Both the position numbers and the translations under genes were made by a program. From Nitrospirae bacterium MYbin3 (GTDB lineage: Bacteria; Nitrospirota; Thermodesulfovibrionia; Thermodesulfovibrionales; Dissulfurispiraceae): a DNA stretch of 64,000 nt. The notes beneath the pieces were generated by a model. The model was not told the origin of the DNA. It saw nothing but the letters and a program-made list of their open reading frames with translations, and did no database searches. Each line of letters begins with the position of its first letter. Position 1 is the stretch's first letter. The stretch covers positions 1 to 64,000 of the forward strand of contig PEAD01000008.1 of assembly GCA_002753335.1 (NCBI GenBank). Direction: 5' to 3'. Below, one piece after another: positions 1 to 64,000 of the stretch.

Positions 1-237
1 TATCAAGAGGCCTCTCAAGGCCAGTCTGCCTACAGGACTGCCGTCCTTAACAAAAGAACGCACGACCGAAATAATGCCGACAAGCAACAATAGCGAGCTG
101 ACGACAACAGGGAAATAGGCAGGCCCCATTTTTAGGGCGGTGCCGATCTTGTAATCACCCGCAATTATAAGCGCGGTAACGCCGAAAGCGATATAGATTA
201 AGCCTGACCAGAAGTCTTTAGGATTGCGCAAGGCCAT
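1..237 (-). CDS. tctB: Tripartite tricarboxylate transporter TctB family small membrane subunit (3' part runs off window)
   Basis: Manual translation MALRNPKDFWSGLIYIAFGVTALIIAGDYKIGTALKMGPAYFPVVVSSLLLLVG...; GPxxFP motif and hydrophobic helices; directly downstream of tctC. Confidence 0.85.
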   Translation of the reverse strand, partial: MALRNPKDFWSGLIYIAFGVTALIIAGDYKIGTALKMGPAYFPVVVSSLLLLVGIISVVRSFVKDGSPVGRLALRGLLI

Positions 238-252
238 TTCTATAAGAACTGT

Positions 253-304
253 AACCGCTGCGGGTGCAACCCTGATAATAAAAGGCTGCACCCGCAATCC
301 GGTT
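253..304 (-). other. Intergenic stem-loop between tctC and tctB
   Basis: TGCGGGTGCA (259-268) / TGCACCCGCA (287-296) perfect inverted repeat, with outer AACCG/CGGTT. Confidence 0.65.
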
Positions 305-331
305 TCATATGTAATATTTTATACAGCAAGA

Positions 332-1306
332 TTAGTCGGCATAGATGCCGGCTTTTTTGATGATCGGTCCCCACTTTTCGATTTCTGCTTTAAGGTGGGA
401 ATGCAGAGCCGCTGGAGTGGCCCGATTTTGGGCGACAGGCTCTGTGCCTAATTCGGCAAAGCGCTGTATTAAGTTTTTATCCTTCAACGCCTCCTGCATG
501 GCCTTTGAGAGCTTATCAACTATATCCTTGGGGGTTCCCTTGGGGGCATAAAGACCGTGCCAGACCGACACCTCAAAGTTAGGCAGACCGGCCTCATGCA
601 TCGTCGGAATATCGGGCAAGGAAGCCACCCTCTTTTTTGTCGTCACACCGTACACCTTGATTTTGCCTGCCTTTATCTGGCTTGTAGTGTTGGTGGTCTG
701 ATCGCACATAAAGTCAACCTGCCCGCCCAGAAGGTCGTTCATGGCAGGGCCGGTGCCTTTATAAGGGATAGTCGTAAGATCCGTCTGTATTGCGGACATA
801 AAAAGCATTCCGCATAAGTGCGAGGCTGCGCCAAGTCCGGCATTGGCATAGTTTACTTTCTGTTTATTTGCCTTTACATACGAAATAAGTTCTTTAAGGT
901 TGCTGGCCGGAAAATCCTTTTTTGCAACGAGCGTCATCGGCACCTCATTAATCAGCCCGATAGGTGCAAAGTCGTTAAGAGCGTCATACGGCAGCTTGCG
1001 GTAAAGCGCAGGCGCCGTAGACTGGCCGATATGATGGAGAAAAAGGGTATAGCCGTCCGGCGCGGCCTTCGCAACACGGGCTGCGCCAAGGGTTCCGCCG
1101 GCGCCGGCTACATTCTCTATGATAATCTGTGCCTTGAGCGTACTACTCATAGCCTGCCCAAGCAGGCGGGCAACAGTGTCCGTAGGACCGCCCGCAGAAA
1201 ACGGCACAACTATATTGATTACCTTTGAAGGGTACTGATCCGCATAAACCTGAGAAATTCCGACAACCGCTAAACAGATAAACGTCAACAAGGTTTTCCT
1301 AATCAT
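332..1306 (-). CDS. tctC: Tripartite tricarboxylate transporter substrate-binding protein (TctC/Bug family)
   Basis: Signal peptide; YPSKVINIVVPFSAGGPTD, ENVAGAGG, PDGYTL, PYKGTGPA motifs. Confidence 0.95.
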   Translation of the reverse strand: MIRKTLLTFICLAVVGISQVYADQYPSKVINIVVPFSAGGPTDTVARLLGQAMSSTLKAQIIIENVAGAGGTLGAARVAKAAPDGYTLFLHHIGQSTAPALYRKLPYDALNDFAPIGLINEVPMTLVAKKDFPASNLKELISYVKANKQKVNYANAGLGAASHLCGMLFMSAIQTDLTTIPYKGTGPAMNDLLGGQVDFMCDQTTNTTSQIKAGKIKVYGVTTKKRVASLPDIPTMHEAGLPNFEVSVWHGLYAPKGTPKDIVDKLSKAMQEALKDKNLIQRFAELGTEPVAQNRATPAALHSHLKAEIEKWGPIIKKAGIYAD

Positions 1307-1433
1307 TTTTCCTCCCCTTACCTTACATGGTTATTAGTTTTGCTTATCAAAGTATTATAAGCTTACCGTATAGCCGGTATAAATTCAAGAGCAGAAATGC
1401 TCGAAAATAGATGTTCAAAAAAAACCTGACGAA

Positions 1434-2405
1434 TTATCCGTTCAGGATTTCTGCTGCTTCCTTTGCATGGTAAGTAAGGATGAGGTCTGCGCCTGCACGC
1501 CTTATTGAGGTGAGAATTTCGAGCATAACGCGCTTGCCATCTATCCAGCCAAGCTGTTCCGCAGCCTTGACCATAGAATATTCGCCGCTGACATTGTATG
1601 CCGCAAGCGGAATAGCAAAAGAGGCTTTCGCATCAGCGATTATGTCGAGATATGAAAGCGCCGGCTTGACCATCACTATATCCGCGCCTTCCTGAATATC
1701 GAGAGATATTTCGCGAAGAGCCTCGCGCCTGTTTGCGGGATCCATCTGGTATGAGCGCCTGTCTCCAAACTGCGGGGTTGATTCCGCAGCCTCGCGGAAC
1801 GGACCATAAAAACCTGATGCGTACTTTGCGGCGTAAGCCATAATTGGGGTATCGCTATAGCCGTTTTCGTCTAGGGCGCTGCGAATTGCGGCCACCCGGC
1901 CGTCCATCATGTCTGAAGGCGCAACCATGTCGGCGCCCGCTTTTGCATGAGAGACAGACTCCATCGCCAAAAGACCGAGCGTCTTATCGTTTTCCACTTC
2001 GCCCTTTTCTACAACACCGCAATGGCCGTGATTTGTGTATTCGCACATGCAGACATCGGTGATGACATAAAGATCAGGAACAGCGTCCTTTATAGCCTTT
2101 ATGGCATTCTGAACCACTCCGTTGTCGTCATAGGCTCCTGTGCCGAATTCGTCCTTATGCTCAGGTATTCCAAAAAGTATTATAGAGGGGATGCCTAGAG
2201 AATAAACCTCTTTTGCATTTTTGACAGCTTCGTCTATTGATTCCTGAAAACATCCGGGCATAGAAGAAATCGGTTTGCGCACGCCTTTGCCAAAGGTTAC
2301 GAACAGAGGATAAATAAAGTCATCCGTAGAAAGGTGCGTTTCACGCACCATTCTACGGATAGTATCGTTCTTTCTTAATCTCCTGTAGCGGTTAACAGGG
2401 AACAT
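1434..2405 (-). CDS. hemB: Porphobilinogen synthase (ALA dehydratase)
   Basis: [14 protein letters not shown]n site, [28 protein letters not shown]. Confidence 0.98.
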
Positions 2406-2413
2406 GTTTCAGT

Positions 2414-2737
2414 TTATCCGCAACTGCAGCCACCAGAGCCGCAAGAAGGTGGGCTGCCGCCGCCGTTCAGCACAAAACCTTCATGTTCCTCGCCCTCTAG
2501 ATAGTCGAGCTGCATCCCTACAAGATTGGGCGCCAATGTCTTTTCAACAAACACTTTCAGTCCGTCTTTCTCAACCACAGCATCATCAGCAAGAGGGCTT
2601 TCGTCTATATCAAGCCCGAATGACGGCCCGCAGCAGCCGCTTCCTGCATTGTATATCCTTATGCCCCAGCCATGCTTGCCCTCGGCAGTAAGAATCTCTT
2701 TACCCTTTTCTGCTGCTTTTTCTGTAACTGTTACCAC
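2414..2737 (-). CDS. HesB/IscA-like Fe-S cluster assembly accessory protein
   Basis: VTEKAAEK start, GSGCCGPSFGL, DGLKVFV, C-terminal CGSGGCSCG; GTG start with GGAGG RBS. Confidence 0.85.
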   Translation of the reverse strand: MVTVTEKAAEKGKEILTAEGKHGWGIRIYNAGSGCCGPSFGLDIDESPLADDAVVEKDGLKVFVEKTLAPNLVGMQLDYLEGEEHEGFVLNGGGSPPSCGSGGCSCG

Positions 2738-2834
2738 GTGATACCTCCAAAGTTTTTATATCTTTTAGAATAACAGATACTGCATCTGCACAGCAATTTA
2801 GATTTATTCTGCGGATTTCTGTTAAAATTTAAAA

Positions 2835-3464
2835 ATGAAAAGATTTTGGTCTTTAGCACTTATAATAACTATGCTTTTCGGCTGTGCAGGAGCAACCAAG
2901 CCTACATTTCAGGAACTGCCGCAGGGCAAGCCCTTGGCGATGAAGATAAACGGCGTAACGCTTCGCGTCGTGGCCTTCGGATATACAAAAGACTGGTCCG
3001 AACTTGAGGTGGCAATTTTAAACGAGACCGGCCAGGATCTTGAGTTTGATATCTCCAAGATATATGTAACAAATGAGAAGAACTATGATCTGGTTCCGCT
3101 ACGGACGCACGAGATCAATGAACGCGTGCATAGGAAAACAGGCAAATTAGTTAACCCCTTTACGGTCGGTGCGCTTGCCGCAGGCATAGCCGCAATCATA
3201 GCCCCCGGATCAAACGACAGAACCAATCTCGCAAAGGCTGCTTTGGTGCTTGCTGGAGCGGCGCTCGGAACCGAGATGGCTTCGAGACAGACCTCAGAGG
3301 CTGATGCACAAAGAAAAGAAGACCTTCTGCTGAAAAGCTACAAGGTGCCGGCAGGATTGCAGTTAGGGGGAATTTTATACTACCGCACCACCGAAGCTGC
3401 AAAAGGCGTTAAAGCCTTCATAAAGATAAAAGGCCAAGAAGAATTTTTCCACATAGAGTTGTAA
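2835..3464 (+). CDS. Hypothetical lipoprotein
   Basis: Lipobox LFGC at residue 17; internal Ala/Gly-rich hydrophobic hairpin. Confidence 0.75.
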   Translation: MKRFWSLALIITMLFGCAGATKPTFQELPQGKPLAMKINGVTLRVVAFGYTKDWSELEVAILNETGQDLEFDISKIYVTNEKNYDLVPLRTHEINERVHRKTGKLVNPFTVGALAAGIAAIIAPGSNDRTNLAKAALVLAGAALGTEMASRQTSEADAQRKEDLLLKSYKVPAGLQLGGILYYRTTEAAKGVKAFIKIKGQEEFFHIEL

Positions 3465-3518
3465 CGTTTGTCTAATACGTCGCAGGCCAACAGCCTTTCA
3501 TTATTCGCGATTAGGGAT

Positions 3519-3559
3519 CTGAAAGCGCGATGGGGATAAATTCCTTTTGTTCAGGACTG
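3519..3559 (+). repeat. 41-bp direct repeat, copy 1
   Basis: CTGAAAGCGCGATGGGGATAAATTCCTTTTGTTCAGGACTG; 36/41 identical to 3915-3955. Confidence 0.85.
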
Positions 3560-3585
3560 TCTAATTGCTCTTATAAATGTCTCTT

Positions 3586-3801
3586 CTACTGAAGTCCCAG
3601 TTGCCTTTTCACTTCTTCAAGCGGAATACCCTTGCCCTGTCTCTTTTGCTCCATGGACTCCAGCAATGAAGTCTCCACCTCCGGTCGCAACTCCAGTCCG
3701 TGGTCAGGGTCGATTGCTTCCTGAATAGTCTCGCGGATAAGGGTTTTAAGCTCTCCGGCAGTCATATCGCTTATTTTTCTATCAGAGACGGCTATAGACA
3801 T
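3586..3801 (-). CDS. Putative antitoxin (RelB/ParD-type small acidic protein), no cognate toxin adjacent
   Basis: 71 aa from ATG 3801 with GGGAGG RBS; C-terminal GKGIPLEEVKRQLGL is typical of antitoxins preceding RelE/ParE toxins. Confidence 0.65.
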   Translation of the reverse strand: MSIAVSDRKISDMTAGELKTLIRETIQEAIDPDHGLELRPEVETSLLESMEQKRQGKGIPLEEVKRQLGLQ

Positions 3802-3891
3802 AAAAACCTCCCATGCCTTTGTTGATTTAATTTTAACATAGTTTGTGAAAATTCTTGCCGCGAGCACGCGAAAATATAAGGCCGGGTTTGT

Positions 3892-3909
3892 GTAGAGGGG
3901 ACTGTCCCC
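3892..3909 (+). repeat. GTAG-type REP-like palindrome
   Basis: GTAG-A-GGGGACTGTCCCC. Confidence 0.45.
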
Positions 3910-3914
3910 GTGGC

Positions 3915-3991
3915 CTGATAGCGCGATAGGGATAAATTCCTTCCGTTCAGGGCTGCGTTTGGAAAGTTCTAAATGCTCGTTTTGCTACAGC
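3915..3991 (+). repeat. 41-bp direct repeat copy 2, extended; partial inverted copy of the 22251-22472 element arm
   Basis: GGATAAATTCCTTCCGTTCAGGGCTGCGTTTGGAAAGTTCTAAATGCT matches the reverse complement of 22422-22469 with 3 mismatches; similarity continues to GCTACAGC. Confidence 0.85.
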
Positions 3992-4905
3992 TTAACCTCG
4001 CCTATCTGGCTATTGCAAAAATAACAGTTGTTAAACCCCTCAAAAAAATTGTTCTTATCAATACATTCTTTTCTTTTTTCCGACAAAGAGGATACTGCAA
4101 TTCTCCCTTTGGACAGGATATCTGCCAAGCTGTCTTTTCCCAAATTGCCGAGTACTCCGCCTTTTTTTATGTCACAGCAAAAAACAGCATCGCCATTAGG
4201 GTGTATCGCAAGGTCGGCCAGATTAAGCGAACTGCAGAAATCTCTTTCGTACCCAATATACAAGGAGCTTGAGGCCGACAGCTTAATAGTGAACTTCTTT
4301 TTTATTGCCTTTATTTTATAGTAAGCCTCTTCTCTTTCTTTGTTCGATAAAACAAATCTGTCATTTTTCCCGGTCGCTATAACGCTCAAGAACCTCAAGC
4401 CTGTAGCGCCTGTTTTCTGCGCGACTTCAGCAAGCGATTCTATTTCTGAGATATTGAACCTGTTAAGGCAGGACTGCACCCTTGTTATAACGCCATGATT
4501 TGAGAAGTACGATACCGCTCCGACCGTTTTTTCATATGAACCGGGCATCCTTAACCTATCGTGAATTTCTTTGTCTGCAGAATCCAAACTGAAGGCGATA
4601 AAACCGAAGTTGGCCTTATGCGCTAATAGAGGAATATACCTCTCGGACAGAAAGCCGTTTGAAACTATGCTAAAACGCAGACCTTTATCTACTGTAAGTT
4701 CAACTAATTCGTTAAACCTCGGGTGCAGGCACGGTTCTCCACCGGTCAATACAATATTGCCATACCCAAGGTTTTTTGCCTCTTTCAAGAGCTTTTTGAA
4801 CAAGGATACATCTATTGATAACTGTTCTCTGTCTTTTAATGTAAACAAACAGAATTCGCAGTTCATATTGCAGTTGTAAGTCGTTATGAAGATTAATGAC
4901 TTCAT
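3985..4905 (-). CDS. Radical SAM protein with C-terminal SPASM/Twitch domain
   Basis: CNMNCEFC (CxxxCxxC), TGGEP, SNG, SLDS; C-terminal FC...LAIHPNGDAVFCC...LGNL...SLADI...CYFC. Confidence 0.92.
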   Translation of the reverse strand: MKSLIFITTYNCNMNCEFCLFTLKDREQLSIDVSLFKKLLKEAKNLGYGNIVLTGGEPCLHPRFNELVELTVDKGLRFSIVSNGFLSERYIPLLAHKANFGFIAFSLDSADKEIHDRLRMPGSYEKTVGAVSYFSNHGVITRVQSCLNRFNISEIESLAEVAQKTGATGLRFLSVIATGKNDRFVLSNKEREEAYYKIKAIKKKFTIKLSASSSLYIGYERDFCSSLNLADLAIHPNGDAVFCCDIKKGGVLGNLGKDSLADILSKGRIAVSSLSEKRKECIDKNNFFEGFNNCYFCNSQIGEVKL

Positions 4906-4923
4906 TCCTATATCTAGCTCGCT

Positions 4924-4963
4924 AAATAAGAAATAGCGGCGAGGGTTTTAAACTCACCGCTAT
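4924..4963 (-). terminator. Intrinsic terminator-like hairpin between beta-barrel gene and radical SAM gene
   Basis: Minus strand ATAGCGGTGAG-TTTAAAACC-CTCGCCGCTAT followed by TTCTTATTT. Confidence 0.7.
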
Positions 4964-5021
4964 CTGGACAATTAAAAACCCTTGAAGGTTTGCAACAAAT
5001 ATTTAGAATAAAAAAATATTT

Positions 5022-6269
5022 CTAAATTCCAGGATCTCCGCCGCCACCGCCACCACCAATTCCACCACCGCCGTCTCCTTCTCCTGGGTCTGCTCCGCCG
5101 CCGCCATTGTTGTTATTATTATTGTTTTGCGCTGCTGCAAGCTGCAACCTCAGCTCTTCCGCCTGCTTTGCGATCTCATTGGCCTTAAAAGTATTTGCGG
5201 ACTGAACAACACTTTCGAGTGTTGAAAGAGATATCAACACCTCGGGGTTGTCAAAAGTCTTATGCTCGGCTTTTAAGCTCTTTTTCCCTCCGGTGCCGAA
5301 ATACCATCTCAACCCGCCTATCACACTGTTGTTCTTTCCTGTTGTCGCGCTCGCAAACAAGGCAATGTCAGACTTTGAGAACTTGTACTCGGAAAACAGC
5401 TTCGCGCTTGCAGAATGCGGAAACAAAGCGCCTTCAAGACCCAAAACAAAGTTGTCCGTAAAAAAATACTTCAGGCTTCCGATGCCGAAAGCGCCTTTAT
5501 GCACAATATTTTCCCCGTTCAAAAGACCTGCCTTGCCGCCCACATGAAAATCATTATAGAACTTGGTGGCGCTAAGGCCGTAAAGCGCAGGCTTAACATC
5601 GCTGCCAAGCTCGGCATAAGAAGAGAACAACCCCAGCCTTCCGTTATTGTCCTTATAAAAGGCGTGGCCAGCCACACCGTTATATCTCATACCTGCAACA
5701 GTGCCCTTCTCAGCGTCAACCTGAAAATGCAGAGGATTATTCACAGGATTAACAACAGCGCTCACACCGCCGACGGTCAAAGTGCCTTTAGTATTTGAGA
5801 TAGCCCCAGCCTCAGTATAAACCTTGGCAGAAACATCAAAAGACTGCTCGGCCTCTGCATACGATGTCAGGGCCATCAAAGACAGGGCAGCAGCAGAGAA
5901 AGCAGCCGGCGGGCCTCTGCCCAAAACATCATTGCTACCTGGGGATGCGGCTCCGCCCCCACCAGCTGACCCGGCAGAGTGATTGGAAGCCCCGAAATAA
6001 GGCATTGATTTCAAAAAACTATCGAGATATTTAAGGAGCCTTCGGACCAACTGAGAAATGCTCTGGAAATGCAGCCACTTGTGAAGGTAAAGCCTTAGAT
6101 CGCTCCTGATCTTTTCCCTATGATTTTTAAACCGCAGGAATTCAGAGAGCTGCCTTTGGCTAAGATTGTCCGCATGGATTGACTGCTTGTCCGGCTTGAA
6201 AGCAGGAGTTGGCGAGTACTCCTTCATGGCTACAGACCCTTGTACCGGTACCGTTCCCCTATCAGGCAT
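5022..6269 (-). CDS. Putative outer-membrane beta-barrel protein with long N-terminal extension, internal signal peptide and Asn/Gly-rich C-terminal tail
   Basis: GGGGAGG RBS before ATG 6269; h-region AAFSAAALSLMALTSY-AEA (residues ~122-140); alternating amphipathic strands ending GGLRWYFG; tail N7-GGGGADPGEGDGGGGIGGGGGGGDPGI. Confidence 0.7.
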   Translation of the reverse strand: MPDRGTVPVQGSVAMKEYSPTPAFKPDKQSIHADNLSQRQLSEFLRFKNHREKIRSDLRLYLHKWLHFQSISQLVRRLLKYLDSFLKSMPYFGASNHSAGSAGGGGAASPGSNDVLGRGPPAAFSAAALSLMALTSYAEAEQSFDVSAKVYTEAGAISNTKGTLTVGGVSAVVNPVNNPLHFQVDAEKGTVAGMRYNGVAGHAFYKDNNGRLGLFSSYAELGSDVKPALYGLSATKFYNDFHVGGKAGLLNGENIVHKGAFGIGSLKYFFTDNFVLGLEGALFPHSASAKLFSEYKFSKSDIALFASATTGKNNSVIGGLRWYFGTGGKKSLKAEHKTFDNPEVLISLSTLESVVQSANTFKANEIAKQAEELRLQLAAAQNNNNNNNGGGGADPGEGDGGGGIGGGGGGGDPGI

Positions 6270-6309
6270 ATTGTGACCTCCCCCAAGGCTTTAGTATTAT
6301 CCCGCGCAA

Positions 6310-6373
6310 TATAGCACAGTGCTATAAAGAATGTAAAGCAACCTGAAATTGTCATATATAACAGGGTGCTATA
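6310..6373. promoter_or_regulatory. Two 17-bp operator-like palindromes in the divergent promoter region
   Basis: TATAGCAC-A-GTGCTATA (6310-6326, perfect) and TATAACAG-G-GTGCTATA (6357-6373). Confidence 0.7.
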
Positions 6374-6383
6374 ACATATTTTG

Positions 6384-6770
6384 ATGAAAGCGAAGAATCT
6401 GTTCGGAGGCAAAATCAGGCAGTTCCGCATCGAAGCGGGCATAACGCAGGAGGAACTGGCGCTCAGGAGCGGTCTTTCGCAGGGCTACATAAACCAGCTT
6501 GAATGCGGAAAGCGGAATTACACCCAGAAATCTATGGAGCTTATAGCAAAGGCCTTATCACAACCTGTGATAAATTTTCTTAAAGAGGACGAAGGCGGGG
6601 CTGACGCCAAGGTTGCGGATAAAACAGTCATGTATAAAACCAGAAGCGCGTATAAAAAGGATTTCCTGTCGGTGCTCAACGACCTGCCCGAAACCGTTAT
6701 CAGCCACTACCTTACGATCTTAAAAATCGAGCGCGATTTACTGAAAAGACATAGAAAAGCGGTTTTGTAA
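6384..6770 (+). CDS. XRE-family helix-turn-helix transcriptional regulator
   Basis: IRQFRIEAGITQEELALRSGLSQGYINQLECGKRN HTH_3 signature. Confidence 0.93.
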   Translation: MKAKNLFGGKIRQFRIEAGITQEELALRSGLSQGYINQLECGKRNYTQKSMELIAKALSQPVINFLKEDEGGADAKVADKTVMYKTRSAYKKDFLSVLNDLPETVISHYLTILKIERDLLKRHRKAVL

Positions 6771-6819
6771 ATCCCACGAATATTCTCCAACATTTCGTTT
6801 CAAAAATTTGCCCGACATA

Positions 6820-6861
6820 TTGACATTGTAGCCACAAAATACTAAACTGTATATACATACA
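6820..6861 (+). promoter_or_regulatory. sigma70 promoter of vapBC with overlapping operator palindrome
   Basis: TTGACA (6820-6825)-N17-TAAACT (6843-6848); TGTAT-N4-ATACA (6848-6861); AGGAGG RBS. Confidence 0.7.
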
Positions 6862-6876
6862 AGAAGGAGGCCGACA

Positions 6877-7074
6877 ATGCAGACCGTTATTAAAAAAACA
6901 GCCAAGCATTTCAGACTGAACAATACGCTTTTGAAAAGCGCACAGACAATCCTCGGGGCCAAAACCGAAACCGAGACCATAGAGTCGGCCTTGAACGAAA
7001 TCGTGTATCAGGAAAAGATCAGGAAGTTTATAGAACAGACCGGCGGCAAGTTAAAGTTTGAGGGCCTTAATTGA
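6877..7074 (+). CDS. vapB: VapB-type antitoxin (ribbon-helix-helix-like)
   Basis: 65 aa, KHFRLNNTLLKSAQTILGAKTETETIESAL; overlaps the PIN gene start by 4 nt. Confidence 0.8.
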   Translation: MQTVIKKTAKHFRLNNTLLKSAQTILGAKTETETIESALNEIVYQEKIRKFIEQTGGKLKFEGLN

Positions 7075-7484
7075 AAGCAAAAGCGATTCTTGACACATCA
7101 TTTCTTGTTGAGCATTTCAGAAAGGAAAATGTACAAGGCTTATTTTTACAGCTAAACCAATACTATCATATAACCTTCAGCAGTGTGGTCTTGATGGAGT
7201 TGCTTTCTGGCGCGTATGACAGAAAAGAGCGCAGGCTTCTTGAACAAATCAAAAGGAACTTCAGTGTCGTGACCCCGACCGAAAAACACTGGTGGTCGAC
7301 AGGAGAGACCCTGATGAAATTACGCGCATTAAAAAAAATAGACCCTGCAAGGATGAAAGGCCTTCTTGCGGATGTTCTTATAGCTGTTTCGGCAAGGGAC
7401 ATAGGAGCAGCATTGATAACAAAAAATGCGAAAGACTTTCAACTGATCAAGGAAGTGCTGGATTTTAAGCTGATTGCAGTTTAA
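7071..7484 (+). CDS. vapC: VapC-type PIN-domain toxin
   Basis: ILDTS, VLMEL, LADVLIA, LITKNAKDF acidic PIN catalytic residues. Confidence 0.9.
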   Translation: MKAKAILDTSFLVEHFRKENVQGLFLQLNQYYHITFSSVVLMELLSGAYDRKERRLLEQIKRNFSVVTPTEKHWWSTGETLMKLRALKKIDPARMKGLLADVLIAVSARDIGAALITKNAKDFQLIKEVLDFKLIAV

Positions 7485-8448
7485 CCCCTCTGAACGCCTC
7501 TTCCGCTTCAGCGTAAAGCTCATCAACGCAATCCATGTACCTCGGAGAAAAATGCAGTATTTTTAAGGCCCCAACTTTGGCCTTTCTCGCGATCTCACCC
7601 GCAAGCGCGGCGGTTAGATGATGGCGCTCCTCGGCCAGCTCAAGGTCTTTATTCATAAAATAGGCCTCGCAAAACAGAATGTCCGAACCGCGAACAAACT
7701 CGACCGCTTTTTCGATATTGCTTGACAGCGGGGCTGTATCCATAAGATATGAAATTTTTTGCCCCCTTGTTATATCCGCAAACTCTTTAAGCTCGGCAGC
7801 ACGAAATTCTTTTTCATCAACTTTAATAGAGCAGCTTTCATCCCCGCTTCTTATCGCCTTCTTTAGGTCAGAAAGCCACGGGCCAACAGAAAAGTCGCGC
7901 TCCTCAAGAAGCGCCTTGTTAATGTTTATATGAAACTCCTCTTCGATGGAATAAGCGATAACAGGAATGCTGTGGGACAGCCGCAGCGCTTTAACCTTAA
8001 ACAACGGCTCTTCCACTATTATGCCGCTAAAATCGGTAGCGGGATTTTCTACAGCCTTAAATCTATTTGAAGCATAAAAGCTTGAATGTCGGACAACCTT
8101 TTCACCTATGCCGAACACCTCGACTTTAAGCGGATATTTTGCTATAAGGTTCCATGTATATCCTCTCAGCTTCCCTTCAACACATTCGATTATGTCCTCC
8201 GGTCCGAATATTCGCAGCGGCTCCTCTCTTCTCAAAAGATTCCTGAACAGCTCGTCAATTCCGATAAAATGATCCATATGCGCATGAGTTACGAACACAT
8301 CACTTATCCTCATCATGCTTGCCGCAGACAACCGGCAAAGCGCACCCGCATCAAACAACAGATTCCGGCCCTCTCGGAGAAGTCTGACTAACAGGCACGG
8401 GTCTTCGAAAGGTTCATTTACTATTGAAGCGTGAAAAGTTGGTTTCAT
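7465..8448 (-). CDS. Metallo-beta-lactamase fold ribonuclease Z-like protein
   Basis: LLFDAG, THAHMDH, DT, HHLT, HFSPRY motifs; likely start MKPTF at 8448. Confidence 0.85.
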   Translation of the reverse strand: MKPTFHASIVNEPFEDPCLLVRLLREGRNLLFDAGALCRLSAASMMRISDVFVTHAHMDHFIGIDELFRNLLRREEPLRIFGPEDIIECVEGKLRGYTWNLIAKYPLKVEVFGIGEKVVRHSSFYASNRFKAVENPATDFSGIIVEEPLFKVKALRLSHSIPVIAYSIEEEFHININKALLEERDFSVGPWLSDLKKAIRSGDESCSIKVDEKEFRAAELKEFADITRGQKISYLMDTAPLSSNIEKAVEFVRGSDILFCEAYFMNKDLELAEERHHLTAALAGEIARKAKVGALKILHFSPRYMDCVDELYAEAEEAFRGVKLQSA

Positions 8449-8547
8449 AGTGATATAATTATAACCGAAGCGACAATGACCATACATACAAGTCACGCCA
8501 CGGCTTACCTAAAATAAAATGACAACGATACGTTTTAAGGAGGATAC

Positions 8548-9546
8548 ATGCCTGAATTAAGAAAAGACCCTATATCCGGCAGATGGGTGATCATATCTGT
8601 CGAAAGGGGAAAGAGACCGTCAGACTTCACTTCACCTTCGCAGAAAAGAAAGGCGGGCGGATTCTGTCCGTTCTGTCCGGGCAACGAGAATACGACCACT
8701 TCAGAAATCATTGTTTTCAGACCTGCAAGCACCGCGCCGAACTCTCCCGGCTGGTCCTTGAGAGTTGTGCCCAACAAATTTCCTGCGCTCCAGATACATG
8801 GCGACCTTAACAAAACAGGGGAAGGAGTATTCGACAAGATGAGCGGCATAGGCGCCCACGAAGTTATAATCGAAACCTCCGACCACCTTCTGTCACTCGC
8901 CACAATTCCGCTGCGTGCCGTTGAAGATGTTCTATGGGCTTACTATTTCAGGCTGAACGATCTTAAAAAAGATTTACGACTCAAATACGCCCTCATTTTC
9001 AAAAATGAGGGTGAGATAGCGGGCGCCTCACTGGAACATACACATTCACAGCTTATCGCCCTTCCCATCGTGCCAAAGACGGTAAGAGAAGAGATGGAGT
9101 CGTCAAAAAAATATTATGACAGCAAAGAGCGCTGCATATTCTGCGACATCATAAATCAGGAAATAGAGGCGGACAAAAGAGTGATCTACGAAAATGACAA
9201 ATACGTAGCGCTTTCGCCCTTTGCGCCGAGAGACCCTTTTGAAACATGGATAATGCCTAAAAAGCATGAGTCGGCCTTTATGCCTGCGGACAAAAGTTTT
9301 GCGAGCCTTGCAGAGATACTGCAAAGAACGCTCAAGCAGCTCGATAAAGTTCTCGATTCTCCGCCGTACAATTTCATACTGCACACTTCTCCTTTTAAAG
9401 AGGAGCAGAACGACTATTACCACTGGCACATAGAAATCATGCCGCGCCTTTTAAAGAGGGCCGGATTTGAATGGGGCTCCGGTTTTTACATAAATCCAAC
9501 GCCTCCGGAAGAGGCCACAAAGTTTATGAGAGACGCCAAGATATAA
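8548..9546 (+). CDS. galT: Galactose-1-phosphate uridylyltransferase family (HIT superfamily)
   Basis: ELRKDP, CPFCPGNE, NKFPAL, GASLEHTHSQ, HWHIEI, AGFEWGSG. Confidence 0.92.
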   Translation: MPELRKDPISGRWVIISVERGKRPSDFTSPSQKRKAGGFCPFCPGNENTTTSEIIVFRPASTAPNSPGWSLRVVPNKFPALQIHGDLNKTGEGVFDKMSGIGAHEVIIETSDHLLSLATIPLRAVEDVLWAYYFRLNDLKKDLRLKYALIFKNEGEIAGASLEHTHSQLIALPIVPKTVREEMESSKKYYDSKERCIFCDIINQEIEADKRVIYENDKYVALSPFAPRDPFETWIMPKKHESAFMPADKSFASLAEILQRTLKQLDKVLDSPPYNFILHTSPFKEEQNDYYHWHIEIMPRLLKRAGFEWGSGFYINPTPPEEATKFMRDAKI

Positions 9547-9553
9547 AGACTTT

Positions 9554-12274
9554 ATGGACGAAAACACAAATTCACTAGCGTTCGGGCAGCCCCATCCTGA
9601 TGGGGTCTTTTTGAACGACGACAGCAATATTCTTAATACGCTGAGAGACGCGGTTGAAAAGAATGCGGAGCTGTACAAAAAAACAACCGAACACCTTAAC
9701 AGAATTACGGTTATATACGAGCTTACAAAAGCCATAATCTCGCTTAACAATTTTGATGAACTGCTGAAAAAAATAACCGAAGAAGTTGCAAAGCTCTTCA
9801 ATGCCTCCGGTTCTATGATCCGCTTTATGGAAGATGACAGCCTGAAGATTAAGGCCTCTTACGGTGTTCCTCCCGAACTGATAGATGCGATATCTGTGGG
9901 ACTAGGCGAAGGCTTGGCCGGGACCTCCGCAAAAGAAGGGCGCACTATTTTAGTAAAATCTGCAGAAGAGTTCGGCCCGATAACGCCGGTCATAAACATC
10001 CGGACCGCAGTAAGCATTCCTCTGAAGATAGGCAATGAGGTTATAGGCACCTTCGGGATATTCGACAAAAAAAATCCGGATGGAAGCGATGCGTCCTTTA
10101 CAGAAGAAGATGTCACGATGCTTGAAGGCTTCGCGACCATAGCCGCCATAGTAATAGAAAAATCGATCATATATGAAAATGCATTAAGACAGGAGCGAGA
10201 GGCAAACGAGGCAAGAAAGCAGGTTGAAGAACTCAAGGACTATCTGCAAGGTTTGATCGAAAACTCGGCCGATGCGATAGTAACTTCGGACTTGAACGGT
10301 ATAGTAAAGTCATGGAACCTTGGCGCCGAAAAGATTTACGGTTTTACGAGAGAGGAGGCCATAGGGAGATTCCTTCCTTACCTGCCCGAATTTCTGGCCG
10401 AAATAGAAAATGATTATACCGGAAAAGTAAGAAGGGGAGAAACCCTTAAAGACATAGAGACTATCAGAAGGACTAAAGACGGAAAGTTGATAGATGTCAA
10501 TTTAACGCTTTCGCCAATAAAAAACATAAGCGGCGATGTAATTGCAATAAGCGGCATCGCCAGAGACATAACAGAAAAAAAGAGGGTTGAGAAAGACCTG
10601 CTTAGGAGAAACTCCGAACTTGCGCGCCTGCTTTTCATAAGCTCTGCAATGCGAGGCACCCTTGACCTGGACAGACTACTGCGAATGGTTCTTACCTCGG
10701 TGACAATGGGGGACGGCCTCGGCTTTAACCGGGCGATGCTGTTTCTGCTGGATGAAGAAAAAAACAGCCTGAAGGGCGCTATGGGGGTCGGACCTGCAAG
10801 CCATGAAGAGGCTTGGGAGATTTGGTCCCGTCTCTCGACAGAACAGAAAGACCTAAACTCCATAATGGAAGAGATAGAGAAAGGCCCCTTAAAAAAAGAC
10901 TCGTTCATGGACAGGCTTTGCAGCAGTGTTGTAGTGCCCCTCGAAGAGTTGACAATTCTTACCCTCGCAGTAAAAGAGAGGCGGTCTTTTAATGTAACCG
11001 ACATTCATTCCGAATCTCTTTCTGACCCTATTCTGATACAGCAGCTTGGCACATCGGCCTATGCTGTAGTCCCTCTCGTTTCTCAAGACCGGGTAATTGG
11101 GGCTATATGGGTTGACAACATGTTCTCGCGCAGGCCTATAACCGAACACGACATGGAGATTCTTCAGGGCTTCACGAATCAGATTGCATCAGCTATAGAA
11201 AATGTGCGTTTGTTTGATCAGGTCACACGAGCGGAACAGGAGCTCGAAAATATATTCGAATCCATCTCGGATATGCTGTATGTGGCGGATAAAAATTACA
11301 TCATAAAGAAGATCAACAAGGCGGTAATAAAAACCGTAGGCAAGACGGCTGCCGAAATCCTGGGCAAAAAAAGCTCCGACATATTCGGTGATATTGCGGC
11401 CGAGTGGGAAGCTTGCCCAATGCCTGCCGGAGGCTCCCAGCACGATGCCTTTGTTCGAGAGCTTGAAGATTTGAACCTTGGAGGCACCTATCTTGTTTCA
11501 TGTTCACCGATTATTAATGTAAGCGGAGATGTTATAGGCACGGTGCATCTTTTGCGGGACATAACCGAACTAAAAAAACTGCGCGAGCGTGTGACGTTCA
11601 CCGAAAGAATGGCTGCGCTCGGAGAGATGGCCGCAAAGGTGGCGCATGAAATACGCAACCCATTGCTCTCTATCGGCGGTTTTGCGAGACGGCTCGAGAA
11701 GCAGGTTGACTCGGGCGTTAAGGAATACGCAAAAATAATTGTGGACGAGGTGGGTAGGCTCGAAAGCATGCTCAACGATACGCTCAGCTTTGTTAAAGTA
11801 TCACCAATTCATAAACGAGAAGTTGAGCTTGGCGAGTTAATAAACAATATTATCCATCTTCTGGACCCTGCGGTAGTTTACAGAGGCAATATTTTAAGAA
11901 CAGAATACGACCAGCCTATTACCGCAAAAGTGGATCCCGACAGGCTAAAAGAAGCTGTCATAAATGTTGTAACCAACGCAAACCAGTCCACGGATATGGG
12001 TACCATTACAATACGCGCCTATAAAGCTCAGTCTGATGAAAACACCGATCACAATAATTATGCTGTGCTTGAAATAGAGGACGACGGGCCGGGCATCAAA
12101 GATGAAGACATAAAGCGAATTTTCAATCCTTTTTTTACAACAAGGTCAACAGGAACAGGCCTAGGCCTTTCTATAACAAAAAGGATAATCGAAGATCACG
12201 GAGGCAGAATAGAGGTTAAAAGCGCAGTGGGCAAAGGAACCAGGTTTAATTTCTATCTGCCGATGGATGAATAA
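9554..12274 (+). CDS. Cytoplasmic sensor histidine kinase (GAF-PAS-GAF-PAS-HisKA-HATPase)
   Basis: AHEIRNPL H-box, N-box, DDGPGI, FNPFFTT, GTGLGL; PAS and GAF segments; no transmembrane helix. Confidence 0.93.
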   Translation: MDENTNSLAFGQPHPDGVFLNDDSNILNTLRDAVEKNAELYKKTTEHLNRITVIYELTKAIISLNNFDELLKKITEEVAKLFNASGSMIRFMEDDSLKIKASYGVPPELIDAISVGLGEGLAGTSAKEGRTILVKSAEEFGPITPVINIRTAVSIPLKIGNEVIGTFGIFDKKNPDGSDASFTEEDVTMLEGFATIAAIVIEKSIIYENALRQEREANEARKQVEELKDYLQGLIENSADAIVTSDLNGIVKSWNLGAEKIYGFTREEAIGRFLPYLPEFLAEIENDYTGKVRRGETLKDIETIRRTKDGKLIDVNLTLSPIKNISGDVIAISGIARDITEKKRVEKDLLRRNSELARLLFISSAMRGTLDLDRLLRMVLTSVTMGDGLGFNRAMLFLLDEEKNSLKGAMGVGPASHEEAWEIWSRLSTEQKDLNSIMEEIEKGPLKKDSFMDRLCSSVVVPLEELTILTLAVKERRSFNVTDIHSESLSDPILIQQLGTSAYAVVPLVSQDRVIGAIWVDNMFSRRPITEHDMEILQGFTNQIASAIENVRLFDQVTRAEQELENIFESISDMLYVADKNYIIKKINKAVIKTVGKTAAEILGKKSSDIFGDIAAEWEACPMPAGGSQHDAFVRELEDLNLGGTYLVSCSPIINVSGDVIGTVHLLRDITELKKLRERVTFTERMAALGEMAAKVAHEIRNPLLSIGGFARRLEKQVDSGVKEYAKIIVDEVGRLESMLNDTLSFVKVSPIHKREVELGELINNIIHLLDPAVVYRGNILRTEYDQPITAKVDPDRLKEAVINVVTNANQSTDMGTITIRAYKAQSDENTDHNNYAVLEIEDDGPGIKDEDIKRIFNPFFTTRSTGTGLGLSITKRIIEDHGGRIEVKSAVGKGTRFNFYLPMDE

Positions 12275-12310
12275 GAATAAAGATGATAAAATAGTCTTAG
12301 GAGGAGAGAT

Positions 12311-12661
12311 ATGAAAATTCTTGTTGTGGACGACGAAAAAAACATTCTTAAGCTGTATCAGGCAGAACTCGAAGATGAGGGCTACACCGTTTTTACCGCA
12401 AACTCGGGCAAAGAGGCTCTCGAGGTTTTCGAGAAGGAGAAGCCTGATCTGATTACACTCGACATTCTGATGCCTGATATAGACGGCATTCAGGTGCTCA
12501 GACAGATTAAAGAAAAGAACCCGCAGATTCCGGTAATAATGCTGACCGCATATGATTACAGGGACGATTTTTCGGTCTGGGTGTCTGACGGATATGTGGT
12601 CAAATCCTCTGATCTGACAAACCTCAAAGCAACGATCAAACAGATAATTGACAAGAAATGA
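12311..12661 (+). CDS. Single-domain response regulator (receiver)
   Basis: ILVVDDE, LDILMPDIDG, MLTA, VVK. Confidence 0.95.
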   Translation: MKILVVDDEKNILKLYQAELEDEGYTVFTANSGKEALEVFEKEKPDLITLDILMPDIDGIQVLRQIKEKNPQIPVIMLTAYDYRDDFSVWVSDGYVVKSSDLTNLKATIKQIIDKK

Positions 12662-13895
12662 CCGGCTGCTGACCTTACGTGCAGAAATTCCTGCATACGG
12701 CGGGCTTGCGCTCGCCCGGCTCGAAGGCAAAGTTGTTTTTATCAAAGGAGCCATACCTGGAGAACTTGTAACCGCAGTTATAGAAAAAGAAGCAAAAGAT
12801 TTTTCTTACGCTGCCGCCGTAGACATACTGGAACCCTCGCCCTTTCGCACAAAACCCCGCTGCAGATTCTTCGGCAGATGCGGTGGCTGTCAGCTTCAGT
12901 TCATAACTCACGAATCTCAGGTGAATATGAAAAGTGAAATTCTGAGGGACAATCTCAAGAGAATAGGCAAAATTGAACAGCCTATCGCAGACTCTATAAT
13001 ATCCCAAAACCCTTGGAACTACAGGCTCCGGGGCCAGTTCAAGGTCCACAATCAAACCGCCGGGTTTTACATGGAAAAGACAAGAACAGTCATAGATATC
13101 GACGAATGTCCGCTTATGTCAGAAGAGGTCAACAAACTTTTTGCGAACACAAAAAAAATGCTGCACGAGCTGGGATTGGAAGAAATCCATATATCGTCAG
13201 GCGATACCTCGACGGTTTTGCTTAAACCCTCCGAAGGTTCAATGTCCGGTGCAGATGACCGGATAGCAGATAAACTTCTTCAATGCGGATTTAAAGGGGT
13301 GGTCATACAAAAAGGAAAAAACTCCTTCAAGTCTTGGGGGCAGGCTTATACAATTTTGGAGCTTGCGGGGATTAAATATACGGTATCGCCCTTAAGTTTT
13401 TTTCAGGCAAACTGGCCGGTCAATCTAAATGTATTAAAAGAAATGATCAACCTGCTGTCTCCGCTTAGGGACAAGCATATTATCGATCTGTATTCCGGGG
13501 CCGGGAATTTCACACTGCCTCTAGCGCAGCATGCGGCTGAAGTTATTGCTGTCGAAGAAAATCCGCATGCGGTAAAAGATGGAATAAGAAACCTCGAAAT
13601 AAACAACATTCAAAACTGCAGATTCATAAAGTCCACGGCCGAGGAATACAATAAACTTAAAGGCTGCGACACACTGATTCTCGACCCGCCCCGGCCGGGG
13701 CTGACAGACCGAGTTTGCAGAAATATTATTTCATCAAAACCGGAACAGCTGATTTATGTTTCATGCAATCCTGCGACATTTGCGCGCGATCTCAAAAAAC
13801 TGTGCAAGGAATATGAGCTGAGTACTGTTAAGATGATCGATTTTTTTCCACAGACGTATCACATAGAATCGATTGCGGTTTTGAACCTCAGATGA
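12648..13895 (+). CDS. rlmD: 23S rRNA (uracil-C5)-methyltransferase, RlmD/TrmA family
   Basis: TRAM domain, CRFFGRCGGCQ Fe-S motif, SFFQAN, DLYSGAG, DPPRPG, YVSCNP, DFFPQTYHIE. Confidence 0.88.
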   Translation: MTRNDRLLTLRAEIPAYGGLALARLEGKVVFIKGAIPGELVTAVIEKEAKDFSYAAAVDILEPSPFRTKPRCRFFGRCGGCQLQFITHESQVNMKSEILRDNLKRIGKIEQPIADSIISQNPWNYRLRGQFKVHNQTAGFYMEKTRTVIDIDECPLMSEEVNKLFANTKKMLHELGLEEIHISSGDTSTVLLKPSEGSMSGADDRIADKLLQCGFKGVVIQKGKNSFKSWGQAYTILELAGIKYTVSPLSFFQANWPVNLNVLKEMINLLSPLRDKHIIDLYSGAGNFTLPLAQHAAEVIAVEENPHAVKDGIRNLEINNIQNCRFIKSTAEEYNKLKGCDTLILDPPRPGLTDRVCRNIISSKPEQLIYVSCNPATFARDLKKLCKEYELSTVKMIDFFPQTYHIESIAVLNLR

Positions 13896-14836
13896 AAAAA
13901 GCTATCATACTGCTCGGCCCCACAGGAGTCGGAAAGACCGGTGCTTCGCTTCTCCTTGCAGATCATCTATCCACAGAAATCATAAGCTCCGATTCGATGC
14001 AGGTCTATCGGCATATGGACATCGGCACCGCAAAACCTTCCAAAGACGAGCAGAAAAAAGTCACCCATCACATGATAGACATTGTGGAGCCATGGGAGCC
14101 TTTCAGCACAGGCGACTATATTTCAAGGGCCTTGCCTGTATTCGAAAATATTTTTTCTACCAGAAAAATCCCCTTGGTTACCGGTGGAACCGGATTGTAC
14201 ATAAAGGCTATGACACGCGGTATTTTTGAAGGACCTTCGGCAGACAAAAATCTGCGAAACGAACTTGCAGAAAACGAGGCACAAGAACCGCGCAGTCTTT
14301 ATGCGATGCTGAAAAAACTTGATGCGGCGGCAGCAGAAAAAATAATGCCTCAGGATATTCGCAGAACCATACGGGCCCTCGAAGTCTGCATAAAGAGCGG
14401 AACAGCCATCTCCGACTTTCAGGCAAAACTCACAAAACCTTTTCCATACGATTTTTTAAAAATAGGGCTCATCAGAGAACGCAGCGAGCTTTACCGCTTA
14501 ATAGATGAAAGAGTTGATGCCATGCTTGCTTCAGGCCTTGTTGATGAAGCTTCTGCGGTGATTGACATGGTAGAAAAAAACAATGAAACTCCTGCCGAAT
14601 GTCCTGCCATGCAGGCCATAGGCTACAAAGAACTTGCGTTATACCTGAAAAAAGCGGAATCTTTAGATGATGCTGTTTCTCTGATTAAAAAACGCTCCCG
14701 CAACTATGCCAAGAGACAGCTTACATGGTTCAGAAAAGAGGAAGGCATAAAATGGGTTGATGTGACCGGTTTGTTTGATGCAAAAGAAATATTTTTTAAA
14801 GTTACGAATAGTGTCAATCTTTCAAGCTTAGACTAA
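13892..14836 (+). CDS. miaA: tRNA dimethylallyltransferase
   Basis: GPTGVGKT, DSMQVYRHMDIGTAKP, GGTGLY, AIGYKE, YAKRQLTWF. Confidence 0.97.
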   Translation: MKKAIILLGPTGVGKTGASLLLADHLSTEIISSDSMQVYRHMDIGTAKPSKDEQKKVTHHMIDIVEPWEPFSTGDYISRALPVFENIFSTRKIPLVTGGTGLYIKAMTRGIFEGPSADKNLRNELAENEAQEPRSLYAMLKKLDAAAAEKIMPQDIRRTIRALEVCIKSGTAISDFQAKLTKPFPYDFLKIGLIRERSELYRLIDERVDAMLASGLVDEASAVIDMVEKNNETPAECPAMQAIGYKELALYLKKAESLDDAVSLIKKRSRNYAKRQLTWFRKEEGIKWVDVTGLFDAKEIFFKVTNSVNLSSLD

Positions 14837-16732
14837 AAAGCTTTTTGCGGCTTTATAAATACCTTCCTCATCAAGACCGTATTTTTTCCTGAGTATCTTC
14901 TGTGCGCCGTGCTCAACAAATTCGTCCGGAATTCCCAAAAGTTTTACTTTGACATCCGAAAATCCTGATGCATTCAGATATTCAAGAACAGCAGAACCAA
15001 AGCCTCCGGCTATAATATTTTCTTCAACCGTAATAATCTTTTTAAACTTTAAGGCCAAACTCGAAAGCATATTTTTGTCGATAGGCTTCACAAAACGGGC
15101 ATTAACAACACACGCGCTTATATCGTCATTTTTCAGCAATGCGGCAGCGCCGAGCGCGGTCTTTACCGTGTTGCCTATAGCAATTATCGCGATATCGCTT
15201 CCTTCAGATAAAATCTCTGCCCTGCCCTGCTCTATCGATGTCAACGGATTCCCGGTTATTGAGCTTTTACCGCGGGGATAGCGAATAGCGCAAGGCGCAT
15301 TAAGAGCAACCGCAAATTCAAGCATAGCTCTGAATTCATCACCGTCTTTAGGCGACATAAAGGTTAGATTTGGTATATGTCTGAGATACGAAAGGTCAAA
15401 CAGTCCTTGATGCGTTGGCCCGTCCTCGCCCACTATGCCCCCCCTGTCTATAGCAAAAACAACAGGCAGGTTTTGCAGGCATACATCATGGATTATCTCG
15501 TCATAGGAGCGCTGAAGGAAGGTGGAATATATCGCGATAACAGGCCGCAATCCCTGTGCTGCGAGTCCTGCGGCAAAAGTTACAGCATGTGGTTCAGCAA
15601 TGCCCACATCGTAAAATCTGTCAGGGAATTTATCCGCAAAAACATTAAGACCCGTGCCTTCTTTCATCGCAGCGGTTATCGCCACTATGCGGCTGTCTGA
15701 GTCTGCAAGTTCGGTTAAGGCATTGCCGAAGATCTCGCTGTACGTAATAGAAGGACATTCCTCGGATACTTTAGAGCCGTTCGGCTGAAGGCCAAGCCCT
15801 GTATCAAACGGGCCTGTGCCGTGATATATGCAGGGGTCCTCTTCAGAGAATTTATAGCCCTTGCCTTTCTTTGTGACCACATGTATAAGAACAGGGCCTG
15901 TTACGTCGAGAATATTTTGGAGCGTCTCTACCAGCAGCGGTATGTCATGGCCGTCTATCGGCCCCAAATAGTTGAAGCCCAGATCCTCAAAAAGACCGCC
16001 GGGAGTGAAAAACCCTTTCAGGCTTCCTTCGGCCTTTTCTGCGATCTTTGTGACTGTGCCGCCTATCTTTGGAATGCCTTCAAGCAGAGCCTTGGTCTCT
16101 TTTCTGAACCGCTTGAAAAATGTTCCTGTAAGCACTTTGCTAAGATAATTCGACATCGCGCCAACATTAGGTGAAATGGACATTTCATTGTCATTGAGTA
16201 TCACAATGAGATCTTTCTTAAGATGTCCGGCATGGTTTAGCCCTTCAAAGGCAAGTCCTGATGTCAGTGCTCCATCGCCTATAACGGCTACGATTTTCTG
16301 CATCTTAAATTTTGATGTTCCGGAACTCTGAGAACTGATGATATCTCTGCCTGCTGCCAGACCTAACGCTGCCGAGATCGAAGTTGAGCTGTGGCCTGTG
16401 CCAAAGGCATCATGCAGACTCTCGCTCATCTTAGGGAAGCCTGACATGCCGCCGAACTGCCTCAGAGTTTCAAAAGCCTTGAATCTTCCGGTCAAAAGTT
16501 TGTGAGGATATGACTGATGTCCAACATCCCAGATTATCTTGTCTTCTGGAGAATTGAGCACATAATGGAGCGCAATCGTCATCTCAACAACGCCCAAGCT
16601 CGACGCAAGATGTCCGCCATTCAAAGAAACCCTTTCGATAATGAGCACACGCAGCTCTTCGGCCAGATGTGTCAGTTCTTCAAAAGTCAGCTTTTTTAGA
16701 TCCAACGGTGAATTGATTTTTTCGATAATCAT
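14828..16732 (-). CDS. dxs: 1-deoxy-D-xylulose-5-phosphate synthase
   Basis: GGHLASSLG, WDVGHQ, GHSSTSIS, GDGALT, DVGIAE, DGPTHQG; start MIIEK at 16732. Confidence 0.97.
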   Translation of the reverse strand: MIIEKINSPLDLKKLTFEELTHLAEELRVLIIERVSLNGGHLASSLGVVEMTIALHYVLNSPEDKIIWDVGHQSYPHKLLTGRFKAFETLRQFGGMSGFPKMSESLHDAFGTGHSSTSISAALGLAAGRDIISSQSSGTSKFKMQKIVAVIGDGALTSGLAFEGLNHAGHLKKDLIVILNDNEMSISPNVGAMSNYLSKVLTGTFFKRFRKETKALLEGIPKIGGTVTKIAEKAEGSLKGFFTPGGLFEDLGFNYLGPIDGHDIPLLVETLQNILDVTGPVLIHVVTKKGKGYKFSEEDPCIYHGTGPFDTGLGLQPNGSKVSEECPSITYSEIFGNALTELADSDSRIVAITAAMKEGTGLNVFADKFPDRFYDVGIAEPHAVTFAAGLAAQGLRPVIAIYSTFLQRSYDEIIHDVCLQNLPVVFAIDRGGIVGEDGPTHQGLFDLSYLRHIPNLTFMSPKDGDEFRAMLEFAVALNAPCAIRYPRGKSSITGNPLTSIEQGRAEILSEGSDIAIIAIGNTVKTALGAAALLKNDDISACVVNARFVKPIDKNMLSSLALKFKKIITVEENIIAGGFGSAVLEYLNASGFSDVKVKLLGIPDEFVEHGAQKILRKKYGLDEEGIYKAAKSFLV

Positions 16733-16736
16733 AGCG

Positions 16737-17627
16737 TCAGCTTTTCCGGTCGTACAGGTAAAGCGCAACTTGGCGGAGAGGTTCTGCTTTGTCTCCAAAA
16801 TCTGCGAGTGATTCGATCGCGTTGCTTATAAGTTCTTTGGCCTTTTCTTTTGATTTTTCGAGCCCGTATAGTTTGGGATAGGTCATCTTTTTCTTTTTTT
16901 CGTCAGAGCCTTTGGGCTTGCCGATTACTTCGGTTTCGCCTTCCACGTCAAGTATGTCATCAACCACCTGAAAAGCTAGGCCTATATTTGTTCCGTATCT
17001 CGTAAGATAAAGCAGAGCATCATCACTACAGTCTGCAAAGATGCCGCCCATCCTAATAGAAGAGGTAATAAGCGCTGCGGTTTTCCTAGAGTGTATAAAA
17101 GAGAGGGTGTTTTCATCAGGCTCCGAATCTTCGGAAAGCAGATCCTGCGCCTGCCCGCCCACCATGCCGTGAATGCCTGCGCCGTGGGCAATCTCGCGGA
17201 TAGCCCTGACCAGCGCGTGATCACTGATACTGTTTTTGTTGTAGCTCTTGTCCGAAAGCAGGCTGAAGGCCTCGGTAAGCAGTCCATCGCCCGCTAATAT
17301 CGCCATGCCGTCCCCAAAAACCTTGTGGTTAGTAGGTTTGCCGCGCCTGAGATCATCGTTGTCCATCGCAGGCAGATCATCATGAATAAGTGAATATGTA
17401 TGAATAAATTCGATTGCCGAAGCATAAGGAACAATGTCTTCCCCATTCCGGCCGCACGCCTCATAAGCTGCCATGCAGAGCACCGGACGGATTCTTTTGC
17501 CTCCGGCAGAAAGCGAATGGACCATAGAGTCGTTCAGGGTTTTAGGCTTTATAGAATTAGAAAAATAAGCTTCAAGAAAAGAATCAACGAGATTCTTTCT
17601 TTCTTTAAGGTAGGCTTTAATATCCAA
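16737..17627 (-). CDS. ispA: Polyprenyl (farnesyl/geranylgeranyl) diphosphate synthase
   Basis: GGKRIRP, SLIHDDLPAMDNDDLRRGKPT, FQVVDD; TTG start after GGGAG. Confidence 0.95.
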   Translation of the reverse strand: MDIKAYLKERKNLVDSFLEAYFSNSIKPKTLNDSMVHSLSAGGKRIRPVLCMAAYEACGRNGEDIVPYASAIEFIHTYSLIHDDLPAMDNDDLRRGKPTNHKVFGDGMAILAGDGLLTEAFSLLSDKSYNKNSISDHALVRAIREIAHGAGIHGMVGGQAQDLLSEDSEPDENTLSFIHSRKTAALITSSIRMGGIFADCSDDALLYLTRYGTNIGLAFQVVDDILDVEGETEVIGKPKGSDEKKKKMTYPKLYGLEKSKEKAKELISNAIESLADFGDKAEPLRQVALYLYDRKS

Positions 17628-17632
17628 AGCTT

Positions 17633-20655
<3,023 letters not shown>

Positions 20656-20760
20656 TTAAAAGTATAACATGTTTGATTATGCTTATTAAAATCTGGTTTA
20701 AGACAGTTAAGGGCAACGCACTACATATAAATGCCTGCGATAAGGATAGGTCTCTTCCGT

Positions 20761-21720
20761 TCAAGTCAAATGAATGCCATTACAAAACACCGATTGCAAT
20801 TTCCCGGTATTTATAAAATCCTTATCAGCAAGTAGATAGTTTCCTTTTTCGATCTCATGCTCACCCATGCAGGCTGCGGTGAGTATCTTCTCAAGAGAAA
20901 TACCTGCTTTAGAAAAAAATCGCAACTCCTCAAAAAATGCTGCACCGTGCCTGACACCCTTTGAACCGCTGTCTGTCCCTACAGCAAGCGGCACACCGAT
21001 AGAAGCGGCATAGTTTAAAGCGATTAAATGATTCTCGACCACCTCATCAATAAGCTTTTTTATTTGCGGAGATGAGCCTTCGGACAAGGCTGCCATAGCA
21101 AAAATGGTCGGCGTCCATGAAGCTTTTTTCTCGGCCATCATATGCAATGTTTCTTTTGAAATAAAAAAACCGTGCTCAATTGACGATACTCCGGAAGCTA
21201 AAGCAACCCGTATTGCAGAATCGGAATTTGCGTGGCACTTGACCATAAGTCCATATTCGTTGGCTTCTTCGCATATAATTCGCAGCATTTCTGAATCGAA
21301 TCCTCCGGGAGTAACATAAGCGTTGTCTTTAAAATGAACTATTCCGGAGTTGACAATCTTAAGAAAATCGGCTCCGCTGTTCGCTATACCACGCACAGCC
21401 TCCTCTGCCTCACTCCTGTCCGAAACACCGATGCCGAGGAATACGCCGTAACCGCCTTTTTTATAGATGGCCCTGCCTGCAGTATTCACCTTCAGCAAAG
21501 AATTGTTCTCAAATAAAAGCGTTTTGGCTTCAAGTCCTATGCCGCTTTTGTGGCCGCAATCCATAACAGAGAGTATGCCACTGCCGATCATTGAACCTGC
21601 CGCCTTGACTATTTCTTCATTCCGGGCAGGTATGCCATCGACCGCAAAATGAATGTGTGAGTCTATGAACGGTGGGATTCTAATAAAATTACTCGCTAAA
21701 GAAGCGTTAAGTTCCGTCAT
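20761..21720 (-). CDS. Amidohydrolase family protein
   Basis: PFIDSHIH, KCHA, SIEHG, GTDSG metal-binding motifs. Confidence 0.85.
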   Translation of the reverse strand: MTELNASLASNFIRIPPFIDSHIHFAVDGIPARNEEIVKAAGSMIGSGILSVMDCGHKSGIGLEAKTLLFENNSLLKVNTAGRAIYKKGGYGVFLGIGVSDRSEAEEAVRGIANSGADFLKIVNSGIVHFKDNAYVTPGGFDSEMLRIICEEANEYGLMVKCHANSDSAIRVALASGVSSIEHGFFISKETLHMMAEKKASWTPTIFAMAALSEGSSPQIKKLIDEVVENHLIALNYAASIGVPLAVGTDSGSKGVRHGAAFFEELRFFSKAGISLEKILTAACMGEHEIEKGNYLLADKDFINTGKLQSVFCNGIHLT

Positions 21721-21769
21721 GTGATATACTTTTATCTATCAGTATTGTTTGTCAAGCAAAGGGGGCGAT

Positions 21770-22213
21770 TTGGGTTTAAATTCTCTCAAAAAACATATTT
21801 TTTATGAGTTCCTTAATCTTGCAGGAAGGGTATATATACTGGCCCGGCATTCCGAAAATGTTATTCTTGGCCATCGCGGATTTACTGCGGAGGAAAAAGA
21901 GAACGGCATCGTGCTGGTCTTCAACTCAAAAATGAATTTTCATTGGGACGATTACGGAATCACAGCTACGCTTGTATTCGGCACGTCGCCGCAAAAATGC
22001 TTTATACCCGTTGACGATATTATTGCGGTATCTTCACCCGATCTGGCCGCCCAATTTACTCTTAACCCAAATGCAGCACGCAACACAGAAACTCAAGACC
22101 TGCCTAGCCTTAAGCCAAGCCCTGCTCCCATTCAAAAGACGGCAAAAGAGTCTAAGCCTTCCCAAAACGTTATTAAAGTTGACTTCACAAAAAAGACAAA
22201 ATCGGAAGATTGA
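21770..22213 (+). CDS. ClpXP specificity-enhancing factor / stringent starvation protein B-like
   Basis: WDDYGITATLVFG...CFIPVDDI and C-terminal NVIKVDF tail; start uncertain (21749 or 21770). Confidence 0.65.
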   Translation: MGLNSLKKHIFYEFLNLAGRVYILARHSENVILGHRGFTAEEKENGIVLVFNSKMNFHWDDYGITATLVFGTSPQKCFIPVDDIIAVSSPDLAAQFTLNPNAARNTETQDLPSLKPSPAPIQKTAKESKPSQNVIKVDFTKKTKSED

Positions 22214-22250
22214 CATTAATCCCTAACGTACTGTACATCTTATTCAAAGG

Positions 22251-22472
22251 CAAGGATAAGTTTCTGGAGTGAATGCGAAGTTTGGGTAAAAGTTCTTTGC
22301 GAAATGCAGCGTTAAACAGCCGTGAGTGCCAAAGCACTCAATTTTGAGTACTCGGTCGAGCACCAAAGTTTTGGTGCTCTGATTTGAGGCCGAAGGCCGA
22401 GTTGCACGGCTGTAGCGAATTAGCATTTAGAACTTTCCAAACGTAGCCTTGAACGGAAGAAATTTATCCTTG
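22251..22472. repeat. Highly structured intergenic element (MITE/REP-like or ncRNA) with terminal inverted repeats
   Basis: CAAGGATAAGTTTCT / AGAAATTTATCCTTG ends; nested stems ACAGCCGTG/CACGGCTGT, GAGTGC-CAAA-GCACTC, GAGCACCAAA/TTTGGTGCTC; partial copies at 3519-3559 and 3915-3991. Confidence 0.8.
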
Positions 22473-22503
22473 GCATAATAACAGAATCTCAAACAACTTC
22501 GTA

Positions 22504-23160
22504 TTAAGCAATAAACTTTCCGTCTTTTAAAAGCAGTGTCCTGTCGGCGCGTGAGGCAAGGTCGTTGTTATGGGTAACCATCACAACGGTCAGGTTGTTT
22601 TTATGAAGAGATTTTAAGAGTTCGAAAATCTTTTCGCTGTTTTCGCTGTCCAGATTGCCTGTAGGTTCGTCCGCAAGAATAATCTCGGGCTCATTTACGA
22701 GCGCTCTTGCTATCGCAACCCGCTGCATCTCTCCACCACTCAACTGCTTGGGGTAGTGTTCAATGCGCTCCTTTAAACCAAGAAGTTCGATTGCCCTGAT
22801 AATTTTTCCTTTATCTATCGTCTGCCTGCTGAATACCAACGGAAGGGTTATATTGTCAAAAACAGTAAGCCCCGGCATTAAATAAAACTGCTGAAATACA
22901 AACCCGATCTTCTTGCGTCTTATCTGAACAAGCTTATTTTCGGGCATATTTTCGACAGCAACCCCATCTATAAGCAGACTGCCTTTTGAAGGCCTGTCCA
23001 GACATCCGAGAACATGCAGCAAAGAGGTCTTGCCCGAACCGGAAGGACCGACTATCGAAATAAACTCTCCCTTCGAAACCTTGAGGTCTATGCTTTTCAG
23101 GGCATGCACTTCTTCGGAACCGCGCAGATAGGTCTTTTCTATGCCTTTAAGTTCTATCAT
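22504..23160 (-). CDS. ABC transporter ATP-binding protein (LolD/MacB-like)
   Basis: [28 protein letters not shown]. Confidence 0.95.
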
Positions 23161-24314
23161 CCTTTTATCGCCTCGATCGGACTTATTTTTGCAGCCTTCC
23201 ATGAAGGATACAAGCCCGAAACTATGCCTACCTCAGAAACAAAAACAAGGCTTGCTGCAGCCAGAACAGGATCAAAATCAACCATGCTCCCGCTTGGGAT
23301 ATAAGGCATCGCCCTCCTGACAAATTTTTCTATAATGTCGCTGCCGGCAACCGCAAACACAATGCCGCTCAAGCCGCCAAAGAGAGTAAGGATTAAAGCC
23401 TCCTTCAGTATTATCCTGAATATGTCGGCCCTCGATGCGCCGATAGCCCGCATCATTCCTATTTCCTGAGTCCTTTCAAAAACAGCCATCAGCATAGAGT
23501 TCATAACGCCAACTGCGCTTACCAAAATTGTTATTATCGCAATAGAAAGACTCAACACCTTACCCGATGCAGCAAGATTGGATATGCTTGACATCACTTG
23601 ATTCATCGTCACAACCTGAATGCCCGGAACTATCTCTGCAAGTTCATCCGTTGTCTTTGCCAAGGTTTCTGGCGTTTTTACCTTTACTCCGATTGCTGTA
23701 GCGCCTGACGGTTTTTTAAGAATCGTTTGAAGGGTCTCAACCGGCATGTAAATAAACGCATCGTCCTGACTACCGGTCTTTTTGAGTATCCCCGACACCT
23801 TAAAAGAAACACCTGAATATGTCAGAACATCGCCTTTTTTGAGATTGTTATGGCTTGCGATTTCACTGCCGACTATTAACTCATTTCCTGTGGATGGAAT
23901 CTTACCGTCAAATTCCCAGTAGGGTTTTACGGCAGCAAGCCTGCTCATCTCCATACCATAAACCAGGTCAACGCGAAACTTTTCGGCATTTGGAAGCTGT
24001 GTCACAAGTATAGGCGTTGCAAAATCAACATCCTTCATCGCAACTATATTTTCCATAACCGACGTGTTCAGAAACTTCGGAATTACCGAACCGTGCAGTA
24101 CAAGCGAAGCAACCTCATGAGGACAGCCTGACGGCACAACCATAAAATGGATGCCGGTCCTTTGCAGCTCACGCGCAAGCCCTTTGCTGAAGCCTTTGTT
24201 AAAAGAAAGTATCGAAAACAGAACAGCAACCGAAGTGGCAATGCCTAATGCGGTAAGCAGGCTTCTTGTGCCATGTCTTCTCAAGTTTGCAACTGCCAGC
24301 TTTAAAAAAACCAC
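23157..24314 (-). CDS. ABC transporter permease (FtsX/MacB-like)
   Basis: RSLLTALGI, periplasmic domain, ERTQEIGMMRAIGA, PIEAIK; 4 TM helices. Confidence 0.92.
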   Translation of the reverse strand: MVFLKLAVANLRRHGTRSLLTALGIATSVAVLFSILSFNKGFSKGLARELQRTGIHFMVVPSGCPHEVASLVLHGSVIPKFLNTSVMENIVAMKDVDFATPILVTQLPNAEKFRVDLVYGMEMSRLAAVKPYWEFDGKIPSTGNELIVGSEIASHNNLKKGDVLTYSGVSFKVSGILKKTGSQDDAFIYMPVETLQTILKKPSGATAIGVKVKTPETLAKTTDELAEIVPGIQVVTMNQVMSSISNLAASGKVLSLSIAIITILVSAVGVMNSMLMAVFERTQEIGMMRAIGASRADIFRIILKEALILTLFGGLSGIVFAVAGSDIIEKFVRRAMPYIPSGSMVDFDPVLAAASLVFVSEVGIVSGLYPSWKAAKISPIEAIKG

Positions 24315-24670
24315 TATCTTACCTCAACGCCTTTCGCAAAAATCTGTAGCTCGTTCTGGACCACCTGAACCTGCCCGGTTACGGTAGATTGTTTGCCGAG
24401 CCGCGGCGGAAGCGTAAGGTTGCTCGGCGCAAGGTTTATAAACACCTGTCCGGTATCGTCCTGCAAAACAAACCAGCACCCGTTGGAGCCGCACTGTGAG
24501 GATATCTTGCCTTCAAGCGTAACATCCTTGCCTAAAAGCTTCATGTCCAGATAAATGTCTTTTACTTTTACCATAGGCGCATTTTTGTTTATATCAAAAC
24601 CATATTTTTCTACCGAACATCCGGCGAGAATAAATAGAACAAGCATTGCTGATGCGATTATCTTTCTCAT
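24314..24670 (-). CDS. Lipoprotein with OB-fold-like domain
   Basis: Lipobox LAGC; VTLEGKI..CGSNGCWF..DDTG. Confidence 0.75.
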   Translation of the reverse strand: MRKIIASAMLVLFILAGCSVEKYGFDINKNAPMVKVKDIYLDMKLLGKDVTLEGKISSQCGSNGCWFVLQDDTGQVFINLAPSNLTLPPRLGKQSTVTGQVQVVQNELQIFAKGVEVR

Positions 24671-24755
24671 ATCATACCTCTCGTTTTGTTTATGAGAAAT
24701 TTTAACCTTTGAGATGTGAAAAAATTATGAAGGGAGGTAGCCACATTGACTAAAC

Positions 24756-24794
24756 AAAGAGGACAGCAGCGGTTAATCCACTGCTGTCCTCTTT
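24756..24794 (-). terminator. Intrinsic terminator downstream of BON-domain gene
   Basis: AAAGAGGACAGCAG...CTGCTGTCCTCTTT 14-bp perfect stem with T tracts. Confidence 0.85.
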
Positions 24795-24809
24795 TGGAAA
24801 TTTTTTAAT

Positions 24810-25193
24810 CTAATTTTTCTTCGCAGGTTTTTCTTTTTTCTTAGCTGCTACTTTGAGTTCATTCTCGACCGATTTTACGCCCTTAACACCTTTGGCCATC
24901 TTTGTTGCTGCGCCTTTGGCCTGTGCTGTTTTGACCTCTCCTGTAAGCGTAACAACACCGTCAGTTGTGCTGACCTCAATCGGCGCATCTTTAAGGGAAG
25001 GGGCCTGCTTGAGCTTTAACTTTACCTCGGCCGTAAGCGCTGAGTCATCTGCTATAGCTGCAGCCTGCTCCTTTGCCTTGCCGATAGCCTTTTCTTTTGC
25101 TGCTGAAGTCGCATCCTTCAAATAGTCCTGCGCTCCGAAAGAGACAGAGACCATTGCCAAACACAAAACTAGAGCTGCAAACATTTTTTTCAT
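24810..25193 (-). CDS. BON-domain (OsmY-like) exported protein
   Basis: Signal peptide; DDSALTAEVK, IEVSTTDGVVTLTG, GVKSVENEL. Confidence 0.92.
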   Translation of the reverse strand: MKKMFAALVLCLAMVSVSFGAQDYLKDATSAAKEKAIGKAKEQAAAIADDSALTAEVKLKLKQAPSLKDAPIEVSTTDGVVTLTGEVKTAQAKGAATKMAKGVKGVKSVENELKVAAKKKEKPAKKN

Positions 25194-25222
25194 AAACGCC
25201 TCCAATAAATTTGATATCGCTT

Positions 25223-25251
25223 ATTCTAATTCCCCAAACTGCACTTGTCAA
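25223..25251 (-). promoter_or_regulatory. sigma70 promoter of BON-domain gene
   Basis: Minus strand TTGACA-N17-TAGAAT. Confidence 0.7.
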
Positions 25252-25279
25252 CACACGATTGTATAAAATCAGTAATTTC

Positions 25280-27424
25280 CTACAAAACCCTCAAAAGAAG
25301 TATAACCGCAATTAGAAATATGGCTATAGCCGCATAGAACGTCCACGGTGTTTTCTTTTCGGCAAAAGGATCTATCATAGGTCTTACCGAGCCTTCAGGC
25401 AGTTTTGCGACCTGCGTCAGGGCAGTTCCGAACGGTATGTTTATTCTAGGTCTGGAGTTTATAGCCCACCCGTTAGCATCGAGCAGAGGGCCGAGATTTC
25501 GCTGTCTTAATTTAAACCACGCTATCGCCATGGAGGGGCCTGATATAATAAGCAAAAGACCGGCAGCCACAAGAGGAACCTGCCACCAATCAAGACGCAG
25601 CAGCCCTGTTATAACTGAGGCCAGCGCAGTTCCTATAGCGCCAACAGCAAGGCCTATAGCCGCAAATATACCGGCAAATTTGCCGATGTCAAAACTCTGG
25701 GCTGGTGCCGGCTTGGGAACCTCAGCCTTCTGCACCGCCTGAGCTACAGAAGCGGCCATCTTATCCTGCACGCCTTTAGAACGCGAGGCGGCAAGCTTCA
25801 TAAGCTGCTCCCCCACCATCTTGCCCGCCTGTTTATAAGGCAGCCAGAAGGACTGCCTTACGCTTATAGGATTTTCGATTATCCGTACAAGCGTAGCATC
25901 CCAGTCCTGCCCCTTGCGGTCATAGAATATGCCGTTGCGCCCGGCTATCAGATGGTCCGAATCTCCGGCTGTGAAAGCAGCAACTATCGTCATCTTTTCG
26001 GCGCTGCCTTTACGGCTGCATTCGCAATATACCAGACAGATGCGGCTTAAGGATGCGAGCATTGCATGCTTATTAACATCTTCAACCTTTATGCAGAGTT
26101 CACAGCTCCTGCCGTCAAGATATAGTGTTCCGGCCTGAAAAACCGCTTTTTCCTTACGCGTATAAAAATCGCTGAACGAAACAAAATTATTAACCAGATG
26201 ATGAAGGTCTCTGCAATAACGCACCAATTTATCAACAGATGAAACCAATCCCACTTCACTTTCAAGAGCCTTGTCTTTTGCTATAAGCGAATCAATAGTA
26301 TGCTTATATTCTCCGGACAAAACCTCTTTTATCCTTGCTATACCAAGTCGTTCTACGGAACTTGCAGGCTTTTCGGTCTTCCATGCAAAATAAGCAGAAA
26401 ATTTCGATACCAACTCCTCCCACTCATTAAAAGAAAGACTGTCCTTATCTCCCAAAATCGGCAAAACAGCTTCTGCCCTGAATTTTTCAACTGACTCAGC
26501 CCATGCCGGATTCAGGCCTGCTTTAAGCGGCAACGGCCTGTCTTTGCCGGCCGTTGCTAAAGGAAGAGATAACACATACTCTGTTTCGGTTGATATTTCT
26601 TTTGATGCAAGATTCTGACGATCCGCCTCGGCAGGAAAAAGAGAACCCTCAAAACGATCGTCATACGCCGCAAGTCTGCAGCGAGTATAGTAGTCTTCGG
26701 CCTTGGCGCTGATCGCCTTAATGACATCAGCCGCTTTTTCTGTTGCCTCTCCTAAAATCAGTATTGAAGAATCTTTTTCTGTCTTTAGGCACCACTCGTT
26801 ATATGAGTTGAGTTCAGAAAAAAAGAGATCGGTTTTCTCCTGAGAGATACCGTCTGCTCCGCTCCTGTCGGTTTCTGCTCCAAGACAGACAATGATATCT
26901 CCGATAACCGTTCTTACACCTTCATCATCCGCAGCTTCAGGTGTTATTATTCCGTCGCCGTTAAACTTTGTGCCTGCAAATATAATTTCTTCTCCTGCTG
27001 TATCTTCAACGCTTATCATTTTAGCTTCAGGCCTGCCCAAACTCCTCAAAATCTCACGAGCAGATGCGAGCATCCGCCTGCCGTCTTCGGTGTCATCACG
27101 TATTGCCGAAAGCTGCACGCCTCTTGCGCCATTTACAAGAGTGTCAGGATTTTTCAGCATTGAGGCTGCCCAATTCACGGCATTTATTATTTCGGGCGCC
27201 CTGATATGGCCGTCACAATCACTATCTATCAGAGACAAGGTCTTAGAATCAAATTCAAGGTCTTTAACAGGGCAGCTGAGAGAAACCCATAGCTTCTGAT
27301 CCAAAGAAGCAAGCGCCAGCATATCCGCTCCTGTTTCTATGCAGACCTGATCAAAACCGCCTGCCCTGAAAAAGCGCCACTTGTAAGACTTTTTTTCGTT
27401 TCCTTTTTCTGGATATGCTGTCAT
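25280..27424 (-). CDS. Conserved hypothetical membrane protein with N-terminal EF-hand-like loop
   Basis: 714 aa; DSDCDGHIRAPE loop; C-terminal hydrophobic hairpin and terminal TM helix. Confidence 0.8.
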   Translation of the reverse strand: MTAYPEKGNEKKSYKWRFFRAGGFDQVCIETGADMLALASLDQKLWVSLSCPVKDLEFDSKTLSLIDSDCDGHIRAPEIINAVNWAASMLKNPDTLVNGARGVQLSAIRDDTEDGRRMLASAREILRSLGRPEAKMISVEDTAGEEIIFAGTKFNGDGIITPEAADDEGVRTVIGDIIVCLGAETDRSGADGISQEKTDLFFSELNSYNEWCLKTEKDSSILILGEATEKAADVIKAISAKAEDYYTRCRLAAYDDRFEGSLFPAEADRQNLASKEISTETEYVLSLPLATAGKDRPLPLKAGLNPAWAESVEKFRAEAVLPILGDKDSLSFNEWEELVSKFSAYFAWKTEKPASSVERLGIARIKEVLSGEYKHTIDSLIAKDKALESEVGLVSSVDKLVRYCRDLHHLVNNFVSFSDFYTRKEKAVFQAGTLYLDGRSCELCIKVEDVNKHAMLASLSRICLVYCECSRKGSAEKMTIVAAFTAGDSDHLIAGRNGIFYDRKGQDWDATLVRIIENPISVRQSFWLPYKQAGKMVGEQLMKLAASRSKGVQDKMAASVAQAVQKAEVPKPAPAQSFDIGKFAGIFAAIGLAVGAIGTALASVITGLLRLDWWQVPLVAAGLLLIISGPSMAIAWFKLRQRNLGPLLDANGWAINSRPRINIPFGTALTQVAKLPEGSVRPMIDPFAEKKTPWTFYAAIAIFLIAVILLLRVL

Positions 27425-27452
27425 ATCACCAAACCTCGCGCCGTTTTATATT

Positions 27453-27926
27453 TTATTCGATATCGAATTTTATGTTTTTAACAAGGCCGATAACATCCGC
27501 CTGCTTTTGCTGCTCGGTCTGCTCCTTTAATATATCGAAAAAGCCGTCCACCCTTATAACCCTGTCCCGAACAGAGCATAAGTATCTAAAGTATCGCATC
27601 GGTAGTTTCAGCATTATAGAAATCATATAAGGCTTTTCACCATTGACCAAAGATTCTTCGTTCCGGCTTAAACAGACATGCCCGATATATTTATCAATAT
27701 AAGTCCAGGTGGTATCCGGTTCTTCCCTCTCGGTAAAGCTGATTTGCATAGTAGAACTGCACTGAAGATCAATATTTGATTGTCCTTTCAGCTCGCCATA
27801 GAGAAACTGATGAACTTTCGTGCCTATCATTACAATGGCGGTTTCTGAAATAAACTTTTTACGGTCTTCCATACCGTAAAATACCGATTCTCCCCCAACA
27901 CTTGCCGAAATTATAAACTCAGCCAT
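27453..27926 (-). CDS. Hypothetical protein
   Basis: 157-aa ORF with GGGAGGA RBS, co-oriented upstream of the 714-aa gene; no motif recognised. Confidence 0.6.
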
Positions 27927-27998
27927 GGCTTCCTCCCGGGCGGTAATTTATTGAGCAATAATAACATTTTTGCGTCATATGTGATAAATTTAAAGCAG

Positions 27999-29090
27999 AT
28001 GAAGCGATTTATTACATCAACCTTTATAACGCTGATATGTCTTGTCGGCATAACGGAGGCGGCTGATATGAACAAAAAGATTTTGCCTGAGAAGAAATCC
28101 GATACGGCCATATTTGCGGGAGGCTGCTTCTGGTGCATGCAGTACTCCTTTGACAAAGTAAAAGGTGTTTTATCAACAACCGTAGGATATACAGGCGGCA
28201 GCACAAAGAACCCGACATACGAAGAAGTATCATCAGGGTCTTCAGGACATGCCGAGGCTATAGAAGTTGTTTTCGATCCTTCGTTGGTCACTTATGCAGA
28301 ACTGCTCGATGTATTCTGGCAAAATATAGACCCAACAACCCCGAACAGACAGTTCAGCGATGCAGGCACGCAATACAGAACCGCAATCTTTTATCAGAAC
28401 GACGGGCAGAAAAAAGCCGCAATCGAGTCAAAAGAAAAGATGAATAAGTCAGGGGTATTCGAAAAACCGATAGTGACCGGAATCGTCCCTGCCGCAGCAT
28501 TTTACAAGGCCGAAGAGTATCACCAGAAATACTACGAGAAAAACCGGCTCAGGTACAAGGCTTACAGCTCAGGCTCGGGCAGAGAAAGCTATCTGAAAAA
28601 GATATGGGGTGAATCGGCCGACTCAAAACCGGTTCAGTCTGCACAGAAAAAATACGCCAAACCAAAAAAAGACGCGGTGAAAAAGAAGCTGACCCCTACG
28701 CAGTACAAAGTTACGCAGGAATGCGCAACAGAAAAGCCTTTTGACAACGAATACTGGAACAATAAGCGAGAAGGCATTTATGTTGATATCGTATCAGGAG
28801 AACCGCTTTTCAGTTCAACCGATAAGTTCGATTCGGGCACAGGATGGCCAAGCTTTATGCGGCCTATTAATGCGGCTAACATCGTTCAAAAGGAAGATAA
28901 GAGCTACGGGATGAGTCGGACAGAAGTAAAAAGCAAACATGGCGACTCGCATCTTGGACATCTGTTCAATGACGGGCCCGCACCAACAGGGCTTCGTTAT
29001 TGCATAAACTCAGCTTCACTGCGGTTTATCCCGAAAGAAAACCTCGAAAAAGAGGGCTACGGAGAATACAAAAAGATGTTTAAATATTGA
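27999..29090 (+). CDS. msrAB: Exported bifunctional peptide methionine sulfoxide reductase MsrA/MsrB
   Basis: Signal peptide (MKRF...TEA); [36 protein letters not shown]. Confidence 0.96.
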
Positions 29091-29109
29091 GCTTCCCTAA
29101 AAAGACCTT

Positions 29110-30150
29110 TCAGCCAGAGATTACGCCGCCACCAATAACAGTATCTCCTTCATAAAAAACCGCGCTTTGACCCGGAGCCGGAGACCACTGCGGTTCGTCA
29201 AAAACTACCTTAACACCGCCATTGTCAGATATGCGAACAGTTGCGGGTTCATCCTTCATGGTAGAGCGCACTTTAACCGTTGCCCTAAAATCTTGTTCTT
29301 TCTTGTCTAGCCAAATTATATCGTTAACCCCGAATTCCCTCATCATCGCGGCTTCTTTCGGGCCTATGAAAATAAGGTTTTGCGCCGGGTCGATCCTAAC
29401 CACATACTGCGGCTTGCCAGTAGCGACTCCTAAACGCTTTCTCTGGCCGATAGTGTAAAGGTGGATGCCGGAATGCCTACCTATCGTCTTTCCGGTCTCT
29501 ATATCAACAACGCCGCCCTCTCTAGAATCGCTTACATTTTCGAGGTTTTTGAAATAATGCCTGTCGTCAATAAAGCATATCTCCTGACTCTCCGGTCTTT
29601 TGGCCGCAGGGAGATCAAGGCTTATCGCGATTTTTCTCACCTCATCCTTATTTTTTGCTCCGAGCGGAAGTTTCAGGCGACTTATGCACTCCCTGCCAAT
29701 AACATACAGCACATAGGATTGATCCTTCTTTGCATCTATGCCCTTTCTCAGAGCTGCTCCGTCTGTCTGTGCATAGTGGCCGGTAGAGATAAAAGCAGCA
29801 TTTCTCTGTTCGGCTGCTTTCAACAAATGAGGGAACTTGATATGTTTATTGCAAAGAATGCAGGGGTTCGGAGTAAGTCCTTTTGAATAGGCTTCGATAA
29901 AAGGTTCTATAACCTTTTGCATAAATTCGTCGCGCAGGTCTATTGCTGTATGGGAAACACCTAAGCACGCTGCGGTTCGTGCAGCATCGTTGATGGACTC
30001 TATCGAACAGCAGCCGGTAAAGGTATTTTTCATGCGGGCTTCATAAAGGATAAAGCTTATGCCCTCGACTTCGAAGCCTTCCTCTTTAAGCAACTGCGCA
30101 GTTACCGAGGAATCCACGCCGCCGCTCATTCCTACAACAACTTTTTTCAT
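29110..30150 (-). CDS. mnmA: tRNA-specific 2-thiouridylase
   Basis: MSGGVDSS, TPNPCILCN, TGHY, KDQSY, ESQEICF, TIGQRK, PGQSAVFY. Confidence 0.98.
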   Translation of the reverse strand: MKKVVVGMSGGVDSSVTAQLLKEEGFEVEGISFILYEARMKNTFTGCCSIESINDAARTAACLGVSHTAIDLRDEFMQKVIEPFIEAYSKGLTPNPCILCNKHIKFPHLLKAAEQRNAAFISTGHYAQTDGAALRKGIDAKKDQSYVLYVIGRECISRLKLPLGAKNKDEVRKIAISLDLPAAKRPESQEICFIDDRHYFKNLENVSDSREGGVVDIETGKTIGRHSGIHLYTIGQRKRLGVATGKPQYVVRIDPAQNLIFIGPKEAAMMREFGVNDIIWLDKKEQDFRATVKVRSTMKDEPATVRISDNGGVKVVFDEPQWSPAPGQSAVFYEGDTVIGGGVISG

Positions 30151-30198
30151 AGCTGTATGGGGATCATATGCAAAGCAAGCAGATAATGCGGCTAAGTA

Positions 30199-31038
30199 TC
30201 AAAGCCTGACAGGAACACCTTTATCAGAAAGGTATTTCTTGGCTTCACCGATAGTGTATTCCCTATAGTGAAAAATTGAGGCTGCGAGCACAGCATCGGC
30301 TTTGCCGTAAACAACGCCTTCATAGAGATGTTCAAGATTGCCGACACCGCCAGACGCGATTACAGGAATCGATACAGCTTCAGACACCGCCTTTGTTAGA
30401 TCGAGGTCATAACCGTCTTTAGTGCCGTCCCTGTTCATGCTGGTAAGCAGTATCTCGCCGGCACCGAGTTCTTCCATCTTTCTGGCCCATTTTACCGCAT
30501 TGATGAGTTTCATCTTTCTGCCGCCGTGTGTTGAAAGCGCCCACTGCGGTGATGAACAGGACAAATCGAGGCAAACCTCTTTAAGCGATGCGTCCGAAAA
30601 CCAATCTTCGACTGTTGCTTCGGACATATTGTCAGATACCCTTTTCGCATCTATCGCAACAACTATACATTGTGTGCCAAACCTTTCAGCAGCCTTGCTG
30701 ATAAAATAAGGGTCTTTTACGGCGGTTGTATTTATCGAAACCTTGTCGCACCCCGAATTAAGGAGGTCTCTTATGTCTTCTAAAGTTTTAATTCCACCGC
30801 CAACGGTCAGAGGCATAAAAACATCGGTGGCGGTTTTTTCGACAACATCGAGAATAATTTTTCTTTTTTCATGCGAAGCGGTGATATCCAGAAACACAAG
30901 CTCATCAGCACCCTGCTCATCATAAAAAATAGCATTCTCTACAGGGTCGCCGGCATCAGTGATATTGAGAAAGTTTACGCCTTTAACAACACGGCCGTCT
31001 CTTACATCGAGACATGGGATTATGCGCTTGGCAAGCAA
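30199..31038 (-). CDS. hisF: Imidazole glycerol phosphate synthase cyclase subunit
   Basis: [38 protein letters not shown]; carries an extra internal loop. Confidence 0.98.
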
Positions 31039-31760
31039 TTTCTTCCCCTAGCAAGGCTTATCGCCTCTTTCAGATCAAGACTGCCTGAATAAAGGGCCTT
31101 GCCTGTTATAGCACCCCAGAGATTTTTTATCTGAAGCAGGTTTTTGATGTCATGGATTGATGAAACACCGCCTGACGCAATAACCGGTATTTTTACGCTT
31201 TCGACCATCTTTCTCATCGCCTCGATATTAGGTCCGGTCATCATTCCGTCTTTGGATATGTCGGTATAGATTATGCCTGCTGCGCCGCGCTCCTGCATAC
31301 TGAATGCAAGTTCATACGCATCTGTTCCGGTAACCTCCACCCAACCCTTTACCGCAACAAAACCATCTTTGGCGTCAATGCCCACGATGATTTTGCCCGG
31401 ATGTTTTTTTGAGGCTTCCTCAACAAGTTCGGGCTTTTCTATGGCAACGGTGCCTAAAATCACCCTGTCTATGCCGAGCGACAACAATTTATCTATCCTG
31501 TCCATATCCCGTATTCCGCCGCCAACCTCTATGGACATTTTTACAGACTCTCGAATCCTGCTTATGCTCTCAAAATTCTTCTGGTTCCCGGTAAAAGCAC
31601 CGTCTAGATCAACCACATGAAGAAGCTCTGCTCCACAGGCTTCCCATTTGCGGGCTGTAGCCGCAGGATCATCAGAATAGACAGTAGAATCCTTCTCCCT
31701 GCCCTGCAGAAGCCTTACGCAAAGCCCGTCTTTGAGGTCTATGGCTGGAATTACAAACAT
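31020..31760 (-). CDS. hisA: ProFAR isomerase
   Basis: [35 protein letters not shown]. Confidence 0.97.
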
Positions 31761-31781
31761 CGGTTAATATAACATAATAGA

Positions 31782-32534
31782 GTGAATGCCCTGCAAAAAT
31801 ATTGTTTTGTGATCGCCTTTCTATCTATTGCTTTGTTTCCGAAAAATTCAGAGGCGTTCAACATACCCGAATCACTGAAATTAGATCTCACATGGACAGG
31901 GATTAAAGCTGGCGAAGCGGTTATGGAGGTAAAAGACAACGGAGACACCGTACAGTTAGTCTCTAAGGCTAATTCCGCAAATTGGGTCTCTAAATTCTAT
32001 CACGTTGAAGATGTGGTTACGAGCACCCTCAAAAAAACTGATCCCAAAGATTCGGGCATAAACTTTATAGGCCTTACATCGCATTACCGGATAAAGGTCA
32101 TCGAAGGCAAGAACAGGAAAGACCGAGAAATGCTCTTCGATCAAAAAGGGAAAAAAGTTACCTACACAAACCACCTCGAAAAAGAAAAACTGGACTTCCC
32201 CCTGAACAATATAACCTTCGACGCGCTTGCAAGCTTTTACTATGTCCGCACTCTTCCGCTTGAAGTAGGCAAGACTATTTTTGTGGAGGTTTTCGACAAC
32301 AAAAAACTTTATTCAATAGAGGTTCAGGTCCTGAAAAAAGAGACCATAGAAACAGACCTAGGCAAGTTCAAAACAATTCTTATCAAACCCGTTATGAAAT
32401 CGGAAGGGATATTCTACCGCAAAGGCGATATCCTGATCTGGCTTACAGACGATGAGAAAAGGCTGCCGGTGCTTGTTAAAACAAAGGTGCTTATCGGTTC
32501 TGTAAAAGCCACTCTTACCGGCGGAAAATATTAG
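31782..32534 (+). CDS. DUF3108-like exported protein
   Basis: Signal peptide; WTGIKAG, DALASFYYVR, IWLTDDEKRLPV, IGSVKATL. Confidence 0.8.
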   Translation: MNALQKYCFVIAFLSIALFPKNSEAFNIPESLKLDLTWTGIKAGEAVMEVKDNGDTVQLVSKANSANWVSKFYHVEDVVTSTLKKTDPKDSGINFIGLTSHYRIKVIEGKNRKDREMLFDQKGKKVTYTNHLEKEKLDFPLNNITFDALASFYYVRTLPLEVGKTIFVEVFDNKKLYSIEVQVLKKETIETDLGKFKTILIKPVMKSEGIFYRKGDILIWLTDDEKRLPVLVKTKVLIGSVKATLTGGKY

Positions 32535-32549
32535 AAAAAGCAGTCGCCT

Positions 32550-33647
32550 TCAGTTTTTAAGCTTCGCCTTTAACTCCCTAGCCTTTTTAAAATCTGCCGA
32601 AGCGCTTGAGGATATTTTATTGATTTCGTAAGCTTCACCACGCAGTGTGTAAATCATCGGATCGAATGGATTGAGAGTTATTGCCCTGTCGAATTCCACA
32701 AGCGCGTCTTTCAAGCGGCCGTCCTTTGCAATCGCATAGCCTAAATAGTAATGTGCCGGGGTGTATGCCTCATTAGCCTTTACCGCTTTTTCGAGCACTC
32801 CTATAGCATCCTTTATTTTTCCTGCCTTTGCAAGCAAATAACCGAGTTCGGCCAAAACATTTTCATCATCAGGATTAATAGCGAGCGCTTTTGTAAGCGT
32901 TTCTTCAGCCTCTTTGTTCCGGCCTTCAATCTGGTATAGCTCCGCCAAATCCACATATGCGAGCATGTATTTTGGATCTTTTTCTATAGCCCTGCTGAAA
33001 AGGGGATAGGCTTTGTCATAAGCTCTTTTCTTTACCAGAACACGAGCAAGATTAGTATCAGCTATGGCGGTGTGAAGCGGCCTGTATTTGGGAGCATGCT
33101 TTTTTGAAGAAGGCTCCCCCGCGAGGAAAAGAAGGTGATCAAACATCGCCTCCTTTTCTATAAGAGGCCAACCCGGAAGAACAAAGGAGGTTTTGCCTTC
33201 CGACACAACAACCGTTGTAGGAATGGATATAGTATTATAGTTGTTGAAAGTTCCGAGCTCTTTATCAAATACAACCGAAAAGGTAATGCCCAAATTCTGA
33301 ATCATCTTTCTTGCATCGTCAATGTCCTCTTCGCTTATCGTTTGGTTGTTCACATTTACCGCAATTATCTCTATGCCTTTAGACTTATACTTTTTATAAA
33401 TCTCCTCAAAGCGCAAAAGCGCCTTTTGAGAATTTGGGCTCCATGTTGCCCAAAAAAGTATGACCGTAGCTTTTTTATCTTTATACTGAGACAGGCTAAC
33501 CTGCGCGCCTTTAATATCCTTAAGTGTAAGTTGAGGCGGATGCACTCCGATTTCAAGATGAGCCTCTGCAGCTATGCTCAGGAAAAAGGCGCACAGAAAG
33601 CAGACAAAGAACAACGAAATTTTACCTGCAACATTATGATTAATCAT
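32550..33647 (-). CDS. Exported redoxin (TlpA/AhpC-TSA fold)-TPR protein lacking CxxC
   Basis: LKDIKG..VSLSQYK..VILFWATWSPNS, IPTTVVV; C-terminal TPR repeats. Confidence 0.85.
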   Translation of the reverse strand: MINHNVAGKISLFFVCFLCAFFLSIAAEAHLEIGVHPPQLTLKDIKGAQVSLSQYKDKKATVILFWATWSPNSQKALLRFEEIYKKYKSKGIEIIAVNVNNQTISEEDIDDARKMIQNLGITFSVVFDKELGTFNNYNTISIPTTVVVSEGKTSFVLPGWPLIEKEAMFDHLLFLAGEPSSKKHAPKYRPLHTAIADTNLARVLVKKRAYDKAYPLFSRAIEKDPKYMLAYVDLAELYQIEGRNKEAEETLTKALAINPDDENVLAELGYLLAKAGKIKDAIGVLEKAVKANEAYTPAHYYLGYAIAKDGRLKDALVEFDRAITLNPFDPMIYTLRGEAYEINKISSSASADFKKARELKAKLKN

Positions 33648-33774
33648 GGTTCAATCTCCCTTAATAGAATTGGTGCATTTATTTTATTGTTTTAGTTTGA
33701 AAGAGTGCAAGATAGCGGCTACAAGGAACGGCCTGTTTGCACTTCTGCAAGATTTTGTGTTATCTATTTGAGAT

Positions 33775-34488
33775 ATGTTCAAGCTGCATATACTATCACT
33801 GATACTCTACGGAGCAGGCATCTTCAAACGGCCGTTCCTGTATGCAGGACTCGCTGTTCAGTCAGCTTACCTGCTTTCACGCGGGTTGGAACTGCACCGC
33901 CTGCCGCTAGTGGGTGCGCATGACACCCTTGCCTTTATAGCTGCTTCAGCAGCCGCATTTGCCATCCCTTTCGGGATAAACTTGAACTGGAACTCAAAAT
34001 ACCAAAAAGGCGCAGCACTCCTCGCTGCCGCATTCACGCTTTTTTCGATGTTCTCTAAACAGCACAACATCCCGCTGCCGCCTGTTCTTAAAACCCTTTG
34101 GTTCGAGCTTCATGTTGTAACAGCTTTTCTTTCATACGCACTTTTCGGAATTGCAGCGGTACTCGGAACAATTTACCTTATCGAAAAAGTTGAAAAGAAC
34201 GAAGCACTTCAGTACAAGGCGATACTTATAGGATACTGTCTTTTTTCGGCCTCGATGATATTCGGCGGCGTATGGGCTTATCTGGCTTGGGGCACATACT
34301 GGCTATGGACGCCAAAGGAGCTATGGACAAGCATACTGTGGCTATTCTACAGCCTTTACCTCCACGCACGGCTCAGGCCGTGGTGGGCCGGAAAACCTTC
34401 AGCCATATTAGGCATTGTCGGATTTGGGGTGGTTATGTTCACATATCTCGGTGTGAGCCTGCTTATGAAAAGCTCGCACAGTTTTTAA
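33775..34488 (+). CDS. ccsA: Cytochrome c biogenesis protein CcsA/ResC (system II)
   Basis: WWD domain GGVWAYLAWGTYWLWTPKE, ELHV, YLH, C-terminal HSF. Confidence 0.92.
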   Translation: MFKLHILSLILYGAGIFKRPFLYAGLAVQSAYLLSRGLELHRLPLVGAHDTLAFIAASAAAFAIPFGINLNWNSKYQKGAALLAAAFTLFSMFSKQHNIPLPPVLKTLWFELHVVTAFLSYALFGIAAVLGTIYLIEKVEKNEALQYKAILIGYCLFSASMIFGGVWAYLAWGTYWLWTPKELWTSILWLFYSLYLHARLRPWWAGKPSAILGIVGFGVVMFTYLGVSLLMKSSHSF

Positions 34489-34491
34489 CGG

Positions 34492-35223
34492 ATGGGCATT
34501 TTGAAATACATAACAGACATGCTGTTTTCGATAAGGACAACCCTATGGTCGCTATGGCTGCTGATAGCATTGCTCTTTGCCGGCGCTTTTGTGATGCCTG
34601 CTAAAGAAGAGTTTCAGACCATACATTCGATGCCGCTTTTCGATTGGCTGTCTGAACAAAACGTGGCGATAACATGGTGGTTGTGGGCATCCATAGCGGT
34701 TTTGATTTTATTGACGCTCAACACTTTGTTCTGCAGCATCCAGTCCGTGCTCAAAAAACGCGGAGTATCCAATTTTTTATTGGTACTGTCTCCGCAAATT
34801 ATCCATATAGCCTTCCTGTTCATGCTTTTCGCACATCTGCTAAGCAGCTATGGGGGCTTTAAAGAAATGATCGTTGCAGGCGAAGGTGCGGCGTTCCAAT
34901 TAAATAGAGACGGTGTTGTGCTCGTAATAGAAGGCATAGAGATTAGCTCGGACCCTGCAGGCTACATGTCTGACTGGAGCATCAATATCGCTTACGCTTC
35001 AGGCGAAAAACTGATAAGAAAAGACATAATCAGACCGAACAGCCCATCCTTGTATGAAGATTTCAATATCAATGTGAAGGACCTGCGCGCCTTTCCGCAA
35101 AAAGCAGCGCTTATTCAGATAAGCAGAGAGCCGGGGGCTTTATGGGCTTTGGCCGGAGGCGTGCTTTTTATGACCGGCATAATAACACTGGTGATTCTTA
35201 GAGTGAAAACCTCGCGGGAATGA
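34492..35223 (+). CDS. ResB/CcsB-like cytochrome c biogenesis protein (short)
   Basis: SIRTT..L, LNTLFCS, IIHIAF, EPGALWALAGG pattern; follows ccsA. Confidence 0.75.
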   Translation: MGILKYITDMLFSIRTTLWSLWLLIALLFAGAFVMPAKEEFQTIHSMPLFDWLSEQNVAITWWLWASIAVLILLTLNTLFCSIQSVLKKRGVSNFLLVLSPQIIHIAFLFMLFAHLLSSYGGFKEMIVAGEGAAFQLNRDGVVLVIEGIEISSDPAGYMSDWSINIAYASGEKLIRKDIIRPNSPSLYEDFNINVKDLRAFPQKAALIQISREPGALWALAGGVLFMTGIITLVILRVKTSRE

Positions 35224-35259
35224 ACTACCCGGCAGCTCCCTGCGAGCGCTTAGATTTGT

Positions 35260-35649
35260 ATGATATTGATATCGGAACTCAGAAAGCGAGCACATTTGCT
35301 CAAGGCAGAAACCTTTGCACTATATCTTGCCATGCGCGATCCAAGAACGCCTTGGTATGCAAAACTCGTTTTAGCAGTTATAGTCGCCTATGTCTTAAGT
35401 CCTATTGACCTAATCCCTGACTTCCTCCCGGTTTTGGGCTATTTAGACGATCTGATTCTTGTGCCAATCGGTATTGCAGTAGCCATTAAGCTAATCCCTG
35501 ATTCTGTCATGGCGGACTGCAGGTCAAAGGCCGCGAAGACCATACAGAAGGGAAAACGGTTAGGCTTGATTGCCGGCTCAATTATTATTGTCATCTGGCT
35601 GGTGTTAGCTGGACTTATGGTCATGTGGATATATCAGGCGGTTAAATGA
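35260..35649 (+). CDS. YkvA/DUF1232 family membrane protein
   Basis: DPRTPWYAK, YVLSPIDLIPDFLPVLGYLDD. Confidence 0.92.
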   Translation: MILISELRKRAHLLKAETFALYLAMRDPRTPWYAKLVLAVIVAYVLSPIDLIPDFLPVLGYLDDLILVPIGIAVAIKLIPDSVMADCRSKAAKTIQKGKRLGLIAGSIIIVIWLVLAGLMVMWIYQAVK

Positions 35650-35679
35650 AATATAATGTTAACCTGTTAAAATAAAGTC

Positions 35680-36300
35680 ATGGTTTTTGATCCGGTTAAT
35701 GTATCTTCAGGTGAGGATCGGGCATGGAAGGCCCTCCTCTCAGCGGATGCTGATTATATTTGTGCTAATGCTTCTGTTAAGTTTGAACACTCCACCGGAA
35801 TTTATACTGTCAACTCTTTTGGAAATGATTTTTATGTGTCTTTATCTGAAAAGGCCATAACCTCAAGTACTCCGGCTGGCTTGAAGCTTTTGGGGAACCC
35901 GGAATATTTTTTCAGTCTTTCGGTACTGTGGTATCTGACCAGCGCAATAAATATTCCTCTTAAAGGCACGCTTGTGAGACCGGAGCATATAAAGAATGGC
36001 CAGATATTTGCGGTGGGAACACATGTACTACCGCTAAATGATTTAGCCGAGAAATACGCTTCAAGCAAGGATGGGTTCATGAACATTGGCAAGGCATATG
36101 GAGGTGTTCAGGAATCGTACGGAGACGCATCCTTCAGGCTTTTGCCTTTTCCACGGATTCCGGTTGTCATGTCGCTATGGCTGGCTGATGAAGAATTCCC
36201 TGCACGTGCTGATCTTTTGTTTGACCAGACCTGCGAGCAGCAGGCGCCAACTGATGTTCTATGGTCTGTCTCTATGATGTGCGTGAGCATAATGCTTTAA
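35680..36300 (+). CDS. DUF3786 family protein
   Basis: LWYL, YGDASF..LPFPRIPV..WLADEEFPARA.LLFD. Confidence 0.85.
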   Translation: MVFDPVNVSSGEDRAWKALLSADADYICANASVKFEHSTGIYTVNSFGNDFYVSLSEKAITSSTPAGLKLLGNPEYFFSLSVLWYLTSAINIPLKGTLVRPEHIKNGQIFAVGTHVLPLNDLAEKYASSKDGFMNIGKAYGGVQESYGDASFRLLPFPRIPVVMSLWLADEEFPARADLLFDQTCEQQAPTDVLWSVSMMCVSIML

Positions 36301-36315
36301 TACGGAGGGCTAAAT

Positions 36316-37161
36316 ATGGGGCTATTAAAATCATCAGGGACAATTGAGACCATCGGTGCAGAAAAAGCTAAAGATTGGATTGCCGGGCAAAAAGATGATG
36401 AAATTACTGTATTGGATGTGCGTCAACCGCAGGAATACAGCATCGCTCATATTCCCGGAGCTGTTTTCATTCCTCTACCTGAGCTTATTGACAGGATAGT
36501 TGAATTGGATAGATCAAAATCTGTAATTGCCTATTGCAGGTCGGGCAACAGAAGCAGGTCTGCTGCTGCCTTGCTTGTATCCGATGGCTTTCGTTCGGTA
36601 TTCAATTTAGACGGAGGAATTAAAGCATGGAATGGGTTCGTCGCGCAAGGAGATTACGGCAAAGGAATGCATCTATTAAAAGGCGGAGAAACAAGTGAGG
36701 AGTTGATCATGCTTGCGTGGTCTCTTGAAGATGGGAGCAGGCTATTTTATGAGAAAGCCTCTGCCATGATATCCGACAATGAGTCAAAGGAGCTTCTTCG
36801 TCTGCTGATGTCAGCTGAAGCCCGGCACAAAGAACATATTATGACTGCTTATAAAATCGTTGCCGGCGCTGAAATTGAAGAGGAAGTGTTGGAGAAAGCC
36901 GCGCACAAAGGCATTATGGAAAGCGGAGAGCAGGTAGAAGATGTAATAGATGCATTGAGGAAAAACAATGCTGCTCTTGAAGACATTCTTGAAGTGTCGA
37001 TGCAGGTGGAGGTAAACGCACTTGATCTGTACATTAAGATGCTCAGGGAAATCAAAAACGAAAGAGTTGTTAGTGTGTTCGCCTCGCTTATCGATGAGGA
37101 AAAAAGGCACCTTTCCAGATTAGGCAAGCTTCTTGGAGAAAAGTTCCATCCGAACTCATAG
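36316..37161 (+). CDS. Rhodanese domain-rubrerythrin/ferritin-like fusion protein
   Basis: LDVRQPQEY..HIPGA, YCRSGNRS, LDGGI; two ExxH pairs (EARH, EKRH). Confidence 0.88.
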   Translation: MGLLKSSGTIETIGAEKAKDWIAGQKDDEITVLDVRQPQEYSIAHIPGAVFIPLPELIDRIVELDRSKSVIAYCRSGNRSRSAAALLVSDGFRSVFNLDGGIKAWNGFVAQGDYGKGMHLLKGGETSEELIMLAWSLEDGSRLFYEKASAMISDNESKELLRLLMSAEARHKEHIMTAYKIVAGAEIEEEVLEKAAHKGIMESGEQVEDVIDALRKNNAALEDILEVSMQVEVNALDLYIKMLREIKNERVVSVFASLIDEEKRHLSRLGKLLGEKFHPNS

Positions 37162-37626
37162 ATGGTTGCTATAATGAAGACTACCGATGACTGGCGATAC
37201 AACCTTCCGATCTTTCGTCGGTCACATCGTGCTGAGTCACCGGATGGGAAAATGGTTGCAGAGATTAGCGTGGCGCAAGAGGTTGGAATGAGTAATCCGA
37301 CCTCGGGATTGTTGGAGCTTTCATCTGGAATGTCTATTCCGAACTGTAATCCGAGTTTTGTGTGGTCGGACAACTCACGCTACTTGGCAGTGCCTGAGTG
37401 GGCAAATGCGTGGGGATTGTTTCAGGGAATGCAACTGCTAATTGTCGAGCCTAATAGCAGAGAGGTGCACATTGCTTGCTGGGCTTGGGGATTCATTCAG
37501 CCGGAATCGTTTTGCAATGGCGAGCTTGTTGCAATTCTGAACCCGGCGCGAAGACGTCCTAAACGACAGTCGTGGCGGATTCCAGATGAATTGCCCAGAC
37601 TTCGACATAGACATGTTACCGCCTAA
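37162..37626 (+). CDS. Hypothetical protein, cassette-like
   Basis: 154-aa ORF (alternative start 37174) with SPDG and WSDNSRYLAV propeller-like motifs; ends in GCCTAAC and overlaps the thiE stop. Confidence 0.65.
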   Translation: MVAIMKTTDDWRYNLPIFRRSHRAESPDGKMVAEISVAQEVGMSNPTSGLLELSSGMSIPNCNPSFVWSDNSRYLAVPEWANAWGLFQGMQLLIVEPNSREVHIACWAWGFIQPESFCNGELVAILNPARRRPKRQSWRIPDELPRLRHRHVTA

Positions 37627-38242
37627 CAGAAAGAAGCTGCTTGACGTTTTGTTCAATGTTCCCCTGCGAAATGCCTGATGATACCGCAATGCCGTATGCG
37701 CCTGCATTGAACACTGAAGCCGCATTTCCGACATTGATGCCGCCTATAGCAATTATCGGAATACTCACAGCGTTTTTTATCTGCTTAATAACATCCGGCC
37801 CTTTTGGACTGCCTATTTCTTTTGTGGTCGTAGGAAATATCGAACCGAAGCCGATATAATCCGCGCCTCCCTTTTCTGCCTCGCTTGCCTCGTCTTTATT
37901 ATGGGTTGATATGCCTATTATTTTATTTGGGAGCAGTTTCCTCGCCTCTTTTAGCGGAAGGTCCTCCTGTCCTAAATGCACGCCATCAGCTTCGACCGCA
38001 AGTGATATATCGGTGTGGTCATTTATAATAAGACATGCAGAGAATTGTTTTGTGAGTTCACGCAAACGCAGCGCAGTCGAATAGATAGCTCTTCTTGATG
38101 CATATTTCTCACGGTACTGTATCCAGAGGATTCCTGCATTAAGGGCGCATCGGGCCGATTCCAAAACATATCTTTCTGCATCAGTAGAATCGGCTGCAGG
38201 CGATATTATGAAGCAGATGCGGCTAGGAAGGCTTGTCATCAT
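37616..38242 (-). CDS. thiE: Thiamine-phosphate synthase
   Basis: IQYREK, IIND, DGVHLGQED, GISTH, DYIGFG, TTTK, AIGGI. Confidence 0.95.
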   Translation of the reverse strand: MMTSLPSRICFIISPAADSTDAERYVLESARCALNAGILWIQYREKYASRRAIYSTALRLRELTKQFSACLIINDHTDISLAVEADGVHLGQEDLPLKEARKLLPNKIIGISTHNKDEASEAEKGGADYIGFGSIFPTTTKEIGSPKGPDVIKQIKNAVSIPIIAIGGINVGNAASVFNAGAYGIAVSSGISQGNIEQNVKQLLSVRR

Positions 38243-39608
38243 TGCTTCCGGAACTGCCTGCATCGCCGGAAGCGAGTCTTTCTATAAAGCTGGTGTTTAC
38301 AGAACCTTTTACAAAATCGGGATGATTCAGGACTTTCTTATGAAAAGAAATGGTGGTCTTTATGCCCTCAATGATAAACTCGTCCAAGGCCCGCTTCATC
38401 CGAATAATCGCCTCTTCCCTGTTTTTTGCATGCACAATAAGCTTTGCTATCATGGAATCGTACTGAGAAGGCACAACCCAACCGTTGTAGGCTGCTGTAT
38501 CAACCCTTATACCCGGTCCGCCCGGCTGGTGAAAAAATGTTATCTTGCCCGGACAGGGGATGAATTTTTCGGGGTCTTCCGCGTTTATCCTGCATTCGAT
38601 TGAATGACCCGCAATTTTTATCTCGTTCTGTTTAAAAGATAACGGCAGTCCTGCCGCAATCTTGATCTGCTCTTTTATTATGTCAACACCTGTAATCTCT
38701 TCGGTTACAGGATGCTCAACCTGCACTCTCGTGTTGATCTCCATAAAATAGACATTCTGGTCTTGATCCACGATAAATTCTATGGTTCCTGCATTTTTGT
38801 ACTTCATAGCCTTTGCAGCCTTTACCGCCAGCTCGCCTATGCGCTTTCTGAACTTCTCGGTCGCCATGGGTGATGGGGCTTCCTCTATAAGCTTCTGATG
38901 GCGCCTCTGCACAGAACAATCGCGCTCGCCTAGATGCACGACATTGCCTTTGCCGTCCGCTATGATCTGCACCTCAATATGCCTGATAGGGTTCAGATAT
39001 TTTTCAACATAAAGTTCGCTGTTGCCGAATGCTGCAAGGGCCTCTCTCTGCGCCATGTGAAAGGCGTTTGCAGCGCCCCCCTCATCATGAACTATGCGCA
39101 TGCCGCGCCCGCCTCCGCCTGACGATGCCTTGAATATCACAGGGAAGCCTATCTTCTTAGCAATTTTGGTCGCAGCCTCTTCAGTAACTACAGGGCCATC
39201 ACTGCCCGGCACCACAGGCACGCCCTTTCTCTTCATTATCTGACGCGCCTTTGATTTATCTCCGCCTGACTTTATGGTTTCGGTGGAGGGGCCTATAAAG
39301 GTGATTCCGGATGTTGCGCAGGCTTCGGCAAACTGGGGATTCTCGGACAGAAAACCGTATCCCGGATGAATCGCCTCCGCATCCGTAACTTCAGCCGCAC
39401 TAAGGATGGCCGGAATATTAAGGTAGCTGGATGAAAGCACAGCCGGGCCTATGCATATCGACTCATCCGCAAGCCTCACATGCATCGCATCTCTTTCAAT
39501 ATCAGAAAATATCGCCACTGTTTTTATATCAAGCTCTCTGCAGGCCCTGATGATTCTTATCGCTATTTCACCGCGGTTCGCTATGAGTATTTTTTTAAAA
39601 AGTTTCAT
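38223..39608 (-). CDS. accC: Acetyl-CoA carboxylase biotin carboxylase
   Basis: ANRGEIA, HPGYGFLSEN, GGGGRGM, RDCSVQRRHQK, EINTRVQVEH. Confidence 0.97.
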   Translation of the reverse strand: MKLFKKILIANRGEIAIRIIRACRELDIKTVAIFSDIERDAMHVRLADESICIGPAVLSSSYLNIPAILSAAEVTDAEAIHPGYGFLSENPQFAEACATSGITFIGPSTETIKSGGDKSKARQIMKRKGVPVVPGSDGPVVTEEAATKIAKKIGFPVIFKASSGGGGRGMRIVHDEGGAANAFHMAQREALAAFGNSELYVEKYLNPIRHIEVQIIADGKGNVVHLGERDCSVQRRHQKLIEEAPSPMATEKFRKRIGELAVKAAKAMKYKNAGTIEFIVDQDQNVYFMEINTRVQVEHPVTEEITGVDIIKEQIKIAAGLPLSFKQNEIKIAGHSIECRINAEDPEKFIPCPGKITFFHQPGGPGIRVDTAAYNGWVVPSQYDSMIAKLIVHAKNREEAIIRMKRALDEFIIEGIKTTISFHKKVLNHPDFVKGSVNTSFIERLASGDAGSSGSNDDKPS

Positions 39609-39623
39609 CCGTTATCCTCTGCT

Positions 39624-40070
39624 TTAGACAGGCTCTATCAAAAAGAGCGGTTCGCCGTATTCTACAGGGCTGCCGCTTTCAACCAGCGCCCTTACAACCA
39701 CGCCGTCTATTTCTGACTCAATCTCGTTCATAAGCTTCATAGCCTCTACGATGCAGATCACCTGACCTTTTTTAACACGGCTGCCCGATTCCACGAACGA
39801 CGGAGCATCAGGGGAAGGAGATCTGTAAAAGGTGCCGACAATAGGAGAAGTGACCGTAAACAGTCTGCCCTCAACATCAACCTCAGCTTCTGCCGCAGTT
39901 TCTTTTTTGACTTCACGCTTATCAACAGACGGCTGCTGCTGCATCTCGATATGGCCAAAAAATTTCTCTCTCTTGATCTTTACCTTGGCCCCCTCTTTTT
40001 CTATCTGCAGCTCCGTAATATCGGTATCTTTAAGCAGTGTCATCAACTCTTTTAAATCATTCATTTCCAT
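39624..40070 (-). CDS. accB: Biotin carboxyl carrier protein
   Basis: [17 protein letters not shown] biotinylation motif. Confidence 0.97.
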
Positions 40071-40111
40071 CGTTCCCTCCGGATTGCGGCATAATATTGG
40101 AATTTATGCCG

Positions 40112-40675
40112 CTATTTTACTTTTTCGATATACTCCGAATTTCTCGTATCTATCTTAATGGCATCGCCTATTTCGATGTGAAACGGCACTCTTACCATGG
40201 CTCCGGTTTCGAGCTTTGCCGGCTTGCCTCCGCCTGAAGCGGTATCGCCTCTGAATCCGGCGGGATCGGTCTCGGCCACCGTTAGAACCACAAACATAGG
40301 CGCGTCAACGCTTATCGGGGCGCCCTTGTAATAAAGCATGCTCACCGTCATATTCTCTTTGATGAATTTTTTCACATCACCAAGCTGTGCATCATCAAGC
40401 GGTATCTGTTCGTAGGTTTCGGTGTCCATAAAATAATGCAGGCCATCCTGCACATAGAGGTATTGCATGGTCTTCTCTTCAAGCGCCGGCGATTCGAACT
40501 TCTCGCCCGACCTGAAAGTGTCCTCAAGCACGCTTCCTGTCTTCATGCTCTTCATCTTGGTCCGCACCACCGCTCCGCCGCGGCCCATCTTTACATGCTG
40601 AAAATCCACTATCTCGCAAGGCTCACCCTTATATTCCAGTTTTGCACCTTTTCTAAAATCACTTGTTGAAATCAA
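40112..40675 (-). CDS. efp: Elongation factor P
   Basis: HVKMGRGGA, RGDT, KPAKLETG, IDTR. Confidence 0.97.
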   Translation of the reverse strand: MISTSDFRKGAKLEYKGEPCEIVDFQHVKMGRGGAVVRTKMKSMKTGSVLEDTFRSGEKFESPALEEKTMQYLYVQDGLHYFMDTETYEQIPLDDAQLGDVKKFIKENMTVSMLYYKGAPISVDAPMFVVLTVAETDPAGFRGDTASGGGKPAKLETGAMVRVPFHIEIGDAIKIDTRNSEYIEKVK

Positions 40676-40705
40676 TCCCTTACCTCCTGTTTATTTTTCG
40701 ACCCC

Positions 40706-41767
40706 TCAGCCAACAACCTCAAGATCCCTGTTTAGCGATGTAAGAATTTCACACCCATTAGAGGTCGCCAATGCCATATCCTCTATCCTAACTCCACCAA
40801 CACCCGGAAGATAAATACCGGGCTCAACAGTAACAACAGCTCCTTCAGCAATCTTGTCTTTAGAAGTCCATGACAATCTCGGCGCCTCGTGAATATCGAG
40901 TCCTACACCATGACCGGTGCCGTGGCCAAAAAAATCACCATAACCTGCCTCTTTTATTCTCACACGTGCAGCTGCATCAACCGCCTTGCATCCAACACCG
41001 GCTCTCAAAACCGCCAATGCTTTTTTACGCGCATCGTCAACAATTGAGTATATCTTTCTTTTTTCATGCGAAGAGCCGCCAGCAGCAAGCAAAGTTCTCG
41101 TCATGTCTGAATAGTATCCGGAGGCTTCCCCGCCCCAGTCAATTATAACAAAATCTCCCTTTTCAATCTTCTTTTGGCTTGCCCGGGCATGAGGCATAGC
41201 CGAATTTGCGCCTGAAGCCACTATTATTTCGAATGGTATGCTTCTGCAGCCCTCTTTCTTGAGCTGTTCTTCAAGCCTTCGGGCGATCTCGATTTCTTTG
41301 GCTCCTGTTTTAACATAAGGTTTAATCTTCAAGAAAGCTTTTTCGGCCCTTTCAACTGCAGCTCTTATTTTTGAAATCTCTCCTGACTCTTTTTTAGCCC
41401 TCGCCTTTTCAACAATATCAGTCCCCGGCAAGAGCTTAAATTTTAGATCAGCAAGGCCTTTATAAAACTCGTACGATACCGAGGCTTCGAATCCTATTTT
41501 TTTGATTTTCAGTTTTTTTGCAAACGCTTTTATAGTTGCAATGCGGCTGCCCTTCTCTATGACTATATCCCAGCCTTCAACCTCTTTAGAAATCTGCTCC
41601 TGGTAACGGAAATCTGTAAACACAAATCTTCTGTCCGGTGTAACCAGAGCAAATGCTGATGAGCCGGTAAACCCTGCAAGATACCGAACATTCTTTATGG
41701 ATGTGATGACGAAAGCATCGATGCCTTTTGCTTTGATGAATCTGTGTACGAAGTAAAGCCTTTGCAT
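40706..41767 (-). CDS. Xaa-Pro aminopeptidase (M24B)
   Basis: YLAGFTGS, TDFRY, SDMTRT, GHGTGHGVGLDIHE, VEPGIY, GVRIED. Confidence 0.93.
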   Translation of the reverse strand: MQRLYFVHRFIKAKGIDAFVITSIKNVRYLAGFTGSSAFALVTPDRRFVFTDFRYQEQISKEVEGWDIVIEKGSRIATIKAFAKKLKIKKIGFEASVSYEFYKGLADLKFKLLPGTDIVEKARAKKESGEISKIRAAVERAEKAFLKIKPYVKTGAKEIEIARRLEEQLKKEGCRSIPFEIIVASGANSAMPHARASQKKIEKGDFVIIDWGGEASGYYSDMTRTLLAAGGSSHEKRKIYSIVDDARKKALAVLRAGVGCKAVDAAARVRIKEAGYGDFFGHGTGHGVGLDIHEAPRLSWTSKDKIAEGAVVTVEPGIYLPGVGGVRIEDMALATSNGCEILTSLNRDLEVVG

Positions 41768-41784
41768 TTTATCCGATTTAAAGC

Positions 41785-42717
41785 TCAGTCTGCGGTTTCC
41801 GCAAAAACTCTTTCTCTGCCGACACCTTCACGTCCAAAGCGCATGTTAACGCCATCCAGAAAACGTTCGAGTTTGGCTATCACAGAATGTTTGTCTTCGG
41901 CCGGAAATCTCCGGTGTACTGCATCAAGGAATTTATTCAGCCTGTCCAGCAGGACATCCTTGTCCATGCCTGAGAATTGAACCAAAGTCTTAAGATCTTC
42001 AAGCCCCTGCAATGCGCGGACGTCCTGGGGGTCTTCAGAAAGCATCTCTTTATAAACATCCATCGCTTCCTTGTAATCACCCTCAGAGACAAAACGCTGC
42101 GCCAAAGAAAAGTTATCTTCGGCTTCGGCAGACGGTTCAATCGGCAGCTCTTCAGCCTCGGCATACAAAATTGGAGTCTCCAGTTCCTGCTCCAATACAG
42201 GGGCCGCAATAACCGCCTCTCCCTGTATTTGTTCAGACGCCTCTTCTGCCAAAGAAATGTTCTCTTCCAAAAGAGTTTCGAACACAGGATCTTCTTCTTC
42301 AGACGACTGCTGAATCACTGTCTCCATAGAGCCCAGTGCATTGGATGAAACAAAATCAAACGGATTAATCTCGAGGGCCTTCATGTATTCGGCTGCTGCA
42401 TTGGCATCATCGCCGAGCATTTTATACACCTCGGCAAGCCTGCGGTGTGCATGAAAGTTATCAGGGGCCATTTCTGCTGCCTCGGAAAATTCCTTCTTGG
42501 CCTCTCTAAGCATATTCATCGATACATAAAGTCTGCCAAGTGTAAGGCGGGCCGCGGTGAAATCCGGATTTTTCTTTGTTCCGTCCTTAAGAATAAACAT
42601 CGCGTCTTCGACCATGTCCTGTTTTCTCAGCTCCTCTGCATACGAAAGGAACAGCTTGGATTCTGGCTCGGCCTTGAGTCGCTCCCTGAGATACTTTATA
42701 TACTGACCGTCATTCAT
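41785..42717 (-). CDS. Tetratricopeptide repeat protein
   Basis: N-terminal TPRs (PESKLFLSYAEE...), acidic linker, C-terminal TPR and helices. Confidence 0.8.
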   Translation of the reverse strand: MNDGQYIKYLRERLKAEPESKLFLSYAEELRKQDMVEDAMFILKDGTKKNPDFTAARLTLGRLYVSMNMLREAKKEFSEAAEMAPDNFHAHRRLAEVYKMLGDDANAAAEYMKALEINPFDFVSSNALGSMETVIQQSSEEEDPVFETLLEENISLAEEASEQIQGEAVIAAPVLEQELETPILYAEAEELPIEPSAEAEDNFSLAQRFVSEGDYKEAMDVYKEMLSEDPQDVRALQGLEDLKTLVQFSGMDKDVLLDRLNKFLDAVHRRFPAEDKHSVIAKLERFLDGVNMRFGREGVGRERVFAETAD

Positions 42718-43912
42718 TGTCCGTTTTATCCCTGTACATACGTATTCTGTCAAATATCATAGCTGCAACATTCTCTTTGCTCATAATAGGCAGCGGCAGC
42801 TCGACGATGCTTCCGCTTTTGTCTTTGTTCAGAATCACAACCTCATTTGTATCCTTATCAAACCCTGAGCCTTCTTTGGTGACATCGTTGAATATTATCA
42901 TGTCTATGTTTTTTGCGGTCAGCTTCTTTTTGGCCCTGTCAAGCCTGAAGCCTGTTTCTGCAGAAAATCCCACGGAATAAGGCCTTTTCTTCAGCCTGCA
43001 GGCCTCCTCCAGAATATCCTTTGTCTTTTGCAGGCTCAAAGTTAATGTATCAGGTTTCTCTATTTTACTGGATTCGGTTTTTGCGGGAGAAAAGTCAGAG
43101 ACAGCAGCGGACATAACAAATATCGAGGACATTGGAAAGTTGTCCATAACAGCCTGATGCATTTCGGCCGCAGTTTCAACCCTCACTACTTCAACGCCTT
43201 CGGGCGGTGTCAGGGCAGACGGTCCTGTTATCAGCGTGACCTCAGCGCCCCGTCGCTTCGCAACCGCAGCAATCGCATAACCCATCTTGCCGGATGACCT
43301 GTTCGATACATATCGTATCGGGTCTATATACTCTCTGGTGGGGCCTGCAGTTACGAGAACCTGCTCCCCTGCAAGGTCCTGTTCTGTAAGTTCGGCCCTT
43401 ATCTTTTCCATAATACTGTTTATTCCGGTCATTCTGCCGATACCTTCTTCTCCGCAGGCAAGCTCACCCTTTTCGGGGCCGACAAAAATCACGCCGATAG
43501 ATTCAAGGTATCTAATATTCTTCTGCACCTGTGGGCTTTCGTACATGCGCCGGTTCATGGCAGGCGCTATTATCACCTTTCCCTGAAAAGCCATCATAGT
43601 CGTGCTCAGCATATCATCGGCTATGCCGTTTGCATACTTTCCTATACAATTGGCGGTTGCAGGAGCAACCACAAGCAGATCTGAAGTGGCAGGAAGAGCA
43701 ACATGCGAAAGCGGAGGGTCGAACATGTCACGATAAACATGCCCGCCGGATGCTATCTCGGCAGACAGAGGGGTTATAAAACGTTGAGAGGCTTCGGTCA
43801 TTATCACCCTGACCGAAGCCTCTTCTTTTTTAATGAGCCTTATAAGCTCTATGGCTTTATATGCAGCTACACTTCCGGTAACGCCTAAAAGTATAGATTT
43901 GCCTTTCAGCAC
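42710..43912 (-). CDS. coaBC: Bifunctional phosphopantothenoylcysteine decarboxylase/synthetase
   Basis: GVTGSVAAYK, APATAN, PAMN, TAGPTRE.IDPIR, SNRSSGKMG. Confidence 0.98.
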   Translation of the reverse strand: MLKGKSILLGVTGSVAAYKAIELIRLIKKEEASVRVIMTEASQRFITPLSAEIASGGHVYRDMFDPPLSHVALPATSDLLVVAPATANCIGKYANGIADDMLSTTMMAFQGKVIIAPAMNRRMYESPQVQKNIRYLESIGVIFVGPEKGELACGEEGIGRMTGINSIMEKIRAELTEQDLAGEQVLVTAGPTREYIDPIRYVSNRSSGKMGYAIAAVAKRRGAEVTLITGPSALTPPEGVEVVRVETAAEMHQAVMDNFPMSSIFVMSAAVSDFSPAKTESSKIEKPDTLTLSLQKTKDILEEACRLKKRPYSVGFSAETGFRLDRAKKKLTAKNIDMIIFNDVTKEGSGFDKDTNEVVILNKDKSGSIVELPLPIMSKENVAAMIFDRIRMYRDKTDNE

Positions 43913-44301
43913 TATTCCTCGCTGTCATCCGCCTCGCTGAACAGCTCTTCGAGCGCCTTTTCGGGTGCGCCCTTCTCGTGCAGATATACCTTGAGGTCTT
44001 TTTCGAGTTCCGAAAGATCTTCGATAGGACGCCTTTTGTCTTCCATCATCTTGCGGTAATCTATCTTCTCGGCCTTTTCCCTCGCAACTACCGCCTCTTC
44101 GCCTTCGAGAAAATCAACTATGCCTTCGGAGGTTTCGATAAGGGCTGTAGTCGTCACCTTCTTATATTTCCCCTGAATCTTCGGCTTCACCCCCAACGCA
44201 AGCTCCCGCGCCCTCTGTGATGCCAGCGAAACCAGCCTGTACCTGCTGTCTATCCTTTTTTTGTCCTGTTCGACAGGAAGAGATATTATATCAATATCCA
44301 T
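43912..44301 (-). CDS. rpoZ: RNA polymerase omega subunit (C-terminally extended)
   Basis: DSRYRLV..ASQRAREL, KVTTTALIE; canonical gmk-rpoZ-coaBC order. Confidence 0.9.
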   Translation of the reverse strand: MDIDIISLPVEQDKKRIDSRYRLVSLASQRARELALGVKPKIQGKYKKVTTTALIETSEGIVDFLEGEEAVVAREKAEKIDYRKMMEDKRRPIEDLSELEKDLKVYLHEKGAPEKALEELFSEADDSEE

Positions 44302-44917
44302 TTTTATCCTCCTTAAAAAATTGTTCTTTTATCCATGAGCTGTCAACCCTCTCGGTCTTAAGCCTTTCTGCGGTGATTATCGAAGCGAACTCGTCAAATG
44401 CCTTCTCAAGACTGTCGTTTACTATAACATAATTGTAATTTTTATACCCGCTTATCTCGTCAGAGGCAATTTTTAGCCGCCTTTCTATCACTTCAGCCGC
44501 ATCACTCATCCTTCCCTCTAGCCTCTGCCTCAATATTTCTTTCGACGGCGGCAATATAAATATCAGAACACTGTCAGGGAAATACTTTCGTATCTCCCGC
44601 CCGCCCTGCACATCTATATCCAAAAGAAGGTCTGTACCGGAAGAAACCATCGAAGATACGAATTCTCTCGAAGTGCCGTAATAATTTCCGTGAACCTCGG
44701 CCCACTCCAAAAATTCGCCCTTTTCAATCATGCCAAGAAAATTCTGCTTTTCAACAAAAAAATAGTGGACACCATCAACTTCGCCCTCCCTTGGCTTTCT
44801 TGTGGTGTACGAAACTGAATGTTTTATTTCCGGAAAAAGTTCAGAGAGTTTTTGGCATAATGTTGTCTTGCCCGCCCCAGAAGGCGCAGAGATGACAAAA
44901 AGCACACCTTTCCTCAT
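44291..44917 (-). CDS. gmk: Guanylate kinase
   Basis: APSGAGKTT, SYTTRKPREGEVDGVHY, EWAEVHGNYYGT. Confidence 0.98.
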   Translation of the reverse strand: MRKGVLFVISAPSGAGKTTLCQKLSELFPEIKHSVSYTTRKPREGEVDGVHYFFVEKQNFLGMIEKGEFLEWAEVHGNYYGTSREFVSSMVSSGTDLLLDIDVQGGREIRKYFPDSVLIFILPPSKEILRQRLEGRMSDAAEVIERRLKIASDEISGYKNYNYVIVNDSLEKAFDEFASIITAERLKTERVDSSWIKEQFFKEDKNGY

Positions 44918-45175
44918 CTATTCTTTTTCCTCTTCGCCGGCCGATATTCTCTGTGTAAGAGTTTCGACATTAATAGCCGAAAGAACAATATGGTCGCTGT
45001 CGGTCACCAGTATGGCCCTTATTTTCTTGCCTTCGGTCGCGTCTATAAGCTTTCCGGACTCTTTGGCTTCCTGTCTGAGTTTTTTTATGGGGGTTGAGCC
45101 GGGGTTTACAATTGCTACTACTCTGGCCGCGGCAATGACATTACCGAAGCCGATGTTTATAAGTACAGGTTTCAT
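44918..45175 (-). CDS. remA: DUF370 / RemA family regulator
   Basis: LINIGFGN, LIDATEGKK, DSDHIVLSA. Confidence 0.92.
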   Translation of the reverse strand: MKPVLINIGFGNVIAAARVVAIVNPGSTPIKKLRQEAKESGKLIDATEGKKIRAILVTDSDHIVLSAINVETLTQRISAGEEEKE

Positions 45176-46020
45176 TGGATGTTCTGGGCCTGCTCCCTTA
45201 ATTTTTCTATATGCGATTTTATCTCGATGGTATAGTTGATGACAGATATATCATCCGATTTGGAAGCGATGGTATTGGTTTCCCGCATAATCTCCTGCAG
45301 TATAAAATCAAGCTTTCTTCCTATAGCTTCTTTTTTTGACAAAAGAGATTCGAACTGCTGCAGATGGCTCTTAAGCCGGGCAAGCTCTTCGGCTATATCA
45401 GCTTTTTGGGCCAGAAGCGCAACCTCCTGAGCAAGCCTGCCTTCATCGATAGCAATAGATGAAGCGATTTCGGCCACCTTTTTTGAAAGCTGCTCTTTTA
45501 AACGTGATGAAACATTTCCGGCGCAGTCCTTAATCTTTGCGCTGAGCCCCTCTATAAGCCTTATGTGCGCTTTAAGCTCCCTGCCGAGGGCTTCTCCTTC
45601 ATGCTGCCTCATAGCGTCAATCCGGTTCAGGGCCTCTTTCACCGCCGCATACAGGTCTTCCGCGCTGAATGCCGCATCTTCCATTAAAAGCGCTTCCCTG
45701 TAGCCCGAAAAAAAGTCAATCTTTATCTCGCCCGGAATCAAAAGCTCTCTCTTCATTTCGGCAAAAGCATCATAGATTCCCTTCATAAGCTCTTTGTTAA
45801 CGCTGACATTCTGCTGCCTTTTTCCTGTCAATGATATTGTGATGTCGAACTTGCCGCGCGCAAAGCGTTCGCGGATAAGATTTCGCACCGGAATTTCATG
45901 CTCAAGCATCATAGAAGGCATGCGCACCGTTATATCGAGATAGCGGTGGTTCAGCGAACGCATTTCGGCCTTCATTCCGTTTACCTCTGCTGCACCAAAG
46001 CCTGTCATGCTCTGAATCAA
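45172..46020 (-). CDS. yicC: YicC/YloC family endoribonuclease
   Basis: SMTGFG, SLNHRYLD, EELARL.SH, GRKLDF..QE..RE.NT, REQAQN. Confidence 0.95.
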   Translation of the reverse strand: MIQSMTGFGAAEVNGMKAEMRSLNHRYLDITVRMPSMMLEHEIPVRNLIRERFARGKFDITISLTGKRQQNVSVNKELMKGIYDAFAEMKRELLIPGEIKIDFFSGYREALLMEDAAFSAEDLYAAVKEALNRIDAMRQHEGEALGRELKAHIRLIEGLSAKIKDCAGNVSSRLKEQLSKKVAEIASSIAIDEGRLAQEVALLAQKADIAEELARLKSHLQQFESLLSKKEAIGRKLDFILQEIMRETNTIASKSDDISVINYTIEIKSHIEKLREQAQNIQ

Positions 46021-46283
46021 AATTTAACCCCTGTAAGTTTTATAGTTTTTTTTCTGGATGTTTCGCCCTTGAATATTACAACATCGCTCTTTCTTATTCC
46101 AAACTGCTCGGCCAATAGCTTGACAAGCTGCTCGTTGGCAGCGCCGTCAACAGGCGGGGCGGTCAACTTTGCCTTGATTATGCCGTCTTCCCCTAGAACT
46201 ATCCCCTTTTTAGAGGATTTGGGAATAACTTTAACTTCAATAATAATACCGTCTTGAACCTTAGTATGGGGAAGGTTCATCAA
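46017..46283 (-). CDS. DUF167 (YggU) family protein
   Basis: VKVIPKS, APPVDGAAN, GETSRKK. Confidence 0.9.
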   Translation of the reverse strand: MMNLPHTKVQDGIIIEVKVIPKSSKKGIVLGEDGIIKAKLTAPPVDGAANEQLVKLLAEQFGIRKSDVVIFKGETSRKKTIKLTGVKF

Positions 46284-46319
46284 TTGTTATCTGCAATATG
46301 CAAGCGTGGAAAAACTTGC

Positions 46320-48275
46320 TTATACCTTGCCGCACTCCCGTTTAATGCCGTCCAGCAGGCTCACAATCTCATCTGATGTGTCTTCCGCCTCTTTGAAAAG
46401 CTTCTCTGCCCTCTTGGTGTCACCCGCATAATGCAGCCTCAATATTTCTTTTGCCATCAAGTGTACCTTCTCATGCGGATTATCTACGGCCTTAAATGAG
46501 GGAAGCGTTCCGCACATCTGTTTTCCCTGATCGTCATACCATTTCCCGAATCTGCATGTATGATGAGTCGGAAGCTGCTCCGGATCGAGCCTGAGGTCTC
46601 CTTTGAGACAGGCGCCAATTTTATTCATAAAAGTCCTGTGGTCTGTTTTGGCAAGATCAAGTATCATAAGTTCACTGCCCTTTGTCTTAAAGCTCGCGGA
46701 TGAATCCCTGAGATGCTCACCAACCTTAATAAGACCAGCCACCTCATGCATAACATCGTCCGCAAGATGTTCAAGATCCTTCGATATTGAAGATGTCTTT
46801 TCGATATTATTGGCAACCTCCTCGGACGCAGCAGACTGTTCTTCAACCGCTGTGGCTATCTGGGTTATCTGGTCTTTAACCTTCTGCACAGCGCAAACAA
46901 TGTTGTTCAGGGTATCGCCCACCTGCTTTATGTAATCGGTCGCTTTTGTAACCTCTGCAGAGGCCTCTTCCATGGATCTGGTTGTATGGGCAGATTCGGA
47001 CTGAACAGCGCCGATCTTATCCGAAATCTCTACCGTAGCCTTTATTGTTTTCTCGGCCAGTTTTCTCACCTCATCCGCTACAACAGCAAAACCGCGCCCC
47101 TGCTCTCCAGCACGCGCAGCCTCGATAGCCGCATTCAGCGCCAAGAGGTTTGTCTGGTCCGCTATATCTTTAATAACGGTCAAAATATCGCCAATCTCGG
47201 CCGTTCTTCCGTTAAGCTTTTCTATCATGGCTGATAAATCAACCGTTGACCTATATACACGGTTTACGGTTTCTACAGCGCCATCTGCCACTTCTTTACC
47301 TTTAGTGGCTGTATCCATCGCCTCTACCGAAGAAGTGGAGGCCTCGGAAGCATTTCTGGCGATATCGGTTATGGTCTGGGACATCTCCTCCGCTGCCGTG
47401 GCGATTTGTGCAGCCTGTGCCGACTGGGTGCGCGTCCCGGCTATGGTCTTCTCTGCCCTGACCTTTAAGACATCCACTATCGAAATTATATTGGTAGCTC
47501 CGGTCAGAATACCGTTTATTGTATCGTTGAAAGTACCAGACATTTTTTTGATATGCTTGGCCAAAACGCCTATCTCATCGTCTTTTTCTATTTTTATATC
47601 GATCCTCAAATCCCCGCCTGCCAAAGTTTCTACACCCTCCGAAATATGGGCGAGTTCATTTTTGATCGGTCTTGCCAAAAGAAAAATTCCCCCGACAACT
47701 ACCAGCAATAGGATAAGCGCATAAACCGCAAGAACAACCCAATCCATTTTCTGCTGCATAGCTACAGCTTCATCTGTTTCTGACCCCATCTTTTTGCTCG
47801 CAAAGCTTTTCAGCTCTGCCAAGGCTGACTGAGTCTCTTTCAACGCCGGTTGTGTTTCTTCTATAAATATCTTTTCTGCCAAAGGCCTTTTGCCGTCCTT
47901 AAGCGCGGCTATTATCTTTGCGGCTGTTTCATGAAGTTTTTTATGCGGGGCTTCGATCTTTTTAAAGATATTCTCAACTTCCTTGGAGGGTCTGTAGGAG
48001 TAGTACCATTCACCGAACTTGCATTTTGTATGGTCGAGCTTGCCCGCAAATTCCTTGCCCTGCATAATTGTTCCTACAGAAAGCGCTTCTGCCCATTTGA
48101 AATGGTCAACTATCCTCTCTCCCAGAAGATCGACCAGTTCAGAATATTCATGAACATCATTAAGCATCTCTTTCGTTGTATTAATTGTTACGCGTGAAAA
48201 GATCCCGAGACAGATCAGAATGGCCGCAAGGATTCCGATACCGAAATAAATCTTGTTCGTAATGGTAAGTTTCAC
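46320..48275 (-). CDS. Methyl-accepting chemotaxis protein with periplasmic and C-terminal CZB domains
   Basis: TM-CZB (DHFKW..CKFGEW..HKKLH)-TM-HAMP-signalling domain ([31 protein letters not shown])-CZB (DHRTF..CRFGKW..HEKVH); probable GTG start at 48275. Confidence 0.93.
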
Positions 48276-48300
48276 GTTCCCCACCCCCATATCAAATTTT

Positions 48301-48316
48301 ATTATGTTAACATAAT
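48301..48316. promoter_or_regulatory. Perfect 16-bp palindrome between divergent MCP and PilZ-HD-GYP genes
   Basis: ATTATGTTAACATAAT. Confidence 0.55.
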
Positions 48317-48328
48317 TAACTTGCATAT

Positions 48329-49927
48329 ATGGCTACTGCACAACAAAAAAGAGACTACTTCAGGATGGACATGATGCTGCCTTTTCAGGCTGCGGTGGTC
48401 CGCGAACATAAGGGAGAACACCTTGTCAGCTCAGAATGCGAAGCCTCAAACCTGAAAAACACAATACTGAACATCAGCGGAGGAGGTCTTAACTTCAGGT
48501 CAAAACTGGAGTTCCTGACAGGAGACCTGCTGAAGATGGTTCTTACAGTCCCGCTTTTGATGCCGAGAACCGTTTGCATCTATGGAAAGGTTGTGAAATC
48601 TGATAAGACCCCCAAGGGCAATTATAAAGTGCGGGTGACATTCTCAGGCATAACAGAAAGGGTCAGGGACATCATTATAGGATTTATCATCAAGCATGAA
48701 CGGGATGTGCTGCGAAGCACTCAGCTTCGCGACTCTATGCGCTTCACCGATGTTTCTATTGTAAGGCTTTCGGAAGGAACAGACCTTCCTTTTCAGATTT
48801 ATATTCCAGATAAAGACGGCCCCCGTTTTTTATTCGACTCGGGACTGACTTATGACGGACTTGCAAAGGAATATTTTGAAGAAAGAGGCATTTCGAAAGT
48901 GTATGTTCAGGAGGATGACCTCCCCAATCTGGAAATGTATCTGGAAAAAGTGAGAGGTGTAAAAATAGAGCTGTTTAACCATGAGGACAAAAAGTCTTTC
49001 AAAGAATATTCGTTCAGAAAGCGGCAGCTTCACTGCATCGGCAGACGCGTTCTGCTTCCGCGAACCGAGATAATGTTCAACCTGTACAAGATAGAGCATT
49101 ATAACTACAGCCTGTTTATTGAAGGTTCGCCTTCTACACCGGTTATGCTGGATGAAAATGTTCCGTCCATGCCGGTCGATTTTTTTGTTAGGTTTAAAGA
49201 AATACCTTTGTATCTCGAATATCTAAAAACACTGCCGGAAGATGCTGCACCGCTTGCCCTTAAAGAAAGGGCCTGTGTTGTCATGCATGATGTTCTGGAC
49301 AACTTCACAAACAGCTCAAAAATAATCTCGGGGATGGAAGTGGCACAGGAAATAGTCGCACAATTGCAAAAGGCGCCCGACTCGTTTTATAGAATGCTTA
49401 CCTACGACGCGGTTGATTTTTATCCCTATGTCCATGCCGTGGATGTGGCTGTTTTGAGTGCGCGTACCGCCCTTGCACTCTCTTTTTCTAAGGATGATGT
49501 TGCTGCCCTTACTATCGGCGCCCTCTTTCATGACTTCGGTTTTGGCAGCATCAACGACGAGATAGTCAACAAGCAAGGACGCTTGTCAGATGCTGAAGAA
49601 GAAGTATTCAAAACTCATGTTATAGAAGGCGCGGCCCTGCTCGAACACAACAAAGAATTTCCGAAAAAATCGTTGGCTGCGCTGCTTCATCATCACGAAA
49701 GCCTCGCAGGTAATGGTTATCCAGACGCTCTTTCGGGCAACGAGATTTCGGCCTTCGGACGGATAACCGCTATTGCGGATTCCTATGACCAGCTTACCAC
49801 CCAGCAGCCGTTCAGAACCCGGATGAAACCGGCCCAGGCTCTTTCTGTTATGACAAAAGATGCGGCAAAATACGACCCGATGATACTTGCGGTCTTCATA
49901 AAACTGATAGCCCAGCAGATCAAATGA
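48329..49927 (+). CDS. PilZ + HD-GYP domain c-di-GMP phosphodiesterase
   Basis: RDYFR and NISGGG (PilZ); H..V, HD, HHE, GYP, ADSYD. Confidence 0.88.
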
Positions 49928-50655
49928 AGGCGCGGCTTGATAAAATTGTTTTAGAAAAAGGCTTTGCTTCTAGCCGCGAACGTGCTCAGGCCCTGATAAT
50001 GGAAGGAAAGGTTTTTGTCAGCGGCATGCCTGCAACCAAAGCAGGTTCTATGTTCGAACCCAATATCGCCATAGAAATAAAAGGCTGCGATATGCCTTAC
50101 GTAAGCCGCGGCGGGCTTAAGCTTGAAGCTGCGCTTGACCATTTTGGCGTATCGCCCGAAGGCAAAGCCGCGATGGATGTGGGAGCTTCCACAGGCGGCT
50201 TTGCAGATTGCATGCTTCAGCGCGGTGCAAAAAAAGTCTACTGCGTGGACGTAGGATATGGCCAGCTTGCATGGAAAATCAGGCAGGACCCGCGTGTCGT
50301 GCTTATAGAAAGAACTAACTTTCGTTACATAGAAAATGAAAAGATCCCCGAACCTATAGACTTAGCTGTCATTGATGTTTCGTTCATCTCGCTGACTCTA
50401 GTTGTGCCTAAAGCGCTCGAATTCCTAAAACAAGACGGCGAGATTATAGCGCTTATCAAGCCTCAATTTGAGGTAGGAAAAGGAGAGGTTGATAAAGGGG
50501 GCATTGTTCGGGATGAACTGAAAAGACAGGTAGCAGTTGAGAAAATACAGATGCATTTTGAAAACCTCAGCCTTCAGGATATCGGAACAATCCAATCCCC
50601 GATTCTGGGGCAAAAAGGTAATGCAGAATATTTAATATACGCAAGACGCGGCTGA
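49924..50655 (+). CDS. tlyA: TlyA family rRNA 2'-O-methyltransferase
   Basis: S4 domain RLD, YVSRGGLKL, DVGASTGGF, DVSFISL, KPQFE, GNAEY. Confidence 0.96.
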   Translation: MKARLDKIVLEKGFASSRERAQALIMEGKVFVSGMPATKAGSMFEPNIAIEIKGCDMPYVSRGGLKLEAALDHFGVSPEGKAAMDVGASTGGFADCMLQRGAKKVYCVDVGYGQLAWKIRQDPRVVLIERTNFRYIENEKIPEPIDLAVIDVSFISLTLVVPKALEFLKQDGEIIALIKPQFEVGKGEVDKGGIVRDELKRQVAVEKIQMHFENLSLQDIGTIQSPILGQKGNAEYLIYARRG

Positions 50656-50694
50656 CAGCATTAGAAACTACTATCTGCTTTTAGGAGGGAATTT

Positions 50695-51306
50695 ATGAAA
50701 ACGCTTATCGTCTATTATTCGATGTACGGACATGTTCACAAAATGGCCGAGTCTGTTGCCGAAGGAGTGAAAGAGGTCGAGGGCGCTGAAGCTGTTCTCA
50801 GACGGGTGCCCGAAACCTTGAGTGACGAAGTTCTCGAAAAAATGGGCGCAAAGGAAGCTCAGAAAAGTTTTAGCCATGTTCCGCTTTGCACGGTTGAAGA
50901 ACTGGCATCTGCGGATGCGATTATTTTCGGAACTCCGACAAGGTTCGGCAATATGTGCGGCCAGATGAGGCAGTTCCTTGATTCTACAGGACAGCTCTGG
51001 ATGCAGGGCGCATTGATAGGCAAGCCGGCCGGCGTATTTGTGAGCACAGCAACGCAGCACGGCGGACAGGAATCGACCATTCTTAATTTTATTCCAACAA
51101 TCCTGCATCACGGCATGATATATGTTGGCCTTCCTTATTCGTTTCAGGGGCAACTGCAGGCAGAAACGGTATCGGGCTGCTCGCCGTACGGCTCATCCAC
51201 AATAGCCGGAACAAAAGGCGAAAAACAACCGGTCGAGAATGATCTTGCAGGTGCACGGTTTCAGGGCAGGCATATAACTCAAGTGGCGGTTAAGCTGAAA
51301 GGATAA
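50695..51306 (+). CDS. wrbA: NAD(P)H:quinone oxidoreductase (flavodoxin-like)
   Basis: YYSMYGH, GTPTRFGNM, TQHGGQE, SPYG. Confidence 0.96.
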   Translation: MKTLIVYYSMYGHVHKMAESVAEGVKEVEGAEAVLRRVPETLSDEVLEKMGAKEAQKSFSHVPLCTVEELASADAIIFGTPTRFGNMCGQMRQFLDSTGQLWMQGALIGKPAGVFVSTATQHGGQESTILNFIPTILHHGMIYVGLPYSFQGQLQAETVSGCSPYGSSTIAGTKGEKQPVENDLAGARFQGRHITQVAVKLKG

Positions 51307-51364
51307 CTGGGACTAAAGCCTTAAATTTTCATTCGCTTTCGGTCAAGAGTTATAATATTCAACA

Positions 51365-52159
51365 ATGATACGGAATACCTTTTCGATGCTTAACGGCATC
51401 GGCGAAAAACTTGAGCGCAGGATATGGCAGAGCGGAATCCTCACATGGAAAGATTTTTGCGAATGTAATGAAATCGAAGGGATAAGCGCAGATAGAAAGC
51501 ATGCTTATGATGATCAGCTTCTAAAGGCTTCCGAGGCGCTGGGCTCCAGAAACGCCGAATACTTTGCGGCTATGATGAAAAGGCGGGAGCATTGGCGGCT
51601 TTATGAACTGTTTAAAGAAGAGATTGTCTGCCTTGATATAGAGACCAACGGCTATCAGCACAACTCTGGCGGTTATGTCACGGTCGTAGGCCTTTATGAC
51701 GGGCACGAGTGTAAAACATTTGTGCGCGGCGAAAACCTGACCACAGAAAATCTGAACAGAGCCTTGTATGGCTATAAATGCCTGATCACATTCTATGGAT
51801 CAGGTTTTGATGTGCCTTTTCTTCAAAGATCTTTTCCGGGAGTATTATTCGACATTCCTCATTTTGATCTCTGTTATGCAGCCCGCAGGCTAAAGATCGA
51901 AGGCGGGCTTAAAAAACTTGAAGTCATGTTCGGAATAGACAGGGATGAAAACACAAGAGGCATGAACGGCTACGATGCGGTCAGGCTCTGGGAAGAGGTG
52001 AAACGAGGCAATCTTGCTGCAAAAGAACTTCTCCTGAAATACAACAAGGAGGACACCATGAATCTTTTCAGGCTGGCCGAAATCCTTTATGAAAAGCTTA
52101 AAGATTCCACCGGCATAAAAACATTTACCCGTTCAGAAAAGGTTTATGGATATCGTTAA
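51365..52159 (+). CDS. RNase H-like DEDD exonuclease (YprB-like)
   Basis: LDIET, TFYG..FDVPFL, HFDL, GGLKKLE, YNKED. Confidence 0.85.
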   Translation: MIRNTFSMLNGIGEKLERRIWQSGILTWKDFCECNEIEGISADRKHAYDDQLLKASEALGSRNAEYFAAMMKRREHWRLYELFKEEIVCLDIETNGYQHNSGGYVTVVGLYDGHECKTFVRGENLTTENLNRALYGYKCLITFYGSGFDVPFLQRSFPGVLFDIPHFDLCYAARRLKIEGGLKKLEVMFGIDRDENTRGMNGYDAVRLWEEVKRGNLAAKELLLKYNKEDTMNLFRLAEILYEKLKDSTGIKTFTRSEKVYGYR

Positions 52160-53021
52160 ATCTTTTGCTTCGTATCTTTCGGTCGAACGTGGCTTGTCTT
52201 CAAACACGGTTCAGTCGTACAGCCTTGACCTGCATGGATTTGATGAGTTTCTTGTGCATAAAGGCAAAGATATTAAGTCGTTTACCAGAGAGGATATAAC
52301 CGACTATTTTGAGAAACTAAAAAAGGCCGGCCAATCGGCAGCAAGCATAGCACGGCTGCTGTCTTCGATAAAAAGCCTCTGCAGATTTTTAATTATAGAA
52401 CGCATGATATCCGAAGATCCGACCGAAATATTGAAAGCGCCTAAACATTGGGAGCGGCTTCCAAAGTCTTTGGATGTTTCGGTCATAAAAGAGCTGCTCG
52501 AAATGAAAATAGAGAACAAAACTTTTCTAAGAGACGCAGCAATGCTTGAGCTTCTTTATTCTTCCGGATTAAGGGCAAGCGAAATAATATCTTTAAAGGT
52601 ACAGGACCTTCATGTTGATGCAGGATTTATCAGAATCATGGGCAAAGGTTCTAAAGAGCGCGTGGTGCCTGTAAACCGGCGTGCTATAGAGAGAATAGCA
52701 ACATACATGACCGACTTAAGGCCGGAACTGCTTAAGAACAAGCAGTCCGCCTATATCTTCCTTTCTAACCGGGGTGCCCCGATGACACGGCAGCGCTTCT
52801 GGCAGGCGCTCAAGGTTTTCGGGACGGCAGCAGGCATTAAACTCTCGCCGCATATGGTGAGGCACTCATTTGCCACGCATCTTCTCGGAGGCGGAGCTGA
52901 CCTAAGGTCCGTGCAAAAAATGCTGGGGCATTCGGATATAGCCACAACCCAGATTTATACTAAAGTTTCACGCGACAGGGTAAAGGAAGTTTTTATCAAG
53001 CATCACCCTCGCGCCAAGTAA
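52146..53021 (+). CDS. xerD: Tyrosine recombinase XerD
   Basis: ERGLSSNT, RDAAMLELLYSSGLRASE, GKGSKER, HMVRHSFATH, LGHSDIATTQIYT, HPRA. Confidence 0.93.
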   Translation: MDIVKSFASYLSVERGLSSNTVQSYSLDLHGFDEFLVHKGKDIKSFTREDITDYFEKLKKAGQSAASIARLLSSIKSLCRFLIIERMISEDPTEILKAPKHWERLPKSLDVSVIKELLEMKIENKTFLRDAAMLELLYSSGLRASEIISLKVQDLHVDAGFIRIMGKGSKERVVPVNRRAIERIATYMTDLRPELLKNKQSAYIFLSNRGAPMTRQRFWQALKVFGTAAGIKLSPHMVRHSFATHLLGGGADLRSVQKMLGHSDIATTQIYTKVSRDRVKEVFIKHHPRAK

Positions 53022-53047
53022 AAACAACAAACAGGGAGAACGATTAA

Positions 53048-54238
53048 ATGATACGAAAAGGTCTGATCGAAAAGTTTTTCGAAGCCGCAAGCATACAGCG
53101 CTGGAATGATCATGTGCGGCCGGTAGAGCTTACAGAACTTGATAAGCAGGCGCACAAAATGGTTATTGCGTATGTTGTGGCCAAGTTCGAGGAAACTGAA
53201 CGCGAAACTACGATCGACTGGATAAAGCTTATCGAAGGCGGCATCTTCGAGTTCCTGCACAGGGTTGTGCTCACAGATATAAAACCGCCGGTCTTTCACA
53301 AAATGATGGCCCAAAAAGGCAAAGAGCTGAACGCATGGATGCTTAAGCAGGTGGATGACGACATCAAGGGACTGCCGGCAGATTTCGCAGACAAATTCAG
53401 CGCATACCTTCTGAACCCTGATTATGCGAAACTCGAAAAGCGCATACTCAGGGCAGCCCATTATCTGGCCACCAACTGGGAGTTCAAAATAATCTATAAC
53501 ATAAACCCCTTTATTTACGGCATAGAAAAAACCAAAGAAGAGATAGAAAACCAGATAGAAGACCACTACGATCTTATCGGAGTTCAAAAGATTTCTCTCG
53601 GAAAAAAATCCTACGGCTTTATAGACCTCTGTGGACAGCTTAGGTTCCAGCAGCGATGGGCGCAGTCTCCAAGGATACCCAAGACCTCGGTGCTCGGACA
53701 TATGCTGATAGTTGCTATGCTGTCGTACCTCTGTTCAATAACGGTTAACGCCTGCCCCCAAAGAACCCGCAATAATTTCTTTGCAGCGCTTTTTCATGAC
53801 CTTCCGGAAGTGCTGACGCGTGACATCGTATCGCCGATAAAGGGTTCGGTCGAAGGTCTGCAGGACATAATAAAGGAGTACGAAAATATTCAGGTTGAGG
53901 AAAAACTCTTTCCTCTTCTGCCTCCTGCATGGCACGAAGAAATACGGTATTTTATTGAAGACGAATTTACCGGAAAGATCAAAGAAAATGGTGTGGTCAA
54001 AAAAAGTTCAAGCTCAAAAATAAACGCCAAATTCAACCATGATAATTTCTCGCCTGTTGACGGCGAACTGATAAGGGCCTGCGATGAGCTTGCCGCCTTT
54101 ATCGAGGCTTCGCTCTCGATCCAGCACGGCATAAAATCACATTACCTCGTTGACGGCAAACAGGCCCTTTTTGACAAATATAGGGCAAAAGAGATCGCAG
54201 GTATAGAGTTCGGCCCGATATTCGATTACTTCCACTGA
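53048..54238 (+). CDS. HD-domain phosphohydrolase (tandem YfbR-like domains)
   Basis: Two RW motifs; TSVLGH, HDLPEVLTRDIVSP, CDELAA. Confidence 0.82.
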   Translation: MIRKGLIEKFFEAASIQRWNDHVRPVELTELDKQAHKMVIAYVVAKFEETERETTIDWIKLIEGGIFEFLHRVVLTDIKPPVFHKMMAQKGKELNAWMLKQVDDDIKGLPADFADKFSAYLLNPDYAKLEKRILRAAHYLATNWEFKIIYNINPFIYGIEKTKEEIENQIEDHYDLIGVQKISLGKKSYGFIDLCGQLRFQQRWAQSPRIPKTSVLGHMLIVAMLSYLCSITVNACPQRTRNNFFAALFHDLPEVLTRDIVSPIKGSVEGLQDIIKEYENIQVEEKLFPLLPPAWHEEIRYFIEDEFTGKIKENGVVKKSSSSKINAKFNHDNFSPVDGELIRACDELAAFIEASLSIQHGIKSHYLVDGKQALFDKYRAKEIAGIEFGPIFDYFH

Positions 54239-54242
54239 CAAC

Positions 54243-55145
54243 ATGAAGCGCCTGTTTTGGCTTATTGAATTTGCTATACTGATCTTGCTCTCGCTGCCGT
54301 TTGCGTTGCTTCCAATGCGCATAGCCTTGAAAACCGGCGCGTTGCTGGGATCTTTTGTTTTCAACATCTGGACGAGCAGGCGCAAAATCGCTATAGAGAA
54401 CATACAAAAAACCATTGAACTGGGCGAAATCAAATCTTCTGATAAACCTGAGAAGATAGCCCTGGAATGTTTTAAGAATCTCGGCAGGTCGTTCATCGAA
54501 ATAATCAAGATTTATTACGGCTTCGGCAGTAACCTTGTTCAAGCAATCGAAATTAGAGGGCTCGAAAATTTCCTAAAGGCAAAAGAAAAAAACAAAGGCA
54601 TAATAATGATTACCGGACACTGCGGGAACTGGGAACTGTGCGCGCTGGCTATAAGCGCAAAAATCAGCGTTGCATCCGGAGTTGCGCGCAGGCAGAACAA
54701 CCCGTTCATGAACGCCGCAATAGAGAAGGTGAGGGCAGGATTTGGCAACAGCATAATATACAAACAGGGCGCGCTGAAAAGCATCCTCTCTGCGCTCAAG
54801 AAAAACAGCGTGGTTGGAATCTTGATAGATCAGGCTGTGGTAAGCGACGAAGGCTACATCATCGACTTCCTTGGACGCGGCGCGTGGGCCACTAAAATGC
54901 CTGCGCTTATAGCCCGAAAAACCGGCGCCCCTGTTCTGCCGGTTTTTATTAAAAGAGAGAACAGCGGACATCTGCTCACTGTTTGCCCCGAAATTGAGCT
55001 AAGTGCTCTTGAGGACAAAGAAGAGGCTCTGATTGCGGACACAAAACAGCTTATGCAGCCTATCGAAGAATATATCCGCCAGAACCCCTACGAATGGCTC
55101 TGGATTCACAGACGGTGGAAGAGAGTGCCCCCGTTGACTCAATAA
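54243..55145 (+). CDS. lpxL: Lipid A biosynthesis lauroyl/myristoyl acyltransferase
   Basis: GHCGNWE, LIDQ, FLG, PYEWLWIHRRWK. Confidence 0.9.
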   Translation: MKRLFWLIEFAILILLSLPFALLPMRIALKTGALLGSFVFNIWTSRRKIAIENIQKTIELGEIKSSDKPEKIALECFKNLGRSFIEIIKIYYGFGSNLVQAIEIRGLENFLKAKEKNKGIIMITGHCGNWELCALAISAKISVASGVARRQNNPFMNAAIEKVRAGFGNSIIYKQGALKSILSALKKNSVVGILIDQAVVSDEGYIIDFLGRGAWATKMPALIARKTGAPVLPVFIKRENSGHLLTVCPEIELSALEDKEEALIADTKQLMQPIEEYIRQNPYEWLWIHRRWKRVPPLTQ

Positions 55146-55149
55146 AAAG

Positions 55150-55177
55150 TTGCTTTTCTATTGTTTGCTGATATAAT
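55150..55177 (+). promoter_or_regulatory. sigma70 promoter with extended -10 upstream of receiver gene
   Basis: TTGCTT-N16-TATAAT with TGn before the -10. Confidence 0.55.
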
Positions 55178-55218
55178 TAAATTTACCTGATCATTTAATA
55201 TCAAACAACGGAGCCCCA

Positions 55219-55596
55219 ATGACATCCTCACAAAAAGAAAAATTAAAGGTTCTTTACGTTGAAGACGATGAGATAACCAAAGCGGCTGTCAGCATGTTCA
55301 TTTCCAGAGTGGCCGATGTTTATACCGCATCAAACGGAAAAGAAGGCTTCGATATGTTCATGCAGCACAGCCCTGATATAGTTGTAACCGATATTTCTAT
55401 GCCTGTGATGGACGGGAACAAGATGATAAGAATGATTATGCAGCATAACGAAAACACGCCTATTATAATCACCACAGCGTTTAACGATTCGGAGCATACG
55501 CTCTGCAAGTTTTACAGGATAGTTCCCAAGCCTTTTGATAAGGACGAGCTTATATCCGCTATTAGAGCGTGCGCTGAATATATAGGACAGGGGTAA
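55219..55596 (+). CDS. Single-domain response regulator
   Basis: LYVEDD, TDISMP, TTA, PKP. Confidence 0.92.
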   Translation: MTSSQKEKLKVLYVEDDEITKAAVSMFISRVADVYTASNGKEGFDMFMQHSPDIVVTDISMPVMDGNKMIRMIMQHNENTPIIITTAFNDSEHTLCKFYRIVPKPFDKDELISAIRACAEYIGQG

Positions 55597-55608
55597 AGGC
55601 TGGACTTT

Positions 55609-58467
55609 TCAGGCTAGGCAGGTTTTGTTTTTCCCTGTTCTTTTTGCCTCATACAAAGCATTGTCCGCTTTAGAAATGAGAAGCTCCAAACTGTTTGCAT
55701 CTATCGCATACGTGGCGATTCCTGAACTTATCGTGATACAAACATTTTTTTCGGCCGAAACATGTATCGGCATTTCCTGAATAACAGCCCTTGTTCTCTC
55801 GGCCACCTCGAAAGCTGTGTTCTTGTCGGTATTCGGCAGCACCAGCATGAATTCTTCTCCGCCATATCTTACACCTATATCCGCTAGGCGTATATTTTTC
55901 AATATCGCTTCTGAAACCCCGTTTAAAGCAGAATCCCCTGCATCGTGGCCATAGGTATCGTTGAACTGTTTGAAATTGTCTATATCAAAAAGCACCAGAC
56001 TGAGCGGTTGTTCGTTTCTGTCAGAAAGCGCAAGCTGTTTCTCTATAAATGTTTCGAAATAGCGGCGGTTGTAAAGTCCGGTAAGAGGGTCTATAAGTGC
56101 AAGCTTTTTATTGAGCTCAAGAAGCCGCATGTTGTTGATTACAGGCGTCAGCAAAGAAATAAAACTTTCGATCATCTCGCTCGTGCGGTCGTCGAAAAAG
56201 TTTATGGCATTACTGTAAATATGCAGAATGCCGGATACTGCCCCCCCAATATTTATCACTGTGCAATAATAGCTCCCGCCTTTTTCGTTATCAGGTCTGT
56301 AAGGACATGCATATTCATTTTGAATGTTGTTCACCGCAAAGGTTCCTGAATATATAAGCGATTTGCATTTGTCGTTTCCGGGAAACCGATAATCGGGCGT
56401 GCCGTCAGCGCAGTATTTTATGACGTCTATGCTTGTGTTAAGCTCGGCATCGATGTTGGTCAGGTATATGCAGTCTATTCTTCTTTTACTGCTGCCAAGC
56501 TTCAAAAGGTAGTGCCTAAAAATATCATAGGTCTCATTTTCGGTCAGCGCCATAGTAATATCTTTTGAAAAGGAGGCTATCGCATGCTGCATATTCTGGG
56601 TGATTTTCATTGCGGTGATGTCGGTTATGAAGGCGAACGCGCCTTCAACCCTGCCTGCCGCATTTTTTTGGGGTGAAGCCGAAACTATCGTATAAACCCT
56701 CGATCCGTTTTTGTGCAGCAGCGTTATTTCATAGCTTTCGGATATGCCGTGTTTGCGTTTTTCCAGCGCTTCGAAAAAAATATGTTTGTCACTTTCAAGC
56801 GCAAGGTCATAGATGTTTTTGCCTATAAGTTCTTCCACCCTGTATCCGAGAAGAGCTGACAAGGAAGGGTTTATGCGTCTGATAATACCTTCTAGCCCCA
56901 CCTCCCAGTGGCCTTCACGGGCGGTATCGAGTATCTTCTGATATCTCCTTTCTAATGTGTACAACTCGGTGATGTCGGTAAGCACCATAACAACTTCCCT
57001 GATTTTGCCATCTGCGCCAAAAGAGGGCGTAGCTGTCAGTTTAAGCCAAATTATATTGCCGTCGGTTCTGCGAATCCCTGCTATCAGATTAGACACAGGA
57101 TTGCCTATCTTAAAGACCCACGAAACCGGATGCGCCTCGCGGCCGAATGCATTTCCATCCTCATCTATAAAGATTATCTTTTTTGAATAATATGGCTCGT
57201 TGACCATATCTTCCCTCTTAAGTTCGAACATCTCGAGGGCAGAGAAGTTGATCTCTTTAACTATGTCGTCGCTGCCCACAACAAGAAGCCCTTCAGAAAG
57301 GGTTTTTAGAATATTTTCGAGACGGTTTCTCTCATTCTTAAGCGATTCGCTCTCGGCAAATCTGTCTGTGATATCTTTGAATAGACCGCTTGCGATCAAG
57401 CCGCTTATTCTAAAAGAGCCCTCGATAATTTTGCCTTTCACTTCGAATATGAAGCTGACCACACCTTCTTTGCCCACAGCCTTCCTTATAAAATCTCCCC
57501 ATTGCTCAGGCTTCGTGAGCAGGGACGATATATCGGTCCCTATAAGAGAATCAGGACTGATAAAGCCAAGCTCCACCGCCCCGTGCTTATTAACCCAGAG
57601 TATTCTCCCTTCGTCGTTCAGTTCAAGCTCCATAAACCCGGTCTGAAGTATATCGAGTGATTCCTTGAACCGCTGCGCCTGATCCCTGATCCCTTTTGCT
57701 ATGCTCTCATGAAGCATGTTCACGATGTCTGTCTGGGTTACCAAACCCTTGAGCTGCTGTCTGGAATCTATAACTACGAGATGCCGGATCTTTCGCTCAT
57801 TCATGATTTTGAGCGCATCGTAAAGAATAGTGTCTGTGCTTACATAGGCAATGTTTCTGGAGCAGACATCCCTTACGGGTGTTTCGGGCGGCGTTTGCTT
57901 ATACAGATGCCGGACCACGTCTCGTTCTGTAAATATGCCCTTTATCGCAGCTCCGGTTACAACTATAACGCAGCTCTTTCTTTCTTCGGCTATCTTTTCT
58001 ATGGTTGTTTTGAGGCTGGTGTCTGGCGATACGCTCAACACCTCTTTGCTCATTATGGCCTCGACTGTTGTGTGGACCTTGAAAAGTTCTTCATCAAGTT
58101 TTTTTAGTATGTCGGTTTGTGTAACTATTCCCTTCAGCTTGCCAGCCTTGTCGGTCACAACAAGCCTTCTTATGCGGTTTCTCTCCATCATGTCGAGCGC
58201 CACACTGATATCAGCGTTCTCATATACAGTAACCGGATTGGGAGACATCACTGCCGAAACAGGAATCGATGTAGCGTCAATGCCGGTGTTGGATGCGCGG
58301 GCAATGTCGCGCTCGGTGAGAATGCCTACAGGTATGGCTTCGTGAGTGATGATTATGCTGCTTATACTGTTGGACGCAAGCATCGCGATAGCATCGCCAA
58401 GCTTTGCATCTTTTGTGAGAGAAAATACATTGGATGTCGTAAGCTCATAAATCCTGCGATTCGACAC
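55609..58467 (-). CDS. Diguanylate cyclase with 4 CBS, PAS and GAF-like domains
   Basis: GILTERD/GIVTQTD/GIFTERD/GLVTQTD CBS repeats; DPLTGLYNRR, DIDNFK, RLAD I-site, RYGGEEF. Confidence 0.93.
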   Translation of the reverse strand: MSNRRIYELTTSNVFSLTKDAKLGDAIAMLASNSISSIIITHEAIPVGILTERDIARASNTGIDATSIPVSAVMSPNPVTVYENADISVALDMMERNRIRRLVVTDKAGKLKGIVTQTDILKKLDEELFKVHTTVEAIMSKEVLSVSPDTSLKTTIEKIAEERKSCVIVVTGAAIKGIFTERDVVRHLYKQTPPETPVRDVCSRNIAYVSTDTILYDALKIMNERKIRHLVVIDSRQQLKGLVTQTDIVNMLHESIAKGIRDQAQRFKESLDILQTGFMELELNDEGRILWVNKHGAVELGFISPDSLIGTDISSLLTKPEQWGDFIRKAVGKEGVVSFIFEVKGKIIEGSFRISGLIASGLFKDITDRFAESESLKNERNRLENILKTLSEGLLVVGSDDIVKEINFSALEMFELKREDMVNEPYYSKKIIFIDEDGNAFGREAHPVSWVFKIGNPVSNLIAGIRRTDGNIIWLKLTATPSFGADGKIREVVMVLTDITELYTLERRYQKILDTAREGHWEVGLEGIIRRINPSLSALLGYRVEELIGKNIYDLALESDKHIFFEALEKRKHGISESYEITLLHKNGSRVYTIVSASPQKNAAGRVEGAFAFITDITAMKITQNMQHAIASFSKDITMALTENETYDIFRHYLLKLGSSKRRIDCIYLTNIDAELNTSIDVIKYCADGTPDYRFPGNDKCKSLIYSGTFAVNNIQNEYACPYRPDNEKGGSYYCTVINIGGAVSGILHIYSNAINFFDDRTSEMIESFISLLTPVINNMRLLELNKKLALIDPLTGLYNRRYFETFIEKQLALSDRNEQPLSLVLFDIDNFKQFNDTYGHDAGDSALNGVSEAILKNIRLADIGVRYGGEEFMLVLPNTDKNTAFEVAERTRAVIQEMPIHVSAEKNVCITISSGIATYAIDANSLELLISKADNALYEAKRTGKNKTCLA

Positions 58468-58494
58468 TGTTTTCTCCGTATAGCGGCGTTTTGT

Positions 58495-59088
58495 TTAAAC
58501 CAGCTGCAAAAGCTTCTTTAACGAAGCATCTTCTATGTCCCGGTGCAGGCTGTTTCCGTGCGCATCCATCGTGACCACCGCAGGAAAACTTTCAACATCA
58601 ATCTCCCACATGGCTTCGGGTTCTCCGAACTCTTCGATTCTCCAACCCTTATTGACCTTTTTTATCCGGTCGGCAAGATAGGCTGCTGCTCCGCTTGCTG
58701 CCTGCAGATAAACGCAGCCATGCTCTTTGAGGGCGGCCGATGTGCTCGGCCCCATGCCGCCTTTGCCAAGGATGCCTCTGATACCGTAAAGCTTTATGAC
58801 ATCAGCAGCGTACATATCAACCCTCATGCTTGTCGTAGGGCCGGCCGCAATAAGCTTGTAGCCTTCGTCAGTTTTCCTTATTATGGGGCCACAGTGGTAT
58901 ATGATTCCGCCATCGAGACGGAACGGGATTTCTGATGCAGATGGCTTTTCGTTGCAGAGCATTTTGTGGACCTTGTCCCTGCCTGTAAGAATGCTGCCGT
59001 CCATCAGTACAAGGTCGCCGACTTTCAGTCCCAGTACATCATCTTTTGTGAGCGGCGTTCTGAATCTTTTTGCGCTGCCATTTACCAT
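58495..59088 (-). CDS. Fe-S hydro-lyase (fumarate/tartrate dehydratase) beta subunit
   Basis: GRDKVH, YHCGP, GPTTSMR, GKGGM, MDAHGNS. Confidence 0.92.
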   Translation of the reverse strand: MVNGSAKRFRTPLTKDDVLGLKVGDLVLMDGSILTGRDKVHKMLCNEKPSASEIPFRLDGGIIYHCGPIIRKTDEGYKLIAAGPTTSMRVDMYAADVIKLYGIRGILGKGGMGPSTSAALKEHGCVYLQAASGAAAYLADRIKKVNKGWRIEEFGEPEAMWEIDVESFPAVVTMDAHGNSLHRDIEDASLKKLLQLV

Positions 59089-59942
59089 ACAAACCGTCCT
59101 CTTCTGTTTGCCCAACAAGCAAATGATACATCCACAAAATAAGATGCAGGATGCCTGTGAGCCGCCGCGACCTTGACGCCTATTGTGGTGGTCTTTCCGC
59201 CGAGCCCGGCAGTGCCGATGCCAAGGTTGTTTATGTCATCGAACAGCTTCTTTTCGAATGCCGCAATCTCGGGAATGGGGCTGACATCATTGAGCTTTCT
59301 TAAAAGCTGTTTTTTTGATAATGCGGTCACCTGATCTTTGGCTCCGCCTATCGCCACGGTTACGGTATAAGGCGGGCAGCCTCTGCCCTGAGATTTAAAC
59401 ACAGCATCCAGCACGCATTTCCTTACCCCTTCAAGATCGCGTTCAACCTTTATGCTCTGGCCTCCTGTATCAAGAGTGCCGGGCAGTTTGTATATCTGCC
59501 CTATGTTTTCGCTGCCGCCGCCCTTCAGCATAAGATCGATTGTAAGGGCCTGATCCGGAGTTGATTCGATATGTATAACAGGAAAAAGTTCGCCTGTGTT
59601 GTCGCCCGAATTCTTTTCTGTAACTGTATCAACCGCATTGGCACGCAGCGGAATCTTTTGCGTTGCAAGGCGTGTGGCCTCAACAATAACCTTCCTTAAA
59701 AGTTCATGGCTTAAGCCCACCGGCACCTTAGCATAAAATACCGGAAAGCCTGTGTCCTGACATATCGGCACCGCAGAGTTTCTGGCTATCGAGATGTTTT
59801 CGAGAATTATCTCAAGACTGTTTTTGGCAAGAGGCTCTGTCTCCTCCTGCAGCGCTTTTTTAAGAGCATCCTCAACATCACGTGGTATGGATGTGGCCAC
59901 CTTCTTGTAAAGCTCGACTATCCCGTCACGAAGCTTAAGCAA
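59082..59942 (-). CDS. Fe-S hydro-lyase (fumarate/tartrate dehydratase) alpha subunit
   Basis: PICQDTG, KGGGSEN, GCPP, GLGG, HPAS, CWA. Confidence 0.93.
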   Translation of the reverse strand: MLKLRDGIVELYKKVATSIPRDVEDALKKALQEETEPLAKNSLEIILENISIARNSAVPICQDTGFPVFYAKVPVGLSHELLRKVIVEATRLATQKIPLRANAVDTVTEKNSGDNTGELFPVIHIESTPDQALTIDLMLKGGGSENIGQIYKLPGTLDTGGQSIKVERDLEGVRKCVLDAVFKSQGRGCPPYTVTVAIGGAKDQVTALSKKQLLRKLNDVSPIPEIAAFEKKLFDDINNLGIGTAGLGGKTTTIGVKVAAAHRHPASYFVDVSFACWANRRGRFVW

Positions 59943-60160
59943 ATCAACGCCTCCGGCTTGTTAGTGTGTTATAGAAAGTATAGCATTTTCGGGCTGCGGG
60001 TTTTTATAAATGACCGGGTTTGAAAGGAACGAAACATTACGAAACCGCTTTTTTGAGGAAATCGGAGCGGAGAATAAGAGTTTTGGTATCGGCTTCTTGG
60101 ATAAGGCTACAACGGACCAAAGGCCATAACGGTTAGTTGTAAATATAATTTTATCGAATA

Positions 60161-63100
60161 CTATTTGTCTAGGACTTCTCTGACCTTTCTTGCTAATATG
60201 ATGGGATTGATAGGCTTTGAAATAAACTCAAACCCCTCTTTCAATATCCCTTTTCTTGAAATTATATCGTCTGTGTAGCCGCTCATAAATATTGTCTTAA
60301 TATCACTTCGGTGTTTGCTTATTTCTTCATATGCTTCTTTACCATTTTTTATCGGCATTATTACATCAAGCAGCAGAAGTTCTATCGCGTCCTTATTCTG
60401 AAGAAATTTCATCACAGCGTCCTCGCCGCTAATGGCTTCAATAATTTTATAGCCGTACTCTTGAAGGGTCAGGCTGATTATTTTTCTGACTCTTTCATCA
60501 TCCTCAGCTACAAGTATAATCTCACCTTTACCAAAAGAGATGGCCGGATCAGTTTCAACCAAAGTCTCTGTTGGTTTATTTGCCAGGGGCAGATAAATCT
60601 TGAAAGTTGTCCCCTTGCCTAGTTCGCTATACACAATGATATTGCCGCCATGCTGTTTGACTATTCCGTATACCATAGCCAGTCCCAATCCAGTGCCTTT
60701 GCCTATTCCTTTTGTTGTAAAGAATGGCTCAAATATGTTCTCCTTGGTTTTCTTGTCCATGCCTATTCCAGTATCTGATACCGTTAGCAATGCATACCGC
60801 CCGGGGCTTTCAAAAAGGTTTTCCTCAGCATAATTTTTATCTACAGTAATCTCTTCTGTCTGTATAACTAAATGTCCGCCATCAGCCATTGCATCGCGAG
60901 CATTGGTAGCGAGGTTCAATAAGACCTGCTCTATCTGCGATGAGTCAACAAGCACAGGAAGTGCATCGTTTAAAAGAATACTGTTTAGCTCTATGTCTTC
61001 TCCTATAACCCTCACAAGCATTGTGTGCATTTTCTTGACTATAGAGTTAAGGTCTACCTGTTTTAGGCTGATAGTCTGCTTTCTGCTGAAGGCAAGTAGG
61101 CTCTTAGTCAATTCTGCTGCTCTATCTGCTGAAGATAATACCTCACTTATAAAATCCCTTGCTTTTTCATCGTCCTTAATTCTCTTTTGCGCCATTGTGC
61201 CGAATCCGATGATAGCCTGCAGTATGTTGTTAAAATCATGCGCTACTCCTCCTGCAAGCGTCCCTATTGCCTCCATCTTTTGCGATTGGCGGAGCTGGTT
61301 TTCGAGATTCTTGTGCTCGGTGATATCCAGCACAATGCCTTCTATGATTAAATCATCATCACTGCGTTTTAAGACAATTGAGCGATCATTTACCCATCGC
61401 CAATCACCATTACTATTGCGAAGTCTGTAGCGAACCTCAAACATCTTGCTCTCTTCGGCATCGTTTATAGCTTGTATTACAATATTCTTGTCATCAGGAT
61501 GTATTGATTCGCTCCAGAGCATTGGATTATCGTAGAGTGTCTTTATAGAACATCCAAAAAGCTCGGCTGCTTTAGGAGAGTAGAATAGGCCGCCACGCTT
61601 AGTCGAAAAACGATAAAAGACAGCTGGCGAATTTTCCATCATAGAGCGGTATTGTTTATCTTTCTCGGTCAGTGCTTCTTCAGCCTTTTTCTGCCTTATA
61701 ACCTTAAACACACTATCCATAAGCAGCTGCAACTGGAGAATATCTATTTGGGTGTAGTCATTGCTCTTATTGGCTACGCCCACGACCGCAATAATCCTAT
61801 TATCATTGAAAACTGGAACTGTCATGTACTTGAAAAGCCGCACATGCCCTTCCGGATAACCTTTTTTAAGGGAATTTTCGGCCTCAAAGTCGTTGACAAT
61901 AATTTCTTTGCGCTGCCTTACAGCCTCTCCCCATATGCCTGTATTATCAAGTTCGTAGCAGGTTTCAGGTTTTGTAATAGAACATTCCTTCATAACATCT
62001 TTGGACCAGCTATTTAAAATAAATTGCCTTCGGTCCTCATCATAATGGTAGATATACCCTATTTTGCTTTCGGTTAGTTTTATAGCTTCTGAAAGGGCAT
62101 AGTCTAAAAAACTCTGCATGTTTTCCCATGGGTATTGCAAAATATTCACAAGACTGACAAGGCGAGTTCGGTTTTTGTTTTCTTCTTCTTCAGATCTTTT
62201 TCGCTCGGTGACATCTCTGCAGGTAGAAAGAATAAATGACCTGTTCTGAGTCCGAACATAACAGGCATTTACTTCCGTAGGGATGACTTTGCCATCCTTG
62301 GTGATATGTTCAGTATCGAAAATATAACTGCCGTATTCAGTTATTTTGGATATTCTCTCAGTCGCATACTGGGCATGTTCTGGGCTGTCTATTTGGGTCA
62401 CATGCATTGAACGCAGTTCTTCTTTGTTATATTTATACCTGATGCAGACTACTTCGTTGACATCAATAATTTCACCTTTCTCGCCTACGATGAAAATAGC
62501 GTCAGCAGATTTATCAAAAAGTGTGCGGAAATTTTCCTCGCTTGCTTTAAGATCTTCCTTTGCTTTTTCTTTTTCGAGAATCTCGGTCTCAAGGCTTTTT
62601 GTCTTTTCCTTTACCCGCTGCCTCAGTCCGGTATTAAAGAAAAATAGCACAATTATCGCAAACAATCCTGAACCTACAGAACCTGTTAGCATAAACGCCA
62701 TGTATGCTTCCTTTTCTATTGGAACTCTCATGGATTCAACAGCTCTTATTTCCCCGACCTTCTCATGAAATCCTCCCTCCAATGGATACAGTTTTCTCAA
62801 TCCAATAGGCGCATCTTCAGGATTACCATGGCAACGCATGCAGCGCTGTTCATTTTTCAGAAAGGGAATTGCATAATACAAATATTTTTCACCTTTTACA
62901 GTTACAACCTCTTCGTATTCTTTGACTGAGGGATTTTCATTGAAAAGTTTGATTAGTTTTGCCTCTCGCTCATCTGCTTTGTTAACAGGATTTCGGGGGT
63001 TGTTGGCCGCCATTTTGTAATAAATTGGTCTCATTCCGTCTTTTTGACGTTCTTCATTGTAAAGACCGTGCATTGTTCTAACTATGTAAGACGATGACAG

Positions 63101-63337
63101 AACTTGCGGATTGTAAAAATCCTTAGCAACGTATCCGTGATCCATAGCACTGAAAATGGCTGGATGCAATACTTTCTGAATGTATAAGTGAAAGCCTTTG
63201 TTCGATAATAATATGTTCATAATATCATCTTTAGCTTGGTGGATAAAGTATCTGTTGATTGCAATATGCAGGATTGCAGCAAAAATAATTGCTACAATTA
63301 ACGGCACTATAAGGAATTGTAAAATATTTCTCCTCAT
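60161..63337 (-). CDS. Hybrid sensor histidine kinase with periplasmic c-type heme (DUF3365-like) domain, PAS-GAF-PAS, HisKA, HATPase, receiver
   Basis: TM; PRNPVNKAD..E and CMRCH; AHDFNN, DTGIG, GKGTGLGL; EDD, DVIMP, SGY, KP. Confidence 0.93.
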   Translation of the reverse strand: MRRNILQFLIVPLIVAIIFAAILHIAINRYFIHQAKDDIMNILLSNKGFHLYIQKVLHPAIFSAMDHGYVAKDFYNPQVLSSSYIVRTMHGLYNEERQKDGMRPIYYKMAANNPRNPVNKADEREAKLIKLFNENPSVKEYEEVVTVKGEKYLYYAIPFLKNEQRCMRCHGNPEDAPIGLRKLYPLEGGFHEKVGEIRAVESMRVPIEKEAYMAFMLTGSVGSGLFAIIVLFFFNTGLRQRVKEKTKSLETEILEKEKAKEDLKASEENFRTLFDKSADAIFIVGEKGEIIDVNEVVCIRYKYNKEELRSMHVTQIDSPEHAQYATERISKITEYGSYIFDTEHITKDGKVIPTEVNACYVRTQNRSFILSTCRDVTERKRSEEEENKNRTRLVSLVNILQYPWENMQSFLDYALSEAIKLTESKIGYIYHYDEDRRQFILNSWSKDVMKECSITKPETCYELDNTGIWGEAVRQRKEIIVNDFEAENSLKKGYPEGHVRLFKYMTVPVFNDNRIIAVVGVANKSNDYTQIDILQLQLLMDSVFKVIRQKKAEEALTEKDKQYRSMMENSPAVFYRFSTKRGGLFYSPKAAELFGCSIKTLYDNPMLWSESIHPDDKNIVIQAINDAEESKMFEVRYRLRNSNGDWRWVNDRSIVLKRSDDDLIIEGIVLDITEHKNLENQLRQSQKMEAIGTLAGGVAHDFNNILQAIIGFGTMAQKRIKDDEKARDFISEVLSSADRAAELTKSLLAFSRKQTISLKQVDLNSIVKKMHTMLVRVIGEDIELNSILLNDALPVLVDSSQIEQVLLNLATNARDAMADGGHLVIQTEEITVDKNYAEENLFESPGRYALLTVSDTGIGMDKKTKENIFEPFFTTKGIGKGTGLGLAMVYGIVKQHGGNIIVYSELGKGTTFKIYLPLANKPTETLVETDPAISFGKGEIILVAEDDERVRKIISLTLQEYGYKIIEAISGEDAVMKFLQNKDAIELLLLDVIMPIKNGKEAYEEISKHRSDIKTIFMSGYTDDIISRKGILKEGFEFISKPINPIILARKVREVLDK

Positions 63338-63549
63338 TGGTTAATCATAAAATAATAAATATAGTTTTTCAATTGTTTTCTGTATGCAACGGTTAGACAT
63401 TTCTGAAGTTCCATATTTATGGTTGTAATATTGAGAAGATCCGATGCAGGTGAAGAACTGACAACATACAAAAGCCTTGATGACTTTTTCAAAAAATGGG
63501 CGCTTAATGCTTCAAGCAAAAACCTCCACGGGGAAAAGCTGTTGCCCCC

Positions 63550-64000
63550 TCAATGCGTTAGCCCGCCGAGTTCAATAAGATATTTTTTAAAAAGCTCCAG
63601 CCCAGCCAGATGCTTAGAATCAAACCCGTAATCAATAATCTTCCAGTAAGCAACTATATCCTGTTGCGGCATAAACAGCTTCGCAGTAGAGGCCTCTGCA
63701 ATCGCTTCAAGGTCTTCAAAAGCCTTGGTCTTAGCCTCATCAAGGCTTCTCAAAAAATCAGGGTAATGCGCTTGTTTAACAGACTCTTTTCTAGCAATCC
63801 ATAAGGCGAAAACAAACGGCAGTCCGGTATGTTCATTCCATATTTTACCGAGGTCATAAACTATCAAATCTTTATTTGTGATGCATGAAGAACCTGCTTT
63901 CAAAGCATCATCGCCGATAAGAAGAAACGCCTCTTTCCCCGAAAGCTCCGGCCTGTCTGAGCTTATCAAGCTGATTTTTTTTAAACAGTAAAACCTACGC
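63550..64000 (-). CDS. mqnA: Chorismate dehydratase MqnA (futalosine pathway), 5' part off window
   Basis: LLIGDDAL, YDLG..W...TGLPFVFALW; frame open to the window edge. Confidence 0.88.
   Translation of the reverse strand, partial: RRFYCLKKISLISSDRPELSGKEAFLLIGDDALKAGSSCITNKDLIVYDLGKIWNEHTGLPFVFALWIARKESVKQAHYPDFLRSLDEAKTKAFEDLEAIAEASTAKLFMPQQDIVAYWKIIDYGFDSKHLAGLELFKKYLIELGGLTH

What the first reader, a model, noticed from the sequence alone, without database searches (positions are those of the whole stretch)
3985..6770. Candidate new system: XRE-regulated outer-membrane beta-barrel with a Gly/Asn tail paired with a radical SAM/SPASM enzyme
Seen: an XRE regulator is divergent from a two-gene unit. 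The first gene encodes a 415-aa protein with a signal-peptide-like segment, amphipathic beta-strands ending GGLRWYFG-x4-KSLKAEHK-x-FDNP, a helical stalk and a low-complexity peptide tail. The second is a radical SAM gene with a SPASM/Twitch domain and no N-terminal RRE (CxxxCxxC at residue 11). A terminator-like hairpin lies between them. Established: SPASM/Twitch enzymes often modify ribosomal peptides or proteins encoded next to them (AlbA, PqqE, anSME, GrrM), and N-terminal barrel plus C-terminal passenger is the type Ve (inverse autotransporter) layout. Inference: this may be a surface-displayed, enzymatically modified peptide, i.e. a RiPP-like core fused to its own export barrel. I do not recognise a described system with this layout. 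Alternative: the enzyme is a BtrN-like sugar/small-molecule dehydrogenase and the pairing is incidental.
Basis: partly seen in the sequence, partly recalled or inferred. Interest (0 to 1): 0.85.

Follow-up and report, generated by a model that had tools for sequence, protein, structure and literature searches.

The report
Surface barrel with recruited radical-SAM enzyme
An intimin-like outer-membrane barrel with a glycine-rich tail sits next to an unusual radical SAM enzyme that likely modifies that tail; the pair occurs in this genome only, but the enzyme's relatives are repeatedly fused to or beside other exported proteins with similar tails.

Summary
The three genes are real. The barrel is a predicted 12-stranded outer-membrane barrel whose barrel-plus-linker matches intimin/invasin (Z 18.3), but it has no folded passenger.

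The pairing is not a conserved system. 0 of 8 other barrel loci examined have a radical SAM neighbour. The sister species keeps XRE plus barrel at the same site (88% identical) without the enzyme.

The enzyme is neither BtrN-like nor a two-cluster SPASM protein. It belongs to an RRE-less, one-auxiliary-cluster (twitch) subfamily with five conserved C-terminal cysteines, including a Cys-Cys pair. Its best relative (45%) and three others are fused to a signal-like segment plus a protein with a Gly/Asp/Ser/Asn-rich stretch. 3 of 15 metagenome loci have such a neighbour (0 of 517 control ORFs). A sister clade sits in lasso-type RiPP clusters.

Best reading (0.45): the enzyme was recruited here and modifies the tail before export, likely by epimerisation. 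An incidental insertion (0.35) is the main rival.

The barrel's 125-aa N-terminal extension is a separate mobile module found on unrelated exported proteins without this enzyme.

The parts
6381..6770 (+). XRE-family helix-turn-helix regulator, divergent from the barrel gene
   Evidence: Pfam HTH_3 E 5.8e-12; nearly identical gene in the same position in sister species G001
6356..6374 (.). operator-like imperfect palindrome, copy 2
   Evidence: repeat family D7, 84% to copy 1; unchanged in G001; binding by the XRE protein is inferred
6309..6327 (.). operator-like perfect palindrome, copy 1, overlapping a sigma-70-like promoter match (6337 to 6308, minus strand)
   Evidence: function inferred
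6277..6284 (-). Shine-Dalgarno sequence in front of the ATG at 6269
   Evidence: seen in the sequence; same SD and ATG in G001, so the long N-terminus is probably translated
5895..6269 (-). N-terminal 'KPDK' module (residues 1-125), inserted in frame ahead of the signal h-region
   Evidence: absent in G001 and skipped by a contig joint in run X1; homologues 38-39% identical at the N-termini of unrelated proteins in G053 and G037
5850..5906 (-). signal-peptide h-region and A-x-A cleavage-like site (residues 122-140)
   Evidence: most hydrophobic 13-mer of the N-terminus; aligns with the short signal of G001; no signal predictor was run
5295..5840 (-). predicted 12-stranded outer-membrane beta-barrel (residues 144-325)
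   Evidence: AlphaFold2 model, mean pLDDT 83, 12 strands; matches to KdgM, NanC, intimin, invasin
5130..5294 (-). linker with the family motif KSLKxxH..DxP and helical stalk (residues 326-380)
   Evidence: motif invariant or nearly so in 20 family members; aligns with the intimin/invasin linker up to about residue 357
5022..5129 (-). Asn/Gly/Asp-rich C-terminal tail (residues 381-415), candidate substrate
   Evidence: one of only 5 of 2521 ORFs of the genome with such a tail; the G001 tail is also Gly-rich but has no Asp
4933..4963 (-). terminator-like hairpin between the barrel and radical SAM genes
   Evidence: seen in the sequence; not called by the scan
3985..4905 (-). RRE-less radical SAM enzyme with a twitch-type domain: C12/C16/C19, and C224, C243, C244, C294, C297

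Best explanation
The XRE gene and the barrel gene form a cassette shared with the sister species, and in this genome a twitch-type radical SAM enzyme lies behind the barrel and likely modifies the barrel's Gly/Asp/Asn tail in the cytoplasm before export. Shown: the gene layout; the cassette without the enzyme in relatives; the enzyme's five conserved C-terminal cysteines; its relatives' fusions to and adjacency with exported proteins that have such tails. Predicted from models: a 12-stranded barrel with an intimin-like linker, which would thread the stalk and tail to the cell surface as a mini type Ve passenger. Inferred: four cysteines bind one auxiliary [4Fe-4S] cluster, and the spare cysteine of the C243-C244 pair would return a hydrogen to a peptide C-alpha radical, as Cys223 does in EpeE, giving D-residues at non-glycine positions of the tail. 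The chemistry is the weakest step (about one in three within this explanation); cross-linking or backbone cleavage remain open.
For: (1) Top hit P0022 (45% identity) groups with the window's enzyme (support 0.957). It is a fusion: enzyme, lipobox-like hydrophobic segment, TPR/CsgG, an Asp-Asp-Gly4 stretch, then a Hint domain. (2) Three more fusions of that plan: P0046, P0087, P0102. That is 4 of the 6 long homologues read in full. They lie at three tree positions, since P0087 and P0102 are kin. (3) Of 15 true family loci from metagenomes, L198 and L224 pass the tail test at the strict threshold and L166 at the loosest (0.40 Gly, 0.53 GDNST); 0 of 517 control ORFs pass at any of three thresholds. 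(4) Only 5 of 2521 ORFs of this genome have such a tail, and the barrel's is the most Gly-rich. (5) A sister clade (support 0.999) lies in RiPP clusters with PqqD, HprK-like and lasso-type precursor genes. (6) Cys conservation: C224 124 of 125, C243 124, C244 115, C294 124, C297 123. EpeE has one auxiliary cluster and Cys223 as H donor (PMC13012085, passages). (7) Among the 50 rows shown, only the intimin and invasin chains align past the barrel to model residue 219.
Against: 0 of 8 other barrel loci have a radical SAM neighbour, and no family enzyme locus checked has a barrel neighbour. G001 keeps a Gly-rich tail with no subfamily enzyme in a 99% complete genome (best 104 bits against 400). 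9 of 15 metagenome loci show no candidate substrate or are too short to tell, 1 is borderline (L150) and 2 have short peptides instead. L198, L224, L150 and P0046 are one clade. The control ORFs are not taxon-matched. The fusions have no genomic context and could be read-throughs. A hairpin separates the two genes, and the site is a hot spot of unrelated insertions. The tails share composition, not a sequence motif. Foldseek shows no special closeness to EpeE (rank 50, TM 0.61; SuiB and SkfB 0.70-0.71). That EpeE's donor cysteine sits next to a cluster ligand is recalled, not tested.
Confidence: 0.45

Rival explanations
1. Incidental neighbours: the enzyme is an orphan gene that landed in an insertion hot spot behind an independent XRE-barrel cassette and does not act on the barrel.
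For: Between the same flanking genes G001 carries a different set of inserts and no enzyme. A dispersed repeat lies just downstream of the enzyme. A hairpin separates the genes. 0 of 8 barrel relatives have the enzyme. Several family members are orphans in housekeeping contexts (L156, L162, L125, L221, L210).
Against: The chance that a neighbour has such a tail is about 0.2% per gene in this genome. The closest relative is fused to an exported protein with an Asp-Gly4 stretch. The genes share a strand, 116 bp apart.
Confidence: 0.35
2. The enzyme is a peptide or protein maturase, but its substrate is encoded elsewhere: a short RiPP precursor, or another Gly-tailed protein such as the ORFs on contigs C14 and C41.
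For: The sister clade and loci L157 and L206 pair the family with short precursors. Two other ORFs of the genome end in Gly-rich tails. The assembly is 93.7% complete.
Against: No PqqD or B2-type peptidase family match in the genome. No convincing lasso-type precursor among short ORFs, and none next to the gene.
Confidence: 0.12
3. The enzyme acts on a small molecule or sugar (BtrN, BlsE or viperin-like chemistry).
For: BlsE and viperin are among the closer solved relatives by profile and fold. L156 follows a glycosyltransferase-like gene (by eye), and P0096 is fused to a GT2 domain.
Against: All named-family scores are far below cut-off (BlsE 82 of 400, viperin 68 of 180). No sugar or nucleotide pathway recurs around the family loci read. 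Peptide and exported-protein contexts do recur.
Confidence: 0.08

Closest known systems
Type Ve inverse autotransporters (intimin 4E1S, invasin 4E1T)
   Same: Predicted 12-stranded N-terminal barrel followed by a linker. Z 18.3, rmsd 2.6 A over 195 residues to intimin; Z 17.7 over 198 residues to invasin.
   Different: 9% identity; no IAT_beta Pfam hit in 20 family members; no Ig-like passenger, only a stalk of about 50 residues and a 35-residue tail.
KdgM/NanC monomeric porins
   Same: Best barrel match: Z 19.9, rmsd 1.7 A over 164 residues.
   Different: The match stops at the last strand. This family has a conserved C-terminal linker motif that porins lack.
EpeE/YydG epimerase (epipeptides)
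   Same: RRE-less radical SAM enzyme, one auxiliary cluster in a twitch-type domain, a spare cysteine (PMC13012085, passages).
   Different: 15% identity and TM 0.61, no closer than other maturases. EpeE acts on a 49-residue precursor, not on a membrane protein tail.
rSAM/lipoprotein system (TIGR04133; partner TIGR04134 recalled) and spliceases (PlpX; PMC11002830, passages)
   Same: Radical SAM enzyme paired with an exported protein that is thought to be its substrate (the lipoprotein pairing is recalled).
   Different: Score 63 against cut-off 425. Those are SPASM enzymes; the Tyr-Gly target motif (recalled) is absent from this tail.
SynChlorMet ScmF / lasso-type PqqD-HprK cassettes
   Same: ScmF is the best NCBIfam score (96 bits). 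The sister clade has PqqD, HprK-like and precursor genes.
   Different: Cut-off is 400. This genome has no PqqD or B2 match.
Cyclopropyl synthases TvgB/TigE (PMC10878394, passages)
   Same: Act on Val/Ile in Gly-rich repeats. The L166 neighbour ends in two TVGG repeats and the barrel tail has one IGG.
   Different: The defining GYW motif, RRE and two-cluster SPASM motif are absent.

Membership tests
Type Ve inverse autotransporter | 12-stranded N-terminal beta-barrel after a signal peptide | tested here: met
   AlphaFold2 model; structural match; signal judged by hydrophobicity only
Type Ve inverse autotransporter | linker after the last strand that runs through the pore | tested here: inconclusive
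   aligns with the intimin/invasin linker to model residue 219, but pLDDT falls to about 55 there and the path was not inspected
Type Ve inverse autotransporter | IAT_beta (PF11924) sequence signature | tested here: not met
   0 of 20 members at E 0.1; only a 0.91 feature-similarity row in the Atlas
Type Ve inverse autotransporter | folded C-terminal passenger of Ig-like domains | tested here: not met
   the protein ends 90 residues after the barrel; family tails are short and variable
Type Ve inverse autotransporter | surface exposure of the C-terminus | not testable with these tools
   needs tag accessibility on whole cells
Two-cluster SPASM maturases (AlbA, PqqE, anSME, GrrM type) | CX2CX5CX3C motif and seven or more auxiliary cysteines | tested here: not met
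   motif absent in 125 of 125; five conserved C-terminal cysteines
Twitch-domain radical SAM enzymes | CxxxCxxC plus ligands for a single auxiliary cluster | tested here: met
   cluster binding itself inferred
EpeE-type epimerase | spare H-donor cysteine beside the auxiliary cluster | tested here: inconclusive
   C243-C244 pair conserved (124 and 115 of 125); residue equivalence to EpeE Cys223 not shown
EpeE-type epimerase | sequence or fold closest to EpeE | tested here: inconclusive
   EpeE listed but at rank 50, TM 0.61, and below SkfB and BlsE by profile
EpeE-type epimerase | L-to-D conversion of peptide residues | not testable with these tools
   needs a D2O assay
Cyclopropyl synthases (TvgB/TigE) | GYW motif | tested here: not met
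   0 of 125; defining status from PMC10878394
rSAM/lipoprotein system TIGR04133 | HMM score over cut-off | tested here: not met
   62.9 against 425
Classical RiPP cluster | short precursor, RRE/PqqD and leader peptidase | tested here: not met
   (assembly 93.7% complete)
   0 of 8 barrel loci; no barrel hit in 119 metagenome loci or 4 genome regions

The most novel reading that the evidence does not exclude
An undescribed subfamily of leaderless twitch radical SAM enzymes is a portable 'tail editor'. It is recruited in cis, by fusion in front of the signal peptide or by adjacency, to unrelated exported proteins (lipoproteins, Tat substrates, a Hint-domain protein and here a passenger-less inverse autotransporter). 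It installs D-amino acids or cross-links in their Gly/Asp/Asn tails, so that this bacterium displays a radically modified peptide on its own export barrel.
Probability: 0.3. Interest if true: 0.85.

Novelty: new variant of a known kind. Interest (0 to 1): 0.55.

Why it matters
Radical SAM peptide chemistry is known almost only from short precursors with leaders and RRE domains. A leaderless enzyme family that edits low-complexity tails of exported proteins would extend it to cell-surface proteins of anaerobes. It would give a leader-independent modifying tool, and the single-chain fusions (P0046, P0087) make the idea testable with one gene. The work also outlines three things that match no family above cut-off in the libraries scanned or were found only by direct search: a widespread passenger-less intimin-like barrel family, a lasso-type RiPP clade with Phe-Phe-Gly cores, and a mobile N-terminal module.

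Tried and rejected
1. N-terminal extension as the enzyme's leader or docking domain: rejected as obligate. Homologues sit on unrelated proteins in G053 and G037, which lack the subfamily (best 100 and 93 bits). The extension also has no similarity to the enzyme profile. A check of the wider regions L251 and L252 did not run; one search shows no radical SAM match on G053 contig C21 and none within 50 kb on G037 contig C19.

2. A later start at Met90: rejected. There is no SD there, and the SD and ATG at 6269 are shared with G001.

3. Cyclopropyl synthase: no GYW motif.

4. Enzyme as a remnant of a lasso-type cluster: no PqqD or B2 match in the genome, and it lies in a separate clade.

5. Searches that found nothing useful: single-sequence barrel searches; PDB sequence search for the barrel; viral contigs, only distant radical SAM hits; plasmids, only distant enzymes; PDB search with the C-terminal domain alone; maximum-likelihood tree timed out, so FastTree was used (midpoint root).

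6. Reads: no RNA holder was listed. Four DNA runs hold XRE and barrel pieces and give no cover on the enzyme gene; lack of cover proves nothing.

The wide structural search was not run.

8. Earlier-scan look-ups returned nothing.

9. Literature: 'radical SAM' with 'inverse autotransporter' gave 0 papers; the five-term lasso/HPr kinase query gave 0. Listings showed no description of this subfamily. The library lacks most subscription journals and no supplements were read, so a description may exist in print.
Full report
Observation. An XRE gene (6381-6770, +; HTH_3 E 5.8e-12) is divergent from a 415-aa ORF without any Pfam or NCBIfam match (5022-6269, -). That is followed after 116 bp by a 306-aa radical SAM gene (3985-4905, -) with a partial SPASM match over residues 231-270. 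No named radical SAM family comes near its cut-off (best ScmF, 96 of 400). Two operator-like palindromes lie between the divergent genes. A hairpin with a T-rich run lies at 4933-4963 (seen, not called by the scan).

The barrel. A profile of three Nitrospirota sequences found 17 relatives of 264-324 aa, at 20-35% identity. They share a signal-like N-terminus, G-x-R-Y-Y-F-G, KSLKxRHRxDDP and short, very variable tails. AlphaFold2 on this alignment gives 12 strands and two helices for residues 139-365 (mean pLDDT 83; the last 25 residues are poor). KdgM is the best barrel match (Z 19.9, rmsd 1.7 A, 164 residues). Intimin (Z 18.3, rmsd 2.6 A, 195 residues) and invasin (Z 17.7, 198 residues) are the only chains among the 50 rows shown that also align the segment after the last strand (Foldseek TM 0.57 to intimin). 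So it works like a passenger-less inverse autotransporter (inference). It is not a member of the IAT_beta family by sequence (0 of 20).

The pairing is not conserved. The sister species G001 (99% complete) has the XRE gene, both palindromes and the barrel (88% identical) at the same chromosomal site. It has other inserts around them and no enzyme. Its best match to the subfamily profile is 104 bits against 400 for the window. A radical SAM profile found nothing in seven barrel regions from six genomes (L013 repeats G010, and L014 is short on one side). G254 was read by eye over 1.5 kb each side and a Roseibium plasmid by its annotation. That makes 0 of 8. A ninth locus (L028) has no annotation and was not examined. 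In 401 genomes of the phylum the barrel profile matched 4.

The N-terminal extension. G001 has the same SD and ATG but a short signal peptide, so about 111 codons are inserted in the window's gene. A contig of run X1 joins across the same stretch. I first read this as a leader acquired with the enzyme. A search of 301 genomes of the class found two strong homologues, G053 (39%) and G037 (38%), and two weak matches with stops. Both strong ones are N-terminal parts of unrelated proteins that have a signal-like segment further on. The DNA alignment keeps the MKxY and KPDK codons with some third-position changes (by eye). Neither genome has the enzyme subfamily. The module is therefore independent of the enzyme and is a separate lead.

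The enzyme. 105 cluster representatives match at E 1e-30 or better, counting the query. Most are about 300 aa with no RRE. In 125 aligned sequences C224, C243, C244, C294 and C297 are kept in 124, 124, 115, 124 and 123. No sequence has the two-cluster SPASM motif or the GYW motif of cyclopropyl synthases (GYW as defining motif: PMC10878394, passages). Five cysteines for one cluster leave one spare. In EpeE a single auxiliary cluster and an H-donating Cys223 serve epimerisation (PMC13012085, passages). That its neighbour Cys222 is a ligand is my recollection and was not in the passages. The model (pLDDT 91) is closest to SuiB, SkfB, viperin and BlsE (TM 0.68-0.71), with EpeE at rank 50. The epimerase reading therefore rests on the cysteine pattern alone.

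Contexts of the enzyme family. I scanned 11 long homologues against Pfam and read six in full. Four (P0022, P0046, P0087, P0102) continue directly into a hydrophobic signal-like segment and a protein with a Gly/Asp/Ser/Asn-rich stretch at or near the end. In P0022 this stretch precedes a Hint domain. P0059 and P0071 do not fit this plan. Others among the 11 are double radical SAM proteins, a PqqD fusion and a GT2 fusion. P0022 is the best hit (45%) and shares a clade with the window's enzyme (support 0.957). That clade also holds L221, which has no candidate substrate in view.

A motif scan of part of the metagenome collection gave 119 matches, of which 15 encode the subfamily and none a barrel. 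L198 and L224 have a convergent neighbour ending in an Asn/Asp/Gly-rich tail. L166 has an upstream gene in two frames, with a Tat-like signal in the first and a Gly-rich end in the second. L150 lies between two lipoprotein-like genes with milder tails that fail the test. L157 and L206 have short precursor-like ORFs (Nif11-like and lasso-like, labels by eye). Nine show nothing of the kind or are cut short. None of 517 ORFs from the chance-match loci passed the tail test, and 5 of 2521 ORFs pass in the window's genome. The controls are not taxon-matched, and L150, L198, L224 and P0046 are kin. Counting clades, the association appears four times outside this genome (P0022; P0087/P0102; the P0046 clade; L166).

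A sister clade of 13 sequences (support 0.999) was found in 4 of 400 phylum genomes, 5 of 250 class genomes and 2 of 301 genomes of the phylum of G416. Most of the loci read hold PqqD and HprK-like genes. B2-peptidase-like and nucleotidyltransferase-like genes were recognised by eye. Precursors with F/YxxPxL leaders and Phe-Phe-Gly cores were seen in L019-L022, L234 and L238; none was seen in the stretches read for L232, L233, L236 and L237. The window's genome has no PqqD or B2 match.

Reading. The XRE protein likely controls the barrel gene through the two palindromes. The barrel likely carries its stalk and tail to the surface. The enzyme is an accessory present in this lineage only, and its family's habits make the tail the likeliest substrate (0.45). 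An incidental insertion at this variable site (0.35), a substrate in trans (0.12) and a small-molecule substrate (0.08) are the rivals.

Novelty. The two combined literature searches gave no paper, and the other five listings showed no description of this subfamily. I saw passages of four papers (PMC10878394, PMC13012085, PMC11002830, and bioRxiv 10.1101/2023.11.02.564894, which proved irrelevant) and no supplements. Radical SAM enzymes paired with exported proteins have a precedent in the TIGR04133 system (details recalled). I therefore rate this a new variant of a known kind. The proposed barrel-enzyme 'system' is a one-off, but the enzyme family behind it deserves follow-up.

Noticed in passing
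window 5895-6269; L247 1474-1850; L248 1500-1860: A roughly 120-residue module (MKxY...KPDK...GGGG...GRxPP) stands in frame at the N-terminus of three unrelated exported proteins in three genomes of the same order. It has no Pfam match. In G053 and G037 the next gene is a cysteine-rich repeat protein.
   Followed up: partly
L019-L022, L232-L238: Lasso-type RiPP clusters without an evident lasso cyclase in the stretches read: precursor with F/YxxPxL leader and Phe-Phe-Gly core, HprK-like kinase, twitch radical SAM with a Cys-Cys pair, PqqD, B2-like peptidase, nucleotidyltransferase-like gene. No NCBIfam model over cut-off for the enzymes scanned.
   Followed up: partly
P0022 (no coordinates): Radical SAM - lipobox - TPR - CsgG - TPR - Gly4 - Hint domain fusion ending in four glycines; autoprocessing would expose the Gly-rich stretch as a new C-terminus.
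   Followed up: no
window 3519-3559, 3915-3991, 22254-22469: A dispersed non-coding repeat with many copies over the genome (contigs C1, C5, C35, C39, C44, C45, C52 and others) and in G001, often at variable sites; MITE- or REP-like.
   Followed up: no
window 3586-3801 and 6877-7484: An orphan RelB-like antitoxin ORF between two repeat copies, and a VapBC-like pair on the other side. G001 has a Fic-like gene and a ParE/Phd-like pair at the same site instead (labels by eye).
   Followed up: partly
L007-L012 (G402, G254): The barrel orthologues of two genomes of genus g10 are frameshifted, while G010 is intact; decay or assembly error.
   Followed up: no
L206 76-252; L157 4631-5383: Candidate precursors beside subfamily enzymes: a 58-aa peptide with a lasso-like leader and Cys-rich core, and a Nif11-like peptide in a cluster with a second radical SAM-like gene.
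   Followed up: no
G000 C14 16546-17568 and C41 27229-28137: Two other proteins of this genome end in Gly-rich tails (one with Cys pairs); possible substrates in trans.
   Followed up: no
window 62000-64000: GC falls to 39%, the lowest in the window; possibly the start of another island.
   Followed up: no
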